From contig RPQH01000010.1 of the NCBI GenBank assembly GCA_003820375.1, positions 1,814-65,813 on the forward strand: a stretch of DNA of 64,000 nucleotides. Direction: 5' to 3'. The first letter of the stretch is position 1. Each line of letters opens with the position of its first letter. Below, piece by piece: positions 1 through 64,000 of this stretch. The DNA is from Ignavibacteriota bacterium (lineage in GTDB: Bacteria > Bacteroidota > Ignavibacteria > Tepidaquicellales > OLB5). A program made the position numbers and the translations under genes. The notes below the pieces were generated by a model that was given only the letters and a program-made list of their open reading frames with translations, was not told the DNA's origin and did not search any database.

Positions 1-417
1 ATTAAGCTTGCTGAAAAAATAAATTCTGAAGCTTTAAAAATTGGAAGAATCATTGATTGCATGATACAGGTAAATACTTCTAATGAAGAGCAAAAATCAG
101 GTTGTGAACCTTCAGAAACTATTAGCATTGTAAAGGAAATATCAGGATTCGCTAATGTAAGAATAAAAGGATTAATGACAATTGGGAAAATTATGATGGA
201 TGAAAATGATGAAGATGAGTTAAAAGAAGTCCGCAGAAATTTTACTTTATTGAGAGATATATTTCATGAAGTTGATTCATTGAAAATTGACAATATAGAA
301 ATGAAATATTTATCAATGGGAATGACAGCAGATTTTGATATAGCAATTGAAGAAGGTGCAAATATGTTAAGGATTGGTTCAGCAGTTTTCGGTCACAGAA
401 ATTACCAAAAAGTTTAA
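1..417 (+). CDS. yggS: PLP homeostasis protein YggS/PROSC family (5'-partial)
   Basis: Frame open from base 1; motifs IQVN, GLMTIG, LSMGMTADFDIAIEEGANMLRIGSAVFG. Confidence 0.95.
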   Translation: MKLAEKINSEALKIGRIIDCMIQVNTSNEEQKSGCEPSETISIVKEISGFANVRIKGLMTIGKIMMDENDEDELKEVRRNFTLLRDIFHEVDSLKIDNIEMKYLSMGMTADFDIAIEEGANMLRIGSAVFGHRNYQKV

Positions 418-463
418 AAAAATAAACCCGCCTTATTAGTAGGGGAGGGTTGGGAGAATAAAA

Positions 464-1051
464 ATGAGACTATCAGCCATAGACATAAAAAAACAGGAGT
501 TCAGGAAAACTTTTAAGGGATATGATGTAAACGAAGTTGAAGCTTATCTGGATACCGTAGCTAATGAAGTTGAAAAGCTGTTTAAAGAGATAGAAATGCA
601 CACGGATAAAATAGCACAGCTTGAAAGTGAAAGAGATAAGCTGTCTCATGAAATAGATATTTACCGGGAAAATGAAAAATCATTCCAGAAAGCAATTGTG
701 AAATCCCAGGATATGTCTGAGGATATAATGGAAAATGCAACGAAGCGTGCTGAGCTAATAGTTAAAGAGAGCGAAATAATAGCACAAAAAGTGAAAATGC
801 AGGCAAAAGAAGAGATAATGAATTTAAAGCAGGAACTTGAAGAGCTGAGAATGAAAAATGAAAGGATAATAGATGATATTAAAAATTATCTTGAAGAAAA
901 ATTGAATTCAGTTGAAGAGTATTCAAAGAACAGAAAGATATTTAAATTAGAATCAAGTATATCAGCACTGGATGATGTTCATGAAGAAAAGCATAATATA
1001 ATAAGCACACCCTCCTTTGAGATAGACCTGAATATAGATGAATCAAAATGA
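464..1051 (+). CDS. divIVA: DivIVA domain protein
   Basis: N-terminal LSAIDIKKQEFRKTFKGYDVNEVEAYLD followed by coiled coil; follows yggS. Confidence 0.9.
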   Translation: MRLSAIDIKKQEFRKTFKGYDVNEVEAYLDTVANEVEKLFKEIEMHTDKIAQLESERDKLSHEIDIYRENEKSFQKAIVKSQDMSEDIMENATKRAELIVKESEIIAQKVKMQAKEEIMNLKQELEELRMKNERIIDDIKNYLEEKLNSVEEYSKNRKIFKLESSISALDDVHEEKHNIISTPSFEIDLNIDESK

Positions 1052-1056
1052 TAAGA

Positions 1057-1260
1057 TTTCGAATTGCGGATTGCCAATTTCGAAATGAATGAATTATGTG
1101 ATTAGAAGTTAGATGTTAGAAGTTAGATGTTAGAAGTTAGAAGTTAGAAGTTAGAAGTTAGATGTTAGAAGTTAGAAGTTAGAATTCTCCAATTTCAAAT
1201 TTGTAAATCAATTCGCAATTGGCAATTCCTGCCAGAGCAGGCAGGCGAAATTCGAAATTA
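1057..1260. repeat. Inverted TTTCGAATTG-type arms enclosing a (GTTAGA[A/T])n heptamer array
   Basis: About 11 heptamer units at ~1102-1184; left arm atttcgaattgcggattgccaatttcgaa, right arm ttcgcaattggcaatt...cgaaattcgaaat. Confidence 0.9.
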
Positions 1261-1298
1261 AAAGGGTTGTTAACCTTCAACAAAGTTTTTTTATAAAT

Positions 1299-2108
1299 AT
1301 GAATTATCAGCAATTTAAGCCGGAAGAAACTCTGGCTTTTATTAATTCAAGGGTTGGGCAGTTCAATCCGCAAATAGGAATTATACTTGGTACCGGCTTG
1401 GGCGGGCTTGTTCGTGAGGTCGGAATCAACCATATGCTTGATTACAAAGATATCCCGCATTTTCCCATATCAACAGTCGAGTCTCATCATGGTAACCTTA
1501 TATTCGGTACTATATCCGGATGCAAAGCAGTAATTATGCAGGGCAGGTTCCATTATTATGAAGGTTATTCAATGTATGATGTTACTTACCCGATACGGAT
1601 TATGCATATGCTTGGAATCCAATCTTTGCTTGTGTCAAACGCATGCGGTGCTGTAAATCCTCTTTTCAAAAGAGGTGACCTGATGATAATGAGTGACCAT
1701 ATTAATTTTTTATTTGATACTCCTTTTAAAAATCAATCTGTTTCATACAGGAACAGAAAGCTTTACAGTGATAAATTGATTAGTATAGCAGAGAAGACTG
1801 CATTGGAAAATGAAATAACTATTAAAAAAGGAGTGTATTGTTCATTACGCGGACCATGTCTTGAAACAAGAGCTGAATACAGAATGCTCAGAAAACTCGG
1901 CGCAGATGTTGTTGGGATGTCAACAATACCGGAAGCATTACTCTCGAACAATTTTAAATTAAATGTTCTCGGATTTTCAATTATCACAGATGTGGGTTTT
2001 CCCGATTCATTAAAACCGGCAGTGCTTGAAGAAATACTAGAAGCAGCCGCTGAAACAGAGCCGCAGCTGACTTCATTGATGAAAAAAATTCTTGAAAAAT
2101 TAAAATAG
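1299..2108 (+). CDS. punA: Purine-nucleoside phosphorylase (trimeric PNP family)
   Basis: IILGTGLG, QGRFHYYEGY, SNACGAVN, GPCLETRAE, GADVVGMSTIPE. Confidence 0.9.
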   Translation: MNYQQFKPEETLAFINSRVGQFNPQIGIILGTGLGGLVREVGINHMLDYKDIPHFPISTVESHHGNLIFGTISGCKAVIMQGRFHYYEGYSMYDVTYPIRIMHMLGIQSLLVSNACGAVNPLFKRGDLMIMSDHINFLFDTPFKNQSVSYRNRKLYSDKLISIAEKTALENEITIKKGVYCSLRGPCLETRAEYRMLRKLGADVVGMSTIPEALLSNNFKLNVLGFSIITDVGFPDSLKPAVLEEILEAAAETEPQLTSLMKKILEKLK

Positions 2109-2132
2109 ATTATATTAAATTTTCAAAAAATA

Positions 2133-2963
2133 ATGACAGAACAAAAAACCAGAATACTTGAATCAGTTAATTATATAAAACAAAACAGTCCATTTAAGAA
2201 AAGTCCGCCGCTTGCTGTAATCTCCTATTTTAATCCTTTGTTTCTGAAGTATATACAGGTTCAAAAGAGAATAGATTACAGTGCAATTCCTCCGGCATTC
2301 GGCAAAGAAAATACCGGTGGAGGTGAGTTTATATTCGCTTATGAAAAGACACAAAAGAGGGAATTTTACGTGCTTAATGGAAGGTTTAATTATTATGAAG
2401 GGTATAGTATGAGGGATGTAGTACATCCCGTTTATGTTCTTAAAGAGCTCGGTGTAAAAACAATTGTTTTTATCGACGAAGTTGGGCATTTGAATCCGCG
2501 TTTTAAAGTTGGCGGTGTCTCTTTTTTGTATGATCATATTAACTTAATGGGTGATAACCCGTTGATTGGTGAGAACGATTATACTCTTGGCCCGCGTTTC
2601 CCCGATATGAGCAATCCGTATGATGATAATCTTTACAGGAAGCTGGAGAGTTTATTTATTGATAATCAATTCAGGATATATCCTTCAGTGTACCTGGGAG
2701 TAACAGGACCTGAAACAGAAACAGAAGCAGAGTGCAGGTTCTACAGGGAAATTGGAGCAGATGTACTGGGATACTCACTTGTACCGGAAAATTTAGCTGC
2801 AATTCATTCAGGAATAAAGTGTGCAGCATTTGGAATGATATCAAGAGAGCTTGTTGCCGACAGGTTAAAAGAAATTGGCGATGAAGAGCAAAGAAATAAC
2901 AGGCTCAAAGCAGAAAAGAATTTTAATTCAATTTTACCTGAAATAATAGGATTAATTAAGTGA
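2133..2963 (+). CDS. PNP-like paralog with degenerate active-site motifs
   Basis: GRFNYYEGY, DHINLMGDNPLIG, GPRFPDMS retained; GxG, H and GMS motifs altered. Confidence 0.85.
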   Translation: MTEQKTRILESVNYIKQNSPFKKSPPLAVISYFNPLFLKYIQVQKRIDYSAIPPAFGKENTGGGEFIFAYEKTQKREFYVLNGRFNYYEGYSMRDVVHPVYVLKELGVKTIVFIDEVGHLNPRFKVGGVSFLYDHINLMGDNPLIGENDYTLGPRFPDMSNPYDDNLYRKLESLFIDNQFRIYPSVYLGVTGPETETEAECRFYREIGADVLGYSLVPENLAAIHSGIKCAAFGMISRELVADRLKEIGDEEQRNNRLKAEKNFNSILPEIIGLIK

Positions 2964-2969
2964 TAGAGC

Positions 2970-3194
2970 ATGCAGTCCTGGGGAAAATATTTAATCATAT
3001 TCGGAGCAATAATACTTGCTGCCGGGTTATTAATACAGTTCTTTCCGAAACTGAATTTCTTCGGAAGAATGCCCGGTGATATAGTTTATAAAAAGGACGG
3101 TTTTTCGTTTTATTTTCCAATTGTCACATCAATTATATTAAGCTTACTTCTGACATTTATTTTTTGGCTTATAAACTTTTTTTCAAGGAGATAA
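2970..3194 (+). CDS. DUF2905-family small membrane protein
   Basis: GRMPGDI...FYFPIVTSIILS between two hydrophobic helices. Confidence 0.85.
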   Translation: MQSWGKYLIIFGAIILAAGLLIQFFPKLNFFGRMPGDIVYKKDGFSFYFPIVTSIILSLLLTFIFWLINFFSRR

Positions 3195-4103
3195 ATGAGC
3201 ATTCTTGCTGAAATTTTAACTAAACAGGATATTATTGTTCTTGATTCAGCTATGGGTACAGAATTAAAAGACCGCAAAGCTGATATTTCCATGCCGCTGT
3301 GGAGTGCCAGGCCTTTAATTGATAATCCTGACTTAATAAGACAAATTCATATCGATAATATAGATGCAGGCGCTGACATTATAACCACAAATACATTCCG
3401 TACACAAAAAAGAACATTTGAAAAAGCATGTTATACTGTGGAAGGCTCTTCATATGAAGATACTGCAAGAGATATGACCTATATGGCAGTTGAGCTTGCT
3501 AAAGATGCTGTTCTGATTGCTGTTGAAGAGGGTGAAGATGATGTAATAGTTGCGGGTTGTATTTCACCGCTGGAGGATTGTTATAAACCGGAGCTTGTTC
3601 CCGAAACCGATGTGCTTTGCACAGAACATTATGAGCATATAAATAACCTAGTTGAAGGCGGAGCGGATATCCTTCTTGCAGAAACAATGATAAGCATAAA
3701 AGAAATTTCTGCAGTGCTGAACCAGCTTCATAAAGCAGGAAAAGAATATATGATAAGCTTGCTATGCAAAAACGGAGATGAATTATTTTCAGGTGAGCCG
3801 TTAAAAGATGCCATGAAGATAATTGAAAAGTTTAATCCGTTTGCAGTATTAACAAACTGCATTCATCCTTCACAAGCGGAGCAAATTTTAGGTTCATTAA
3901 AGAAATTAACAGATAAGCCGTTTGGTGTATATGCTAATATAGGCAATCCGTCAAAATTGAAAAGCGGAGAGCTGGAGAAAGTAGTTTCACCGGATGAATA
4001 TTTAAAGTATGCAAAGAAGTGGAAACAAATGGGAGCAAAAATTATTGGCGGATGCTGCGGAACCAATCCGCTGTATATTGTTAAATTAAGTACATTGAAA
4101 TAA
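3195..4103 (+). CDS. Homocysteine S-methyltransferase family protein
   Basis: LDSAMGTEL, AGADIITTNTF, AET, NC and GGCCG zinc motifs. Confidence 0.9.
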   Translation: MSILAEILTKQDIIVLDSAMGTELKDRKADISMPLWSARPLIDNPDLIRQIHIDNIDAGADIITTNTFRTQKRTFEKACYTVEGSSYEDTARDMTYMAVELAKDAVLIAVEEGEDDVIVAGCISPLEDCYKPELVPETDVLCTEHYEHINNLVEGGADILLAETMISIKEISAVLNQLHKAGKEYMISLLCKNGDELFSGEPLKDAMKIIEKFNPFAVLTNCIHPSQAEQILGSLKKLTDKPFGVYANIGNPSKLKSGELEKVVSPDEYLKYAKKWKQMGAKIIGGCCGTNPLYIVKLSTLK

Positions 4104-4106
4104 TCT

Positions 4107-4324
4107 CGAATTTCGAATTGTTAATTTCGAATTGAATGAATTATCTGATTCATCAGATTTATCAGATTTATCAGATTTATCAGATTTATCAGATTCATCA
4201 GATTTATCAGATTTATCAGATTCATCAGATTTGAAAAATTAATAAATTATCTTCAGAATTATAATTTTATAAATCGAAAAAAACAATTCGCAATTGGCAA
4301 TTCGAAATTAGATAATTCGAAATT
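4107..4324. repeat. Inverted TTTCGAATTG-type arms enclosing an (ATCAGATT[T/C])n nonamer array
   Basis: Nine 9-mer units ~4152-4232; arms tttcgaattgttaatttcgaattg / caattcgcaattggcaattcgaaa. Confidence 0.9.
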
Positions 4325-4412
4325 GTAAAACGTATGTAAGTTTTAAATATTGGAATTTAATCGTAATACGGAATAAATTATTATTAATAAATAAGAAAGG
4401 GTAATTAATAAA

Positions 4413-5480
4413 ATGTCAGATAACGAGCAGAAATTACGTTCGCTCCAGGTGGCAATTGAACAGATTGAAAAAAGTCATGGAAAGGGGTCAATTATGAAAT
4501 TAGGAGATGGTGTTGTGACAAAGCTTGATTTTATACCTACAGGTTCCATTTCATTGGATGCTGCTCTTGGTGTTGGCGGAATACCCAGGGGAAGAATTAT
4601 TGAAATATACGGACCTGAGTCTTCAGGTAAGACAACTGTGTGTCTGCATGTTATTGCAGAAGCACAGAAAAGAGGCGGCCTTGCTGCTTTTATAGATACA
4701 GAGCATGCTCTTGATACCGGTTATGCCCAGAAGCTGGGTGTTGATATTGAGAATCTTCTTGTATCACAGCCGGAGTATGGTGAGCAAGCTCTTGAAATAG
4801 CTGAAACCCTTGTCAGAAGCAATGCACTGGATGTTATTGTTGTTGACTCGGTTGCCGCATTAACACCCCGCGCAGAAATTGAAGGCGAGATGGGTGACTC
4901 GCATATGGGATTGCAGGCAAGGTTAATGTCTCAGGCATTGAGAAAATTAACCGCTGCTGTTTCTAAATCTAACCTTGCATTTATTTTCACTAACCAGCTT
5001 AGAGAAAAGATTGGTGTGATGTTTGGAAGTCCTGAAACAACCACAGGCGGTAAAGCTCTTAAATTTTATGCTTCGGTAAGATTGGATATAAGAAGAGTTG
5101 CGGCTATTAAAGACGGTACAAACATTGTCGGCAACAGGACAAAAGTGAAAGTGGTAAAAAATAAAGTTGCTCCCCCGTTTAAAGAAGTTGAATTTGATAT
5201 CCTTTATAACGAAGGTATTTCAAAGTTAGGCGACCTTATTGATACAGCTGTTAACTTAAATATCATTCAGAAAGCAGGAGCATGGTTTGCATACGGCGGG
5301 CAAAGAATGCAGGGAAGAGAAGGAGTAAAAACCTTAATCCAGGAGAACCCGAGTCTTATGGAGCAGCTGCTTGGTGAAGTAAGACAGCATTTGGGAATAG
5401 AGCCTGTGCCTGAGCCGGAAGCTATTGAAAGCGGAAACGGTAAATCTAAAGAGAAACCGGAAAAGAAAGCTAAAGCATAA
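4413..5480 (+). CDS. recA: Recombinase RecA
   Basis: GPESSGKTT Walker [26 protein letters not shown]. Confidence 0.99.
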
Positions 5481-5622
5481 ATTGCTTACTTTAAATTCAA
5501 CTCTTTCCCAAATTTCCATTTGGGAAAGCCATTATGAGGATTTTATTCTCCTATCAAAACCTTACCAAATGGAAATTTGGTAAGGAGTGTAAACCGGAAA
5601 AGAAAGCTAAAGCATAAATTGC
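5454..5622. repeat. 32-bp direct repeat of the recA 3' end flanking a REP-like doublet
   Basis: aaaccggaaaagaaagctaaagcataaattgc at 5454-5485 and 5591-5622; palindromes ctttcccaaatttccatttgggaaag and ccttaccaaatggaaatttggtaagg between them. Confidence 0.92.
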
Positions 5623-5642
5623 AAATATTGCATTAATGAATT

Positions 5643-6272
5643 GTGACTATAACTAAGATTGAAAATCAAAAGAAGAACAAAGAACGCTTTAATGTATTTA
5701 TAGACGGGCAATTTGCCTGCGGCATCAGCGGTGATACGCTGATTAAGTTCGGATTAAGTGCCAATGATAAGATAACAGATGAAACGCTTAATGAAATAAA
5801 GAACTTTGACGAATATCTTTATTCAAAAAAAATTTCTTTTGATTTTCTTTCTTACAGGATAAGAAGTGAGAAGGAAATAAGGGATAAACTAAAGTTAAAA
5901 GAGATATCCCCGGGAACGATTGAAAGAACAGTTGAGCATTTGAAAGAGCTTAAGCTTCTGGATGATGAAGAGTTTGCAAAACAGCTTGTCAGGGAAAAGC
6001 TATCAAGCAAGCCTGTGGGTAAAGCTGTTCTGAAACAAAAACTGTATCAGAAAGGAATACCCGCTGATATTACTGAAAGAATACTTGAGGAATCGTTTAA
6101 TGATACCAATGAAAAAGAATTTGTAAAAGAAATATTTAATAAGTATTTTAACAGGGTAAAAGGGCTGGATATAATGAAACAAAGAAAAAAGATGTTTGAT
6201 TATCTTGCACGCAAAGGATTTGACTTTGAACTTATTAAAGAAGTAATTAACGAAAATATTCAATCTCAGTAA
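5643..6272 (+). CDS. recX: Regulatory protein RecX
   Basis: LSYRIRSEKEIRDKL, LDDEEFA, LARKGFD; downstream of recA; GTG start. Confidence 0.93.
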   Translation: MTITKIENQKKNKERFNVFIDGQFACGISGDTLIKFGLSANDKITDETLNEIKNFDEYLYSKKISFDFLSYRIRSEKEIRDKLKLKEISPGTIERTVEHLKELKLLDDEEFAKQLVREKLSSKPVGKAVLKQKLYQKGIPADITERILEESFNDTNEKEFVKEIFNKYFNRVKGLDIMKQRKKMFDYLARKGFDFELIKEVINENIQSQ

Positions 6273-7333
6273 TGCAAGCTCCTTCATATACTAAAGCTAA
6301 CAAACCTTTAAGCGGAATAGCAAAAGTTTTCATTTTGCTCATTCCGCTTTTGATTATAACTGTATTTGCTACTTTTTTTACAGGTATTTTTATTACACTT
6401 TTGATTTGCCTGCTTATTGCTTTAATTCTAAATCCTGCAGTTGACTACCTGGAATCACTTGGCATAAACCGGACTCTTTCCATCTTAATAATATTTTTAT
6501 TAATTGGAATTTTTGTTTATTCAATTCTTTCAATATTCTTACCCAGTATTTCAGGACAGATAGATTCACTAAAGATAGCGTATAAAGAACTGGAAGTATC
6601 GGATAAAGTAAGAGACTGGGAACGCTGGCTTGAAAAAAATGTACCTTACCTGAAACGAGGTGATGTTGCTAAAGAAATAGAAAACTCATTTAAAGGTTCT
6701 TATACTAAGCTTCAGGACCTGCTTTCAAGTATTGTTTCGTTAGTTCTTTTGATTATCATTATACCGTTTATAACATTTTTTATTTTAAAAGACAGAAAAG
6801 CAATTAAGAACGGTTTTATCAGTCTTGTGCCAAACCGGTATTTTGAAATGACTGTGAATATTGTTGATAAGATTGAAAAGCAATTAAGTATTTACGTAAG
6901 AGGATGGATATTCGATGCATTTTTTGTAGGCACTCTCAGTATAACAGGTTTATCAATATTGGGGATAAATAATGCTTTTCTGATTGGAAGTGTTGCCGGA
7001 TTAGGACATCTTATTCCGTATGCCGGACCGGTCATTGGTGCTGTTCCTGCAATTTTAATTTCTGTTATTCAGTTTGGTGATGCTTCTATGGTGATACCAA
7101 TAATTATTATGTTTACAATAATATATTTGCTCGACAGCTCTGCAGCTCAGCCATTTATTTTTTCAAAAAGTGCTGACATGAATCCTATTACTGTAATTGC
7201 TGTTTTATTGGTTGGAAATGAATTGCTCGGAGCTTTCGGAGCATTGATAGCAATACCTGTTGCCACAATATTAAAAGTAAGCGCCCGTGAAACAATTAAC
7301 GGTTTCAGAAACTTCAAACTAGGTTATTACTAA
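6272..7333 (+). CDS. AI-2E family (PerM/UPF0118) transporter
   Basis: [29 protein letters not shown]; multiple TM helices. Confidence 0.9.
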
Positions 7334-7346
7334 ACAAATAAAAGCC

Positions 7347-7808
7347 ATGAGAAAAACATTTAAAGAATTCAGGGAATTTGCCGTAAAAGGTAATATGATA
7401 GACCTTGCAATCGGTATAATTATCGGTGCAGCCTTTTCGGGAATTGTAAACTCCCTTGTTAACGATATAATCATGCCGCCTATCGGTTTAATATTAGGCA
7501 AGGTTGATTTCACAAATCTTTTCTTTACACTTTCAGGACCTCATTTCAATACACTTGCTGAAGCAAAAGCAGGCGGAGCTGTAACATTAAATTACGGTAT
7601 TTTTATAAATACTATTATAAGTTTTCTTATCGTAGCGTTTGCAGTCTTTATGCTTGTTAAACAAATCAACAGGATAAGGCGTGCACTTGAACATCAGGAA
7701 GAAAAAGCACCAACCACAAAGCCGTGTCCTTATTGCAAATCATTAATAAATATTGAAGCCGTAAGATGTCCTCAATGCACATCTGAAGTAGTTCCGGCGA
7801 AAGCATAG
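7347..7808 (+). CDS. mscL: Large-conductance mechanosensitive channel with C-terminal CxxC...CxxC tail
   Basis: [36 protein letters not shown]; tail CPYC...RCPQC. Confidence 0.95.
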
Positions 7809-7839
7809 TTTATAAAGTTAATAATTTTAATAAGGTTTG

Positions 7840-7919
7840 TAAGGTTTTCACACTTTATGAACCTTATAAACTTTATAAACTTTATAAACTTTATAAACTT
7901 TATAAACTTTATAAACTTT
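7840..7919. repeat. (TTATAAAC[T/C])n nonamer array with a short inverted copy upstream
   Basis: About 7 units at 7855-7919 preceded by taaggtttgtaaggtt. Confidence 0.85.
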
Positions 7920-7987
7920 GATTTAGATATTTTGATATTTGTTTGCTATATTTGTTGATAATGTTTTTTGAGAATTATTAAATAAAT

Positions 7988-8593
7988 ATGATTATTAAAT
8001 TAAGTAAAAGTTATCCCTGCATTCACGGCTTGCCTGTTATACATTCTGTAGATACAGACCTGTTTGATATTACTTATTATATGAACTGCATGGGATGTAC
8101 ATTCTGCAATGACCAGTGCTGTTCATACGGTGCTGATATAGATATGCTAAATGTGAACAGGCTCATGGCACATAAAGACGAACTTGAAAAATTCACCGGC
8201 ATTAGATCAAGCAATTGGTTTTATAAAAATAAACGCATGTGGGATTACGAATATCCCGGTCATGAGTACACCCGTACCACAAAGAAAGGTAAAGGATGTA
8301 TTTTTCTAAACCGCAAAAGCAGGGGATGCATGATTCACAGCTTTGCACTTGAAAAAGGTATAGATTATCATGAGCTAAAACCATTCTTCTGCACAATATT
8401 TCCGGCAACGTATAACGATGGAGCACTTGTTACTCCTGAAGAAATAGACGAGAAATCACTGGCATGTTTAGGTGACGGACCGACTTTATACCGCGGTGCA
8501 AGAGATGAAATAAAATATTATTTCGGAGAAGAAATTGTTAAGGAGATTGATGAAATAGAGAAAGAACATTACCTGCAAAAAAAATCAGCGTAA
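7988..8593 (+). CDS. Cys-rich putative Zn/Fe-chelating protein (YkgJ/DUF3109-like)
   Basis: CMGC..CNDQCC, CIFL, CMIH, KPFFCTIFP. Confidence 0.7.
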   Translation: MIIKLSKSYPCIHGLPVIHSVDTDLFDITYYMNCMGCTFCNDQCCSYGADIDMLNVNRLMAHKDELEKFTGIRSSNWFYKNKRMWDYEYPGHEYTRTTKKGKGCIFLNRKSRGCMIHSFALEKGIDYHELKPFFCTIFPATYNDGALVTPEEIDEKSLACLGDGPTLYRGARDEIKYYFGEEIVKEIDEIEKEHYLQKKSA

Positions 8594-8710
8594 GAGTGCG
8601 TAGAGTGCGTAGAGTGTGGTGAGTGTGTTGAGTGTGGTGAGTGTGGTGAGTGTGGTGTGTGTGGTGAGTGTGGTGAGTGTGGTGAGTGTATAGAGTGTGC
8701 TGAGTGTTTA
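8594..8710 (+). repeat. (GAGTGTGGT)n nonamer tandem array
   Basis: About 13 degenerate units starting right after the stop codon. Confidence 0.92.
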
Positions 8711-8720
8711 AAGTAATATA

Positions 8721-8786
8721 ACAGGCCGCTGGACGAGTATAAAATGGAAGAACATTATCAATACTCATCCCGCGGCCTGTTTTTTT
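8721..8786 (+). terminator. Long hairpin followed by a T-run
   Basis: acaggccgctggacgagtat ... atactcatcccgcggcctgt then tttttt. Confidence 0.6.
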
Positions 8787-9229
8787 AGAGTGTTTACAAA
8801 TGTTTTAACTTATCCAATTTATTAATAACTGATGCCGGATTAGTGGTTTTATCATAAATCTTAATTTACTGCTTACCGGATTTTCCCTAGATATATTTCC
8901 CGCTATTTTAAAGAGTTTGTATCCGCAATTTTTCTTCATCATTCCAAAAGCAGATATTAATATTATCTGACTTCAAATCTCCGTAATTACAAGTAAAAGT
9001 GTAATAAATATTATGAATAACAGGTAAACAGCTAATATTTTTTTGTTATCAGATTTCCGGATTTTCATAATTATTCTTATTTAACTGTGTTTCAAATTTG
9101 ACATAAATATACGTGAAAAGTTTAATAAAATAATATTTAAACATTAATAAATTTCTGATTTAAACTATTTTCAGAATTATATTGTTAATCAATTAGCTAT
9201 TAATATTTGAAATATCAATTAATAAAGCC

Positions 9230-10477
9230 GTGAGCAAAAGAAATCAAAGAAGGGCAGAGTTTTACGGAGCAGCAGAGGCAAAAGGATATTACGGACTTGA
9301 TAAAACAGGAATATTTGGTAAAAAAGATAATGTCAGGAAATTCTGGGAAGACATTTCTATAAAGCTTCTCATTCGTCCATATATTGAGAATCTAATGTCT
9401 GTAAATCAAAAGATACGTATACTTGATATGGGTTCAGGAAGCGGTGAGGGCTTTGACCTGTTAACACACATCCCTTCCAACAGCAAGTCAATATATAATG
9501 AATATGTTCTTCTCCCGCCGCAAATAGATGAATATGTCGGAATAGATATTAATTTGGATGCTATAGAACAGGGAAAGAATAACTTTAAAGATTTTAAAGG
9601 AGTGTCATTCGAATATGGTGACCTGGAAGAGGGAATAGATAAAAGGTTACTTCAGAAAAATGCATTTGATGTTTACATTTCAACGTACGGGTCGTTATCA
9701 TTTTTAAACCCGGATGATTTTAAACAGCTTGCATGCCAGGTATTTTCACATGCAAAGAACGGTTCACTGTTCATATTTGATGTTCATGGAAAATACTGTC
9801 CTGCATGGCCTGTATATTGGAATGAAAAGCTTTCAATGCAGCCGTACACAATGAGTTATTTAAATCCTTCCAGGGAAGCACCCCAATCAGATACTGAATA
9901 TTTTAATATATGTTACTGGACGGTAAAAGATCTGAAGTTTTATTTGGAAAGAGCGGCTGAACTGGCTAATGTAAAAATTAATATTTTATCTTTCACCGAT
10001 AGAAGCATATTTGTCGGCAGGCATATTGATACGGGAATGTTCAGTACAAAGGCACTCCCGATTAGATTTCTTATAAACAGAATGCTAGACCATGATTATA
10101 CAGGCGGTGTTGAGAGTTTGAAATTAGACCTTTCTCATCTTGATCAGTACAGAGATATAAATCCTGAAGCATGGGAAAGAATAACAGATTACCAGAGGCA
10201 ATGGAACCGGGTTTTAATTCTGCTGGAAGCACTCAGGCACCAGGATGATACGAGGGTAAAAAATTTCCTCGAAAATACTGATATAGAACTAATGAGCGAA
10301 GAGCTTAAATTTATTACCTGGCTTTACAGAAATTCCGACCGTTTCCCGGTTGTTGATTTCTGGTCTAATGTTATTGGGCCTCAGATTGCAGTTATATTGA
10401 GAAATATTGAGATGTCATATATTGAGGGTGTTGGATGCGGACATGGTTTGGTTGGTATGATTGAGATTATAAAGTAG
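9230..10477 (+). CDS. Class I SAM-dependent methyltransferase, substrate unknown
   Basis: ILDMGSGSGEG motif I, YVGIDIN; GTG start. Confidence 0.8.
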   Translation: MSKRNQRRAEFYGAAEAKGYYGLDKTGIFGKKDNVRKFWEDISIKLLIRPYIENLMSVNQKIRILDMGSGSGEGFDLLTHIPSNSKSIYNEYVLLPPQIDEYVGIDINLDAIEQGKNNFKDFKGVSFEYGDLEEGIDKRLLQKNAFDVYISTYGSLSFLNPDDFKQLACQVFSHAKNGSLFIFDVHGKYCPAWPVYWNEKLSMQPYTMSYLNPSREAPQSDTEYFNICYWTVKDLKFYLERAAELANVKINILSFTDRSIFVGRHIDTGMFSTKALPIRFLINRMLDHDYTGGVESLKLDLSHLDQYRDINPEAWERITDYQRQWNRVLILLEALRHQDDTRVKNFLENTDIELMSEELKFITWLYRNSDRFPVVDFWSNVIGPQIAVILRNIEMSYIEGVGCGHGLVGMIEIIK

Positions 10478-10529
10478 AATTTTAGAAAATTTAATTGCAA
10501 TTTCAATTAAATCCGAAAGCTAATCATCA

Positions 10530-12728
10530 ATGAGATTAATCATTATATCTAACCGGCTTCCTGTAACTGTTGAAAAAAAAGATAAAGATTTTATTCTGAA
10601 GGAAAGTGTAGGCGGTCTTGTTTCAGGCATTAGTGCTTATTTAACCTCACTGAAAAACACATCCGACAAGCATGCAGAATATATCTGGTTCGGATGGCCG
10701 GGTATTTCCATAAATAAAGATGAACAGGCAAAGCTTAAAGAAAAAGGGAAAGAATTAAATATTCACCCGATTTTTCTTAAAGAAAATGTAATGGAAAAGT
10801 TTTACCTTGGTTTCTGCAATAAAACTATCTGGCCTTTATTCCATTACTTTCCCGTTTATACTGTTTATGATGAAGAGTATTGGGATAATTATAAATTTGT
10901 AAACGAGAAGTTTTGCGAGGAAGTTGTAAGTTTTGTTCAACCTGATGATATTATTTGGGTACACGATTATCATCTAATGCTTCTCCCACAATTACTGAGA
11001 AAAAAACTGCCTGATGCGAATATCGGCTTTTTCCTTCATATACCATTCCCTTCTTATGAAATATTCAGGATGCTGCCTGTTCTTTGGAGAAAAGAGCTTG
11101 TTGAAGGTTTGCTTGGTGCTGACCTGATAGGATTTCATACACATGATTATACGAAATATTTTATTAACGCTGTTATAAGAGTATTGGGATATGAAGCAAG
11201 CTTTGGTAATATATTAACCCCGGACAGATTAGTAAGGGCAGATACTTTCCCGATGGGGATTGATTATGAGTCATTTGCAAAAGCGGTTGAATCCGTTGAA
11301 GCCAAAAACGAGAAAAACGAACTTGTGAAAAAATTTCACGATTCGAAAATTGTATTATCAATTGACAGGCTGGATTATACTAAGGGAATTCTAAACAGGC
11401 TGAAGGGCTATGAAGTATTTCTGAAAAATAATCCGCAATGGCACCGTAAAGTTACAATGCTTATTATTGTTGTCCCGTCAAGAATTGGAGTTGACAGCTA
11501 CAGCCAGATGAAAAGGTCAATTGATGAAAAAATTGGCAGTATTAATGGCAGCTACGGAAATATTTACTGGACACCTATAATTTACCAGTATCAGTACGTT
11601 CCGTTTTTACCCCTATCAGGTATATATAGTGTAAGTGATATAGCGTTAATAACACCGCTGAGAGACGGAATGAACCTTATAGCTAAGGAATACATGGCAT
11701 GCCGTACAGATAAAACAGGTGTGTTAATTTTAAGTGAAATGGCAGGGGCAGCAAAAGAGCTGGGTGAAGCAGTTATTATCAATCCGAATAATACAGAAGA
11801 AATAGCTGCTGCAATAAAGGATGCACTTGAAATGCCGGTCGAAGAACAGGTTAGAAGAAATAAAACAATGCAATGGAGATTAAAAAGATATAATGTTATA
11901 AGGTGGGCAGACTATTTTTTAAAGGCATTGCATAAAGTTAAAGACACACAGGAAAGCTTTCAGGCAAAGCTGCTTGACAACGATGAACAAAACGAAATCG
12001 CAGATAAATTCAAGAGCTCGGATAAAAAGATTGTTTTTCTCGATTATGACGGAACGCTTGTTCCATTTGCAAAAATCCCGGAAGCTGCGAAACCGGTAAG
12101 TGAATTAACCGATATGCTCTCAAAATTATCACGCTGTGAGAATACCACAGTTGTAATTATAAGCGGAAGAGATAAGGAAACTCTAGAGGAATGGCTTGGT
12201 GCTTGTGATACTGCTTTTGCCGCTGAGCATGGTGTGTGGGTAAAAGAAAAAGACCGTGATTGGAAAACGATGGCAAATTTTAATACGGACTGGAAGTCAT
12301 TGGTTTTTCCTATTATGGAACTATATACTGACCTACTTCCCGGCTCTTTTATTGAAGAAAAAAGATATTCTCTCGTATGGCACTACCGTAATGCAGATAT
12401 AGACCAGGCAAATCTTAAAGCTAAGGAACTTCTCGATGATTTAGTCAATTTCACAAATAATATGAATTTGCAGGTATTACAGGGAAGCAAAGTCATAGAA
12501 GTAAAAAACATTGGAATTAATAAAGGAACAATTGTTACTTATTTCCTTCGTAAAAAACAGTATGATTTTATTATGGGAATTGGGGATGACTGGACTGATG
12601 AAGATATGTTTAAAGCATTACCGGAAAATGCTTATTCTATTAAGGTCGGCTTAACCGCTTCCCATGCAAAATATAATTTACCCGATTATAATTCTGTTAG
12701 AAAGTTGATTGGAGATATAACAAAATGA
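10530..12728 (+). CDS. otsAB: Bifunctional trehalose-6-phosphate synthase/phosphatase
   Basis: SNRLP, GGLVS, WVHDYHL, DRLDYTKG, RDGMNL; HAD part DYDGTL, GDDWTDEDMF. Confidence 0.95.
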   Translation: MRLIIISNRLPVTVEKKDKDFILKESVGGLVSGISAYLTSLKNTSDKHAEYIWFGWPGISINKDEQAKLKEKGKELNIHPIFLKENVMEKFYLGFCNKTIWPLFHYFPVYTVYDEEYWDNYKFVNEKFCEEVVSFVQPDDIIWVHDYHLMLLPQLLRKKLPDANIGFFLHIPFPSYEIFRMLPVLWRKELVEGLLGADLIGFHTHDYTKYFINAVIRVLGYEASFGNILTPDRLVRADTFPMGIDYESFAKAVESVEAKNEKNELVKKFHDSKIVLSIDRLDYTKGILNRLKGYEVFLKNNPQWHRKVTMLIIVVPSRIGVDSYSQMKRSIDEKIGSINGSYGNIYWTPIIYQYQYVPFLPLSGIYSVSDIALITPLRDGMNLIAKEYMACRTDKTGVLILSEMAGAAKELGEAVIINPNNTEEIAAAIKDALEMPVEEQVRRNKTMQWRLKRYNVIRWADYFLKALHKVKDTQESFQAKLLDNDEQNEIADKFKSSDKKIVFLDYDGTLVPFAKIPEAAKPVSELTDMLSKLSRCENTTVVIISGRDKETLEEWLGACDTAFAAEHGVWVKEKDRDWKTMANFNTDWKSLVFPIMELYTDLLPGSFIEEKRYSLVWHYRNADIDQANLKAKELLDDLVNFTNNMNLQVLQGSKVIEVKNIGINKGTIVTYFLRKKQYDFIMGIGDDWTDEDMFKALPENAYSIKVGLTASHAKYNLPDYNSVRKLIGDITK

Positions 12729-13378
12729 GTAAGCCATTTCATTTTTATACCGAGTACAATCTTCCTCTTTTGCTTGGTATTAAATCAAGTAATATCCGTA
12801 ACCTTCTTGAAAATATCAGGACAGTTCCGGATGCATCAATTTATTATCATACACACAGGTTTCTTCAGCAGCATCATTTCCTTGTTCCTGAACCGCCAAA
12901 CGATTTTGCATATTGGATAAGAAATGTTTTAAATCTTACCGAACTTGGAGAAGCAACAGCCAGTATTAATATTGCATCATTAAATAATATTAATGATGTA
13001 AGACAAAAGCTGATTAAAACAATAGAAGATTACAGCAGTAAAGATTCTTCCCAGGCTAATTGTGTAAAAGGTACAGAATTCCAGTTCATGTCTTGTAAAA
13101 CTTTTTGTCTTCCTCTTGATTGTCATGCAAAAGATTTGAATGAGTTTGCTGAACAACTGGAAAGTATCAGTATTAATACTTTTTATTATCATATTTTCGA
13201 AACACAGTTACGATTAGGTAAAAACAAAAATGATTTTGCCGACTGGTTTGAAACCCTGGGGTATCATGAGCTTGCTAAAAGAGTCTCATCACTTGACCCG
13301 TACACAACTACTTTGAATGGTCTGAGAGAGGATATTTTAACTTTAATAAAAACTTATGGATCAAAATCAATTAAATGA
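12725..13378 (+). CDS. DUF5752/OrfY-like protein associated with TreT
   Basis: Duplicated 'SIYYH...NDFAYW' / 'FYYH...NDFADW' halves; overlaps both neighbours. Confidence 0.75.
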   Translation: MSKPFHFYTEYNLPLLLGIKSSNIRNLLENIRTVPDASIYYHTHRFLQQHHFLVPEPPNDFAYWIRNVLNLTELGEATASINIASLNNINDVRQKLIKTIEDYSSKDSSQANCVKGTEFQFMSCKTFCLPLDCHAKDLNEFAEQLESISINTFYYHIFETQLRLGKNKNDFADWFETLGYHELAKRVSSLDPYTTTLNGLREDILTLIKTYGSKSIK

Positions 13379-14582
13379 TTATATACCGATAGTAGGTTTG
13401 AGTGTAGTTCACGACCTGCAGGTAATAGCAGAAAAGCTGAATGGAAAAACAATAATAAATGTTAATTCAACTGCTGTCGGCGGGGGAGTTGCTGAAATTT
13501 TAACACGTATGATTCCATTGCTTAATCAGCTTGGTGTTAATGCAAAATGGGATGTCATAAAAGGAAATGAACGATTTTTCAACATTACAAAAAATTTTCA
13601 TAATGCTTTGCATGGGGTTAAGGTTGATTTTTCTCAGGACGATTTTGATTTCTTTGTTCATGTTAACCGTGAGAATATGAAGATAATGAATTTTGATGCT
13701 GATATCTTTCTCATACATGACCCGCAGCCGGTTGTTCTAATTGAAATGAAAAAAGTACTTGGAAAACACTGGGCTTGGAGATGCCATATTGATTTTACCA
13801 ATCCCCAGATGGACCTGATGGAATTCTTGAACCAGTTTATAGAACAATATGAGTACGCAGTTTTTTCTGCTCCGGCATTTTCAAGAAAACTTAGCATACC
13901 GCAAGCTTTAATTGCTCCGTCTATTGACCCGTTTAGTGATAAAAATAAAGAGCTGCCGAAGGAACAAATTAATTCAATTGTTGAAGGTTACGGTATTGAT
14001 CTCTCACGTCCCATAGTAACACAAATATCAAGATTTGATTATTTAAAAGACCCTGTTGGTGTGGTTAAAGTATATAAGCTTGTCAAGCCTTACATTGATT
14101 GCCAGCTTGTTCTTGCAGGCGGCGGGGCAACAGATGACCCGGAGGGAATGAAAGTTTTGGAAGATGTAAGAGAAGCCGCTGGTAATGACCCTGATATTCA
14201 TATTTTATTTTTACCGCCATCAAGTGATGTTGAGATAAACGCACTTCAGAGAGCATCTACAGTGATACTGCAAAAATCATTGAAGGAAGGTTTTGGACTT
14301 ACTGTTGCCGAAGCTTTATGGAAAGAAAAACCCGTTATTGCAGGCGCAGTTGGCGGAATACCGTTACAGATTAAACACCAGTATTCGGGTATATTAAGCT
14401 ATTCTATTGAAGGAACCGCATATTATTTAAAACAGCTTTTGCATGAACCGGAGTATTCAAGAGAGCTTGGTATAAACGGTAAACAGCATATAAAGGAAAA
14501 TTTTCTTATCACACGGCATATAAGAGATTATATGCTTTTGTTTTTATCATTGATGAATAAAGAGGATATTATTTATTTGTAA
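13356..14582 (+). CDS. treT: TreT-like trehalose glycosyltransferring synthase (GT4)
   Basis: NSTAVGGGVAEIL, HDPQP, WRCHID, SRFDYLKDP, EGFGLTVAEALWK. Confidence 0.88.
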   Translation: MDQNQLNDYIPIVGLSVVHDLQVIAEKLNGKTIINVNSTAVGGGVAEILTRMIPLLNQLGVNAKWDVIKGNERFFNITKNFHNALHGVKVDFSQDDFDFFVHVNRENMKIMNFDADIFLIHDPQPVVLIEMKKVLGKHWAWRCHIDFTNPQMDLMEFLNQFIEQYEYAVFSAPAFSRKLSIPQALIAPSIDPFSDKNKELPKEQINSIVEGYGIDLSRPIVTQISRFDYLKDPVGVVKVYKLVKPYIDCQLVLAGGGATDDPEGMKVLEDVREAAGNDPDIHILFLPPSSDVEINALQRASTVILQKSLKEGFGLTVAEALWKEKPVIAGAVGGIPLQIKHQYSGILSYSIEGTAYYLKQLLHEPEYSRELGINGKQHIKENFLITRHIRDYMLLFLSLMNKEDIIYL

Positions 14583-14593
14583 TTTCCGTTTTC

Positions 14594-14679
14594 TTACTCA
14601 TCCTATGACTAAACAAAATAAGTACTAATAAGTTGTAAAGATAACACAAGTCAAATAAATTAAGTCATAGGATGAGTAA
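14594..14679. repeat. 17-bp perfect inverted repeat between convergent genes
   Basis: ttactcatcctatgact / agtcataggatgagtaa with a 52-nt spacer. Confidence 0.8.
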
Positions 14680-14700
14680 AAAGAGCAGATAATAACATTG

Positions 14701-15159
14701 CTAATTATATGTCACAGCAATTTCAACTTTTTCACTTTCAAATTGCTTTGCAATCATAATATTCACTTCTTTTTCATCTTTTACCCATGCCACAAATCCA
14801 CCATAATCATTAATGTTTTCCTTTTCCTTTTTTTTGTATCCATTAGATTCTATTCTCAAAGCAAAGTCATATAAAATATTATTCCATATATCATTGGATT
14901 CAAATGTAACAACGACACCTTCTGAAGTTGTCATATGACCAATGCATTTCGAATTCATTGGGAGAGGTATATCAGATGGATAGTCAAACGGCATGCCTTC
15001 TATTAACCCCAATTCATTATAATAATTAAATTTGTTTTTCAATGTATCGGATTCGGCGGCAAATAAGTAATGTCCCGATAACATAAGCATCATAATTATT
15101 GATAAGAAATTAAAATTATAGAAGGATGAAGCTAATGCTTTCCTGTTTATTAATATCAT
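14701..15159 (-). CDS. Exported hypothetical protein, paralog of 24797..25285
   Basis: Hydrophobic N-terminus; LGLxxGMPxDYP...FES.D...NGYKK...TY shared with the paralog. Confidence 0.75.
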   Translation of the reverse strand: MILINRKALASSFYNFNFLSIIMMLMLSGHYLFAAESDTLKNKFNYYNELGLIEGMPFDYPSDIPLPMNSKCIGHMTTSEGVVVTFESNDIWNNILYDFALRIESNGYKKKEKENINDYGGFVAWVKDEKEVNIMIAKQFESEKVEIAVTYN

Positions 15160-15226
15160 TATATACTATTTCCTCAAACGTATATAAAAATATTAATAAT
15201 ATCAGTATTATTTAATTTACATTTCC

Positions 15227-15919
15227 TTAACTTAATCTTTTCATAACAGCATTTACAATCCTGTCACATCTTTCACCCAGGAACTGGAACACATCAACCT
15301 TTTCATAAACGCTCATAAGATTTTCACGGAGCATTTCTTTTGCACGGTTCAACCTGACTTTAACATTTGATTCGCTTAAGTTCAGGCACTCTGCTGTATC
15401 AGCAGTATTTATATTTTCTATTTCACGCATTATGTAAACAGTTCTGTATTTATCCGGAAGAGAATCTATCATTCTTTCAAGGTGATTTCTTAACTCATTG
15501 TTAATTGCATGTTGTTCAGGATTTCTCATGGTTGTTGAATTTTCAGTTATTATATACTCTGAATTATTATCTTCGGAAGGAACAGGGTCTAAGTAAATTA
15601 TCTTTGCTTTATAATTATTCTTTGATGCAGATTCATTAATCAAAATTCTTGTAAGCCATGTAGAAAAAGCCGAATTACCCTTAAAATCTTTTAAATGCTC
15701 ATATGCTTTGATGTATGCTTCCTGCACAACATCTTCTGCAATATCTTCATCTTTTACAATAGCCCGCGCAATTCTGAACATCCGCTGGTTATACCTGCGC
15801 ATTATTAATTCATAAATTTCCTTTTCTCCGTTCAATATTTTCTCTATTATTTCGGAGTCAGATAACGGCTGAACATTTGCCGGTTGTGTTTTTAGCGAAT
15901 TTTCTAATGGTTTACTCAT
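15227..15919 (-). CDS. ECF sigma factor with C-terminal RCD extension (ECF29-like)
   Basis: AEDVVQEAYIKA, FSTWLTRI, SESNVKVRLNRAK; tail FQFLGERCDRIV. Confidence 0.88.
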   Translation of the reverse strand: MSKPLENSLKTQPANVQPLSDSEIIEKILNGEKEIYELIMRRYNQRMFRIARAIVKDEDIAEDVVQEAYIKAYEHLKDFKGNSAFSTWLTRILINESASKNNYKAKIIYLDPVPSEDNNSEYIITENSTTMRNPEQHAINNELRNHLERMIDSLPDKYRTVYIMREIENINTADTAECLNLSESNVKVRLNRAKEMLRENLMSVYEKVDVFQFLGERCDRIVNAVMKRLS

Positions 15920-15923
15920 ATCA

Positions 15924-15953
15924 ATTAGATTAAAAATATAACAAAAGGTTACA
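15924..15953 (-). promoter_or_regulatory. Putative ECF autoregulatory promoter TGTAACCTTT-N13-ATCTAAT
   Basis: Same motif and spacing as 16108-16137; ends 4 nt before the sigma ATG. Confidence 0.65.
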
Positions 15954-15965
15954 GATAGTATGATA

Positions 15966-16098
15966 ATTCCCGCGAATGCGGGAATCCCGGCTATTTATCT
16001 AAATTTTTCTTGCCGGTGAAAACATTTTAAATATATACAATATATATAACAATTTAATTCCTGCAACTGTTCAGGAGATTTCCACTTTCGTGGGAATT
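15966..16098. repeat. REP-like doublet (ATTCCCGCGAATGCGGGAATC type)
   Basis: attcccgcgaatgcgggaatc plus an inverted degenerate copy gatttccactttcgtgggaat. Confidence 0.75.
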
Positions 16099-16107
16099 TG
16101 CTGAATT

Positions 16108-16137
16108 TGTAACCTTTCAGTAAATCCTTCATCAAAT
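16108..16137 (+). promoter_or_regulatory. Putative ECF promoter TGTAACCTTT-N13-ATCAAAT for the DoxX-like gene
   Basis: Matches the divergent copy upstream of the sigma gene. Confidence 0.65.
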
Positions 16138-16173
16138 AGGTAATTAAAAAATATTGTACGAAAGGAAAAACAA

Positions 16174-16602
16174 ATGGATACCATAAATCAAAACCGGCAA
16201 GTAAAGGTAATTCAAAATCTTCTCAGATTTACATACGGGCTTGTTCCTGTTATTGCAGGACTGGATAAATTCACTAACCTTCTTGTTGATTGGAAAATAT
16301 ATTTAAATCCGAATCTTTCCGGTATGCTGCCGATGGGACCGGTAGTGTTTATGTATATTGTCGGTGTAATTGAAATTGCAGCAGGTATTCTTACTCTTGC
16401 TAAACCAAGGATTGGCGGATATGTTGTAATGGCATGGCTGATATTAATTGCATTAAATCTTATTTCAATGGGTGCTTATTTTGATATTGCAGTAAGAGAT
16501 TTAGTTATGTCAATTGGTGCATTTTCACTGGCTCAATTAAGTGCATTAGTAGATGAATCCAAAGAGCCGCATTATGCAAAGAACTTAGCGCATAATGTAT
16601 AG
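16174..16602 (+). CDS. DoxX-like membrane protein
   Basis: AGLDKFTNLL, GVIEIAAG, DIAVRD; four hydrophobic segments. Confidence 0.8.
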   Translation: MDTINQNRQVKVIQNLLRFTYGLVPVIAGLDKFTNLLVDWKIYLNPNLSGMLPMGPVVFMYIVGVIEIAAGILTLAKPRIGGYVVMAWLILIALNLISMGAYFDIAVRDLVMSIGAFSLAQLSALVDESKEPHYAKNLAHNV

Positions 16603-16912
16603 AGTTCATAGAGTTCGGAGAGTTTGTAGAGTTTGTAGAGTTTTTAGAGCAATTAAAGTGTCAGGTGTTAGTTTGTCCCACAGGGATTCCTTTGGGAAAA
16701 GTATGAATTAACTTAGATTATCAGATATATTTGATAAATTAAGAAAGAACTCAGATTAACAATAATTCACCTGACACAAGCGTCAGCTTAAGATGACCGG
16801 GAGATTTACAATTGCAGGAAAGCTCATGTATATCACCAATTGTAAACCTCATTATACTCTCAAACTCTCAAACTCCCAAACTCCCAAACTCTCAAACTCT
16901 CAAACTTTCAAC
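16601..16912. repeat. Composite repeat cassette: 9-mer array, 10-bp inverted repeat, palindrome, 8-mer array
   Basis: (agagtttgt)n; gtgtcaggtg/cacctgacac; tcccacagggattcctttggga; (caaactc[t/c])n. Confidence 0.8.
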
Positions 16913-18321
16913 TTCTCCACATATCCTTCATGAAACTTCTTCAGTTTCACAACCAATTCCTCAATCTCATCTTTTGGCGGCAGGAAGGTTGTGCGGAAAT
17001 GCAGAGTGCCCGGCTTCTGTCCAAATCCCGAGCCCGGAACAACACATATACCTGTTTCCTCAAGCATAGCAAGGCAGTAATCGCAGTCACGCTGTGTTTC
17101 GTAAGCAAGCTGTTCTTCGGGTGTCATGCTTGTAATATCTGCTGTATGCGGCAGTTCAAACTTCACAAAAGCATACATCGCACCCTGCGGCATATCACTT
17201 TTCATTCCTGAAATTTTGTTTAAACCTTCCCCTAAAATTTGCGCCTTGGTTTTCAGGTCGTTTAATATTCCGTCACGCTCTTTAATATATGTATCATAAC
17301 TTTCATCACCTTTTTTTGGAGGAGTAACCATCAGGTATGTTACAAGCTGACCGTCAACATTGGCACATAAGCTAATTGATTGAAGCTTAATGAATTGAGC
17401 TAAAACTTCATTTGGAATATTTCTAATCTCCAGGTATCCGCCCCTGTGCCCGCACTCACCTGTAAAGCCCTTTGATACTGAATGAAAGCTGAATAATGTG
17501 ATATCTTTTTCGCCAATTTTATTCATTACTTTTGCAAATGAGTGGAATGCAGCATTAGTAACATATACATTCTCCTGGTAAACTTCATCGGCAAAAATTG
17601 ACAGGTTATATTTCTTTGCAAAGTTTATTATCATTACAATATTTTCAAATGATAATACAGCACCCGTCGGGTTACCGGGATTAATCACGCAAATTGCAAC
17701 AGGATTTATACCTGCAGAAATAGCTTTTTCAATGCTCTCAGTTAATATTTGTTCATTAAGCTGCCATGAATTATTTTCATCAAGGTAATAACCAATCTTG
17801 CTTGCTCCGTACAGGTCTATTGTTGCACTATACAGAGGGTACTGCGGTATTGGTATCATGAATCCGTCTTTTTTATTTTTGAGCAAAGTAGTAATTGCTG
17901 CCTGCACGCCTTTGCTTGCACCATCTGTAAGTATTATATGATTTTCATCGGCAGGAATGCCGTCACGTTTAGTTATAAACTCAGCAACTGCCTGCCTGAT
18001 AAATGGAATACCAGCGCTTTGTGTATATGCACCTGTACCATGCGGCAATTGATGATAAATTTTCTTTGCCTTTTCAGCTATATCACACGGATAATTTTTT
18101 AGCTGTTCATCGTTTTTTAATAATTCCGGATATTCAAGCAGGCTTAAAACTTGCCTTATATAAGATAAAGGTTTTTGCTTAAGTGCCTGCGGATTACCTA
18201 TGTTGCAATAAATAATTTTTTTGCCCTGTTTTTCAAGTTCCTGAGCACGGATAACTATTGGTCCTCTTACAGCATATTCAGCAGTGAGGAGATTTGGATT
18301 AACGTCTTTTAATGATATCAT
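16900..18321 (-). CDS. Alanine aminotransferase, eukaryote-like class I/II PLP enzyme
   Basis: EYAVRG, CNIGNPQAL, INPGNPTG, ADEVYQ, SVSKG..GECGHRGG; likely ATG at 18321. Confidence 0.9.
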   Translation of the reverse strand: MISLKDVNPNLLTAEYAVRGPIVIRAQELEKQGKKIIYCNIGNPQALKQKPLSYIRQVLSLLEYPELLKNDEQLKNYPCDIAEKAKKIYHQLPHGTGAYTQSAGIPFIRQAVAEFITKRDGIPADENHIILTDGASKGVQAAITTLLKNKKDGFMIPIPQYPLYSATIDLYGASKIGYYLDENNSWQLNEQILTESIEKAISAGINPVAICVINPGNPTGAVLSFENIVMIINFAKKYNLSIFADEVYQENVYVTNAAFHSFAKVMNKIGEKDITLFSFHSVSKGFTGECGHRGGYLEIRNIPNEVLAQFIKLQSISLCANVDGQLVTYLMVTPPKKGDESYDTYIKERDGILNDLKTKAQILGEGLNKISGMKSDMPQGAMYAFVKFELPHTADITSMTPEEQLAYETQRDCDYCLAMLEETGICVVPGSGFGQKPGTLHFRTTFLPPKDEIEELVVKLKKFHEGYVEKLKV

Positions 18322-18456
18322 GATTGTATTAAAGTTATCCTGCAAAATAATAAATAGAAAGCAGTTAAAAAATGGAAAACTCCAAACCACAAAAATGTTA
18401 GAGAATTAAGTATGAAAAATGAAGAATTAGAAGAGATGTGCAAGACTCATAAAATA

Positions 18457-18495
18457 CCAATTTTCCAATCTTCCAACCTTTCAACCTTTCAACCT
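18457..18495 (+). repeat. Degenerate octamer array (CAACCTTT)n
   Basis: ccaattttccaatcttccaacctttcaacctttcaacc. Confidence 0.6.
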
Positions 18496-18618
18496 ATAAC
18501 TCTTCATGAAAACCAAACAATATCGGTAAAATATTTACTTATTTTATGAACCTGCAATTATTTATTATTATATTAAAACATCATTGAAAATACTTTGTAT
18601 TAACGGTATATTTGATTT

Positions 18619-20196
18619 ATGGATGAAAATCAGACTAATATGGACGGTATTAATAATGCAGGTGATAAACAGGAAGATACACCTGTTTCCGTACCGGTAG
18701 AGAAGATTATTAAAGAGACCGAAGCAGGTGCAATAAGGGAAACCGACAGCCCGGAGCTAATTGAAAAAGCAAAAGAAGTTCAGCAGGAGCAGGAATCACA
18801 GGAAACTCCGGCAGCTAAACCAAGAAGAGAACGGCCTAAAGGAGATACCATTTATTCCGATTCAAGGACACTTGCTGTTAAAATTTTAACTCGTGTTGAA
18901 AGAACGGACTCATATCTTGAGAAGCTCATTGATTATGAAATCAGCAATGAGAACCTAAACGACTATGATAAATCATTATTGAATGAGATATGCCATGGAG
19001 TTGTAAGATGGATGAGAAGGCTTGACTGGTTCCTCAACGGTTTTTACCGCGGTCAATGGGAAAAGTGCATGCCGGAAATTAAAAATACTCTTAGAGTAGC
19101 TTTATACCAGATTCTTTTCTTAAATAAAATTCCTGATTATGCCGCAGTTAATGAAGCAACTGAGTTTGTAAAAAAAATAAGCACACAAAAACATGCGGAT
19201 GTTGTAAACGGCTTGCTAAGAACTATTATCAGGACAAAAGAAGACCTGGTATATCCCACACGTGAGATTGATGAAATAAAGTATCTTGGAATAATGCAGT
19301 CGCATCCTAACTGGATGGTGAAAAGATGGATACAGAGATTCGGATTTGAAGATGCTGAAAAGCTTGCAGAATCAAATAATAAGAGACCAATCTTAACAGT
19401 AAGGATAAATACATTAAGAGCCAGGAAAGACGAGTTCCTTAACCTGCTGACAGAAAAGAATATAGTTTACAGGTTCTGCAAATATTCAAATATGTTTATT
19501 ACTTTGAGATTAATGTCAAAAATTTATCTTGATGAATTTTTTATTAAAGGATATTATACTGTACAGGATGAAAGTGCGGGACTTGCATCAATACTTCTTG
19601 CACCAAAGGAAAGTGAATTGGTTCTCGATATGTGTGCAGCACCCGGCGGAAAATCAACTCATATGGCCCAGATGCTGAACAATAAAGGGAAAATTATTGC
19701 TGTTGATAAATACGATGCAAAGATAAGAGTGATGAAACAGAATGCAGAACGGCTTGGAGCTACATGTATTGAATTCGTTCAGGATGATGCATCTGATTTC
19801 CATAATGAAGTAGTAACAACAACACGGTTTGATAAAATACTTCTTGATGCTCCGTGTTCCGGATTGGGAGTGTTATCCAAAAAGCCGGATATAAGATGGA
19901 AGCGTGAAGTTGAAGATATTATAAATTTAGCAAAATACCAGAAAAAGCTGCTTGAAAATGCCGCAAAATATTTAAAGCCGGGCGGTGCAATTGTTTACAG
20001 TACATGCACAATTGAACCCGAAGAGAATATCGAAGTGGTCAAAGCATTTCTTGCAGAACACCCTGAATTCAAAATTGACAATGCGGGTAATTATGTCAGC
20101 CAGGACCTGGTTAATGCCGAAGGGTGTATAGAAACTTTTCCTCACAGGCACAGTACTGACGGGTCATTTGCAGTACGCCTTGTGAAGGAAGGATAA
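18619..20196 (+). CDS. rsmB: 16S rRNA m5C967 methyltransferase RsmB/Sun
   Basis: NusB-like N-domain; VQDES, DMCAAPGGKS, DAPCSG, YSTCT. Confidence 0.93.
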   Translation: MDENQTNMDGINNAGDKQEDTPVSVPVEKIIKETEAGAIRETDSPELIEKAKEVQQEQESQETPAAKPRRERPKGDTIYSDSRTLAVKILTRVERTDSYLEKLIDYEISNENLNDYDKSLLNEICHGVVRWMRRLDWFLNGFYRGQWEKCMPEIKNTLRVALYQILFLNKIPDYAAVNEATEFVKKISTQKHADVVNGLLRTIIRTKEDLVYPTREIDEIKYLGIMQSHPNWMVKRWIQRFGFEDAEKLAESNNKRPILTVRINTLRARKDEFLNLLTEKNIVYRFCKYSNMFITLRLMSKIYLDEFFIKGYYTVQDESAGLASILLAPKESELVLDMCAAPGGKSTHMAQMLNNKGKIIAVDKYDAKIRVMKQNAERLGATCIEFVQDDASDFHNEVVTTTRFDKILLDAPCSGLGVLSKKPDIRWKREVEDIINLAKYQKKLLENAAKYLKPGGAIVYSTCTIEPEENIEVVKAFLAEHPEFKIDNAGNYVSQDLVNAEGCIETFPHRHSTDGSFAVRLVKEG

Positions 20197-20199
20197 AAA

Positions 20200-20350
20200 A
20201 TTTGAATTGTCCCGCAGAGCGGGATCAATTTCGAATTGAATCTTTGAACAATGAATGCACGGATTAAAAAGATTTACAGGATGAATCATTTGGATAATCT
20301 GATAAATCTTATGAATCAATTCGAAATTGACTATTCGAGATTCGAAATTA
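20200..20350. repeat. Third TTTCGAATTG-arm cassette, with a 15-nt palindrome inserted in the left arm
   Basis: tttgaattg[tcccgcagagcggga]tcaatttcgaattgaat ... aatcaattcgaaattgactattcgagattcgaaatta. Confidence 0.85.
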
Positions 20351-20413
20351 AAAGTGTTAGTATGAATAAATCATACATTCCTCAAAATAAAATCCCATTG
20401 GGGCGGATAAATT

Positions 20414-20818
20414 ATGTTTAAAGTATCAAAGAAAGTGGAATACGGGTTAATAGCCATAAAGCATATCACAAAAGCCGGCATGATAAATCCAATTTCCGCA
20501 AAGGTTATATCACAGAAATACAAAATTCCGTATGACCTGTTATCAAAGATTCTCCAGCAGCTAAAAAGAGAAAAAATATTAGCATCGGTTCAGGGAATAA
20601 ACGGCGGATATAAATTATCAAGAGATCCCGATAAGATAAATCTTGCATCTGTTTTTAATGCAATAGAGGGTTCAAATTTTATACTCGATTGCGGTACACA
20701 TAAAAACCCGAATACATGTAAAATTTACAAGACCTGTATTATAAGTGGTCCTATGCAAAAAGTCCAAAAAAGTATAACAAATTATTTCCATACTACATCT
20801 TTAGCTGAAATTGTTTAA
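20414..20818 (+). CDS. Rrf2-family regulator (IscR-like, three Cys)
   Basis: SVQGINGGYKL; C-x8-C-x5-C; directly upstream of iscS. Confidence 0.88.
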   Translation: MFKVSKKVEYGLIAIKHITKAGMINPISAKVISQKYKIPYDLLSKILQQLKREKILASVQGINGGYKLSRDPDKINLASVFNAIEGSNFILDCGTHKNPNTCKIYKTCIISGPMQKVQKSITNYFHTTSLAEIV

Positions 20819-20849
20819 GCGTTAAATTTGTTATAAATTAAGACTTTAC

Positions 20850-22025
20850 ATGTTAAAACTCCCTATTTATATGGATTATCAGGCAACTACACCCGTTGAT
20901 AAAAGGGCTCTTGATGCTATGCTTCCTTACTTTACTGATAAGTTCGGAAATGCCGCCAGCAAATCACATGAATTTGGCTGGTATGCTGAAAAAGCCGTTG
21001 AAATGTACAGGGGTAAAATTGCTGAACTGATTGGATGTAAGACTCAGGAAATTGTTATAACAAGCGGAGCTACCGAATCAAATAATTTAGCTGTTAAAGG
21101 TATTGCAGAATTATTTTCAAATGTTAAAAAGAAAATTATAACAGCACCAACAGAGCATAAATCGGTGCTTGATTCCTGTTCTGCATTGGCAAAAAAAGGT
21201 TTTGAAATTTATCTTCTGAAAGTTGATAAATTTGGTCTCATAGATTTAAATGAATTAAGAGATGCAATTGATGGTAATACAGCTTTGGTAAGTATAATGA
21301 CTGTGAATAATGAAATTGGCACTATACAACCTGTTGAAGATATCGGAAGGATATGTAAAGAAAAAGAAGTTCTTTTCCATACGGATGCAACACAGGCAGT
21401 AGGGAAATTGCCGGTTAATGTACAGCAAATGAATATAGACCTGATGAGCTTTACTGCACATAAAATGTATGGTCCTAAAGGTGTTGGAGCATTATATGTG
21501 AAAAGCAAAGACCCGAAAGTAAAATTGAATCCCCAGATTGACGGGGGAGGACATGAGAATGGTTTCCGTTCAGGTACTTTAAATATACCGGGTATAGTTG
21601 GCTTTGGAAAGGCATGTGAAATTGCGGCTAATGAAATGAGCGTTGAGAATGAAAAGATAAAGAAGCTGGGTGAAAGATTTTATCAAGGCTTAAGTTCACA
21701 GCTCGATGATTTCTTTATAAACGGTCATCCTGAAAAAAGATTTCCGGGTAATTTAAATATATGTTTCAAGCATGCTGATTCAGGTACGTTAATGATGTCA
21801 ATGAAGGAAATTGCCGTATCATCGGGAAGTGCATGTTCTTCTGCCGCAGTTGAACCATCACACGTGCTTAAAGCAATCGGTTTAAAAGATGATGAATTGC
21901 GTTCTTCTATTAGGTTTGGTATCGGCAGGTTCAGCACAGAAGAAGAAATAGATTTTGCTGTTAATAAGGTTACTGAAAGTGTTAAGAAGATAAGAAGTGT
22001 TTTCAAACAGGTGTTACAGCATTAA
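20850..22025 (+). CDS. iscS: Cysteine desulfurase
   Basis: YMDYQATTP, TSGATESNN, AHKMYGPKG, SSGSACSS. Confidence 0.95.
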   Translation: MLKLPIYMDYQATTPVDKRALDAMLPYFTDKFGNAASKSHEFGWYAEKAVEMYRGKIAELIGCKTQEIVITSGATESNNLAVKGIAELFSNVKKKIITAPTEHKSVLDSCSALAKKGFEIYLLKVDKFGLIDLNELRDAIDGNTALVSIMTVNNEIGTIQPVEDIGRICKEKEVLFHTDATQAVGKLPVNVQQMNIDLMSFTAHKMYGPKGVGALYVKSKDPKVKLNPQIDGGGHENGFRSGTLNIPGIVGFGKACEIAANEMSVENEKIKKLGERFYQGLSSQLDDFFINGHPEKRFPGNLNICFKHADSGTLMMSMKEIAVSSGSACSSAAVEPSHVLKAIGLKDDELRSSIRFGIGRFSTEEEIDFAVNKVTESVKKIRSVFKQVLQH

Positions 22026-22045
22026 TTTTAATCAAATCAGGGAAT

Positions 22046-22789
22046 TTGAAAGTCTATAAATTAATTTATATTTTTACAGTTCTTTACACGATTTTTGCTG
22101 TAAATAACTCATTGTTATCACAAAGCAGGCTTGAGCTGTCATTTAATATGGGTTATTCTGTTCCTTTACTTGAAACATATGGAACTAACGTTAAGCTTGC
22201 ATCGGACAGTGCATCAATATTAGTTGCAGACAAGCGGTGGTTAGTATCAAGCAATCTTGGTGCTGAAAAAGGATTTACAGTACAGACATTTTTGAAGTAC
22301 AGTTTTTTTAAATCAGGATTGATAAAAGGTTTGCTGAATTTGGGATATAATGTTCTCAGCAGCAGCCACCCGGGACCGGGTGATGATTATGGAGTAAGAG
22401 TGCAAAGCTTTTCCATTGGTATAGGTCCGGAAATAAACCCGATAGGTGTAAAAAAGTTCTATCCTTCATTATTTGCAATGTTAAGGGTAAACTTTATCGG
22501 CGGTGAAACATTTTTTCATGCAGGATTGGATTTCTTTAAAGTTGTTCCAAGGTATGGTTATGCAGGTGGATTGAAACTGAATTATAAGATGAATGAAAAG
22601 ACGGGTTTGTATGCAGGATTTATTTACAGTTATGATAATACTTGGAACAAACAAACAGAGGAAACTGCAATTAAAGATGCGCATGTTACATCATTTAGAG
22701 ATAAAGCAAGCCCGACAAACGGCTTAACAGGTGACAGAAGAATTGCTTATTCTTCATATTATATTGGAATGAATTTTTATTTGAAATAA
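22046..22789 (+). CDS. Exported protein, probable outer-membrane beta-barrel
   Basis: Signal peptide, alternating aromatic strands, C-terminal YYIGMNFYLK; TTG start. Confidence 0.65.
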   Translation: MKVYKLIYIFTVLYTIFAVNNSLLSQSRLELSFNMGYSVPLLETYGTNVKLASDSASILVADKRWLVSSNLGAEKGFTVQTFLKYSFFKSGLIKGLLNLGYNVLSSSHPGPGDDYGVRVQSFSIGIGPEINPIGVKKFYPSLFAMLRVNFIGGETFFHAGLDFFKVVPRYGYAGGLKLNYKMNEKTGLYAGFIYSYDNTWNKQTEETAIKDAHVTSFRDKASPTNGLTGDRRIAYSSYYIGMNFYLK

Positions 22790-22795
22790 ATAATT

Positions 22796-22897
22796 ACCTC
22801 ATCCCCCAACCCCCTCTCCACTTGGAGAGGGGGAGGTAAAAGGAATTAATACTCCTGCACCCCCTCTCCAAGTGGAGAGGGGGTTGGGGGGAGAGGT
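22796..22897. repeat. GC-rich REP doublet (CCCCTCTCCA...TGGAGAGGGG)
   Basis: Two palindromes in inverted orientation with outer ccccc/ggggg arms. Confidence 0.88.
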
Positions 22898-22956
22898 GAC
22901 AGTACGGAATAATTATATATGAAACTAAAAATTGAGTTTAAAATAAAATCATATTA

Positions 22957-23322
22957 ATGGAAAATACAAAAACATTAGAAACATTAACGAACAATGAAAT
23001 AGTTTTAACACCGAAGGCAGTTTCGGAAGTTAAAAAGATAAAAGATGAAAACGCTATACCTGAGAACTACAACCTTAGGGTTGGAGTAAAAGGCGGCGGA
23101 TGTTCAGGGCTTTCTTATACCCTGGGATTCGATTCAGAATTAAAAACCGGCGATAAAGAATTGGATGTCGACGGTGTTAAAGTAATTGTTGATTGGAAAA
23201 GTATCCTTTATCTTAAAGGAACAACAATTGACTATTCTGACGGATTAAGCGGAAAAGGATTTGTATTTAATAATCCTTCAGCGAAAAAGACCTGCGGATG
23301 CGGAAGCTCTTTCGGAGTATAA
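22957..23322 (+). CDS. iscA: A-type Fe-S carrier (IscA/ErpA/HesB)
   Basis: GGGCSGLSY, CGCGSSF. Confidence 0.92.
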   Translation: MENTKTLETLTNNEIVLTPKAVSEVKKIKDENAIPENYNLRVGVKGGGCSGLSYTLGFDSELKTGDKELDVDGVKVIVDWKSILYLKGTTIDYSDGLSGKGFVFNNPSAKKTCGCGSSFGV

Positions 23323-23454
23323 TGTGACAACCTCACCCAACCTTTGTGGATTTTGGATTTATGAAATTAATATTAAATCCTCAATAATCTGATAGGTGTT
23401 AATGAGTGAGGTGTTAAAATACTCAGTATAGCTTTGCATGTTGAAAATTAGTGG

Positions 23455-23508
23455 AAAAAGCATTCATAGGGCGGAAGTATTTTATTCTTCTGTTATGAGT
23501 GCTTTTTT
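23455..23508 (+). terminator. Long G-U-containing hairpin with T-tail upstream of sod
   Basis: aaaaagcattcatagggcggaag...cttctgttatgagtgctttttt. Confidence 0.55.
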
Positions 23509-23552
23509 ATTTAAGTTTTATAAATAACTATTAAAAAATAAATATATGGGCA

Positions 23553-24203
23553 ATGCCCATAGGAGAAAAACAAATTATGGCATACGAATGGAAATTCAAT
23601 CCCAGACCTTATTCTGACGAAGAGGCAAAAACATTATTAAAAGATGTTGTCAGTCCTGAAACAACTGACTGGCACTACAACACACATCATAAGGGCTACG
23701 TTACTTTCCTGAACAATATTGAAAACGCACTTGAAGCCGTTGACAGGTCAAAAGCTAACGGCAACTATTCTGAAGTCGGCGAATTAAAAAGAAGATTAAC
23801 ATGGAATCATTCCGGTGCATTACTGCATGACCTTTACTGGGAATGCCTTGGCGGAGACGGTGATATGAATAAAGGAAAAGATATTATTAAAGCTATTGAA
23901 AAAGATTTTGGTTCTTTAGATAATTGGAAAGCTGATTTCAAAGCTTGTGCAGTTGCAGCCAAATTAAGCGGCTGGGGCTTGCTTGTTTATGATAAGCTTT
24001 ATTCAGGTAGACTGATAAATGTATTTGTTGATGAACATCAGTACGGAGCTATTTGGGGCGGCATTCCTTTAATAGCATGTGATGTGTTTGAACATGCATA
24101 TTATCATAAAGACGGCCCTGGAAGAGTTAAATACATTGATAACTTGATGAATAATCTTCACTGGGGCAGAATTAACGATAGGTTTAACAAATTTTGTAAA
24201 TAA
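23553..24203 (+). CDS. sod: Fe/Mn superoxide dismutase
   Basis: HYNTHHKGY, NH...HDLYW, DVFEHAYY; start may be 23577. Confidence 0.92.
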   Translation: MPIGEKQIMAYEWKFNPRPYSDEEAKTLLKDVVSPETTDWHYNTHHKGYVTFLNNIENALEAVDRSKANGNYSEVGELKRRLTWNHSGALLHDLYWECLGGDGDMNKGKDIIKAIEKDFGSLDNWKADFKACAVAAKLSGWGLLVYDKLYSGRLINVFVDEHQYGAIWGGIPLIACDVFEHAYYHKDGPGRVKYIDNLMNNLHWGRINDRFNKFCK

Positions 24204-24764
24204 TTGAAAAATATACTATTCATTTTAACATTTTTTTTATTATTTTCCATAGTTGGATGCGGAAAGAAGTCTGATAATACAGATCAGACTTCTTCCAATA
24301 ATAAAAACAGCTTCTCATGGAAAGATGACCTTAAGATTTCCGATATACCCGAATTTCCCGTTAAGGGATATATTAATGGAGAAGAAATTTCGTTCTCATA
24401 TATAAATTTTGAAAAATGGCGCGGAACAAATGATAATGTCATTAATTTCTCAACTGCAAAACCTGAGCAGCCATGCGGCTTTATAGAGAATTTTAAAGGT
24501 TTTCAATTGATGAATAAGGGCAGCGCTATTACAGGAGAAATCATCAAAGGTAAATTTGATGAAGATACAAAAACTTATACCGCTTTTTTCAAATTCACAT
24601 CAAGTGATGGCAGTCCTGTAAAATCAGCTTCATCATGGAACTGTGCATTGAAAATTGATAACAATACCGATAAACTTGTATCCGGCAGAATAGCGTTATG
24701 CTTCAATGATGACAAAAAAAGCTGGATAGCCGGGAAATTCGAAGCAGCTATATGCAATAACTAA
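24204..24764 (+). CDS. Hypothetical lipoprotein
   Basis: Signal peptide with IVGC lipobox; TTG start. Confidence 0.75.
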   Translation: MKNILFILTFFLLFSIVGCGKKSDNTDQTSSNNKNSFSWKDDLKISDIPEFPVKGYINGEEISFSYINFEKWRGTNDNVINFSTAKPEQPCGFIENFKGFQLMNKGSAITGEIIKGKFDEDTKTYTAFFKFTSSDGSPVKSASSWNCALKIDNNTDKLVSGRIALCFNDDKKSWIAGKFEAAICNN

Positions 24765-24796
24765 TAAACAAAAATTCATTAATTAAATATCTTAAT

Positions 24797-25285
24797 ATGT
24801 TACGTGAAAAGATTCCGGTATTATTTTTAATTGTTCTTTTTGCAAGCTTTGTTATTACAGGATGCGGAAAAAAAGAGAGCACTGATACAACAAACAGCGA
24901 TAAAAAAGAAGAAGTAAAACCGGGCGGAGAACAGGAAAAAGTTCCCGATAAAACAGCTACAACCAATGACCTGGGTCTTAAGCCGGGAATGCCTGCTGAT
25001 TATCCGGCAGAAGTTCCACAGCCAAAGAATTCAAAGATCCTTGGATATCTGAATACTTCAGACGGAATGACTGTTAATTTTGAATCCGATGACAGACCCC
25101 GTGATATTTTTACGGATTTTTCATCACAGCTTGAAAAGAACGGGTATAAAAAGAATGATGGTGATTTGATGAATGATGACGGCGGCATGGCATTATGGCA
25201 AAAAGAAAAGAAGGAAGTCGGTGTTATGATTGCATGGAATAAAGAAAGCAAAAAATCACAAGTTACTATTACTTATAAGATGTGA
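24797..25285 (+). CDS. Hypothetical lipoprotein, paralog of 14701..15159
   Basis: ITGC lipobox; shared C-terminal domain. Confidence 0.8.
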   Translation: MLREKIPVLFLIVLFASFVITGCGKKESTDTTNSDKKEEVKPGGEQEKVPDKTATTNDLGLKPGMPADYPAEVPQPKNSKILGYLNTSDGMTVNFESDDRPRDIFTDFSSQLEKNGYKKNDGDLMNDDGGMALWQKEKKEVGVMIAWNKESKKSQVTITYKM

Positions 25286-27774
25286 TAAAATTGTTAAAAC
25301 ATATCATAAAAATATTAGGCCTGGTAGTGATACCGGGCTTTCTGATATTAGTACAGGAGATTAATGCCCAATACTCCCCGGTAGTTTTTGTATCAAGAAA
25401 CCTGGTGCAAAACGGGAATGTGTACTATCTGCAATCGGGGTTGCTTCCCGGAATGGGGGCGTTTTCACGGTTTGCAGTTGTTGGCGGTAAGCTATTGGTC
25501 AGAGAAAGCAGCGGCACTGTTAGAACACTTGTAGATAGTTCTATAAGCTTTAATGGCATTACTTTAATTGATGTATCAGACCCTGATGTTTTTTGGAATG
25601 CTTCAAAAATTTTATTTGCAGGTATTGAACACAGGGATTCAAGCTGGAGAATTTATGAAATAAACTCCAATGGTTCTAATTTCAGACAGGTTACCTTTTC
25701 AAACAGAAATATTGACCTTTCTCAATTTGGAACAATTGCTTATAAGTTCTTTAAGTATGATGATATTGACCCGTGCTATTTACCTGATGGAAGGATTTGT
25801 TTTGCAAGTACCAGGTACCCGTCACTTTCGGAAATGAGTGCAAGAACAACCAATTTGTATGTTATAAATTCAGACGGTTCAAATCTTCACCGCATTACGA
25901 CAGAAAGAAACGGTGCTGAAGAACCAACAGTTGACCCCATATCCGGCAGAATAGTTTACTCCCGCTGGTGGCTGAACATCGATATGCCTGCATTAACACA
26001 AAGCGGATTAACACGCGATTCTGGAATTGCTCTGTCTAAGGATGTTGCAAATATTTGGCAAACAGCTATTATTAATACTGATGGTGATGCACTGGAATTA
26101 TTCAGCGGTCATCCAGAATCGAGAATAAATTTAAGTTCTTACAAACCGTTTATTATGAGCAATGGCAGCCTGCTAAGTGTATTTGTTCCGCACACTCCAA
26201 TGTTTTACACATCGGGAAGCACCGGAATAAAATGGAATAATAAAAGGATCAGCTACCCTCAGCATGTATCAGGCGTTGATGCAAATACAATGCAGTATTA
26301 TATTCAAAACCCTCCTTCATTTGGTACAATGCAGCCGCCTTATGCAACTGACCCAATCCAGTTACCTGATGGGAAAATATTAATTTCATATGCAACGCAA
26401 GTTGTGAACCAGGATTACGGTTTATATACGATCAATCTTGACGGAACAGGATTGCAGTTATTTTACGATATACCCGGCAAACTTGAACTGAATACGGCTG
26501 TACTTCTTCCAAAGACAATACCGCCAATCAGACAAGATTTTGTTACTAATATTAGTGATGAATTGCCTCCAACATCAGATCCCGGGTCTTATTTTAAAAA
26601 CGGGGGATTCAGGTTTGACTGTGTGAATATTTTTACAAACGGTGAAGTTGATGAGCCTATGACGGATGCTCCGCCAATAACTAAAAATGCCAGGATGGAT
26701 TTTTTTCTTAACTTCCAGAGAAAAGATTCACTTGGACTTGATACTGCAATTAAATTTCAAAGTATGCCGGTAGAATATGCCGGTGGTGTGCACATGGATT
26801 TTGCTCCGGCTGATGTTGCTATGTTTGAACAGGTTATTGATTCTTCCGGAAGAGTTTTAATTGGCTCCAAAAACCAAATAGCACATGTAACAGGTATGAA
26901 CTTCGGCAGACCGGGAACAGGTACTAAGTGTGTAGGCTGTCATGCAGGGCATACAACCATACCTGTACCTCCTACAATAAGCGAAGGACAATTATTTAAT
27001 GTTTCAACATCGGCAAATGTAACTCAGAGTTCTTACAAATTTGTGAATGATTCAGTTCAGTTTCCGGGAAAAAGAGTTGTGGATAGAAAAGCAAGGAATG
27101 ATTCCTTAAGGGTAAACTGGATTGCAAATGGTACAACTAATGAATTTGTTGAGCTTCAATGGGATTTACCGGTTGATGTAAGGAGCTTAAAGCTTTATAA
27201 TGTTAAGCCAAATCCACAGACAAATACCAACATACAGGTGAATGACTGTGAGATTTATTTATTTTATCAAAACGTTGTAGTGTCTCACATTTCATCAACA
27301 GGTTTTTTAAGCGTTAACGGTACAAGCTTCCAGTTTAGTGGATTGCCTAAAATAGATAAAGCAAAAATTATTATTAAATCTTTCTCGGGTTTAGTGAATG
27401 GTGAAAATCGTGCTGCACTTGCCGAAGTGGAAACAGATGCCAGAATTTCTTACTACGATGTGATTGGAATAAAACAAATATCTTCAATTGCTGATGGATA
27501 TTATTTATCGCAGAACTTTCCGAATCCCTTTAATCCTGCAACAAAAATTTCTTATTCAATCCCAAAGCCGGGTTTTGTTAAACTGGTTGTGTACGATATA
27601 ACCGGAAGAGAAGTGAATACACCGGTAGACCAATTGCAGATGATTGGAACATACAATGTAGAATTTAACGGAAGCGGTCTAGCCAGCGGAATATATTTTT
27701 ATCAATTGACAATCAGCAATGAACAATCAGCAAAGATGTACAGAGAGACGAAGAAAATGGTACTGATAAGGTAG
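25282..27774 (+). CDS. T9SS-sorted protein with TolB/PD40-like propeller, HzsA-middle-domain-like CxxCH region and beta-sandwich
   Basis: DIDPCYLPDGRICFASTR, CVGCH at 26929-26943, QNFPNPFNP C-terminal domain. Confidence 0.75.
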   Translation: MIKLLKHIIKILGLVVIPGFLILVQEINAQYSPVVFVSRNLVQNGNVYYLQSGLLPGMGAFSRFAVVGGKLLVRESSGTVRTLVDSSISFNGITLIDVSDPDVFWNASKILFAGIEHRDSSWRIYEINSNGSNFRQVTFSNRNIDLSQFGTIAYKFFKYDDIDPCYLPDGRICFASTRYPSLSEMSARTTNLYVINSDGSNLHRITTERNGAEEPTVDPISGRIVYSRWWLNIDMPALTQSGLTRDSGIALSKDVANIWQTAIINTDGDALELFSGHPESRINLSSYKPFIMSNGSLLSVFVPHTPMFYTSGSTGIKWNNKRISYPQHVSGVDANTMQYYIQNPPSFGTMQPPYATDPIQLPDGKILISYATQVVNQDYGLYTINLDGTGLQLFYDIPGKLELNTAVLLPKTIPPIRQDFVTNISDELPPTSDPGSYFKNGGFRFDCVNIFTNGEVDEPMTDAPPITKNARMDFFLNFQRKDSLGLDTAIKFQSMPVEYAGGVHMDFAPADVAMFEQVIDSSGRVLIGSKNQIAHVTGMNFGRPGTGTKCVGCHAGHTTIPVPPTISEGQLFNVSTSANVTQSSYKFVNDSVQFPGKRVVDRKARNDSLRVNWIANGTTNEFVELQWDLPVDVRSLKLYNVKPNPQTNTNIQVNDCEIYLFYQNVVVSHISSTGFLSVNGTSFQFSGLPKIDKAKIIIKSFSGLVNGENRAALAEVETDARISYYDVIGIKQISSIADGYYLSQNFPNPFNPATKISYSIPKPGFVKLVVYDITGREVNTPVDQLQMIGTYNVEFNGSGLASGIYFYQLTISNEQSAKMYRETKKMVLIR

Positions 27775-27802
27775 CATCATATTTTAGATTACTTGTATTG
27801 AG

Positions 27803-28046
27803 AAGCTTGAACCCCAGATTAACCCTGATTAATATGATTTGAATGATTTATCTTGCAAGAGATTGAAATTAATTCTACATGTATAAATAAAGAAAAGTGT
27901 TTTGAGCACATATTTATATATTTTAGAATCTTTACAGCTTCACTATACACCAAAGTTTTGTTTTCGATTAAAAGAATCATTTATATTTATACGAAGAACT
28001 AATCATTCAAATCATATTAATCAGGGTTAATCTGGGGTTCAAGCTT
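27803..28046. repeat. 46-bp perfect inverted repeat around a 152-nt AT-rich spacer
   Basis: aagcttgaaccccagattaaccctgattaatatgatttgaatgatt and its exact reverse complement at 28001-28046. Confidence 0.95.
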
Positions 28047-28103
28047 TACAACCACCCCATTTCTGACTTTAACATTCTTCCCTTAATTATTATTTAGTGA
28101 GCT

Positions 28104-29963
28104 ATGAATTTACTTTCTGTTGAAAATCTGTCGAAAACCTATGGTACTAAGGTATTATTTAAGGAAATATCTTTTGGCTTAGATAAAGGTCAAAAGGCAG
28201 CACTTATTGCCCGTAACGGAACAGGCAAGTCTACTTTGCTTAAAATACTCAGCAGGCTTGAACATGCAGATGAAGGAAATATAACTTACCGAAATGATAT
28301 TAAAGTCGAGTATCTTCCGCAAGACCCGATATTAAACGAAGAGCTTAATGTGATTGAAACTATTCTTGATTCAAATAAACCTATTGCTAAAGCTGTAAAA
28401 TATTATGAAGAATGTCTTGCAAATCCTGATGATAAGATAAGCTTAAATAAAGCTATCGAACTGATGGAATTGATGAAAGCATGGGACTATGATTCCAAAA
28501 TGAAACAGGTTCTCTATAAATTAAATATTACACAGCTTGATGCAAAAATTTCGACTCTTTCAGGCGGGCAAAAGAAGAGAGTATCAATGGCAAAAGTTCT
28601 CATTGAAGAGCCCGACCTGATATATCTGGATGAACCAACCAATCATCTTGACCTGGACATGATAGAATGGCTAGAAGATTATTTGCTTAAGCAAAGCATA
28701 ACATTACTAATGGTTACACATGACAGGTATTTTCTTGAAAGAGTTTGCAATGAAATCATTGAAATGGAAAACGGAACGTTATATAAATACAACGGCAACT
28801 ATTCATATTACATGGAGAAGAAGGCATTCCGCCTTGAGAGTGAAGAAAAAAATATTGAAAAGATGCAAAGCATATACCGTAACGAGCTTGAATGGATAAA
28901 ACGCGGACCTAAAGCCAGGGGAACAAAAGCGAAATCAAGGATAGATAAATTTAACCTGCTTGAAGAAAAGCTTACCGGAGTTACTAAAGAAAGCGGAATG
29001 GAATTTAAAACCGCTTCCAAACGGCTCGGGGGAAAGATAATAGAACTGCATAATCTGTATAAGCAATTCGGTGATATTAAAATTATTGAAAACCTTAGTT
29101 ATAAGTTCAGAAAATTTGAACGGCTTGGAATTGTTGGAAGAAACGGGACAGGTAAAACCACATTGCTTAACCTGATGACAGGATATATGGAACCTGACGA
29201 CGGAAGAATAGAAACAGGGAAGACCGTTGAGATAGGGTATTTTAAGCAGGATGGACTTATAGTAAAAGAGAATAAAAGGCTTATAGATGTGATAAAAGAA
29301 ATTGCAGAAGTTATAATGCTTGGAAACGGAAGGACAGTCACTGCCTCTCAATTCCTTGAAATGTTCTTATTTCCTTCTAATATGCATTTTACACCTGTTT
29401 CAAAGCTAAGCGGGGGAGAGCGGAGGCGGTTATACCTGGTAACAGTTTTGATGAAGAATCCCAATTTCCTGATTCTGGATGAACCTACAAATGACCTGGA
29501 TATTATTACATTAAATGTTCTTGAAGAATACCTGGATAATTTCAAAGGTTGCCTGGTGGTTGTCACCCACGACAGGTATTTTATGGATAAGCTTGTTGAC
29601 CATTTATTTATTTTCGAAGGAGACGGTAAGATAAAAGATTTTAACGGAAATTACATAGAATACAGGGAAGAACAAAAGATTACCGAAAGTGAACTAGCAA
29701 GAGAATTAAATTCTCAAAGAGAGGTTATTCCAAAACCGGCTAAGCCAAAAACCCGTTTAAGCTATAATGAGAAGCGGGAGTATGAAAAGCTTGAAATAGA
29801 AATCCTTGAACTGGAAAGAAGGAAAAACGAAATAAATGAAATTATGAATTCAGGGTTAACTGATTATTTAAAATTAAACGAACTCTCAAAAGAGCTGGTG
29901 AAAACAATGCAGCTTATAGATGAGAAAACACACAGGTGGCTGGAGCTCTCGGAATATGAATAA
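28104..29963 (+). CDS. ABC-F family ATPase (Uup-like)
   Basis: Two NBDs (NGTGKST, LSGG, LDEPTN), no TM segments, C-terminal coiled coil. Confidence 0.92.
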   Translation: MNLLSVENLSKTYGTKVLFKEISFGLDKGQKAALIARNGTGKSTLLKILSRLEHADEGNITYRNDIKVEYLPQDPILNEELNVIETILDSNKPIAKAVKYYEECLANPDDKISLNKAIELMELMKAWDYDSKMKQVLYKLNITQLDAKISTLSGGQKKRVSMAKVLIEEPDLIYLDEPTNHLDLDMIEWLEDYLLKQSITLLMVTHDRYFLERVCNEIIEMENGTLYKYNGNYSYYMEKKAFRLESEEKNIEKMQSIYRNELEWIKRGPKARGTKAKSRIDKFNLLEEKLTGVTKESGMEFKTASKRLGGKIIELHNLYKQFGDIKIIENLSYKFRKFERLGIVGRNGTGKTTLLNLMTGYMEPDDGRIETGKTVEIGYFKQDGLIVKENKRLIDVIKEIAEVIMLGNGRTVTASQFLEMFLFPSNMHFTPVSKLSGGERRRLYLVTVLMKNPNFLILDEPTNDLDIITLNVLEEYLDNFKGCLVVVTHDRYFMDKLVDHLFIFEGDGKIKDFNGNYIEYREEQKITESELARELNSQREVIPKPAKPKTRLSYNEKREYEKLEIEILELERRKNEINEIMNSGLTDYLKLNELSKELVKTMQLIDEKTHRWLELSEYE

Positions 29964-29969
29964 ATATAT

Positions 29970-30002
29970 TGCAGGAAGAAACTATAATAATTTCTTCCTG
30001 CA
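29970..30002. terminator. Bidirectional terminator-like hairpin
   Basis: tgcaggaagaaa/tttcttcctgca between convergent genes. Confidence 0.7.
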
Positions 30003-30012
30003 TAAAAAATTA

Positions 30013-30540
30013 TTATTTACCTAAGATTGCAATTACGAGTACTACTATTACAAGTACTAATATTATTGTAATCAGGGTACCGGTATCAAGGTCTAGTGCA
30101 TTTTCAGAATAAAGCACGCGGTACTCATTCTTCTTTGTATCCTTATCATATCCTTTTTCTTTTACAGCAAACATATCAAGGTCACCGTCTCCGTCTTTGT
30201 CAGCAAAAAACACAGGCATTGGTAAACCGTTTAAAATTGCCGGTACATTATATTTATCATAATGTTTGTTTTCCAGAACAAACACAGGCTGTTCAAGTGT
30301 ACCCGTATTCTTATAATATTCAACATTCCCTTTATTGAAATATAGAATATCAAAATCACCGTCTTTGTCTACATCAACAAATGCAGGATCTTTAATATTT
30401 AAGTTGTTATGTACATAAGAATCAGACAGTTTCTCTATAGCTGCCTTTGTGAACAAAGGTTTGTTGTTATCGGCTAAAGCAGCGGAATTGAAAAAAATTA
30501 TGGCAATAATTAACAGGAAAAGATTTAATTTCGTATTCAT
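30013..30540 (-). CDS. Small exported FG-GAP/VCBS-like protein with C-terminal hydrophobic tail
   Basis: Signal peptide; DVDKDGDFD and DKDGDGDLD; C-terminus LITIILVLVIVVLVIAILGK. Confidence 0.75.
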   Translation of the reverse strand: MNTKLNLFLLIIAIIFFNSAALADNNKPLFTKAAIEKLSDSYVHNNLNIKDPAFVDVDKDGDFDILYFNKGNVEYYKNTGTLEQPVFVLENKHYDKYNVPAILNGLPMPVFFADKDGDGDLDMFAVKEKGYDKDTKKNEYRVLYSENALDLDTGTLITIILVLVIVVLVIAILGK

Positions 30541-30654
30541 GGTTTCCTCGTTTTTATTTTTATAAAAATATTCATTAATTCAAGTATTTTCAATAGCTTG
30601 TCCATCATAAAATAGAAAACCTTGAATAAATTAAAATAGTGCCCCTTTTTTTTC

Positions 30655-30746
30655 AATGACGAATGACGAATGAAGAATGAAGAATGGTGAATTGAAAAGC
30701 AGATTGAAGATTGCAGATTACAGATTACAGATTGGAGATTGCAGAG
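30655..30746 (+). repeat. Heptamer arrays (GAATGA[C/A])n and (AGATT[G/A]C)n
   Basis: aatgacgaatgacgaatgaagaatgaagaatg ... agattgcagattacagattacagattggagattgcag. Confidence 0.85.
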
Positions 30747-30748
30747 GA

Positions 30749-30920
30749 GATTCAGTTCCCCCTTTCGAAGGGGGCTAGGGGGATGATTACTTTCGTATAA
30801 GAATATTTATTATTTCTTGCATATTGTTTCATCATTAAACAGAAATTTTCCAGCAATTATATTTTTCCGGTTAATGTTAAACTCATCCCCCTAGCCCCCT
30901 TCGAAAGGGGGAACTGAATC
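30749..30920. repeat. 38-bp perfect inverted repeat, each arm containing a CCCCCTT(T)CGAA(A)GGGGG palindrome
   Basis: 30749-30786 is the exact reverse complement of 30883-30920. Confidence 0.95.
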
Positions 30921-31077
30921 CTGAATATTTTGATACAGGTTCGTATCATTTATGGGATAACCCGGGGAGTACCCACTTCGCTTTCCTATATTAGGAAATT
31001 TACCCAATAATTAAAATCATTGACTTATTAAATTTTGCTGAAAATGTTTGAGCTCGCAATTTCTTTCTCTGCAGATG

Positions 31078-31434
31078 CTACCAATCAAAAAATTTGAACT
31101 TCTTCTTTTTCTTTTCCACAAAAACGTCGCCGTCTTCTATTTTGGTTTTAAATGTATCAAGTTTTGAACTGACAATATTAAAATCAGGAGGGACTTTCCC
31201 TGTTTCCAGATGAAACTGGTAGCCATGAATAGGGCAGGACACGTAAAGGTTTTTATCTACCATACCTTCATGCATAACATGTGAATGGTTGTGAGGGCAG
31301 GTGTTTTCTACTGCATAAACTTTGTCGTTGATACGGAAGACAGCAATATCGGTCTCTCCGTCCAATGAAAAACTTTTTCCTCTTTTGTTTTCAAGCTCTG
31401 AAAGCTTACATACTTTAATAAATTCTTCAGGCAT
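31078..31434 (-). CDS. Rieske [2Fe-2S] ferredoxin
   Basis: CPH ... CPIHG. Confidence 0.9.
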   Translation of the reverse strand: MPEEFIKVCKLSELENKRGKSFSLDGETDIAVFRINDKVYAVENTCPHNHSHVMHEGMVDKNLYVSCPIHGYQFHLETGKVPPDFNIVSSKLDTFKTKIEDGDVFVEKKKKKFKFFDW

Positions 31435-32299
31435 TTATGCTGCTTTCTATACTTTTTAATTGTTTCTTTTCTTTGATGTAAAAACCTTTTTCATTCCGGC
31501 CAATTGTGCATGCTTCTGTAAACGGGTCGTGTTCAAAAAATATAAGCCATTCATCAGCAGATGCAAGAGGCAAATATTTCTTTTTCTCTTCAAGTGTTGT
31601 TAAAGGATAAAGATCATAGCTCATTATATATGGTATATGCACATGAGATGCCATAGGCATCAGATCTGCTGCAAATAAAACTGTATTTGAGTCATCACAT
31701 ATTTTCACCATTTGCTGGAATGGTGTATGGCCGTTAATTATGTGAAGTTCTACAAAATCGTCAAAATTTTTATTACCTTCAATTAACTTTAAATTGCCCT
31801 TCTTTTCAAGCAGTAAAAAGTTTTCGGGAATAAAGCTTGCCTTATCACGCTCGGTCGGATTGTTAGCCCATTCCCAGTGCCGCTTTTGTAAATGATGTAC
31901 AGCATTGGGAAAAGTTACCTGCAGATTGCCTTCTTCATCATAATAGGTCGAACCACCGGCATGATCAAAATGCAGATGAGTTAAAATTACATCGGTTATA
32001 TCTTCTTTCAGGATGCCAAGCTTGAACAGCTCTTTCTCAAGAATATATTCCGAATGGTCTATGCCGTATATTTCATTGAACTTCTCAGATGTCTTATGAC
32101 CGATTCCATTATCAATTAAAATTCTTTTATTATCCGAAACAAGCAGCAATGCTCTCATGCACATATCTATCCTGTTCTTTTCATCGGCTGGATTTGTTTT
32201 TGACCATAAAGGTTTAGGAACAACACCAAACATTGCACCGCCATCAAGACGGAACAACCCTGTTTGTATTGAATGTAATTTATATTCTCCTATTTGCAT
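31427..32299 (-). CDS. MBL-fold metallo-hydrolase (YtnP-like)
   Basis: LDGGAMFGVVPK, THLHFDHAGG, GHT, FEHD. Confidence 0.9.
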   Translation of the reverse strand: MQIGEYKLHSIQTGLFRLDGGAMFGVVPKPLWSKTNPADEKNRIDMCMRALLLVSDNKRILIDNGIGHKTSEKFNEIYGIDHSEYILEKELFKLGILKEDITDVILTHLHFDHAGGSTYYDEEGNLQVTFPNAVHHLQKRHWEWANNPTERDKASFIPENFLLLEKKGNLKLIEGNKNFDDFVELHIINGHTPFQQMVKICDDSNTVLFAADLMPMASHVHIPYIMSYDLYPLTTLEEKKKYLPLASADEWLIFFEHDPFTEACTIGRNEKGFYIKEKKQLKSIESSINA

Positions 32300-32337
32300 T
32301 GTAAAACTTTATATTTTATAAAATCGGATTATAACTG

Positions 32338-32476
32338 AATCAAATCTCAAATCTCAAGTCACACATCTCAAATCAAAATAACCTTCCAACTTTTCAACCT
32401 TTTGAGCTTTTAGCAAAATCCCCCTTTAGCGGAATCGATTTTTCAATCTGCAACATGAAACCTGCAACCTTCAACC
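32338..32476 (+). repeat. Degenerate 7/8-mer arrays
   Basis: caaatctcaaatctcaagtc; ccttccaacttttcaacc; acctgcaaccttcaacc. Confidence 0.6.
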
Positions 32477-32477
32477 A

Positions 32478-34445
32478 TCATCCCTTATGCTTCTCTTCTA
32501 TTTCCATCAAGCTGTTTGTATAATTCATCCAATCGTGATATAATTCGGTTAATCTTTGTTTAATCTCTCCAAACTCTTTATTTACAGTCTTCACATTTTC
32601 CGGATTCCTGTAGAATTCTTCGGATGACATTTCAAGCTCTATTGCTTTTAACCGTTCTTCCTTTAACTTAATTTCATGTTCAATCTTTGAAATCTTTTGC
32701 TTTAACGGTTTAGTTTCATTATATATTTTATTTCTTATTTCCGCTTCATTACGCTTCTGCTCTTTAGTTTTCTTAGCTTTGCTTTCGGGTTCATCATCAG
32801 CTTTTTTAATTGCCTGCTGACCATTCAATGTCTCCTGTTCTTCGGCTTTTCTTTCCAGGTAAGCAGTACAATTACCGAAGTAGGTTTTTATGTTCCTGTC
32901 TTTTACTTCAATAATTTTATGAACTATGCCATCAAGAAATTCCCTGTCATGTGATATAATCAATATTGTACCCTGGTATTCATTCAATGCATTCATTAAT
33001 ACTTTCTTTGAATTCATATCAAGGTGATTTGTCGGCTCATCAAGTATCAGGAAGTTAGATGATTTCAGCAGCATTCTTGCGAGTGCTAAACGTGATTTCT
33101 CGCCTCCTGATAAGACCGAAACCTGTTTAAACACATCATCACCTTTGAACAGAAAGCTTCCAAGTATATTTCTTAATAACTTCCTTACATCACCGGTTGC
33201 AACTTCCTCCAGTGTGTCAAGTACCGTATGGTTTGGTTCAAGTGTATCTGCCTGGTGCTGTGAATAAAACTCAAGCTCTACCTGGTAACCGAGTATTCTT
33301 TCACCTTCCCGGAAATCTTCCGTGCCTCTTATTATTCTTGCAAGAGTGGATTTACCTGCACCATTAACTCCAACAAATCCTATTTTTTCACCGCGTTCTA
33401 TTTCAAGATCAACATTTTTAAGGACAAGATTATCGTCATACCATTTTGTAATGTTCTTAAGCTCAATAACTTTTCTTCCCGAATGAGTTGCAGGTGGAAA
33501 TTTAAAATGAATTGCTGATTCTTCGTCTTCCATTTCCACAAGCTCCAGCTTCTCGAGCATCTTTATCCGGCTTTGCACCTGTGAGGCTTTCTTTGCTTTG
33601 TATCTGAATCTTTCGATAAATCTTTCCTGCTGTGTTAAATATTTTTGCTGATTTAAATAACGCTTCTCAATCAACCCCCTGCGTTCTTCCTTTTCTTTTT
33701 CATAGAAGGAATAATTGCCGTTATACAAAGTAACTTTTCCTGTATATATCTCAATGGTCTTATTTGTAATGTTATCCAAAAACTTCCTGTCATGCGAAAC
33801 CAGTACTACAGAGCCTTCGTATGCCTTCAGGAAATTTTCAAGCCATAATAATGATTCTATATCCAAGTGATTTGTCGGCTCGTCAAGCAGTAAGACAGAT
33901 GGATTTTTCAATAACAGCTTGGCCAGGGCAATTCTCATCTGCCAGCCGCCGGAAAATTCCTCTGTTAGTCTGTCCATGTCTTCAACCTTAAAGCCCAGTC
34001 CCATCAATATTTTTTCAATGGATGATTTTATTTTAAATCCGTCAAGGTCTTCAAACTTATGCTGGAGCTCTCCGAGTGTTTCAACCAAATCATGATATTC
34101 TTCCGAATCTTTATCTTCACGTTCAGCAAGTTCTTTATGCACATCATCTATTTCATCCTTGACCGAAGCAACATCTGACACACCAGAATAAACCTCTTCA
34201 TACAATGTTTTGCCTGAATATGCAATACCATCCTGCGGCAGGTAATCGATTGTCGTATGTTTAGAACCTGCTATTATGCCGCTGTCGGGTTCTAACAAAT
34301 GGTTTATTACTTTTAACAAAGTAGATTTACCCGTGCCGTTTGAGCCAACAAGCCCGATCCTATCTCTTGGATTCACTATAAATGATACATCGTCGAATAA
34401 TTTCTTCGAACCGAATTGTACTGATATGTTTGATACTGATAACAA
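32478..34445 (-). CDS. ABC-F family ATPase (YheS/YdiF-like)
   Basis: GSNGTGKST, FSGGWQMR, LDEPTNHLD twice; TTG start. Confidence 0.92.
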   Translation of the reverse strand: MLSVSNISVQFGSKKLFDDVSFIVNPRDRIGLVGSNGTGKSTLLKVINHLLEPDSGIIAGSKHTTIDYLPQDGIAYSGKTLYEEVYSGVSDVASVKDEIDDVHKELAEREDKDSEEYHDLVETLGELQHKFEDLDGFKIKSSIEKILMGLGFKVEDMDRLTEEFSGGWQMRIALAKLLLKNPSVLLLDEPTNHLDIESLLWLENFLKAYEGSVVLVSHDRKFLDNITNKTIEIYTGKVTLYNGNYSFYEKEKEERRGLIEKRYLNQQKYLTQQERFIERFRYKAKKASQVQSRIKMLEKLELVEMEDEESAIHFKFPPATHSGRKVIELKNITKWYDDNLVLKNVDLEIERGEKIGFVGVNGAGKSTLARIIRGTEDFREGERILGYQVELEFYSQHQADTLEPNHTVLDTLEEVATGDVRKLLRNILGSFLFKGDDVFKQVSVLSGGEKSRLALARMLLKSSNFLILDEPTNHLDMNSKKVLMNALNEYQGTILIISHDREFLDGIVHKIIEVKDRNIKTYFGNCTAYLERKAEEQETLNGQQAIKKADDEPESKAKKTKEQKRNEAEIRNKIYNETKPLKQKISKIEHEIKLKEERLKAIELEMSSEEFYRNPENVKTVNKEFGEIKQRLTELYHDWMNYTNSLMEIEEKHKG

Positions 34446-34461
34446 TTTTTTATTCTGTTAT

Positions 34462-34644
34462 AATTCTATAATTATGTCATGCATCCGGGATTTCTTTCAT
34501 TCTTAGGCCAATTTTGTATAATAATATCATCCCTTCGGGATTCTATTCATATGGGATAAATCTTTCTACCATAATATCATCCCTTCGGGATTCTGTTCGT
34601 TTCATTGTCAATCTTTCTACCATTATGTCATCCCTTCGGGATTC
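34462..34644. repeat. Four-copy ~50-nt-period array with ATCCCTTCGGGAT hairpins (REP-like)
   Basis: Unit atctttctaccataatatcatcccttcgggattc with ~15-17 nt variable linkers; first copy degenerate. Confidence 0.88.
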
Positions 34645-34676
34645 ATGCTTTACAAACCTTATAAACTTTATAAACC

Positions 34677-35996
34677 TTATGAACTAAGATAATACTTCAA
34701 AGGATTAGGAACAATCATGCATTCTTCAGCTATACGTATACTGCTTATTTTACTTTCATCACGAAGCTTATATAAATTAGGAACAAGTTTATCTCTTAAC
34801 GCATCAGGTGAAACAGGATTTATAAATATCTTTGTCCCGCCTTCAAATCCGGCAGTAATATTTATTCGTTGTTTTAATAAAACATGCCACGGCATTTTAT
34901 AAATTGAATCAATAGGTGAATAATACCATTCTTCATTGCATGATATTCCGGAACCTGTAGCGGCGTGGATTGCATGTACCATGTCGCTCATACCCCTTAC
35001 TTCCTCATCACTGTGCTGTGTTGGTCTCGAATTAACCGATTTGGAAAATATCTCGATGGTCGGGAATCTGTGCCCGATACCTGCCCATGCAATTGCATAA
35101 TCGTTCTCTGCAATAATAAGATTCTTCATAGCGGCAAAATTTGCGCCATATAAGTTATATATATTGTGGTCTTTCCTTGTCATTTCAATCTGCTCGGTAA
35201 TAGTATTTCCCCATTCATCAAGAGCTACAAGCTGTTTATGAAGATGGTCGAATGATGCACCTGCCGGCTTAAGCCAGTTCTGAAATATACTGATATACCT
35301 TGCATATCTGTTGTTTAAATGAATATCTTCTTTTGCATCAATTGTATATTTAATATACCTGTAATGTTCTTCGGGAGTTAATTCGCCTGATGACAACAGG
35401 TCATTGCTGTTAACAGCTCCTTTTTTGTAATGATGACCGGCAATAATTAACTCATGTCCACCGCCGAAAAACGGGTCGGCAAGAATGAGTTTTTTTTCTT
35501 CATCCATATTTTGAATTTCCGTCTCAGCAATACCCTGCAGATTCAGTTTATATGCAAGTATATTATGAATGTGTTCACGCCCTTTCGGAGTGGAAAAATA
35601 TTTTTCTTTCTGCTCCAGCTGATGTGAGGTCATTTTAAATGAATAGTTCTTTTCCCAGTAATGTAGTGTAACTATTTCAAACAGGTTAGGCACCCTTCGG
35701 AAATCAGCCGTCGTATTAAAATATTCTTCTGCATTTAAATTGTCCAGCTTGGCATATTCACCGTTTTCACAAATCAGCCGGGATTTTTCGGGAGGAGTTT
35801 CAAAATACCTGGTTTCGCAAAAACTGCAGTAATCTTCCGGCACATGAATCTCTATTGGTTCTGCTTTCTCCCTGTTATTATAGATGTTTGGGCGGTTGCC
35901 TCTGCCGGGGACAGTCCACACCTCTGTTCCTGTAAAAGGATTTAGCTGTTTGATTGTGCCATCCGGCATTTTATTATAGAATCTGCTATATCTCAT
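34677..35996 (-). CDS. DUF4921-like GalT/HIT-fold protein
   Basis: NPFTGTEVWTVPGR, CSFC, GASFDHLHKQ. Confidence 0.75.
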   Translation of the reverse strand: MRYSRFYNKMPDGTIKQLNPFTGTEVWTVPGRGNRPNIYNNREKAEPIEIHVPEDYCSFCETRYFETPPEKSRLICENGEYAKLDNLNAEEYFNTTADFRRVPNLFEIVTLHYWEKNYSFKMTSHQLEQKEKYFSTPKGREHIHNILAYKLNLQGIAETEIQNMDEEKKLILADPFFGGGHELIIAGHHYKKGAVNSNDLLSSGELTPEEHYRYIKYTIDAKEDIHLNNRYARYISIFQNWLKPAGASFDHLHKQLVALDEWGNTITEQIEMTRKDHNIYNLYGANFAAMKNLIIAENDYAIAWAGIGHRFPTIEIFSKSVNSRPTQHSDEEVRGMSDMVHAIHAATGSGISCNEEWYYSPIDSIYKMPWHVLLKQRINITAGFEGGTKIFINPVSPDALRDKLVPNLYKLRDESKISSIRIAEECMIVPNPLKYYLSS

Positions 35997-36072
35997 TTAT
36001 TCATATAAGATGTAAAAATACTAATTTACTGTTAAAAGAGGAAATCATAAAGGCAAAATGAATCAGATGAAA

Positions 36073-36265
36073 GTTCGGGAGTTTGAGAGTTCGAGAGTTT
36101 TTGTGTAAAAGAGCCTTATATCATAAAGACTTTGTGTTGTATTTGAATAAAAAGAAGATTTACAAAGAATATAAGGCAAATTGTAGAATCCATAGGAGTA
36201 TTAAAAACATAGTGTAAATATTAACTCTCGAACTCTCAAACTCCCGAACCCCCGAACTCTCAACT
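36073..36265. repeat. Inverted octamer arrays (27-bp perfect arms)
   Basis: gttcgggagtttgagagttcgagagtt (36073-36099) / aactctcgaactctcaaactcccgaac (36223-36249). Confidence 0.9.
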
Positions 36266-36354
36266 TTTTTCTTACTTTTTCGGAACATTTCTTTGTAATT
36301 TGCATATAAACCAGTAAAGAATACCATTTTAATTAAAGCCCTAGGAGATATAAA

Positions 36355-39300
36355 ATGCCTAAAAGAATAAGAACTTACGCAGGATTTGTATTCATGATGC
36401 TGCTTGCACTGCTTACAAATCAGGAAAAAGCTTCCGCACAGCTAAACAATGATGCTTTTGATATAAACTCCAGTTTTAGCATTTATACTAATAATTACTA
36501 TTCATCAACTCAGGATGTAAGTATTACCATAAATGCTTACAGCATTAAGAAAAAAGCTGAATTTAATTTTAAGATTTATAAGATAAAAGATGTGGAAGGG
36601 TTCTTTTCAAGGCAGACCTCCACGTATTCCATTGATGTACTCAGCAAAGACAGCCTGAACCTTCTTTACATGTGTGAGGAGGTTGATGAATTTAATAAGA
36701 CCATGAAGACAGAAGGATATGATGACTATTATTATTCATATGAAACCGTTACATACAAACCAAAGCAAAAGGGTGCGTTCCTTGTAAGAGTTTCATATAA
36801 GAATAAAGTTGCTTATGCAGGTTACTTTGTTACTGACCTTGGAATGATAACAGAAGCCGGCAGCAATGCATTGCTTTCTTACACACTTGACAGAATAAGC
36901 GGTGACCCTCTTTCCGATGTTAATCTTAGCTTCTATTTAGGTAATAAGAAGATTGGTGACGGAAAGACCGTTGGCGGATTATTCTATAAAGGATTGAATG
37001 AAGATGACAGGGACTTTGCTGCTAAGAATAATATTTCTTATCCTCTTGCAATAGCAAAGAATGGCGAGGATGTTGCAGTTTCTGACCCGTATTTATATTT
37101 CGGATATGGAGCAAATAAATATTCGGTTTATATTTATACTAACCAGCCGGTATACCGTCCGCAATCAATAGTAAATTTTAAGGGAACAATAAGAAAATCA
37201 GGTGCAGGAGAGTTTAATAATTTTGCCTCACAGGATGTAACAGTTTCTATTAAAGATTCCAAAAGTGCTGAAGTGTTTAAAAAGGTCTTGAGGACAAACT
37301 CAAACGGCAGTTTTGATGGTGAGTTTAATATAGAAAAAGATGCACCGCTTGGTGTTTATTATATTTACGCAACAATAGAAGAAGGCCAGGCATATACCGG
37401 TAATTTTAAAGTTGAAGAATATAAAAAGCCGGAATATAAAGTTGGAATTACTGTGGAAAAAGACCAATACACTGATGGTGAAAGCATAAAAGGGATAATA
37501 CAGGCAGATTATTATTTCGGCAGTCCTGTGCAGGATGCTAAAGTAGAATACAATGTTTACAAGCAGACTTTTTATAAGCCATGGTGGTATTTTTCTGAGT
37601 ACAGATGGTGGTATGAAGAATATTATGCAAGCCAGGATGATAACCAGAGATATAACAATGCAGATTTTATTTACAGCGGCTCAGGTGAGTTAAATAAAGA
37701 CGGCAGGTTTGATTTTGAGTATGCTATTAAAGAAGATTTTAAGGCAAAGTACAACTACTATTATTACTGGTGGGATTCCGAAAGAAGCTATGAGACAGAT
37801 TTTGTATATATAATACAGGCAAAAGTTACCGACAAATCAAGAAGAGAAATTTCATCGACAAAGACAGTTTATGTAACACGGGCAGGATTTTACCTGACAT
37901 CAAGCACCGATAAATATTTATATAAACCAGGCGAAACTGTTACAGTACAGGTCCGTTCAAATGATTTTGCAGATAAGCCGGTAGCAATAGGTTTTTCCGG
38001 AACGGTTAACAGTATAACATGGGGCAAGTATCCCGATTATAAACAGGAAAAGCATTTTATAACCACATTTTCAGGTAATACTAAAGCAGACGGGTTGGGC
38101 TCTGCAACATTTGAATCAAAGGATGAAGGGTATTATGAAATAGAAGTGTCTGCATTTGATGACAGGGGAAAGAAAGTAACAACAGAAAGTTACTGCTATG
38201 TATCAACCGGTGATATGTGGTGGTGGTATAATCAATCTGGAACAGTTCAGATTATTCCTGAAAAAGAATCATACAAACCGGGAGAGCTCTGCAAAGCTCT
38301 TATTATAACAACTACACCCGGGGCAAATGTGCTTATTACTACACAGAATGATAACATACTGACATATAAAGTAGAAAAGATTGACGGTACTTCCAAGATT
38401 CTCGAGATACCGGTTGAATCAAATTCAGCTCCTAATTTTTATATAAGTGCTTCGTATGTTAAGGAAGGAAATTTCTACAGCGGGAATAAATCTGTTATGG
38501 TAATTCCCGAAGCAAAATTCCTTGAAGTAGCGATAAATACAGATAAGCCGACATATAAGCCAAAAGAAGAAGGAACAGTTCAGATAAAAGTAACGGATAA
38601 GTTCGGCAATCCTGTCAGCAATGCAGAAGTATCAATAGGTATAGTTGATGAAAGTATTTATGCAATAGCACCGGATAATACAAAAGACGTAAGACAGTTC
38701 TTTTATGCACCAAAGCTTAGTTCAGTTAATCCTCAGTACAGCAATTCATATTCATTTTACGGGTACTCAAGGATGATTTCAATATATGAAAGATTTAATG
38801 TAAAGAATTTAGGAGAAAGCGAGCTTGGGACAATCAAGGGAAGAATAACGGATAAGAGCGGTAATGCAGTTCAATATGCAACAATTGTGATTGACGGGGA
38901 TTTTGTTGCAGGTACAACAGGTGAAAACGGTGAGTTTGAATTTAAGCTGCCGGAGGGAAGTTATAATGTAAGCGTATTGCAGGGCAAGAAAACGAAGGAT
39001 AGTGAACAGGAATTATCGGTCAGAAAAGGACAGACTATTACTGTTAACCTGAAAGCTGATGCAGATGGATATATAATGTCAGACCAGGAAGGAGCATTTG
39101 AACAGCCGCAAATGCAGAGAAGTCTTGATTATAGCAGTGTAATGTTAGATGAAATATCAAACCAAAGCGGAAGAACTATTACCGAATCCGAAGAAATAGT
39201 ATTGGATGGTAAAAATCATGTCAAAAAGGAATCAAAGGGTGATGATAAAGATACGCCGGATTTTATTGATGCAGAGTTAAGAAGCGATTTTAAAGATGCA

Positions 39301-41427
39301 ATTCTTTGGTCACCTTCTGTTACAACAGATGAAAACGGATACGCAGTTGTAAATATAAAATATCCGGATAACCTGACTACATGGAGAATTACTTCTCGTG
39401 TGATAACTGAAGATACTAAGGTCGGACAAATGACAAACACAGTTATTACAAGAAAAGATTTATTGGTTAGAATGGAAACTCCAAGATTCTTCCAGCAGAA
39501 GGATGAAGTAACAATATCAACAATAATTCATAATTACCTGAGTGAAGATAAAACAACTAAGATTAGCTTAAAGGGTGAGAACATTGAGCTGATAGGAGAT
39601 AATGCTGAGAAGACTATCACAATGGCAAAGAATGAAGAGAAGAGAATTGACTGGAGAGTTAAAGTAACCAATCCTGATGGATTTGCGAAATTAACAGCAA
39701 CAGCATTAACCAACCAGGAATCGGATGCAGTTGAAATGAAAGTTCCTTTACAGCCGCATGGCTTAAAGCTTGACCAATATCTTGCAATGGATATATCCGA
39801 AGTAAACAGGACTGACATTAACGAAGTAAAGATTCCTGATTATACCGATATGCGCAGCACAAAGCTTGAGCTGAACGTTGCTCCATCGCTTGCATCAACG
39901 ATGCTGACAGCACTTGATGAACTGGTTGGCTATCCCTACGGATGTGTAGAGCAGACAATGAGCAGGTTCTTACCTACCATTGTTGTTGCAGATGCATTTC
40001 ATGAGCTTAATGCACCTATAAGTGATGCGACCAAGAAAGACCTGCCAAAGATGGTGGAGAGCGGATTTAACAGGTTGTATTCAATGCAGCATTATGACGG
40101 CGGATGGGGTTGGTGGACAAATGACCAGTCACATCCATTTATGACATCGTATGTGATTTACGGTTTAGCTCTAGCTCAAACTGCAGGATATAATGTGAGG
40201 AAAGATGTGCTGGGTAAAGGCGTAGCATCACTGAAAACACAATTGAGAAGCTCTGATATTGATGCCACAACCAGGGCATATATGATATATTCGCTCTCTT
40301 TTGTTGATACAAAAGATACAAAATTATTCCAGGACCAGTTTAAGATATTGAGCGATGAAAAGAAGCTGAACGATTATGCAATCGGATTGATATCTCTTAC
40401 TGCAAGTAACATAGGTGATAAAGAGACCGCAAACCATTACAATGACCTGCTTATATCACATGTAATATCCGGAGGTGAGGGGGCATCATATTGGGGCGGA
40501 GAAGCATGGCATTACGACTGGCAGGAAGATAAAGTACAGACAACTGCAATGGCTATTAAGGCATTAATTAGGTCTGAAAGAATTTCTGAAAATCCTGATA
40601 TATTGAATAAAGCAATAAGATGGCTAATGATGCAGAGGCACGGCGGCGGATGGTATAACACTCAGCAGACTGCATTTATTGTGTACACAATGGTTGATTA
40701 TCTTAAGACATCAAAAGAGCTGGAGCCTGATTATGATGTGAAAGTATGGGTAAACGGCGAGCAGGTTCTTGATAAAAAAATGACAAGGGAAGATGTATTC
40801 CTTAAAGAGCAGACAATTTCAATTGATGGTCTTAAGTTAAAGCCGGGTGTAAATGATGTAAAGATAGAGAAGAATGGTCCGGGAAAGGTATATGTTGCAA
40901 GCCACCTGATGTATTATACAAATGAGGAAGTAATCCATCCGCGTGAAAATGGATTCAGGGTTGAGAAGGAATATTTCAAGCTGGAAAAATACACTAAATA
41001 CAACGATGATAAGATAATATATAAGAAGAGATATTTTGACGGCAGTGTAAAATCTGGTGATGAGATTTTGGTAAAGGTTAAAGTAAGCACAAAAGAAAAC
41101 AACATGCAGTACTTTATGCTTGAGGACCCGATACCTGCAGGATGCGAAGTTGTAAAAGATGACTGGGCATATACAATAGATGAAGAAAAGGATTACAGCG
41201 GCTGGGATTATTATTACTGGAGATGGTGGTATGCCGATAAGGATATAAGAGATAACAGGGTAACATTCTTTGCAACGTATTTGTACGGTGATACATATGA
41301 GTTCTCGTATATACTGCATGCACAGATACCGGGTATATATAATGTAATTCCCGCAACAGGAATGCTGATGTATTATCCTGAAGTAAGAGGCAGCAGTGAG
41401 GAATTAAGATTGACGATTGAAGATTAG
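36355..41427 (+). CDS. Bacterial alpha-2-macroglobulin with intact thioester motif
   Basis: YTNQPVYRP, EEYKKPEY, ELRSDF, PDNLTTW, YPYGCVEQT, DGGWGWW, LEDPIPAG, MYYPE. Confidence 0.93.
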   Translation: MPKRIRTYAGFVFMMLLALLTNQEKASAQLNNDAFDINSSFSIYTNNYYSSTQDVSITINAYSIKKKAEFNFKIYKIKDVEGFFSRQTSTYSIDVLSKDSLNLLYMCEEVDEFNKTMKTEGYDDYYYSYETVTYKPKQKGAFLVRVSYKNKVAYAGYFVTDLGMITEAGSNALLSYTLDRISGDPLSDVNLSFYLGNKKIGDGKTVGGLFYKGLNEDDRDFAAKNNISYPLAIAKNGEDVAVSDPYLYFGYGANKYSVYIYTNQPVYRPQSIVNFKGTIRKSGAGEFNNFASQDVTVSIKDSKSAEVFKKVLRTNSNGSFDGEFNIEKDAPLGVYYIYATIEEGQAYTGNFKVEEYKKPEYKVGITVEKDQYTDGESIKGIIQADYYFGSPVQDAKVEYNVYKQTFYKPWWYFSEYRWWYEEYYASQDDNQRYNNADFIYSGSGELNKDGRFDFEYAIKEDFKAKYNYYYYWWDSERSYETDFVYIIQAKVTDKSRREISSTKTVYVTRAGFYLTSSTDKYLYKPGETVTVQVRSNDFADKPVAIGFSGTVNSITWGKYPDYKQEKHFITTFSGNTKADGLGSATFESKDEGYYEIEVSAFDDRGKKVTTESYCYVSTGDMWWWYNQSGTVQIIPEKESYKPGELCKALIITTTPGANVLITTQNDNILTYKVEKIDGTSKILEIPVESNSAPNFYISASYVKEGNFYSGNKSVMVIPEAKFLEVAINTDKPTYKPKEEGTVQIKVTDKFGNPVSNAEVSIGIVDESIYAIAPDNTKDVRQFFYAPKLSSVNPQYSNSYSFYGYSRMISIYERFNVKNLGESELGTIKGRITDKSGNAVQYATIVIDGDFVAGTTGENGEFEFKLPEGSYNVSVLQGKKTKDSEQELSVRKGQTITVNLKADADGYIMSDQEGAFEQPQMQRSLDYSSVMLDEISNQSGRTITESEEIVLDGKNHVKKESKGDDKDTPDFIDAELRSDFKDAILWSPSVTTDENGYAVVNIKYPDNLTTWRITSRVITEDTKVGQMTNTVITRKDLLVRMETPRFFQQKDEVTISTIIHNYLSEDKTTKISLKGENIELIGDNAEKTITMAKNEEKRIDWRVKVTNPDGFAKLTATALTNQESDAVEMKVPLQPHGLKLDQYLAMDISEVNRTDINEVKIPDYTDMRSTKLELNVAPSLASTMLTALDELVGYPYGCVEQTMSRFLPTIVVADAFHELNAPISDATKKDLPKMVESGFNRLYSMQHYDGGWGWWTNDQSHPFMTSYVIYGLALAQTAGYNVRKDVLGKGVASLKTQLRSSDIDATTRAYMIYSLSFVDTKDTKLFQDQFKILSDEKKLNDYAIGLISLTASNIGDKETANHYNDLLISHVISGGEGASYWGGEAWHYDWQEDKVQTTAMAIKALIRSERISENPDILNKAIRWLMMQRHGGGWYNTQQTAFIVYTMVDYLKTSKELEPDYDVKVWVNGEQVLDKKMTREDVFLKEQTISIDGLKLKPGVNDVKIEKNGPGKVYVASHLMYYTNEEVIHPRENGFRVEKEYFKLEKYTKYNDDKIIYKKRYFDGSVKSGDEILVKVKVSTKENNMQYFMLEDPIPAGCEVVKDDWAYTIDEEKDYSGWDYYYWRWWYADKDIRDNRVTFFATYLYGDTYEFSYILHAQIPGIYNVIPATGMLMYYPEVRGSSEELRLTIED

Positions 41428-41430
41428 TCC

Positions 41431-41483
41431 AATTGCGAATTGCGAATTGCGAATTAAACGAGCCTAAATGGGCTCGTTTTTTT
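41431..41483 (+). terminator. (AATTGCG)n heptamers followed by an intrinsic terminator
   Basis: aaacgagcctaaatgggctcgttttttt. Confidence 0.75.
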
Positions 41484-41550
41484 ATCTTATTCATTCAAAG
41501 GCATCTTTAATTTGCATTAATTAATTTTACAATTTTACAATTTTTCAATC

Positions 41551-41943
41551 TTACAATTTACTTATCACCAGTTCATCATTATCCAGCTTTTCCTTCTCTT
41601 TCTCAAAATATCTGAGTTCAAGAGTATATTTCTGTCCGTTAAACTCAAAATTTGCCGGTGCTATATCACCTGTGCCGCTTGACCAGCTTATGGTCTTTTC
41701 CACATCACCCTTTTTAATTTTAAAATCATAGAATGTAAAAGTAAATGAGTTGCCGTTAGGGAATTTAGATGTTTCCTTCCTTTCTCCAATATATGTGAGG
41801 TCAAAATCAGGAAATGCAATAGTTTTATTTAAATCATATCTAACCACCGAACTGTATTGTGATGCAGAGTTTGAATCATTACAGCCGTTTGCTAATAACA
41901 TAATACAATTTGAAATAGCAAATAAAAAAATTAATTTATTCAT
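41551..41943 (-). CDS. Small hypothetical lipoprotein
   Basis: Likely start MNKLIFLF at 41943, LANGC lipobox; WSSGTGDI motif. Confidence 0.7.
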   Translation of the reverse strand: MNKLIFLFAISNCIMLLANGCNDSNSASQYSSVVRYDLNKTIAFPDFDLTYIGERKETSKFPNGNSFTFTFYDFKIKKGDVEKTISWSSGTGDIAPANFEFNGQKYTLELRYFEKEKEKLDNDELVISKL

Positions 41944-42236
41944 ATATGTATTAATTATATTTTTAAAAAACATAATGCAATTACAAGAGGCAAATATAAT
42001 AAAAAATTTAAGAACAAAATAATTTGCATTATCACGGTTAATGCACTCCAAAATTTTAATGAAAAAAGCTGTTACATTTAGCAAAATTTTTCCTGTGTTT
42101 TATTGCCGGTATTCCGTTTTTTCAGACGATTAATCTGAAATAATTGATTATATTAATCTATGATAAAACAGTAATTTATTAGTTCATATATAAACTTTTA
42201 AAAATTATATAAGAATAACCACTAATCAGTAAAGTC

Positions 42237-45200
42237 ATGGGTACATTATTTTCCATTCTAAAAAAAGCATTGTCTTTTTTCCTGCTGTTGTTAATTATTT
42301 ATCCGGCTCTCTCCCAAAACGACGATAATAAAAAGCAGTATATTGAAAACTTTGAATTGCATTTAGAACATAAGATATATCTGCCGGGTGATGCAGTGAA
42401 GATACAGTTATTGTTTGACCGGACTCCTTTAAATCCCGATATCAAAATTAAGATTTACAGGATTACTGATATTGAAAAATTTTACACATCGCAGCAAGAC
42501 ATAGAACACTGGAGCATATTTAACAAAGACTCAATCAAACTGAGTCAATATTTAATTGAAATTGCAGATATAGATAAAATGTCTAATAGGTTGGGTAATT
42601 ATTCCGGCTATAAAACGGTTTATGAAGCGTATACGGATTATGTTCCAAATGAGAAAGGTGCATATTTTGTAAGAGCTTACTGCAATAAACAATGTGCAAA
42701 TACAGGTTTCTGGGTTTCAGAGATGAGCTTATTGACCAAATGTAATACCGGATTCGCAAATTGCTTTGTCATAAATAATAAAACAGGTGATATAATTGAT
42801 TCGGTTAATTTATTCCTGTTTGTGAATAAGAATAAGATTGGGCAATTTGAATGCTTAACCGGAATATGGAATTACTTTTACACCAATGAAGATAAAAAAT
42901 TATTCAGAAATGAATTTCTGAATAAACCAATACTTATTGCTCAAAAAGGAAATGATTTTATAGTATCAAGCCCTTCAGAATATTTTTATTCAAAAGCAGA
43001 TAAATTCTGCAATGCGTATATAACAACAAGCCAGCCTGTATATAAGCCAAATAATCTTTTAGAGTTTAAAGGTACGGTAAGAAATATCATAGATAACGGT
43101 TATAGTAATTTTCCGGACAGGGAGGTCTTCGTTGAAATAAAAGACAGCAAAAATACATCCGTATATCAAAAGATATTAAAGACCAACAGCAACGGAAGCT
43201 TTGCCGGTGAATATTTTATTGAATCGGAAGCACCATTGGGAAATTATACAATTGAGGCAACAATAGACGGAGCTAAGAATGCCGGCGAACAGGTTAACAA
43301 AGGTATCACATTTGAATCACAGTTTGAAGTAAAAGTATTTAAAAATCCGGAATATTATGTAAATGTAACAACAGATAAAGAGCAGTATTTTAATGGTGAT
43401 AAAATAAAAGGAAAGATATCTGCAAAATATTATTTTGGCAGTCCTGTTCAGGATGCAGAAGTGAAATATTATATTTTTAAAGAAGCGATATATAAACCAT
43501 GGTGGTATTATTCCAGGTACAGGTGGTTTTATGAAGATTTTTATTCATCAATTGTAAATAGTAATAATTATAATACAACAAAGATATTAAGCAAGAAAGG
43601 TAAGCTTGATAAAGAGGGCAATTTTGAATTTAGCCACAACATTAAAGAAGATTTCAAATATAAAAACAATTCATGGTATTCATCAGCTAAGGAAGCTGAT
43701 TATAAATACATTATAAAATGCATAATAACAGATAAAAGCCGCAGAGAGATTGAAGGTGATAAATCTGTTTCAGTAACGAGGGCAGGATTTGAGATTACTT
43801 CTTCATGTGATAAATATTATTATAAGGCATATGATATAGTATCACTGGAAATAACGGCAATGGATTTTTCTGAAAAACCTGTTAAATCGCCTTTCCAGGT
43901 TACGGTAACAAGATATGAACAACAGAAAGAATACAGAGATCTGGAATATTTTGTAACAACACTGTCAGGTTATACTGACCCTGTAACAGGCAAGGGTTCG
44001 GTTTTCTTTACACCGAAAGAAGATGGCAAATACAGATTTGATGTTATTGCATATGATAATAACAATAAACATATTACAAATTCAGTTAGTACCTATGTTT
44101 TATCAAAATCATATTGGTGTATAAGCAATGAATCATCTGCGATAGAAGTTTATCCCGATAAACTTACCTACAATACCGGTGATACATGCAGGCTGTTAAT
44201 TATATCTTTCGTACCGGATGTAACCCTTCTTATTTCTGCTTACAATGATAATTTTATTAACAACAAAGCCGTAAAGATAAATGGAAATTCTGAATATGTG
44301 AATATCCCCGTTAATGAGGCATTAAGCCCTAATTTCTCGGTAAATGCTGCATACATCAATGATAATAATTTACATGATAAAAATATTCAATTAATTGCAA
44401 TTCCCGAAAAGAAAATACTTGATGTACAGGTAACATCAGATAAACCTGTTTACAAACCAAAGGAAGAAGGGTTGATTAAAGTAAAGGTTACTGATTACTA
44501 CGGCAATCCAGTAAGCAATGCCGAAGTGTGTATAGGCATGATAGACGAAAGTATTTATGCAATTGCTCCCGAGAATAATAAAGAAATTAAAAAGAATTTT
44601 TACAAAGCCGGGAAAAATGAGATTAAACCGCGTTACTTTGGCCGGTCGATAAGCTATATTTCTTCATTTTCCGATTTTATTTTTTTAAATGAGCTTTATG
44701 ATAAAAAAGCTTACAATGAAACAGAGATGGGAGTAATAAAAGGTAACGTAACTGATGAAGATGGAAAAGGAATGCGAGGCATTTGTATTGCCGTAAATAA
44801 TATGTACGTAGCCGGTATAACAAATTATGATGGATATTATGAATTCAGGATACCTGACGGAGACTATAATTTAAATTTGTTTAAGACTCAAAATATTATC
44901 AGCGGTAGTATAAAAATAATGTCTCTAAAAGGTATAACCTCACGTTATGATATTATTACAGATGGTAAATATATAATAAACAGCGAGGAAGCCCGTATAA
45001 AAGCACAACAGAAAAGAATTGAAGATTCACTAAAAGTATTACAAAATATAAAGAACGGAAATTTTACAGGCAGTATTAACGGATTTGTATTTGATGATAA
45101 AGATAAAACACCGCTTGCAGGGGCAATTGTTAAACTGGAAGGAATACAGAAAGGCGCTGAAACTGATGATAACGGAGAGTTCACAATACTGAATGTAGAT

Positions 45201-47633
45201 GCGGGTACATATAATGTTGTAGCCTCTTATGTGGGTTATTCTTCTGTAAAAATATTAGCTGTTAAAGTTTCTCCCGGTAAAATATCATCTGTGGATTTTG
45301 AACTTCCTCAGGCAGGTTATACCCTCGATACTGTAATGATATCAATTGTTGGTAAAAGAAGGTCAATTGAGCTTGAAGTATTAACCGGTGATTTTGGTGC
45401 TGAATATGGAAATGCATTGAGCGGTATTATAAATGTTACCAAAAAAGAACAATATGTTGAACCTGAGCTCAGAACAGATTTCAGGGATGCTATGTACTGG
45501 AACCCGGCTGTTTATACTAATGAAAACGGCATAGCCGAGGTGAAAGTGAAATTTCCCGATAACTTATCTACATGGAGAGTTACTGCAAGGGTAATTACAA
45601 ATGATACGAAGGTTGGGCAAATTACAAATAGTGTTATCTCACGAAAAGATCTTATTATAAGAATGGAAACACCTATGTTCTTTCAGAAGGATGATGAAGT
45701 TACAGTATCAACGATAGTACATAATTATCTGGAAGAAAATAAGAATACAAAGGTAAGCTTAAACCTGGAAAACTTAAAGTTAAGCGGAAACACCAATTCA
45801 GAAAAAGAAATACTGCTTGAAAAAAATTCAGAACAGCGTATTGATTGGAAGGTTAAAGTAACAGACGCGGCAGGATTGGCAACTCTTACAGCAAAAGCCC
45901 TGACCAATGAAGAATCCGATGCTGTTCAGTATTCAATTCCGTTACAGCCGCGGGGAATAAAAATATCAGATTGTAAAACAGTTACTATTAATAAAGAAAA
46001 TAATAATGAAAGTATTGAGTTTGAATTATCTGAAGATATTGACCGGAGTACTGCGGGTTTAAAAGTAGATATATCACCTTCAGTAATATCAAGCTTAAAA
46101 GAGGCATTGCCGGGTTTAATAGATTATCCGTACGGATGCATGGAGCAAACACTCAGCCGTTTTGTACCTGCTGTTTTAGTAGCAAACATTTATAAAAATT
46201 CAGGTGCTTCGTTTGATGAATATTTAAATAAGAAGATTGAGAAGGTAGTTAATGTTGGTTTTAGTAAGACATATTCATTACAGCATGATGATGGCGGATG
46301 GGGATGGTGGTCAAATGATAAATCAAGTTATTTTATGACAGCTTACGCATTGTATTGTCTTTCACTTGCCGGCTCAAGCGGATATGAGGTTGACAGCGTT
46401 AAATATAAAGCCGGTGTGAAATATTTAAAGAGAAAATTACAGGAGAAAGAATTTGAACCGGAAGTTAGAGCTTTTTCACTTTATGCATTATCGTTTTCAT
46501 TAAAAAATGATTATAAGTTCTTTGAAGAGCAGGCAGATATACTTTCACGAACAAGACTGAGTAGTTTCTCTTTGGCATTGCTTGCATTAACATCAGCTCA
46601 ATACGGTGATAAGGAAAAACAAAGTCAATTTATTGAGGCTCTTGTTAAGAATGTAAAGCATGACGAACATGGTTATTATTGGAATGGTGAAAAGCCATAC
46701 AAATGGACAGGTGATGCAATACAAATAACATCGTTTGGATTGAAAGCATTAATTTCGGACAGCGTTTCTTTTGAAGAAAACCGTGAGCTTGCCGGTAATG
46801 TGGTTCAATGGTTAATGAAAAATAACCGTGGTAATTCATGGGGCAGTACGCAGCAGACTGCATTTGCCGTTTATGCGCTTTCAGATTATGCGGCAGTAAA
46901 TAAAGAAATCAGGCCGCAATATACTATTAACATATATTTAAACAATGTTCAGATGGCAGAAAGGGTTGTGAATACTGGCAATATTTTCGCTGAACTGGAA
47001 AGTATAAACATACCCGGCACAGTGATAAAAAAAGGACAAAACATTCTAAAAGCCGTGAAAACAGGAAACGGAAATGCATATTTGAATGCCTCATTGAATT
47101 ATTACTCAAATGAGGAACACCTGCAATCAGGGAATAACGGCTTCAAAGTAACAAAAGAATATTTTAAGCTTGAAGAATATCAAAAGGAGAAAGACAAATC
47201 ATTCGTTTACAGAAAAATACCATTTACGGGAGAAGTTACTTCAGGTGATGTAATTTTTGTTAAAATTAAAGTAAAAAGTAAATCAGATGATTTAAATTAT
47301 TTTATGCTTGAAGACCCGCTCCCTGCAGGTTGTGTAAATATTGAAGAAGAATGGATGTATAATATTGATGGTGAAAAACAGGGAAGAAAATATGATTTTG
47401 ATTATTGGTATGATGACGATTGGGTTTGGTGGTACTCACAAAAGGAAGTAAGGGCAAATAAGATATGCTTCTTTTCAACAGATATTGACCGGGATGAATT
47501 TGAGTTTACATATTTATTGCGGGCTCAAATACCCGGTGTTTATAATGTAACACCAACAATAGGCAGCCTGATGTATTATCCGGAAGTTAACGGAACAGGC
47601 AAGGAAATTAAAATTGAAATAAAGGATAAATAA
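42237..47633 (+). CDS. Second alpha-2-macroglobulin with intact thioester motif and expanded bait region
   Basis: YYFGSPVQDA, ELRTDF, PDNLSTW, YPYGCMEQT, LEDPLPAG, MYYPE. Confidence 0.93.
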   Translation: MGTLFSILKKALSFFLLLLIIYPALSQNDDNKKQYIENFELHLEHKIYLPGDAVKIQLLFDRTPLNPDIKIKIYRITDIEKFYTSQQDIEHWSIFNKDSIKLSQYLIEIADIDKMSNRLGNYSGYKTVYEAYTDYVPNEKGAYFVRAYCNKQCANTGFWVSEMSLLTKCNTGFANCFVINNKTGDIIDSVNLFLFVNKNKIGQFECLTGIWNYFYTNEDKKLFRNEFLNKPILIAQKGNDFIVSSPSEYFYSKADKFCNAYITTSQPVYKPNNLLEFKGTVRNIIDNGYSNFPDREVFVEIKDSKNTSVYQKILKTNSNGSFAGEYFIESEAPLGNYTIEATIDGAKNAGEQVNKGITFESQFEVKVFKNPEYYVNVTTDKEQYFNGDKIKGKISAKYYFGSPVQDAEVKYYIFKEAIYKPWWYYSRYRWFYEDFYSSIVNSNNYNTTKILSKKGKLDKEGNFEFSHNIKEDFKYKNNSWYSSAKEADYKYIIKCIITDKSRREIEGDKSVSVTRAGFEITSSCDKYYYKAYDIVSLEITAMDFSEKPVKSPFQVTVTRYEQQKEYRDLEYFVTTLSGYTDPVTGKGSVFFTPKEDGKYRFDVIAYDNNNKHITNSVSTYVLSKSYWCISNESSAIEVYPDKLTYNTGDTCRLLIISFVPDVTLLISAYNDNFINNKAVKINGNSEYVNIPVNEALSPNFSVNAAYINDNNLHDKNIQLIAIPEKKILDVQVTSDKPVYKPKEEGLIKVKVTDYYGNPVSNAEVCIGMIDESIYAIAPENNKEIKKNFYKAGKNEIKPRYFGRSISYISSFSDFIFLNELYDKKAYNETEMGVIKGNVTDEDGKGMRGICIAVNNMYVAGITNYDGYYEFRIPDGDYNLNLFKTQNIISGSIKIMSLKGITSRYDIITDGKYIINSEEARIKAQQKRIEDSLKVLQNIKNGNFTGSINGFVFDDKDKTPLAGAIVKLEGIQKGAETDDNGEFTILNVDAGTYNVVASYVGYSSVKILAVKVSPGKISSVDFELPQAGYTLDTVMISIVGKRRSIELEVLTGDFGAEYGNALSGIINVTKKEQYVEPELRTDFRDAMYWNPAVYTNENGIAEVKVKFPDNLSTWRVTARVITNDTKVGQITNSVISRKDLIIRMETPMFFQKDDEVTVSTIVHNYLEENKNTKVSLNLENLKLSGNTNSEKEILLEKNSEQRIDWKVKVTDAAGLATLTAKALTNEESDAVQYSIPLQPRGIKISDCKTVTINKENNNESIEFELSEDIDRSTAGLKVDISPSVISSLKEALPGLIDYPYGCMEQTLSRFVPAVLVANIYKNSGASFDEYLNKKIEKVVNVGFSKTYSLQHDDGGWGWWSNDKSSYFMTAYALYCLSLAGSSGYEVDSVKYKAGVKYLKRKLQEKEFEPEVRAFSLYALSFSLKNDYKFFEEQADILSRTRLSSFSLALLALTSAQYGDKEKQSQFIEALVKNVKHDEHGYYWNGEKPYKWTGDAIQITSFGLKALISDSVSFEENRELAGNVVQWLMKNNRGNSWGSTQQTAFAVYALSDYAAVNKEIRPQYTINIYLNNVQMAERVVNTGNIFAELESINIPGTVIKKGQNILKAVKTGNGNAYLNASLNYYSNEEHLQSGNNGFKVTKEYFKLEEYQKEKDKSFVYRKIPFTGEVTSGDVIFVKIKVKSKSDDLNYFMLEDPLPAGCVNIEEEWMYNIDGEKQGRKYDFDYWYDDDWVWWYSQKEVRANKICFFSTDIDRDEFEFTYLLRAQIPGVYNVTPTIGSLMYYPEVNGTGKEIKIEIKDK

Positions 47634-47675
47634 AGAAATAACAGGATTTACTGTTATTTAAAAAATAAAATAACA

Positions 47676-47755
47676 CCCGGCATCATAAAATGATGAAGTG
47701 CCGGGATTAGAACTTCTTATTGAGAATAATTAAGAATTATTCTCAATAAGAAGTT
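47676..47755. terminator. Two adjacent hairpins, the second a perfect 21-bp palindrome
   Basis: cccggca...tgccggg; aacttcttattgagaataatt-aag-aattattctcaataagaagtt between convergent genes. Confidence 0.7.
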
Positions 47756-47779
47756 GGGCTAGAATAAGGAAGAAGTAAT

Positions 47780-48106
47780 TCACCCACCGGCAAGTTGTGT
47801 GATACAATTTGCAGCAATATATTCCTTCAGATAAGGATTATCCATTATTCCGCTTTCAATCATAACGATAATATCAGATCCACTGCCTGTGTTTGGATTT
47901 ATATAATAGTATTCACCATAGTTATATGCAGTATTATTTGTCTTATTTAACACATCAAATACTTTAGTAAGAAAACTGCATGCAGCGATGGCTAAGCTAT
48001 TTGTATCTTCTCCCGTGAATGTAACAGATGACTGGATTGAAGGGCTATTAAGGCCATTTGCAAGTAAAACATTGCTTAAAAAATTTTCCAGAACGAATTC
48101 GTACAT
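47780..48106 (-). CDS. Hypothetical 108-aa protein ending in Gly-Gly
   Basis: RBS aaggag 9 nt before ATG; no recognised family. Confidence 0.65.
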   Translation of the reverse strand: MYEFVLENFLSNVLLANGLNSPSIQSSVTFTGEDTNSLAIAACSFLTKVFDVLNKTNNTAYNYGEYYYINPNTGSGSDIIVMIESGIMDNPYLKEYIAANCITQLAGG

Positions 48107-48165
48107 TTTTTTTACTCCTTTATAATTAAATTATTTAGAATTAATTTTCGAATAATTACAGTATA

Positions 48166-48426
48166 TTAATTAGAGTTTTGAAGCATTAATTCAATAAACT
48201 TGCACAATTGTATTTCCAGCGTTCTTCTTTTTTTTACAGGAACTTTGTCAAGAAAGCCGTGAACCTTTATCAGGTGTTCTTCAGGAGAATATTCAGGCTT
48301 ATTTTCATTCTGTCCGGGGTCGGATTTACAGGGACCGGGTTTTATTGAAGTATCTACAAAATATTTTTTAAAAACCTTATTTTTATCAATATTATCGAAA
48401 AAATATTTACATGAGAAATCTTTCAC
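48166..48426 (-). CDS. Hypothetical small protein
   Basis: 86-aa ORF with GTG start, divergent from 48616. Confidence 0.45.
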   Translation of the reverse strand: MKDFSCKYFFDNIDKNKVFKKYFVDTSIKPGPCKSDPGQNENKPEYSPEEHLIKVHGFLDKVPVKKRRTLEIQLCKFIELMLQNSN

Positions 48427-48615
48427 TTTTATTATCCCATTTTTTTGAATTTTGATAATACTCCAAAATAATACATCAAATGGCTTTCAGTAAAAGAAAT
48501 AATATTGCCAATTACATAAAAAACATAATATTAATGTGTTATATTATAATATAAAAAGCCGTTTTAAACGGTAATTTTAGCATATTCCCGAATTTCTTAA
48601 TACATAAATTTTATA

Positions 48616-50088
48616 ATGATACCTTCAAGATTTTTATATGTTATTAATTCTCTAAACAAAGAAGATTTTAAGCTTTTAGGGAAGTTTCTTTATTCTCCTA
48701 TGCATAACAGCAACAAAAATGTGATTAAGCTGTACCAGTATTTGAAGCAAATATATCCCGAATTTCAGAGTGAAAAGCTTAAAATGGAGCTTATGTATAA
48801 GAAAATATTTCCGGAGAAGATCTATAATGAAAAAATTATAAGGAATTTAATATATGAATTCTGCTTTAATGTTGAGAAATTCTTATCCTATATAAATTAT
48901 TCACATAGTATAATTGTATTCCAAAAACATCTCCTGCAGGAGTTAAGTGCCAGAAAACTCGACCGCCTTGTAAAAGAAAACCTTAGGAGTGCAGATGAGC
49001 TTTTATCGACACAAAAGATAAAAGACGAAGACTATTATAACATCAAAGTATTTTTAGAGGAGACAAGATTATTAAATGAAATGAAAGATGTTCCAATGGG
49101 AAAAAGCCTTGTCCTTTCAAACATCAGAAAAGAATATGTGAAAAGTGCATCTAACTATTTCTTACTTGTAATTTTGAGAACATATTTCGAAAAAAAGAAT
49201 TCCGATGAGCAAATAAAATCTGATGTTGAAATAGGATTTGCAGAATATCTTTTGAAATTTCTTGATGATAAAATTGAGAATTATAAGGACGAAACGGTAA
49301 TTTACCTGTTATACAAATATCTGAAGCTTAAAGAAGATACTGACACAAATGAATTTTACAACCTTAAGAATCTCACGATTTCAAATAAGGAAAAATTATC
49401 TGCTTCTTATTTTAAAGACTTCATTCTTGAGCTGTATAATTATTGTAAAACTCAGGAACGTAAAGGCAATAAGATATTCGGATACGAAAGTTTCGAACTC
49501 ATAAAATATATGCGTGATAATAACCTGCTTCTTGAAAACGACGGGATTATTCTTGAACATAATTATACCAATACTGTAGCTACTGCAATACGTTTAAAAG
49601 AAATTGACTGGGCTTTGGACTTCATTAAAAATTTCAAGGATAAATTACCCGAAAAGATAAGAGAAAATACATATTGCTATAATATGGCAGCGGTTTCTTA
49701 TATTACTTCTTCAATGTTGAATAATGATGAAAGACTGGTATACCTTGATAATGCACTGAATTTTTTAGCAAAAGTTAAAACATCAGATTTCTACTCAATG
49801 ACCAGGGTAAATAACCTGCAGCTGTTTATATTCTATGAAAAAAATGACTTTGATCCGATGTTTAATTTAATTGATGCATACAGGCACTTTCTTCACAGTA
49901 ATAAATTAATACCCGATGCGTTAAAGAACCGTTATTCATGCTTCATCAATTTTATGAGCCGCTTAATAAATATTAAGTCGGGTTCCAAAAATGCATCAAT
50001 TGAAAAACTCAAGCTTGATGTAATGAAAGCCGAAACCGAATATAAAAAATGGCTGATTTCACGGATTGAGGAAATAGAGAAAATTTAG
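48616..50088 (+). CDS. Uncharacterised ~490-aa helical protein (predicted N-terminal wHTH plus TPR-like repeats)
   Basis: SLNKEDFKLLGKFLYSPMHN...YKKIFPEKIYNEKIIRNL; paralog of 62598..64000. Confidence 0.8.
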   Translation: MIPSRFLYVINSLNKEDFKLLGKFLYSPMHNSNKNVIKLYQYLKQIYPEFQSEKLKMELMYKKIFPEKIYNEKIIRNLIYEFCFNVEKFLSYINYSHSIIVFQKHLLQELSARKLDRLVKENLRSADELLSTQKIKDEDYYNIKVFLEETRLLNEMKDVPMGKSLVLSNIRKEYVKSASNYFLLVILRTYFEKKNSDEQIKSDVEIGFAEYLLKFLDDKIENYKDETVIYLLYKYLKLKEDTDTNEFYNLKNLTISNKEKLSASYFKDFILELYNYCKTQERKGNKIFGYESFELIKYMRDNNLLLENDGIILEHNYTNTVATAIRLKEIDWALDFIKNFKDKLPEKIRENTYCYNMAAVSYITSSMLNNDERLVYLDNALNFLAKVKTSDFYSMTRVNNLQLFIFYEKNDFDPMFNLIDAYRHFLHSNKLIPDALKNRYSCFINFMSRLINIKSGSKNASIEKLKLDVMKAETEYKKWLISRIEEIEKI

Positions 50089-50102
50089 TTTAAGTAAAAA
50101 AA

Positions 50103-50133
50103 ATAAACAGGTAAGAACAAATTACCTGTTTAT
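50103..50133. terminator. Bidirectional hairpin
   Basis: ataaacaggtaa/ttacctgtttat between convergent genes. Confidence 0.65.
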
Positions 50134-50153
50134 CTGAAGAAGTAACCGCATAA

Positions 50154-50630
50154 CTATTTTTTTGGAGGTTCTAATCCGGGATTTCCTGTGTCGAGTACAA
50201 ATTTCCAATTGCCGACTTTATCTTTACGCCAGATTGTTATATATGTACCGTCTCTTTTTATTTCCTCTCCTTTTTCATTTTTAGCGGTTAATTCATAAGT
50301 CCCGTACGTATATCCCAAATCACCTGACTGAGATACAGCGGCAAATGAAGGCATCCATGTTAATGTAAACGAAGCATCACCTTCCTCAAATAACTTCTTG
50401 ACCCTTTCAATACCTTCTATTGGTCTTGAGTTAGGTCTTAACAATACACCATCATCTGCGATATATTTCAAGAATGCAGCTTCCATGCCGTTTTCTTTGG
50501 AGTAATTGGAGAATTCTATATCTGTCTGCTTTATTGCTTCTTTTTCTTTTTCCGGGTCTGTTTGTGTATAACTATATTGAAATCCGGAGCAGGTTAATAA
50601 TAAACAGAGAAATAAAAAATTTGTTTTCAT
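50154..50630 (-). CDS. Exported NTF2/SnoaL-like (DUF4440) protein
   Basis: SGDLGYTYG, GTYITIWRK..GNWKFVLD. Confidence 0.85.
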   Translation of the reverse strand: MKTNFLFLCLLLTCSGFQYSYTQTDPEKEKEAIKQTDIEFSNYSKENGMEAAFLKYIADDGVLLRPNSRPIEGIERVKKLFEEGDASFTLTWMPSFAAVSQSGDLGYTYGTYELTAKNEKGEEIKRDGTYITIWRKDKVGNWKFVLDTGNPGLEPPKK

Positions 50631-50680
50631 AATATTTATCTTTTATTAAGTTAGACAGGCAGGAGAGAAGAGTGTGACAG

Positions 50681-50856
50681 AAGGTTCATAAAGTTCATAA
50701 GGTTCATAAGGTTCATAAGGTTCATAAGGTTCATAAAGTTCATAAGGTTCATAAGGTTCATAAAGTTCATAAAGTTCATAAAGTTTGTAAAGTATTATAA
50801 ACCTTATAAACCTTATAAACCTTTTAACCTTACAAACTTTATAAACCTTATAAACT
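50681..50856. repeat. Head-to-head nonamer arrays (A[A/G]GTTCATA)n / (TATAAAC[C/T]T)n
   Basis: About 12 units followed by about 7 inverted related units; same family as 7855-7919. Confidence 0.92.
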
Positions 50857-50861
50857 AACTG

Positions 50862-51326
50862 CTATTTATAAAAATCTATTAAGTCCTTAAAAAAGCTTTT
50901 CCAATGTATATTTCTTTTAATAAACACATCTTCATCGCTTTCAAATTCAGATTCTTTTCTGCTAGTCTCGTAAAATAGTTCAATTTGTTGAATTTCATTT
51001 TTATTCAGCCAGATACCGCCGCAGTTAGTGCATTGGTCAATTAAGATTTGTGACGAATAGCCATATTCCTTACGTTCCATTTCTGCATCGCACTTTGGGC
51101 AATTGATTGCAGGAGCTGATTCCTGTTTTGACATTTCATATGCTTCTTCTATGTCATCAGGCAGGTTTGATAAGTTATTTTTATAATCATCCGTTATCAT
51201 CGATTCAATTTGCTCGAGTTCGCCTTTATCAAGGAACATTCCTTCGCATTCAGGACATACATCTGCAGTAACAATTGATTCGTATTTTTGATTTTCTAAT
51301 TCTGTTTTATCTATTGGACATTTCAT
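50862..51326 (-). CDS. Tandem zf-TFIIB-like zinc ribbon protein
   Basis: CP..D.CPEC.G.FLDKGEL and CPKC...IDQCTNCGGIWL. Confidence 0.85.
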   Translation of the reverse strand: MKCPIDKTELENQKYESIVTADVCPECEGMFLDKGELEQIESMITDDYKNNLSNLPDDIEEAYEMSKQESAPAINCPKCDAEMERKEYGYSSQILIDQCTNCGGIWLNKNEIQQIELFYETSRKESEFESDEDVFIKRNIHWKSFFKDLIDFYK

Positions 51327-51387
51327 AAATGGTAATTTAATTATTTATAACAAATTTAACTGTTTCTTTCAAAAAATAAAAGATTTT

Positions 51388-51828
51388 CTAAGGAATATAT
51401 CTCATCTTATAATAATTTTCATTTTCGTCATATATTACAAATCCTAATCTTTGGTTAAGTTTCCAGGACCCTTCATTAATTTTTAAAACCTGGAGTATGA
51501 TTGGCTTGCAATTTGCAGATGCATTATTTTTTAATTTATTGATTAAATCCGAGCCAATACCATTATTCTGATACATCTTTACAATATATAACTCACATAA
51601 TTGAATATTTTCTTCATCGTCTTTTATTACATATACTCCGATAGAAGCATTTTCACATTCTATAATGAATAAGCCATCTGTATTAAAATCCTTTTTATGA
51701 TAATTTATTTGAAACTCTTCATCCCATCCCCATACCTGTTCAACATATTCTTTGAATGCATCTTTCTTAATTTCATATGTTATTGAAATATCATCTAAAG
51801 TTGCCGGTCTTAGAGTATATTTTATCAT
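51388..51828 (-). CDS. GNAT acetyltransferase
   Basis: YQNNGIGS, LQVLKIN, QRLGF. Confidence 0.88.
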   Translation of the reverse strand: MIKYTLRPATLDDISITYEIKKDAFKEYVEQVWGWDEEFQINYHKKDFNTDGLFIIECENASIGVYVIKDDEENIQLCELYIVKMYQNNGIGSDLINKLKNNASANCKPIILQVLKINEGSWKLNQRLGFVIYDENENYYKMRYIP

Positions 51829-51870
51829 TATCTAATTTACAATAATTTGAAAAACAAATATCTGGAAAAA

Positions 51871-51989
51871 AGATTTACTGACTATACTGATTAAACTAAT
51901 AAAGCGGTAGTATGGTTACCGCACTCCAAAATTTTATTTGCTTATTCATTTGTTAAATCATAATAATCAGTGAAATCTGTGATTCAGAC
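51871..51989. repeat. Decayed AATCAGTG-family inverted repeat with a nested REP-like palindrome
   Basis: aatcagtgaaatctgtgattcagac (cf. 53661-53685); aaagcggtagtatggttaccgcactccaaa at 51901-51930. Confidence 0.7.
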
Positions 51990-51991
51990 TT

Positions 51992-52684
51992 TCATACTTT
52001 TTCCAAAACTTTCTCTGCTAGCATTCTTTTTCTTTCATTATATTTATCATCAGATGGAGCACGTTGTAAATATTTTTCAAGAACCGGTGCAGCATATTTC
52101 ATTTCTTCTCTTGCGGGTTTAAGGTCAATTTCCTGTAATGCAAAAAGTGTGTAATAAAATGGGAATCTTTTCCACTTTCCTTTGCCGTCACGCATTTTAT
52201 TGAGTATCTTCATTCCATTCATCAATAATTTATTTGCGTCAGCATTACATTGAGCAGACAAATTTCTCCAGTACGATACTGAACATTTAGCACAGCAGTA
52301 ATATCCATCAGGAGTGTTGACGCCTCTTTCTCTTGCAGTTTTTATTGCAGTAGATAGTCCGGCTTGAGCTTTATCCAATGCCTCGGTGATGGATTTATGT
52401 TTCCCATTTAATAAAGCAAGAGCTCTGCAAGCTTCTTCACCTGAAAAATGAGAGATACCTGCACCGGAAGTAATTTTTTCTCCTGTAAAAAGTATATGTC
52501 CATTCTTATAATCAAAATCAGTTGGAGCAAACATACCCCAGTATGAACCGTGCAATCCCTGGCGAGAAGCAATCCATTTCGCTGCTTTTTCTTTATCTGA
52601 AGAAGAAATCTTTTTACCGTAAAAATATATTTCGTTGATGTTATCCAATGTTATGGATAAGCTTTGCGGGTTAATTATATTCAT
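51992..52684 (-). CDS. Hypothetical protein with CCxxC motif
   Basis: GYYCCAKCS, RDGKGKW..FPFYYTL. Confidence 0.75.
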   Translation of the reverse strand: MNIINPQSLSITLDNINEIYFYGKKISSSDKEKAAKWIASRQGLHGSYWGMFAPTDFDYKNGHILFTGEKITSGAGISHFSGEEACRALALLNGKHKSITEALDKAQAGLSTAIKTARERGVNTPDGYYCCAKCSVSYWRNLSAQCNADANKLLMNGMKILNKMRDGKGKWKRFPFYYTLFALQEIDLKPAREEMKYAAPVLEKYLQRAPSDDKYNERKRMLAEKVLEKV

Positions 52685-52786
52685 AAGCTTTGTGTTTGAT
52701 TTACTGCAATTTACAAATACAAAGTTAAAATATTTAGAGAAAAAAAAGTATGTTTAAGTTCAAGGAATATAGGGATATTTTTACAT

Positions 52787-53506
52787 ATGAAAATAAAAGC
52801 AATTTCTTTTGATTTCTGGAATACATTATTCTATGATTACAAGATGGAATACAACCGTCATAATGCAAGGAAGAAGTATTTTAGAAAGATTCTCGATAAA
52901 CACGGTCATGTACCGGAAATGGACCTGGAACCGGTTTTTAAATACTGCTGGGATTATTTTGATAAAGTGTGGAAAACCGAACATAAAACCCGCAATGCAC
53001 GCGAGTTACTTGATTTAAAATGTATCCAGCTTGGTATAACATTGCCTGAAGAAGACCTTGTGGATATAGCAAAGTTTTTCGAAGAGATAATGCTTGAGCA
53101 TCCTCCGAATTTGTTTGAAGGTGTTAAGGAAATTCTTCCAAAGCTTGCGGAAAAATATAAACTGGGAATTACTTCCGATACGGCGTATTCATCAGGCAGA
53201 GTGCTGAAAATCCTCATGGAACGTAATGATATCTTAAAATATTTTACTGCCTTCACTTTCTCCGATGAAGTAGGTTGCTCAAAGCCTGATGGAAATGCAT
53301 TCCGAAGTACACTGGTGCAATTTGGTGTTAAGCCTGAAGAGGCGGCACATGTAGGTGATAATGAATACACCGATGTCGGCGGAGCAAAGAAAACAGGAAT
53401 GTCAGCAGTTTGGTTCAAGGGTGCCTATGAAAGAGAATCGTATGAAACTATTGCGGATTATAAAGCAAATGATTGGACTGATTTAGCCAGGATATTTGAG
53501 GTGTAA
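52787..53506 (+). CDS. HAD-family hydrolase
   Basis: FDFWNTL, ITSDT, KPD, HVGDNEYTD. Confidence 0.9.
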   Translation: MKIKAISFDFWNTLFYDYKMEYNRHNARKKYFRKILDKHGHVPEMDLEPVFKYCWDYFDKVWKTEHKTRNARELLDLKCIQLGITLPEEDLVDIAKFFEEIMLEHPPNLFEGVKEILPKLAEKYKLGITSDTAYSSGRVLKILMERNDILKYFTAFTFSDEVGCSKPDGNAFRSTLVQFGVKPEEAAHVGDNEYTDVGGAKKTGMSAVWFKGAYERESYETIADYKANDWTDLARIFEV

Positions 53507-53694
53507 AAATTTTCTGTCTGAATCACAGATTACACTGATTGGACCACTGACTACTCAGATAAGAAACTTTTACATCATGTAAACAAATTAGGTGCCTGTT
53601 TTACTAATGAGGTTTTTCTGGGATATAAAATATTATGTTTTTTATCTGTGAAATCCAAATAATCAGTGTAATCTGTGATTCAGACAGAAAATTT
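53507..53694. repeat. 34-bp perfect inverted repeat around a 120-nt spacer
   Basis: aaattttctgtctgaatcacagattacactgatt / aatcagtgtaatctgtgattcagacagaaaattt. Confidence 0.95.
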
Positions 53695-53779
53695 CTATCC
53701 GGTTAAATCTTCATTTTTATACTTTCATTTCTGAAACTATGCATTATATTAAAGAACCTAACAACAAAAAGGAGGAATT

Positions 53780-55066
53780 ATGAAACGTATACTCCTGTTG
53801 ATTTTTATTGCGCTAACGTTTACTTCATTCAATTTACTATTCTCGCAAATTTCTTGGTATTCATATAATACAGGTGCATCAGGAAAAATAAACTCACTTT
53901 ATTTTTTTTCAGCCAGTACGGGATTTTGTACAAGTGAAGACGGCAAAATTTTACGAACAACAAATGGTGGCCTTAACTGGAGTGTTCAATATACAACCAG
54001 TACACATGCGTTAAAAGGCATCACATTTGTAAACTCATTATTTGGCTTTGCTGGTACAATGTCTAATTCTTCAAATTCAACGATACTTTTGAGAACCGTA
54101 AATGGAGGTAATAACTGGGAGCAGGCAAGTACATTTTCTGCGGGGATTAGTTTGGATAAGATTGTATTTTTTGCAAATGAACTTCATGGTTATACTTATA
54201 ATGATAATAGATATATGGGATCTGCAATTTACAGAACAAACAGCGGTGGTAATAATTGGAATTATGTATATGGTCCGGTAGGGGGTTATTATACATCCGA
54301 TATATACTTCATCAACTTAAATACCGGGTGGTGTATAGGAGGAAGGTACAATATACCATATCAGGGAAATATTCAAAAAACAACTGACGGCGGTGTAAAT
54401 TGGACCTATTTAGGTTTTATTTACCAGGGAATTAATCCTTATGTTTTGTATAAGATTTATTTTTATGATGAAAATACAGGATATATGGTAAATAGTTATG
54501 GCAGTATAAGAAAAACCACTTCATCCGGTCAAACATGGACAGCTCTTGATTCAAATTCAGCATATCAATATAAATGTATATATTTTATAAATTCACAAAC
54601 AGGTTATTGCGGAGGCAATGGAATTATTAGGAAAACCACCAATGGCGGAATAAATTGGATTAATAATTCCGTTAACGGCAATATATATAATATTAGATTT
54701 GCTGATAATAATACGGGGTATGCTGCAAGTGACAATGGCATAATTTATAAGACAACAAACGGCGGTATAACATCAACTCAAAAAATAAACGAGAATGTTC
54801 CAACTAAATATTCTCTTTACCAGAATTATCCGAATCCATTTAATCCCGAAACCGAAATAAAGTTTGATATAACGAAAGCCGGAAATGTATCTCTTATGGT
54901 TTATGATGTTAACGGTAAACGGATTGCGTTTTTGGTTGATGAAGATATGAATCCAGGAACGTATAGTGTTAGATGGAATGCTGCAGGGCTTTCAAGCGGA
55001 GTGTATTTTTATTTATTAAAGACTGACTATTTTACTGAAATGAAAAAAGCTTTGCTTGTGAAATAG
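53780..55066 (+). CDS. T9SS-sorted BNR/YCF48-like beta-propeller protein
   Basis: Repeated TTNGGxNW; QNYPNPFNP C-terminal domain; RBS aggagg. Confidence 0.88.
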   Translation: MKRILLLIFIALTFTSFNLLFSQISWYSYNTGASGKINSLYFFSASTGFCTSEDGKILRTTNGGLNWSVQYTTSTHALKGITFVNSLFGFAGTMSNSSNSTILLRTVNGGNNWEQASTFSAGISLDKIVFFANELHGYTYNDNRYMGSAIYRTNSGGNNWNYVYGPVGGYYTSDIYFINLNTGWCIGGRYNIPYQGNIQKTTDGGVNWTYLGFIYQGINPYVLYKIYFYDENTGYMVNSYGSIRKTTSSGQTWTALDSNSAYQYKCIYFINSQTGYCGGNGIIRKTTNGGINWINNSVNGNIYNIRFADNNTGYAASDNGIIYKTTNGGITSTQKINENVPTKYSLYQNYPNPFNPETEIKFDITKAGNVSLMVYDVNGKRIAFLVDEDMNPGTYSVRWNAAGLSSGVYFYLLKTDYFTEMKKALLVK

Positions 55067-55075
55067 ATTTATCAG

Positions 55076-56059
55076 TTAATTGCCAAACGGATTTATTCTG
55101 TCACGGTTGAATTCAGGGTTATAGCTGTCACTGCTCTCCATATCCTGTATCCAGCCGTTTTTTAACCCGTATTTCTCCATTAATGCTATTGCTCTTTCAT
55201 ATTCACTAATCCTGAGCTTCCTGTTTATTAGCATGTCCCTTTCTGCATAATGAACAGGGTTATACTGCGACATGAGCGATATATGCACATTTGGGCTTAA
55301 CTCTTCCGCTATAAACCTGAATACATTTTCGGATTCGGACAAATTATTAGGGAGAACAAGATGCCTGATAATAAGCCCTCTAACTACTACATTACCGTCA
55401 TAAATCAATTCATCTCCGACATGCCTGTACATTTCCTTTATTGCTTCTTTTGCTTTGTCAAAATAGTTATCTATTTTAGAGTATTGCCTTGCGATTGCAT
55501 TGTCACCATACTTAAAATCAGGAAGAAATATATCTACGACATCTTCATATAATTTCAATGTATCAACTGAATCATATCCGTTTGTATTGTAAATGATTGG
55601 CAGTCTTAATCCTCTTTCTGCAGCCATGCAGATTGATTTTAATATATGAGCAGAAAAATGAGTAGGGGATACGAGTCCAATGTTATGGCACTTCATATCC
55701 TGCAATTCGAGCATTATATTGGCAAGCCTTTCAAATGAGATTTGATTGTTTATCTCAGTTTTATAGTTCTGGCTTATTTCATAGTTCTGGCAGTAGACAC
55801 ACTTCAGATTACAATTGCCGAAGAAGATGTTGCCTGCACCATGTGTGCCTGTTAAAACCGGCTCTTCACCGAAGTGAGGGGTATATGATGATACTACCGG
55901 CAATCCACCGCTTACGCATTTGCCAGGCTCATTGTTAATACGGTCAACTTTGCAATTATGCGGACAGCAATTGCAGGAGTTAAGAATGCTGTATGCAATA
56001 TCAGCACGTTTCCTTAACTCTCCAGAATGCAATAACTTTATATACGACGGCTCATTCAA
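55076..56059 (-). CDS. Radical SAM protein (PflX-like)
   Basis: CNCCPHNC, HFGEEP, CNLKCVYCQN, IIRHLVLP. Confidence 0.88.
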   Translation of the reverse strand: MNEPSYIKLLHSGELRKRADIAYSILNSCNCCPHNCKVDRINNEPGKCVSGGLPVVSSYTPHFGEEPVLTGTHGAGNIFFGNCNLKCVYCQNYEISQNYKTEINNQISFERLANIMLELQDMKCHNIGLVSPTHFSAHILKSICMAAERGLRLPIIYNTNGYDSVDTLKLYEDVVDIFLPDFKYGDNAIARQYSKIDNYFDKAKEAIKEMYRHVGDELIYDGNVVVRGLIIRHLVLPNNLSESENVFRFIAEELSPNVHISLMSQYNPVHYAERDMLINRKLRISEYERAIALMEKYGLKNGWIQDMESSDSYNPEFNRDRINPFGN

Positions 56060-57011
56060 GCTTTTTGAGGTTCCTTTTCCACCCTTTATACTTTGTTCTC
56101 TTTACAGGTGAATCTGCAAATATAGCATTAAATTCTTCTTCTGTTAAAGCCGAAAGTTCTTCCTTTGTCTTTCCCTTCAGCTCTTCTTTCATATAAAAAT
56201 CAGCGTCATCAGTTACAATATCCTTATGATTGAACGGGCATACATCCTGGCAAATATCGCACCCGTAAATCCAACCGCTTAAGTCAATATATCCGGGAAT
56301 ATCATCCTCTTTGTTTTCTATTGTCTGGTACGAAATGCAAAGGTTAGAATTAATTTTATAATCATCTATCAATGCACCGGTTGGGCAGGCGTTAATGCAT
56401 ATATTACAATTCCCGCACATATCTTCTACCGGTTCATCATAAATATCGAACTCAATATTGGTAATAATATCCGACAAAAACAGCCATGAGCCATACTCCG
56501 GATTTATGATATTTGTGTGTTTTCCCTGCCACCCGATGCCCGCTTTAACTGCCCAGGCTTTATCCATAATTGGACCATCGTCTACATAAAATTTGGTTTT
56601 TATTAGACTTAAGTGCTGTTTTTCCGTATTTTGCGGTTTTGGAGTAATAATCAAAGATTCTATAAACCTGCTTAGTACTTTTAGCTTTTTTTTGATGATT
56701 TTGTGATAATCTTTCCCCCATGCATAACGGGAGATTTTAGGCAGGTTTTCGCTGTGTTCATATGGAGTATTATAATAATATGCTAATGAAATCACAGATT
56801 TTGCATCTTCCATAACCAACCTGATATCTTTTCTCTTATCGAAGCCTTTTTCTATCCATTTCATGTCAGCATCGTACCCAAGCTCCAGCCATTGCCGGAG
56901 TTCATCTGATTCTTTTTCCAAAATCTCAGCTCTTGCAAATCCTGTCTTTACAAAACCAAGCTCTTCTGCTTTGCTGCGGATGGATAATTGTATGTTATTA
57001 TCTATTAGCAA
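56052..57011 (-). CDS. queG: Epoxyqueuosine reductase
   Basis: SRYAWGKDYH, CGNCNICINACPT, CISY, GCDICQDVCP. Confidence 0.93.
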   Translation of the reverse strand: MLIDNNIQLSIRSKAEELGFVKTGFARAEILEKESDELRQWLELGYDADMKWIEKGFDKRKDIRLVMEDAKSVISLAYYYNTPYEHSENLPKISRYAWGKDYHKIIKKKLKVLSRFIESLIITPKPQNTEKQHLSLIKTKFYVDDGPIMDKAWAVKAGIGWQGKHTNIINPEYGSWLFLSDIITNIEFDIYDEPVEDMCGNCNICINACPTGALIDDYKINSNLCISYQTIENKEDDIPGYIDLSGWIYGCDICQDVCPFNHKDIVTDDADFYMKEELKGKTKEELSALTEEEFNAIFADSPVKRTKYKGWKRNLKKLE

Positions 57012-57047
57012 TATTAGTTTGTAAAAATATTTTAGTATCTAAATAGA

Positions 57048-57076
57048 AATAGAGATTTGTAAACCAAATCTCTATT
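57048..57076. terminator. Hairpin between 57117..58520 and queG
   Basis: aatagagatttg/caaatctctatt. Confidence 0.5.
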
Positions 57077-57116
57077 ATTCCAAATCCATTTATTTCTTTC
57101 CGCTATCTGTTATCTG

Positions 57117-58520
57117 CTATTTGTTATCGCCTGAATCTCCTCCCGGAGGTATTGTCTTGGCAATTTTAATAGAACGTACAACTGCTTCTACGTACGGTTT
57201 ATACTTTTCAAACTTGTCTTTATTTATATCAGCATTTACAAACAGGTTCTTCGTGCCGGTGGCATCTGTAAAAATAAAAAATTTGTATTTAATTATATTC
57301 GACCCTGTTAATGCAGGGTCAGTTGAAAATGCAGTTTCGGTACTGTCATCCATTGCAAAAGTATTTTTATACGTGGTCTTGTTAAAATTAGAGTGTTTTG
57401 GATCATCCACACCTATAATTATTGTAACAGCACCTGGGTCTTCACTTAATGAATCTGTATTTATAATTACACCGTTAAATTCATTCTGGGAAAGATTAAT
57501 CTCCCGGTTATCCCTGTATTTCCAGTTCAGGGGATACCACATCTGTAAGCCAAGTGCGTTTGGAGGTACGAATCTCTTTAATGAGTCCGGTAAATTCAAA
57601 CGTGTTGAGTCACCCATTTGAACTGCAAGCAATGAGTCGTTGTATCTTTTCAGAGAATCTGCTGTATTTGTCTTCGTTAGACTCGTTGTATCTTCTTCAG
57701 TTGTTTTAGGTCTTATTATCTTTGGCTTAACATTTTTAGGCGTAATCTTTGGTCTGACATCTGTAGTGTTAGTACCTATATCTCCGGCATCGTTTTTAGG
57801 TTCCTCTCCCGGAAGCTGAACATTCGGCGGCGGCGGGGTTTCCGGTAACTGTATGTCTTCAACAACCACAATCCTTTGCTGCTGAGAAGGGTCGATTGCA
57901 TCATCCTTTGTTACCGCAAAAGTATACAAGAGCCATAAAGCAATAAAATGTGCAATAATAGAAACAACAATTCCGCGTTTTAAATAAGGCTGATATAATC
58001 TTTTTAATATCTGCAGGTCTGAACGCCTGGTATCTGTAGTAAGATAGGGTTCTGTTACTATCGTTTGCTCATCAACTGTTTTTATAACAACGGGTTTCTC
58101 ATATTCAACGACCTGCGGCTTTCCATCTCCGGTTGGAGTTATTGCAGCCAGCTCTTTATCTGTCTCCGATGTTTCTTTAATTGAGTCTTCAAGTTCCTCA
58201 GTCGTTATTTTTTCAATATGAGTGAAAGCAGGGTCGGGCTGACCTTTAATTTCAATTTCAGCATTTGTCTTCAGGTCGATTAGTGTTGCCGGGACTGCAA
58301 AGCTGTAATCCTTCTTTGAGCGGAACTCGGAGCATATAGCAATAGTAATATCGGCAAACTTGCTTTCTACTTTCAGGTTTGGATGGTTACATGTATTGCG
58401 TTCATGGCCGGGATGATTAGAGCCGTTGAAAACACAATCAATATTAATGCACCTAAGATGTTTTACCGTTTCTCTTTTATTATTATTATCAGAAATATTA
58501 TCGTTCTTAATTTTGTCCAA
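57117..58520 (-). CDS. Single-pass membrane protein: N-terminal Cys motif, TM helix, Pro-rich linker, globular C-domain
   Basis: CINIDCVFN..C..CSEF; GIVVSIIAHFIALWLLY; PETPPPP; TTG start. Confidence 0.75.
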   Translation of the reverse strand: MDKIKNDNISDNNNKRETVKHLRCINIDCVFNGSNHPGHERNTCNHPNLKVESKFADITIAICSEFRSKKDYSFAVPATLIDLKTNAEIEIKGQPDPAFTHIEKITTEELEDSIKETSETDKELAAITPTGDGKPQVVEYEKPVVIKTVDEQTIVTEPYLTTDTRRSDLQILKRLYQPYLKRGIVVSIIAHFIALWLLYTFAVTKDDAIDPSQQQRIVVVEDIQLPETPPPPNVQLPGEEPKNDAGDIGTNTTDVRPKITPKNVKPKIIRPKTTEEDTTSLTKTNTADSLKRYNDSLLAVQMGDSTRLNLPDSLKRFVPPNALGLQMWYPLNWKYRDNREINLSQNEFNGVIINTDSLSEDPGAVTIIIGVDDPKHSNFNKTTYKNTFAMDDSTETAFSTDPALTGSNIIKYKFFIFTDATGTKNLFVNADINKDKFEKYKPYVEAVVRSIKIAKTIPPGGDSGDNK

Positions 58521-58770
58521 AAGCTATATTATTATTAGTAAACTCCTAAAATAACTGTATTTTATTAAATATGAGATGCCTAAAGTTATAACATATTTAC
58601 AGGTTAAGAAGTTTTTTTTGCAAAAAATAGTCAAAATTCCGTTTATAAACCTTTTATTTATAATACAATAAAAGGGATAATTATGTTTCATGAAATGAAA
58701 AAGCCCGGGACAACCCTGTACTCGTCTTTGGGATACCTCGGAAATTCTCAGCAATAATTTTTGATAACAA

Positions 58771-58906
58771 AGCCACAGAGAACACAGAGACATAATCAAT
58801 TAAACCATTTCAAAAATATTATCAACTAATTTGAAATTAAGAAAAATAAGATGATAATCCTGAAATAATTTGTTTAAATGACAATGTCTCCGTGTGCTCT
58901 GTGGCT
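58771..58906. repeat. Imperfect ~35-bp inverted repeat (CCACAGAGAACACAGAG type)
   Basis: agccacagagaacacagagacat / atgtctccgtgtgctctgtggct. Confidence 0.85.
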
Positions 58907-59058
58907 AATGTTCTCCTGTTTTAGTTTGTTAAGGCACACAAAAAATTGAGCAGGAAAATCCTTTTTACCGGGAATATTTGGAAATAAACTCAATTTTCGG
59001 ATTTTTTTATAAGTGATAAAAACTGGAAATGAATAATTATGTTTAAGAAATGAAAAAA

Positions 59059-59147
59059 GGGCAGAGTATCCCTTCAAAAGGATAAGGTGTTTTTCCTTTT
59101 ACCCGCTATAGCCAGCTCGAACTTGTTATTGGCGGGTAAGCCTGCCC
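59059..59147. other. Multi-stem GC-rich structure, possible structured RNA
   Basis: gggcag/ctgccc closing stem with tatcc/ggata and ttacccgc/gcgggtaa internal stems. Confidence 0.4.
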
Positions 59148-59182
59148 GTTTTAAATATTTTTTAAAATTTATTTCATCATTT

Positions 59183-60469
59183 TTATTTATTTAAAATCAA
59201 TTTTATAACATTCATATAGCTTTCATTTTTATTTTCTGAAACTGCTATTAATTTACAAAAATAAATACCGCTTGTATTGTTAAAAGCATCCCATGTGATT
59301 GTGTATTTACCGGGAGTTTGATTTTTATCAACAAGAGATGCAATCTCCTGTCCCAATATATCATATATATTTAACTTCACTCTATTGGTAGTTGGTAGTT
59401 CGTAAGCGATTTGTGTAGATGAATTAAAAGGATTAGGAAAATTCTGACTTAATTTGAATTCTTGTGGAATGTTACCTGGGACTTTTCTTATGCCAACAAT
59501 TTCACTCATAGATCTTCTATAAATTCCAGTTCCACCTGTCCCTACAAAAATATTATTATTAGAAGTAACTATACCCCCAACTAAATTTATTAATCCATCA
59601 CTTTTGTTCAGCCAGTTTGATCCGTTATTAGTAGAAATATAAAAACCACCACCGCTTATTGCTCCACCCGCAAAAATAATGTCATTATAAGTCAATAATG
59701 AACTTATAGTGCCATAATTCAACGCAGACTGTGTCCAGTTAAAACCATTGTTTGTGGAAATATAAACTCCTCCACCTAATCCCATAAATATATAATTTCC
59801 ATGTACTGTAAAGGTTAGAGCTTGATAACTATTATATGACTGTAACCAGTTAACACCATAATCGATAGAAACGAAAGTTCCAGGATAGCCGCCTGCATAA
59901 ACATTATTTCCATTAATTGTTAAAGCATTATAATCCCCATAAGCTGGTGTTGGAAGTGAAGTCCTAATCCAATTTAGACCATAATCAGTAGATCTGTAAA
60001 CTCCGCCCGAATCATTGCTCCACCATTTCAGACCGGTAAAAACATAATTGCCGTTTGCTTCAATAGAATAATACCAATGGGTTCCGTTAGGTAATGGAAG
60101 CTGAAGCCAGTTTACTCCGTTATTTGTTGTTCGGTAAATATAGCCCATTGTGCCAGCATAAACATAATTAACACCACCAATGTTAGTCGCTGCAAACTCA
60201 AAAATATCACCACCGTTAACAGTTGTAAATATTGAAGTCCAACTGTTTCCATTATTTGTTGACAAGTATATTTCAGCATCCTGGTAAGTGAATCCGCGTG
60301 TGCCTGCAAATATGTAGTTTATTCCTCCGCTTGAATAAGAACAAAGAGCATTTACTGCAAGATTGTTTAATCCGTTATTTACCTGCACCCAATCAGCATA
60401 AATTAGATTTGTAATCATCATCTCAGCAGTTATCAGCAGTATTATTAGAAGTGTATTAATTTTCTTCAT
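59183..60469 (-). CDS. T9SS-sorted BNR-repeat beta-propeller protein
   Basis: Repeated STNNGxNW; QNFPNPFN C-terminal domain. Confidence 0.88.
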   Translation of the reverse strand: MKKINTLLIILLITAEMMITNLIYADWVQVNNGLNNLAVNALCSYSSGGINYIFAGTRGFTYQDAEIYLSTNNGNSWTSIFTTVNGGDIFEFAATNIGGVNYVYAGTMGYIYRTTNNGVNWLQLPLPNGTHWYYSIEANGNYVFTGLKWWSNDSGGVYRSTDYGLNWIRTSLPTPAYGDYNALTINGNNVYAGGYPGTFVSIDYGVNWLQSYNSYQALTFTVHGNYIFMGLGGGVYISTNNGFNWTQSALNYGTISSLLTYNDIIFAGGAISGGGFYISTNNGSNWLNKSDGLINLVGGIVTSNNNIFVGTGGTGIYRRSMSEIVGIRKVPGNIPQEFKLSQNFPNPFNSSTQIAYELPTTNRVKLNIYDILGQEIASLVDKNQTPGKYTITWDAFNNTSGIYFCKLIAVSENKNESYMNVIKLILNK

Positions 60470-60689
60470 AATAAAAATATGTTTAATTTATTTCTATGAA
60501 AACAAAATATCGCGGTATATACATCGTGGGTCTTTCCTCCCTCTTTCAGTAAGCGTCGTTAATTATCAAGAAGGGGGGGGGTATTTATAATTAACTGTTG
60601 TTATATTATATGTTTATTTTTGTATTGTCAATGGTATTTTTAATCAAAAAAGCGGCAATTTTTAAAAAGTATGTATGTTTCAAAAAATG

Positions 60690-60718
60690 AAAAAAGCCCG
60701 GTACATTTTGCCGGGCTT
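60690..60718 (-). terminator. Intrinsic terminator of the 62241-60750 gene run
   Basis: aagcccgg/ccgggctt stem with U-run on the minus strand. Confidence 0.75.
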
Positions 60719-60749
60719 AAATTAATTATTGTTCTTTTATAATTTCTTC

Positions 60750-61382
60750 TTACAAATCAAACTTTACACCGGTTGTTATCCTGATACCGTTATTTTTTGC
60801 TGTAAGAGTTGTGGCACTGCTAAGAGTATTTGAAAGTCCTAATCCGTAGCCAATGCTTGTGAACATTTCAGTACTGCTTCCTATGCGGAAATCCATTCCT
60901 CCGCCAAAGTAGAGACCGATATCCGTTGATTCAAAAAGCTGGCTTACATCCACATCCTGTGAAGGCTGCTGATTTCCAAGATTAATCTCTTCATTTGCTG
61001 ATACTCTTAAGCTGAGTGTCGGGCCTGCTTCCAGATATGGCTTTACGCTTGATACCGGAAATGTTACTTTAAGCAGTGCGGGGACTTCAATGTAGTTTAC
61101 CTTAAAATTGTTTGGTAATCCGCCATTGTTTGTTACTGAGAAACCTTTCATAATGTATCTTACACCAGGTTTTATGGATAATATGGGGGATACTTTTATT
61201 TCTGCAAACGTGCCAAACATCATACCTGTTCTTGAACTGGATTGAATGTCAGGTGTGAAACTTGAATTAGAGAGATTCATACCGCCTTCAATTCCCATCT
61301 TAACTGACTGTGAAAATATCTGTGTTGTAAATATTGCTATTAAAGCAACGATGATTAAAGATGTTTTTGTTGAGTTTTTCAT
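60750..61382 (-). CDS. PorT/OmpA-like outer-membrane beta-barrel
   Basis: GIEGGMNLS, YIEVPALLK, PYLEAGP, C-terminal GVKFDL. Confidence 0.85.
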   Translation of the reverse strand: MKNSTKTSLIIVALIAIFTTQIFSQSVKMGIEGGMNLSNSSFTPDIQSSSRTGMMFGTFAEIKVSPILSIKPGVRYIMKGFSVTNNGGLPNNFKVNYIEVPALLKVTFPVSSVKPYLEAGPTLSLRVSANEEINLGNQQPSQDVDVSQLFESTDIGLYFGGGMDFRIGSSTEMFTSIGYGLGLSNTLSSATTLTAKNNGIRITTGVKFDL

Positions 61383-61458
61383 TTTGTTTTTCCTTTTTTT
61401 GTTTTTTAATTTATTAAAGTTATTTATTGTTATTTAAATTTTGATAATTATATTTTAT

Positions 61459-61863
61459 TTATTGTACTGTGTAATCTGTTGTAACATTATAACCTGAATT
61501 AGTGCCGCTCTGTGTATTGCCAGAAAAATCGAATTTCCATTGCTGTTCCTGCTGAACACCTGTATATTCATTTATGATATATGTGGTGTCTTTGCTGTAA
61601 ATGTAATTTGGGTTTGTGTAGCTCATAGTATCGGCAAACTGCTCTGCAGGAAATTTGCTTACTATCCTTGAAATTTTTGTATCTGAAGAGGGTTTGAAAA
61701 GGAACTGAACTCCTCCGTTTATCCCTTGCTGCTGCGATATCTGAAATGATACCTGCATATTCTGGTCCGGTCCCATCAAGCTGTCATTTTTCTTGCATCC
61801 TGTTATTGATGTGAGCAAAATTGCAAGCACGACCAAACCTTTCATTAAAATTTTTGTTTTCAT
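61459..61863 (-). CDS. Hypothetical lipoprotein
   Basis: ITGC lipobox; RBS aagga. Confidence 0.8.
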   Translation of the reverse strand: MKTKILMKGLVVLAILLTSITGCKKNDSLMGPDQNMQVSFQISQQQGINGGVQFLFKPSSDTKISRIVSKFPAEQFADTMSYTNPNYIYSKDTTYIINEYTGVQQEQQWKFDFSGNTQSGTNSGYNVTTDYTVQ

Positions 61864-61902
61864 TATTTTTTTCCTTTAGTTTTTATTATTTATTAATATT
61901 TA

Positions 61903-62241
61903 TTATTTATTTGCTTTAAATTCCCGGCTGTTTATGCCCGCATAATTGTTTATTACTGTGACGCTTTCTTTAGTAAATGTATATTCAGAGTTATTATAAG
62001 CAGTCAGGTCATCTGTCAGCCCCGAAGAATACCTGTTAATCACATGCCATGTTCTATTATCGTCTTTTGATTTGTAAATAAACTCTGATGTTCCGACAAA
62101 GTTTTCGCTTTCAGGAATTTCAAGTACAGCAGGTTGGTTTACATCTATATCTTTTTTTGCGTTTAAAGAAAGTCCTGTTAGAACTACCGCAAGTAAAATT
62201 GACGATAGTACAAAAAGTTTTAAATTTTTTAAGATTTTCAT
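61903..62241 (-). CDS. Exported hypothetical protein, shorter paralog of 61459..61863
   Basis: Signal peptide from ATG 62241 (RBS aagga); EYTFTKESVTVINNYAGI resembles NYIYSKDTTYIINEYTGV. Confidence 0.7.
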   Translation of the reverse strand: MKILKNLKLFVLSSILLAVVLTGLSLNAKKDIDVNQPAVLEIPESENFVGTSEFIYKSKDDNRTWHVINRYSSGLTDDLTAYNNSEYTFTKESVTVINNYAGINSREFKANK

Positions 62242-62597
62242 TTTATTATTCCTTTTATTTATTTTTTTAATATTTCTTTGTTTTTTCTTATTGTTCTTGT
62301 CATTTAATCCTAAAAGCATGTTTTTCATAGTTCTTACACTTATAAAATCGTTTATCAGCTGTTGAGCAAGGCATAATACGCTGTGCATAGGAAGTTTAGA
62401 ACTATATTTATTTTTATTTTTGCTCATTTGTTTGTGTTAATTTCACTGACAGGACAAATATAATTTCCGGATAGAGGGGTGTGCAAAGAATGTTTTTAGC
62501 GAAACTAATCAGGTAAGAAATCCGGATGCAATTAAAAAATGTTGATTTTTAGCTGAATTTAAAGAATTTTGGCTTTTTAAAACTAATCAATATTGTC

Positions 62598-64000
62598 GTG
62601 AATAATTCAAAACTCATCAATGTTCTCAGAACTTTTTCGAAAAATGAAATGAAGGAGTTCGAGAAATTTATTTCTTCACCGTTTTTTAACGGGGGCAGAA
62701 ATTATATACCTTTCCTCAACCAGCTTAAAAAGTTCTACCCGGTATTTGATGACGAAAAATTGACACCGGAATATGTTTATTCCAAATTATACCCGGGCAA
62801 AGAGTTTAATAAACAAATTATTTGGAATCTGACCTCTTCTCTTCTAAACCTTGTTGAAGAATATTTAATGTATGTCTCAATAAAGAAAAATAAATTTATC
62901 AGGGAGCATCAGATAGCAGAAGAATTTTGGGATAGAAAGCTCACGTCATACTATTACAAAAAGCTTAATGACCTGGAAGCAACTCTGGATAAGATGGGGC
63001 TTGAAGACAACTATTTCAGATATAAAACACAATTGGAAAAAGGAAAAATATCATATTATTTTCTTGAAGATGCACAGCATTTACTTTTTGAGCATATAGT
63101 AAAGGAAGGTGAATATACAATTTTAGCTTTCATGAAGGATATTTCTGATGTTATCGGAAGTCTGCATACAAGCTATACTGTGTATAATACCCGGTTTGAA
63201 GACAATTTGTCTTACACATTTATAGAAAATCTACAAATGGAAAAGATTATTGAATATTCATATGAGCATAATTTTACATATGCTCCAATTCTTGAAATGT
63301 ATTACAGAATGATTATGCTGGTTATAGATGAGGAAAGAACGGAACATTTTTACAGACTGAAAGAGTTGTTTGAACAGAATTTCAATTTATTTCCGTATGC
63401 AGAAAAATACACCTGGATAACAGAGCTTTCCAATTACTGCATTGTTAAATTAAACAGAGGAGATAATGAATTCAGGAAAATTTGTTTTGAATTAGATAAA
63501 TTCCGCTTAAGAGAAGGGCTGCTTTTCCAGGGGAAATATATGCCTAAATTATTATTTGTACGAATAGTAAGTAACGCTACTTTTTTATATGAAACGGAAT
63601 GGGCAAAAAAATATATTGAAGAATACATTCACTTGCTGAAACCTGCATATCAAAAACCTACTTTGGCTTTAAGTTATGCAACTTTGTATTTTAAGCTTAA
63701 GGATTATGATAAAGTAATGGATAATTTAAGCAAAGTGAAATTTATGGATTTAATTGATAAAGTGTATGTAAAATCATTTTATCTCAAAACATATTACGAG
63801 CTAAACGAGATTGAAACTTTATTAAATTATATTGATTCAACGAAGCATTTTTTTAATAAGAACATTTCCATCGGGAGTCAATTAAAAGAAAATTACATCA
63901 GGTTTACAGGTTATCTGTATAAACTGGTTATGGCAAAAGAAAATAATGATGAGTTTGAAATTGATAAGCTTTTGAAAACCGTAAGAAATGACTTAGCTAT
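62598..64000 (+). CDS. Uncharacterised helical protein, paralog of 48616..50088 (3'-partial, absent from the ORF track)
   Basis: GTG start, MNNSKLINVLRTFSKNEMKEFEKFISSPFFN..., frame open to the window end by manual translation. Confidence 0.88.
   Translation, partial: MNNSKLINVLRTFSKNEMKEFEKFISSPFFNGGRNYIPFLNQLKKFYPVFDDEKLTPEYVYSKLYPGKEFNKQIIWNLTSSLLNLVEEYLMYVSIKKNKFIREHQIAEEFWDRKLTSYYYKKLNDLEATLDKMGLEDNYFRYKTQLEKGKISYYFLEDAQHLLFEHIVKEGEYTILAFMKDISDVIGSLHTSYTVYNTRFEDNLSYTFIENLQMEKIIEYSYEHNFTYAPILEMYYRMIMLVIDEERTEHFYRLKELFEQNFNLFPYAEKYTWITELSNYCIVKLNRGDNEFRKICFELDKFRLREGLLFQGKYMPKLLFVRIVSNATFLYETEWAKKYIEEYIHLLKPAYQKPTLALSYATLYFKLKDYDKVMDNLSKVKFMDLIDKVYVKSFYLKTYYELNEIETLLNYIDSTKHFFNKNISIGSQLKENYIRFTGYLYKLVMAKENNDEFEIDKLLKTVRNDLA

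Follow-up and report, generated by a model that had tools for sequence, protein, structure and literature searches.

Genes at the locus

The window analysed here is a 64,000-nt stretch of contig RPQH01000010.1 from an Ignavibacteriota bacterium. The gene under study begins with a GTG codon at position 62598 of the forward strand and runs off the window end at position 64000, remaining open for 467 aa. This ORF was missing from the ORF track, and the first-pass annotation, which noticed it as a frame of at least 467 aa, was correct in treating it as real, as the full gene in the contig encodes 487 aa with a stop equivalent to window position 64061. A second family member of 490 aa is located at 48616..50088 on the forward strand. 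The two proteins aligned end to end by BLASTP (26% identity, 481 columns, E = 1e-29), which bears out the full-length similarity noted earlier, and the motifs KF.SP..N, L.NYC, WA..[FY]I and [FY]YE.N...ID...HF were found both in this pairwise alignment and in the alignment of 18 paralogs. The two genes belong to different clades, and that of 48616..50088 includes loci L002 and L003.

The neighbours of the 62598 gene are encoded on the reverse strand and comprise a small basic ORF of 61 codons (62245..62427), an exported protein of about 113 aa (61903..62244), a lipoprotein-like protein of 134 aa (61459..61863) and an outer-membrane beta-barrel of 210 aa (60750..61382; Pfam OMP_b-brl_2, E = 7.5e-20). 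The exported protein is the first gene of a conserved trio and has, by eye, an N-terminal hydrophobic signal-like segment; its start, previously placed at 62241, agrees with our estimate of about 62244. The lipoprotein and beta-barrel genes are syntenic in orthologous loci, and the divergent trio was kept in 9 of the 16 ortholog loci examined. In the window, the small basic ORF reads in frame without a stop into the gene for the exported protein, giving an apparent 174-aa ORF at 61903..62427. By eye it has no hydrophobic N-terminus. Both the orthologous loci and the L009 clade have kept it, and its product showed no match to Pfam or PDB sequences; neither database supported a ribbon-helix-helix-like character, which is not claimed here. 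In this genome, an HMM of this ORF picked up the L009 and L010 loci and no others, and therefore the ORF is not a family-wide partner. Divergent from the 48616 gene, also on the reverse strand, is a pair of ORFs of 86 aa (48166..48426) and 108 aa (47780..48106), neither of which gave a family match.

Size and distribution of the family

This genome contains 21 family matches, 18 of which are full-length paralogs of 478–506 aa. The family was present in 30 of 31 related genomes, several with at least 51 matches, and one relative with a 3.7-Mb genome (G010) has 49 copies, which at about 1.45 kb each account for roughly 2% of that genome. As many as 12,294 cluster representatives matched the family profile at E ≤ 1e-3, and the best 150 of them were all full length (~465–507 aa). 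Searches of both window paralogs against Pfam and NCBIfam returned sub-threshold noise only, none of the 18 members matched PADLOC anti-phage defence models at E ≤ 0.01, and tblastn against plasmids and phages gave no family match. Fused forms of 887–2530 aa were not found at E ≤ 1e-10, which is weak evidence. Family proteins carry the annotation 'hypothetical protein' only, and a literature search found no paper on the family. Judged from these searches, this is a large, so far unnamed family, expanded in Ignavibacteria-like Bacteroidota.

The N-terminal domain

The N-terminal domain of the 62598 protein (residues 1–97; 62598..62888, forward strand) was modelled by AlphaFold with a pLDDT of 91.2 and is predicted to be basic and HTH-like, with helices at residues 5–10, 15–26, 36–44, 57–64 and 72–97. 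Neither this model nor that of the whole protein contains a beta-strand, and DSSP showed none in residues 1–115; therefore, the domain is predicted to have no wing. Helix 57–64, the following loop and helix 72–97 could be overlaid on the sigma region 4 HTH and on DNA-binding domains of OmpR type, and this is the helix pair in the segment (residues 55–87) that had been singled out from the sequence as HTH-like. A loop of 7 residues links the two putative HTH helices, which exceeds the classical turn in length.

Judged by their titles, 34 of the 50 structures listed as matches to this domain were either sigma factors (region 4) or the DNA-binding parts of response regulators and transcription factors. 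The best was region 4 of sigma-H, at a Z of 6.8 (rmsd 2.5 Å, 71 aligned, 21% identity), a weak match under the search tool's bar of 8, followed by SigR and CnrH (5.9) and by SigE region 4 on -35 DNA (5.5), and the four helices come in the same order as in sigma region 4. In a second structure comparison, CadC (Z 5.4) and ArlR (4.5) led. Unlike the sigma-70/ECF proteins, however, the family has neither sigma region 2 nor a Sigma70_r4 Pfam match, and its domain, with the 7-residue inter-helix loop, stands at the N-terminus, ahead of a TPR solenoid. In Pfam, none of 19 N-terminal segments matched an HTH, sigma or Trans_reg_C model, even at E ≤ 10, and a profile of the domain gave chance-level matches only against PDB sequences. 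As to the AlphaFold and Foldseek checks that had been proposed earlier, the models are confident and show an HTH-like head (weak matches, Z 5–6.8), and Foldseek of the N-terminal model against the PDB returned nothing below E = 2.

The net charge of residues 1–71 averaged +4.8 and was positive in 16 of the 18 paralogs, and helix 72–97 was uncharged on average. Among orthologs, conservation of residues 1–97, the best-conserved part of the protein, was double that of the body (entropy 0.49 versus 1.05). Positions that are invariant among orthologs and variable among paralogs made up 14 of the 97 residues in this domain and 16 of the 390 in the body (p = 6e-4); those listed as specificity-type are residues 2, 5, 8, 11, 12, 73 and 77. 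This result agrees with the earlier expectation that the recognition region differs between paralogs, as the predicted region varies across paralogs and is conserved among orthologs.

The C-terminal body

From residue 98 onward (62889..64000, forward strand, cut by the window end), the protein is predicted to form a TPR-type solenoid. The AlphaFold model of the whole protein is all-helical (pLDDT 90.6), and its body (residues ~100–487) superposed on solved TPR domains, with 189 PDB chains at Z ≥ 8 and best values of 15.8–16.4. When the model was searched against the whole PDB, the best five matches were RapI, a phage Rap, NprR, the pLS20 Rap and RapH (Z 15.8–13.6). In a second comparison, the top 13 were all Rap or NprR (Z 16.4–13.4) and generic TPR proteins followed from 13.3, a lead of only ~1–3 Z units at rmsd 5–6 Å among solenoids that match each other easily. 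The scores included RapJ at 16.4 (288 aligned, rmsd 5.4), phi3T Rap at 16.2, RapI at 16.0 and NprR at 14.5 (297 aligned, rmsd 6.5), with AimR at 12.4. MalT, a STAND transcription activator, matched through domain III, its TPR-like sensor domain, at Z 12.7 (283 aligned, rmsd 7.1), a score within the generic TPR range; MalT carries a C-terminal LuxR-type HTH, and the family differs from it in having no NTPase domain.

At the sequence level, the 62598 protein had no Pfam TPR match, and across the 18 paralogs the only recurring Pfam matches were ARM_TT21_5th (3 members), ARM_TT21 (2) and ANAPC3 (2), with TPR_2, TPR_19 and TPR_1 matching one member each at E ≥ 0.12. The profile built from the 18 paralogs found a consensus TPR among PDB sequences at E = 1.9e-4 and no Rap, NprR, PlcR, Rgg, PrgX or AimR chain at E ≤ 10. 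With the whole model, Foldseek found no PDB match at E ≤ 1e-3. On the models, the TPR fold is detectable at the structure level only. Paralog searches and models together support the first-pass view that these genes form a family of many copies, each protein joining an HTH-like N-terminal part to a TPR-type body.

That annotation had gone further and read the two parts as an OmpR/SARP-type HTH and a TPR/BTAD-like body. The HTH-like head and the TPR body are supported, and membership of the OmpR/SARP activators is not. SARPs such as AfsR, which combine an OmpR-type winged HTH with BTAD, also join a DNA-binding head to helical repeats and act as pathway-specific activators adjoining their own targets, and OmpR-type domains were among the weak matches of the N-terminal domain (Z 5.0–5.4, with the AfsR head at 5.0). 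Sigma region 4, however, scored higher, the predicted domain lacks the beta-strands for either a wing or an N-terminal sheet, and neither Trans_reg_C nor BTAD of Pfam matched in 18 or 19 members (BTAD, 0 of 18 at E ≤ 5). In addition, no BTAD-containing structure was among the matches listed for the body (50 in each of two comparisons), which lies nearer Rap and NprR. We therefore disfavour this assignment as highly improbable.

Arrangement with neighbouring genes

The first-pass annotation described both window loci as divergent from small or secreted genes, and the layout proved to be as described and enriched in the family. The upstream neighbour was divergent for 16 of 18 copies in this genome and for 24 of 30 in G010, together 40 of 48, as counted with a crude longest-ORF caller for which some neighbours are short unverified ORFs. 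The genome-wide background was 898 of 3690 (24%), giving binomial p-values of 1e-8 for this genome and 2e-10 for G010; like those of the repeat comparison below, these overstate independence, given the kinship among the paralogs and between the two genomes. The type of partner followed the clade of the regulator, with 3 label changes compared with 10.1 in shuffles, and none of 200 shuffles was as low.

Many of the paralogs adjoin secreted or T9SS proteins, and TPR proteins are often chaperones; in our comparison, a type III secretion chaperone complex matched the body at Z 9.9. The family could on this basis be dedicated chaperones or assembly factors that serve the secreted proteins next door and take no part in transcription. 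We consider this very unlikely, as the rule is divergence from the partner (40 of 48) and not co-transcription with it, and the partners vary very widely in fold and size. It would also leave unexplained the basic N-terminal domain conserved among orthologs and the repeated boxes, described below, in the shared promoter region.

Repeated boxes in the upstream DNA

The region between the 62598 gene and its divergent neighbours contains two direct copies of AAACTAATCA on the forward strand, 78 nt apart. Box 2 (62580..62589) lies 9 nt before the GTG start, and box 1 (62502..62511) lies ~15–24 nt beyond a putative -33 element, TTTG (62484..62487, reverse strand), of the divergent promoter. At 21 nt from this element is TATATTTG (62455..62462, reverse strand), a candidate -7 box of the divergent operon, for which we take TAnnTTTG to be the type of consensus. 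A middle element, TGTTGATTTTTAG (62540..62552, forward strand), is also conserved, and all three elements were retained in 9 orthologous loci, where the proteins are only 45–56% identical. For the 48616 gene, no orthologs were found among 40 relatives, in which the best matches were 33–35% identical.

Other paralogs have their own repeats. ACTAACC occurs at both box positions of the L009 paralog, and L014 and L017 share TAAATTG at -112/-111 and -20. Direct repeats spaced 60–110 nt were stronger upstream of 46 family genes than upstream of 1674 others (Mann–Whitney p = 5e-7), the background being drawn from this genome only and 28 of the 46 family regions coming from G010. The excess was also found against 637 divergent-only regions (p = 9e-7) and remained significant when each genome was taken separately (p = 0.0024 and 2.8e-5), and 15 of the 46 regions exceeded the background 90th percentile. 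The positional preference of the proximal copy was modest (34 of 46 versus 57%, p = 0.013). CAAAGA was enriched upstream of family genes. ACTAAWCA was not enriched genome-wide (198 matches on both strands), [AT]TGTT did not peak at any one position in the DNA before family genes, and Rfam gave no match above threshold in 61800–62700.

Discussion

On balance, the explanation that we favour is that these proteins are a new family of cytoplasmic, locus-specific one-component transcription regulators, and they are probably, if putatively, gene switches for neighbouring secreted-protein genes. What the analysis shows is the family itself, the modelled folds, how the genes are arranged, their synteny and the repeated boxes. 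We infer that the protein itself binds DNA, and likewise that it regulates its neighbours in one direction or the other and responds to a ligand of some kind. The basic, four-helix HTH-like head (residues ~1–97) would recognise a short DNA box specific to the locus and present in two direct copies within the regulator's own upstream region. The distal copy, 60–110 nt further up, would lie beside the promoter of the divergent target genes, and because the other copy directly precedes the start codon of the regulator, autoregulation is suggested. Two boxes at a spacing of 78–100 nt also hint at DNA looping or at binding by two dimers. The Rap/NprR-like TPR solenoid would receive a signal or mediate oligomerisation and in this way switch DNA binding. 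At the 62598 locus, the targets would likely be the small basic ORF and the genes for the exported protein, the lipoprotein and the outer-membrane beta-barrel (62427 down to 60750).

The head might instead contact protein. Rap proteins have a three-helix N-terminal bundle and act on proteins, not DNA, as the titles of the RapH–Spo0F and RapF–ComA entries also indicate, and residues ~125–487 have their best structural matches among them. Sigma region 4 matches the N-terminal domain at least as well as classical regulators do, and no HTH Pfam model matches these segments. The family may thus consist of protein–protein regulators or adaptors in which the sigma-4-like head has a protein target (RNA polymerase, a sigma factor, an anti-sigma factor or a small partner protein) and does not bind DNA, and the boxes are read by another factor, which at the 62598 locus could be the product of the small basic ORF, conserved in this clade between regulator and targets. 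This ORF is, however, confined to one clade (2 loci here and 4 of 30 in G010) and has no detectable DNA-binding family, whereas repeated boxes and a divergent layout occur across the whole family. In addition, the concentration of specificity-type positions in the N-terminal domain fits a locus-specific target there. For these reasons we regard the adaptor as rather unlikely. The alignments with Rap proteins, which come from Bacillus, phages phi3T and phi105 and plasmid pLS20, pair Rap residues of about 7–14 onward with model residues 125–138 onward, so that the first ~125 residues of the model have no Rap counterpart, and Rap shares no sequence similarity with the family.

Apart from Rap, a close parallel to a locus-specific regulator of this build is found in RRNPP(A) receptors of the NprR/PlcR/AimR type, one-component peptide sensors of Firmicutes and their phages, which are 250–500 aa long and combine a small helical DNA-binding-type N-terminal domain with a TPR solenoid of ~350 residues. 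NprR, PlcR and AimR carry an XRE-type HTH, unlike the family head, which resembles those of sigma region 4, OmpR and LuxR. Many paralogs per genome, each tied to an adjacent gene, are a feature shared with Paenibacillus, for which PMC7425212 describes more than 25 pairs. The phylum differs, as the relevant passages of PMC9765709, PMC10075063 and PMC12998947 place RRNPP in Firmicutes or Gram-positive bacteria and the present family is found in Ignavibacteria-like Bacteroidota. According to the portion of PMC10075063 that sets out RRNPP_detector, a receptor has 250–500 aa and a TPR HMM match at E < 1e-5 with coverage > 65%, adjoins a propeptide gene of 10–100 aa with a Sec signal or of SHP/PrgQ type, and is homologous in sequence to a known receptor subfamily. 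The 62598 protein, at 487 aa, falls within this length; Pfam gave no such TPR match, and the 18-paralog profile revealed no homology to a known receptor subfamily among PDB sequences. The 61-codon ORF adjoins the 62598 gene, and other paralogs have neighbours of 70–97 aa, with many large ones.

The family proteins might be receptors that bind peptides from adjacent small secreted proteins and form a self-reporting or quorum circuit outside Firmicutes. Several of the Rap/NprR entries closest to the body are peptide complexes, AimR is the nearest Atlas cluster among those named for a receptor family (score 0.75, a lead only), and L009, L016, L017, L021 and L053 adjoin ORFs of 70–100 aa with hydrophobic N-termini by eye. 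Against this, no solved RRNPP receptor is similar in sequence, the head is not of XRE type, and the immediate neighbour of the 62598 gene is the basic ORF with no signal-like segment. Many partners are large (400–960 aa), and the small ones share a conserved WWxxVY motif and resemble folded domains, not propeptides. We consider peptide sensing quite unlikely. The family also differs from the known receptors in its mostly divergent layout and in having mostly whole secreted proteins, rather than short propeptides, as neighbours. It is no less doubtful that an RRNPP-like network, built independently or anciently shared, operates here on a much larger scale, with dozens of receptors per genome that each face a secreted-protein locus head to head, read their own box and sense a peptide or fragment of the neighbour's exported product. 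Such a network, if real, would have no described predecessor among peptide-type one-component sensing systems outside Firmicutes and their mobile elements.

If the proteins are locus-specific regulators, as we favour, the family probably ranks with the largest sets of transcription factors that these genomes encode. Each genome has dozens of paralogs that come with duplicated boxes of their own, and public data contain thousands of family sequences, so that specificity in DNA recognition could be studied as a natural experiment already in place. The structural resemblance of the body to Rap and NprR raises the possibility, open to testing, of peptide-type sensing outside Firmicutes, and the family would connect gene regulation with secreted and T9SS proteins in a lineage that is poorly studied and for the most part uncultured.

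A family of unannotated genes

An open reading frame (ORF) on the + strand starts with GTG at 62598, in the final 1.4 kb of the window, and has no stop before the window's edge (467 aa). The window corresponds to G000:C10:1814-65813, G000 being the source genome, and the contig extends the frame to the equivalent of window position 64061, so that the protein has 487 aa. The first-pass annotation had taken it for a full-length paralog of the ORF at 48616-50088, and BLASTP bore this out: a single alignment (481 columns at 26% identity, E = 1e-29) spans both proteins from end to end and contains the motifs quoted in that annotation. Both paralogs are also divergent from their respective upstream genes, as it had stated. 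A near-perfect palindrome, GCCGTTTTAAACGGT, is located at about 48540-48560, ~60 nt 5′ of the start codon at 48616.

The source genome (4.77 Mb, 199 contigs, 34.8% G+C) gave 21 matches to the paralog, 18 of which were full-length genes of 478-506 aa with 20-37% identity to the protein from 62598 (alignment A1), and the others were contig-end pieces or a short C-terminal fragment. Directly after one paralog (L003) comes an 83-aa ORF at locus L020 (G000:C7:16291-16542), whose similarity to the family (35% identity) is confined to the final ~70 residues; it appears to be the remaining C-terminal end of another copy. Of 1.84 billion cluster representatives, 12,294 matched the profile of the 18 paralogs at E ≤ 1e-3, with 7,124 passing E ≤ 1e-30; the best 150 of the 12,294 were all matched over the full length and were proteins of about 465-507 aa. 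A word-seeded search yielded 113 relatives, which, where named, were "hypothetical protein" or, in two cases, "TPR repeat protein", and the named organisms among them were Ignavibacteria or Chlorobi MAGs. The nearest clusters in a protein atlas were in Ignavibacteriota and Bacteroidota and share no Pfam family. The family was present in 30 of 31 related whole genomes, with at least 51 matches in several and 49 (E ≤ 1e-20) in the nearly closed 3.7 Mb genome G010, and in just 20 of 401 genomes of a phylum-wide sample. Searches of Pfam, NCBIfam and PADLOC with family members found no matching model, plasmid and phage collections held nothing resembling the family, and no paper describing it was found by a literature search covering full texts without supplements.

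Divergent orientation and co-inheritance of partner genes

Orientation was tabulated, as had been proposed in advance, with a single crude longest-ORF caller throughout. Of the 18 full-length paralogs in G000, 16 had an upstream neighbour of opposite orientation, as did 24 of the 30 copies examined in G010, versus a genome-wide background of 24% (898/3690) in G000; the binomial p-values (1e-8 and 2e-10, respectively) are upper bounds on significance because related genes are not independent. The non-divergent cases in G000 were a tandem pair and locus L014, and two of the six exceptions in G010 were tandem family pairs and three depended on doubtful short ORFs. Head-to-tail pairs of family members are found at G000:C57:18338-21377 and, in G010, at L054/L057 and L061/L073, where the divergent partner is faced by the upstream copy only.

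The two genera had partner types in common: FN3-like proteins (about 110 aa), short proteins (70-97 aa) whose N-terminus is hydrophobic and which carry a WWxxVY-like motif, small proteins which we take to be DUF1059-like, secreted ~400-aa proteins of BNR/T9SS type, and a small basic "GYRLKxSTH" ORF. One regulator clade (L004 and L007 in G000; L052, L058, L066 and L076 in G010) has as its conserved divergent partner the FN3-like family, which shows the motif GEIDLTWEP and lacks an obvious signal segment. The 70-97-aa family, which has a G(I/V)WWxxVY-like motif, is the conserved divergent partner in another clade (L016, L017 and L021 in G000; L053 in G010), and its gap to the regulator is just 110-240 nt. 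A quick maximum-likelihood tree was made of 48 family proteins, and the four partner labels mapped onto it needed 3 changes, which is the minimum, versus a mean of 10.1 for shuffled labels, and none of 200 shuffles was as low as observed. Therefore, regulator and partner gene are inherited together.

Synteny at the 62598 locus

The gene at 62598 is divergent from three genes on the - strand, which encode a predicted exported protein (61903-62244), a lipoprotein-like protein (61459-61863) and an outer-membrane beta-barrel (60750-61382; Pfam OMP_b-brl_2). The closest relatives (44-56% identity) provided 16 loci for comparison, of which nine kept a lipoprotein homolog divergently upstream, and these nine kept the exported-protein homolog in eight cases and the start of the beta-barrel gene in all. 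A small basic ORF of 53-78 codons is conserved between the regulator and the trio. In the window it occupies 62245-62427 (-) and continues, with no intervening stop, into the gene of the exported protein; in G000 it occurs at loci L009 and L010 only, and it had no relative in Pfam or PDB.

The 174-aa ORF at 61903-62427 (-) corresponds in the ortholog loci to two genes, the basic ORF and then an exported protein of ~110 aa, parted by a stop and a short gap, whereas the window has one frame. In the ortholog loci, tblastn gives weak cross-matches between the exported protein and the lipoprotein (22-31% identity), suggestive of a tandem duplication. Downstream of the trio, at 59183-60469 (-), is the gene of a secreted BNR/Sortilin-like protein (428 aa) in which a T9SS C-terminal sorting domain was identified (Por_Secre_tail, E = 4.7e-8), and genes near several ortholog loci have the same domain.

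A duplicated box in the control region

When the final 200 nt 5′ of the regulator start were aligned across nine loci, five conserved blocks were observed. The first, CAAA(G/T)ATA at 62455-62462, is about 28 nt upstream of the ATG of the small ORF. The -7 box of Bacteroidota promoters is TAnnTTTG, and the minus strand of this block, TATATTTG, fits it as a candidate -7 box. The second, GCAAA at 62483-62487, provides a minus-strand TTTG 21 nt upstream of the first. The third, AAACTAA(A/T)CA at 62502-62511 (box 1), and the fifth, ACTAA(A/T)CA at 62580-62589 and 9 nt 5′ of the GTG (box 2), are direct repeats 78 nt apart; the fourth, TGTTGATTTT, lies between them at 62540-62552. The nearest in-genome paralog, L009, has a matching layout with both boxes being ACTAACC, at -92 and -15, and the sister paralogs L014 and L017 have TAAATTG in common, at -112/-111 and -20.

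The generality of this layout was assessed by giving an information-weighted score to the strongest direct repeat without gaps (up to 1 mismatch, 60-110 nt spacing) in the 160-nt upstream regions of 46 family genes (18 from G000 and 28 from G010, excluding tandem downstream copies). The background consisted of 1674 other upstream regions from G000, none shorter than 160 nt. The median was 13.2 for the family and 10.9 for the background (Mann-Whitney p = 5e-7, with genes and genomes being related), and the difference held against 637 divergent-only regions (p = 9e-7) and within each genome separately (p = 0.0024 and 2.8e-5); 15 of the 46 regions exceeded the 90th percentile of the background. 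In 34/46 regions the proximal copy ended no more than 40 nt from the start codon, versus 57% of the background (p = 0.013). The repeated words were locus-specific, for example TGTTGCnAAAAATG, AGATTTGTTAAAT, AGTTGCTTAT, TTTTGTGAGG and AAATGTTATAAA, and many contained TTGT or TGTT. AAATGT (17/46 versus 9%) and TTGTG (17/46 versus 11%) were enriched upstream of family genes. The top enriched hexamer was CAAAGA (17/46 versus 6%, p = 6e-10), the complement of a TTTG-type box, and its enrichment fits a divergent promoter close to the family genes.

Predicted structure of the TPR body

The AlphaFold2 model, made from an alignment of the 18 paralogs, was all-helical (mean pLDDT 90.6, pTM 0.79). Foldseek with the whole model returned generic TPR proteins only, all at E > 1e-3. 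Exhaustive VIA-align placed RapI (Z 15.8), the Rap of phage phi105 (15.2), NprR (14.2), the Rap of pLS20 (13.8) and RapH (13.6) at the top, and lower down MalT domain III (12.7), AimR (11.2) and PlcR (10.6); these matches span residues ~100-487 only. In a second comparison with 952 Foldseek candidates, rows 1-13 were all Rap/NprR (Z 16.4 to 13.4) and the first generic TPR protein followed at Z 13.3, and since helical repeats attain Z of about 13-14 from arrangement alone, we read the modelled body as most akin to TPR domains of the Rap/NprR kind, homology not being proved by Z.

This likeness brings in peptide sensing of the RRNPP type. PMC10075063, which analysed complete Firmicutes genomes only, gives five criteria for RRNPP systems, and PMC9765709 also deals with them. 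A profile search gave no match to Rap/NprR-type proteins at the sequence level, and we consider such sensing by the family quite improbable.

A predicted HTH-like head with specificity-type residues

Residues 1-115 folded alone (pLDDT 91.2) gave helices at 5-10, 15-26, 36-44, 57-64, 72-97 and 99-112 and no strands. With this model, Foldseek found no match below E = 2 and VIA-align no chain reaching Z ≥ 8. Nevertheless, 34 of the 50 rows in the VIA-align list were, by title, either sigma factors aligned through region 4 or the DNA-binding domains of transcription factors, response regulators included. The matches included sigma-H (Z 6.8, rmsd 2.5 Å, 71 aligned, 21% identity), SigR region 4 and CnrH (5.9), SigE region 4 on -35 DNA and EsrB (5.5), CadC and ArlR (5.4, again at the top in a second comparison made for the head), DesR (5.3), and KdpE and the SARP AfsR (5.0). 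The alignments covered about residues 13-99, that is, the last four helices, and helices 57-64 and 72-97 would be the HTH pair, which is precisely the segment singled out in the first-pass annotation. The mean net charge of residues 1-71 is +4.8, being positive in 16 of the 18 paralogs. With modest confidence, the head is predicted to be an HTH-like fold. Of the OmpR/SARP-type HTH and TPR/BTAD-like body proposed earlier, an HTH-like head and a TPR body were retained, and membership of the SARP/OmpR family was not supported, as the modelled head has neither wing nor OmpR-type sheet and showed no profile-level membership in any HTH family.

Mean column entropy for residues 1-97 and 98-487 was 0.49 and 1.05 among the nine orthologs with AAACTAAWCA boxes, and 1.97 and 2.37 among the 18 paralogs. 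Positions invariant in orthologs and highly variable in paralogs numbered 14/97 in the head versus 16/390 in the body (Fisher p = 6e-4). Among these are N2, K5, N8, R11 and T12, all at the same face of helix 1, as well as Q73 and N77 of the predicted recognition helix.

A chaperone role would poorly accommodate the divergent layout and the boxes. The main alternative, which we consider rather unlikely, is that the protein acts through protein contacts, as Rap does, with the boxes being read by another factor. We lean slightly toward the family being locus-specific one-component regulators that also control themselves, and the anatomy is as would be expected of these: a basic HTH-like head whose specificity-type residues follow the orthologous group, a Rap/NprR-like TPR body joined to it, a gene that is placed head to head with target genes of varying kind, and a shared control region in which a locus-specific box is present twice. 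Judged by position, box 1 would be about 15-24 nt beyond a putative -33 element of the divergent promoter, which is typical of an activator, and box 2, just 5′ of the start codon, between any regulator promoter and the coding region, is where binding could repress the regulator.
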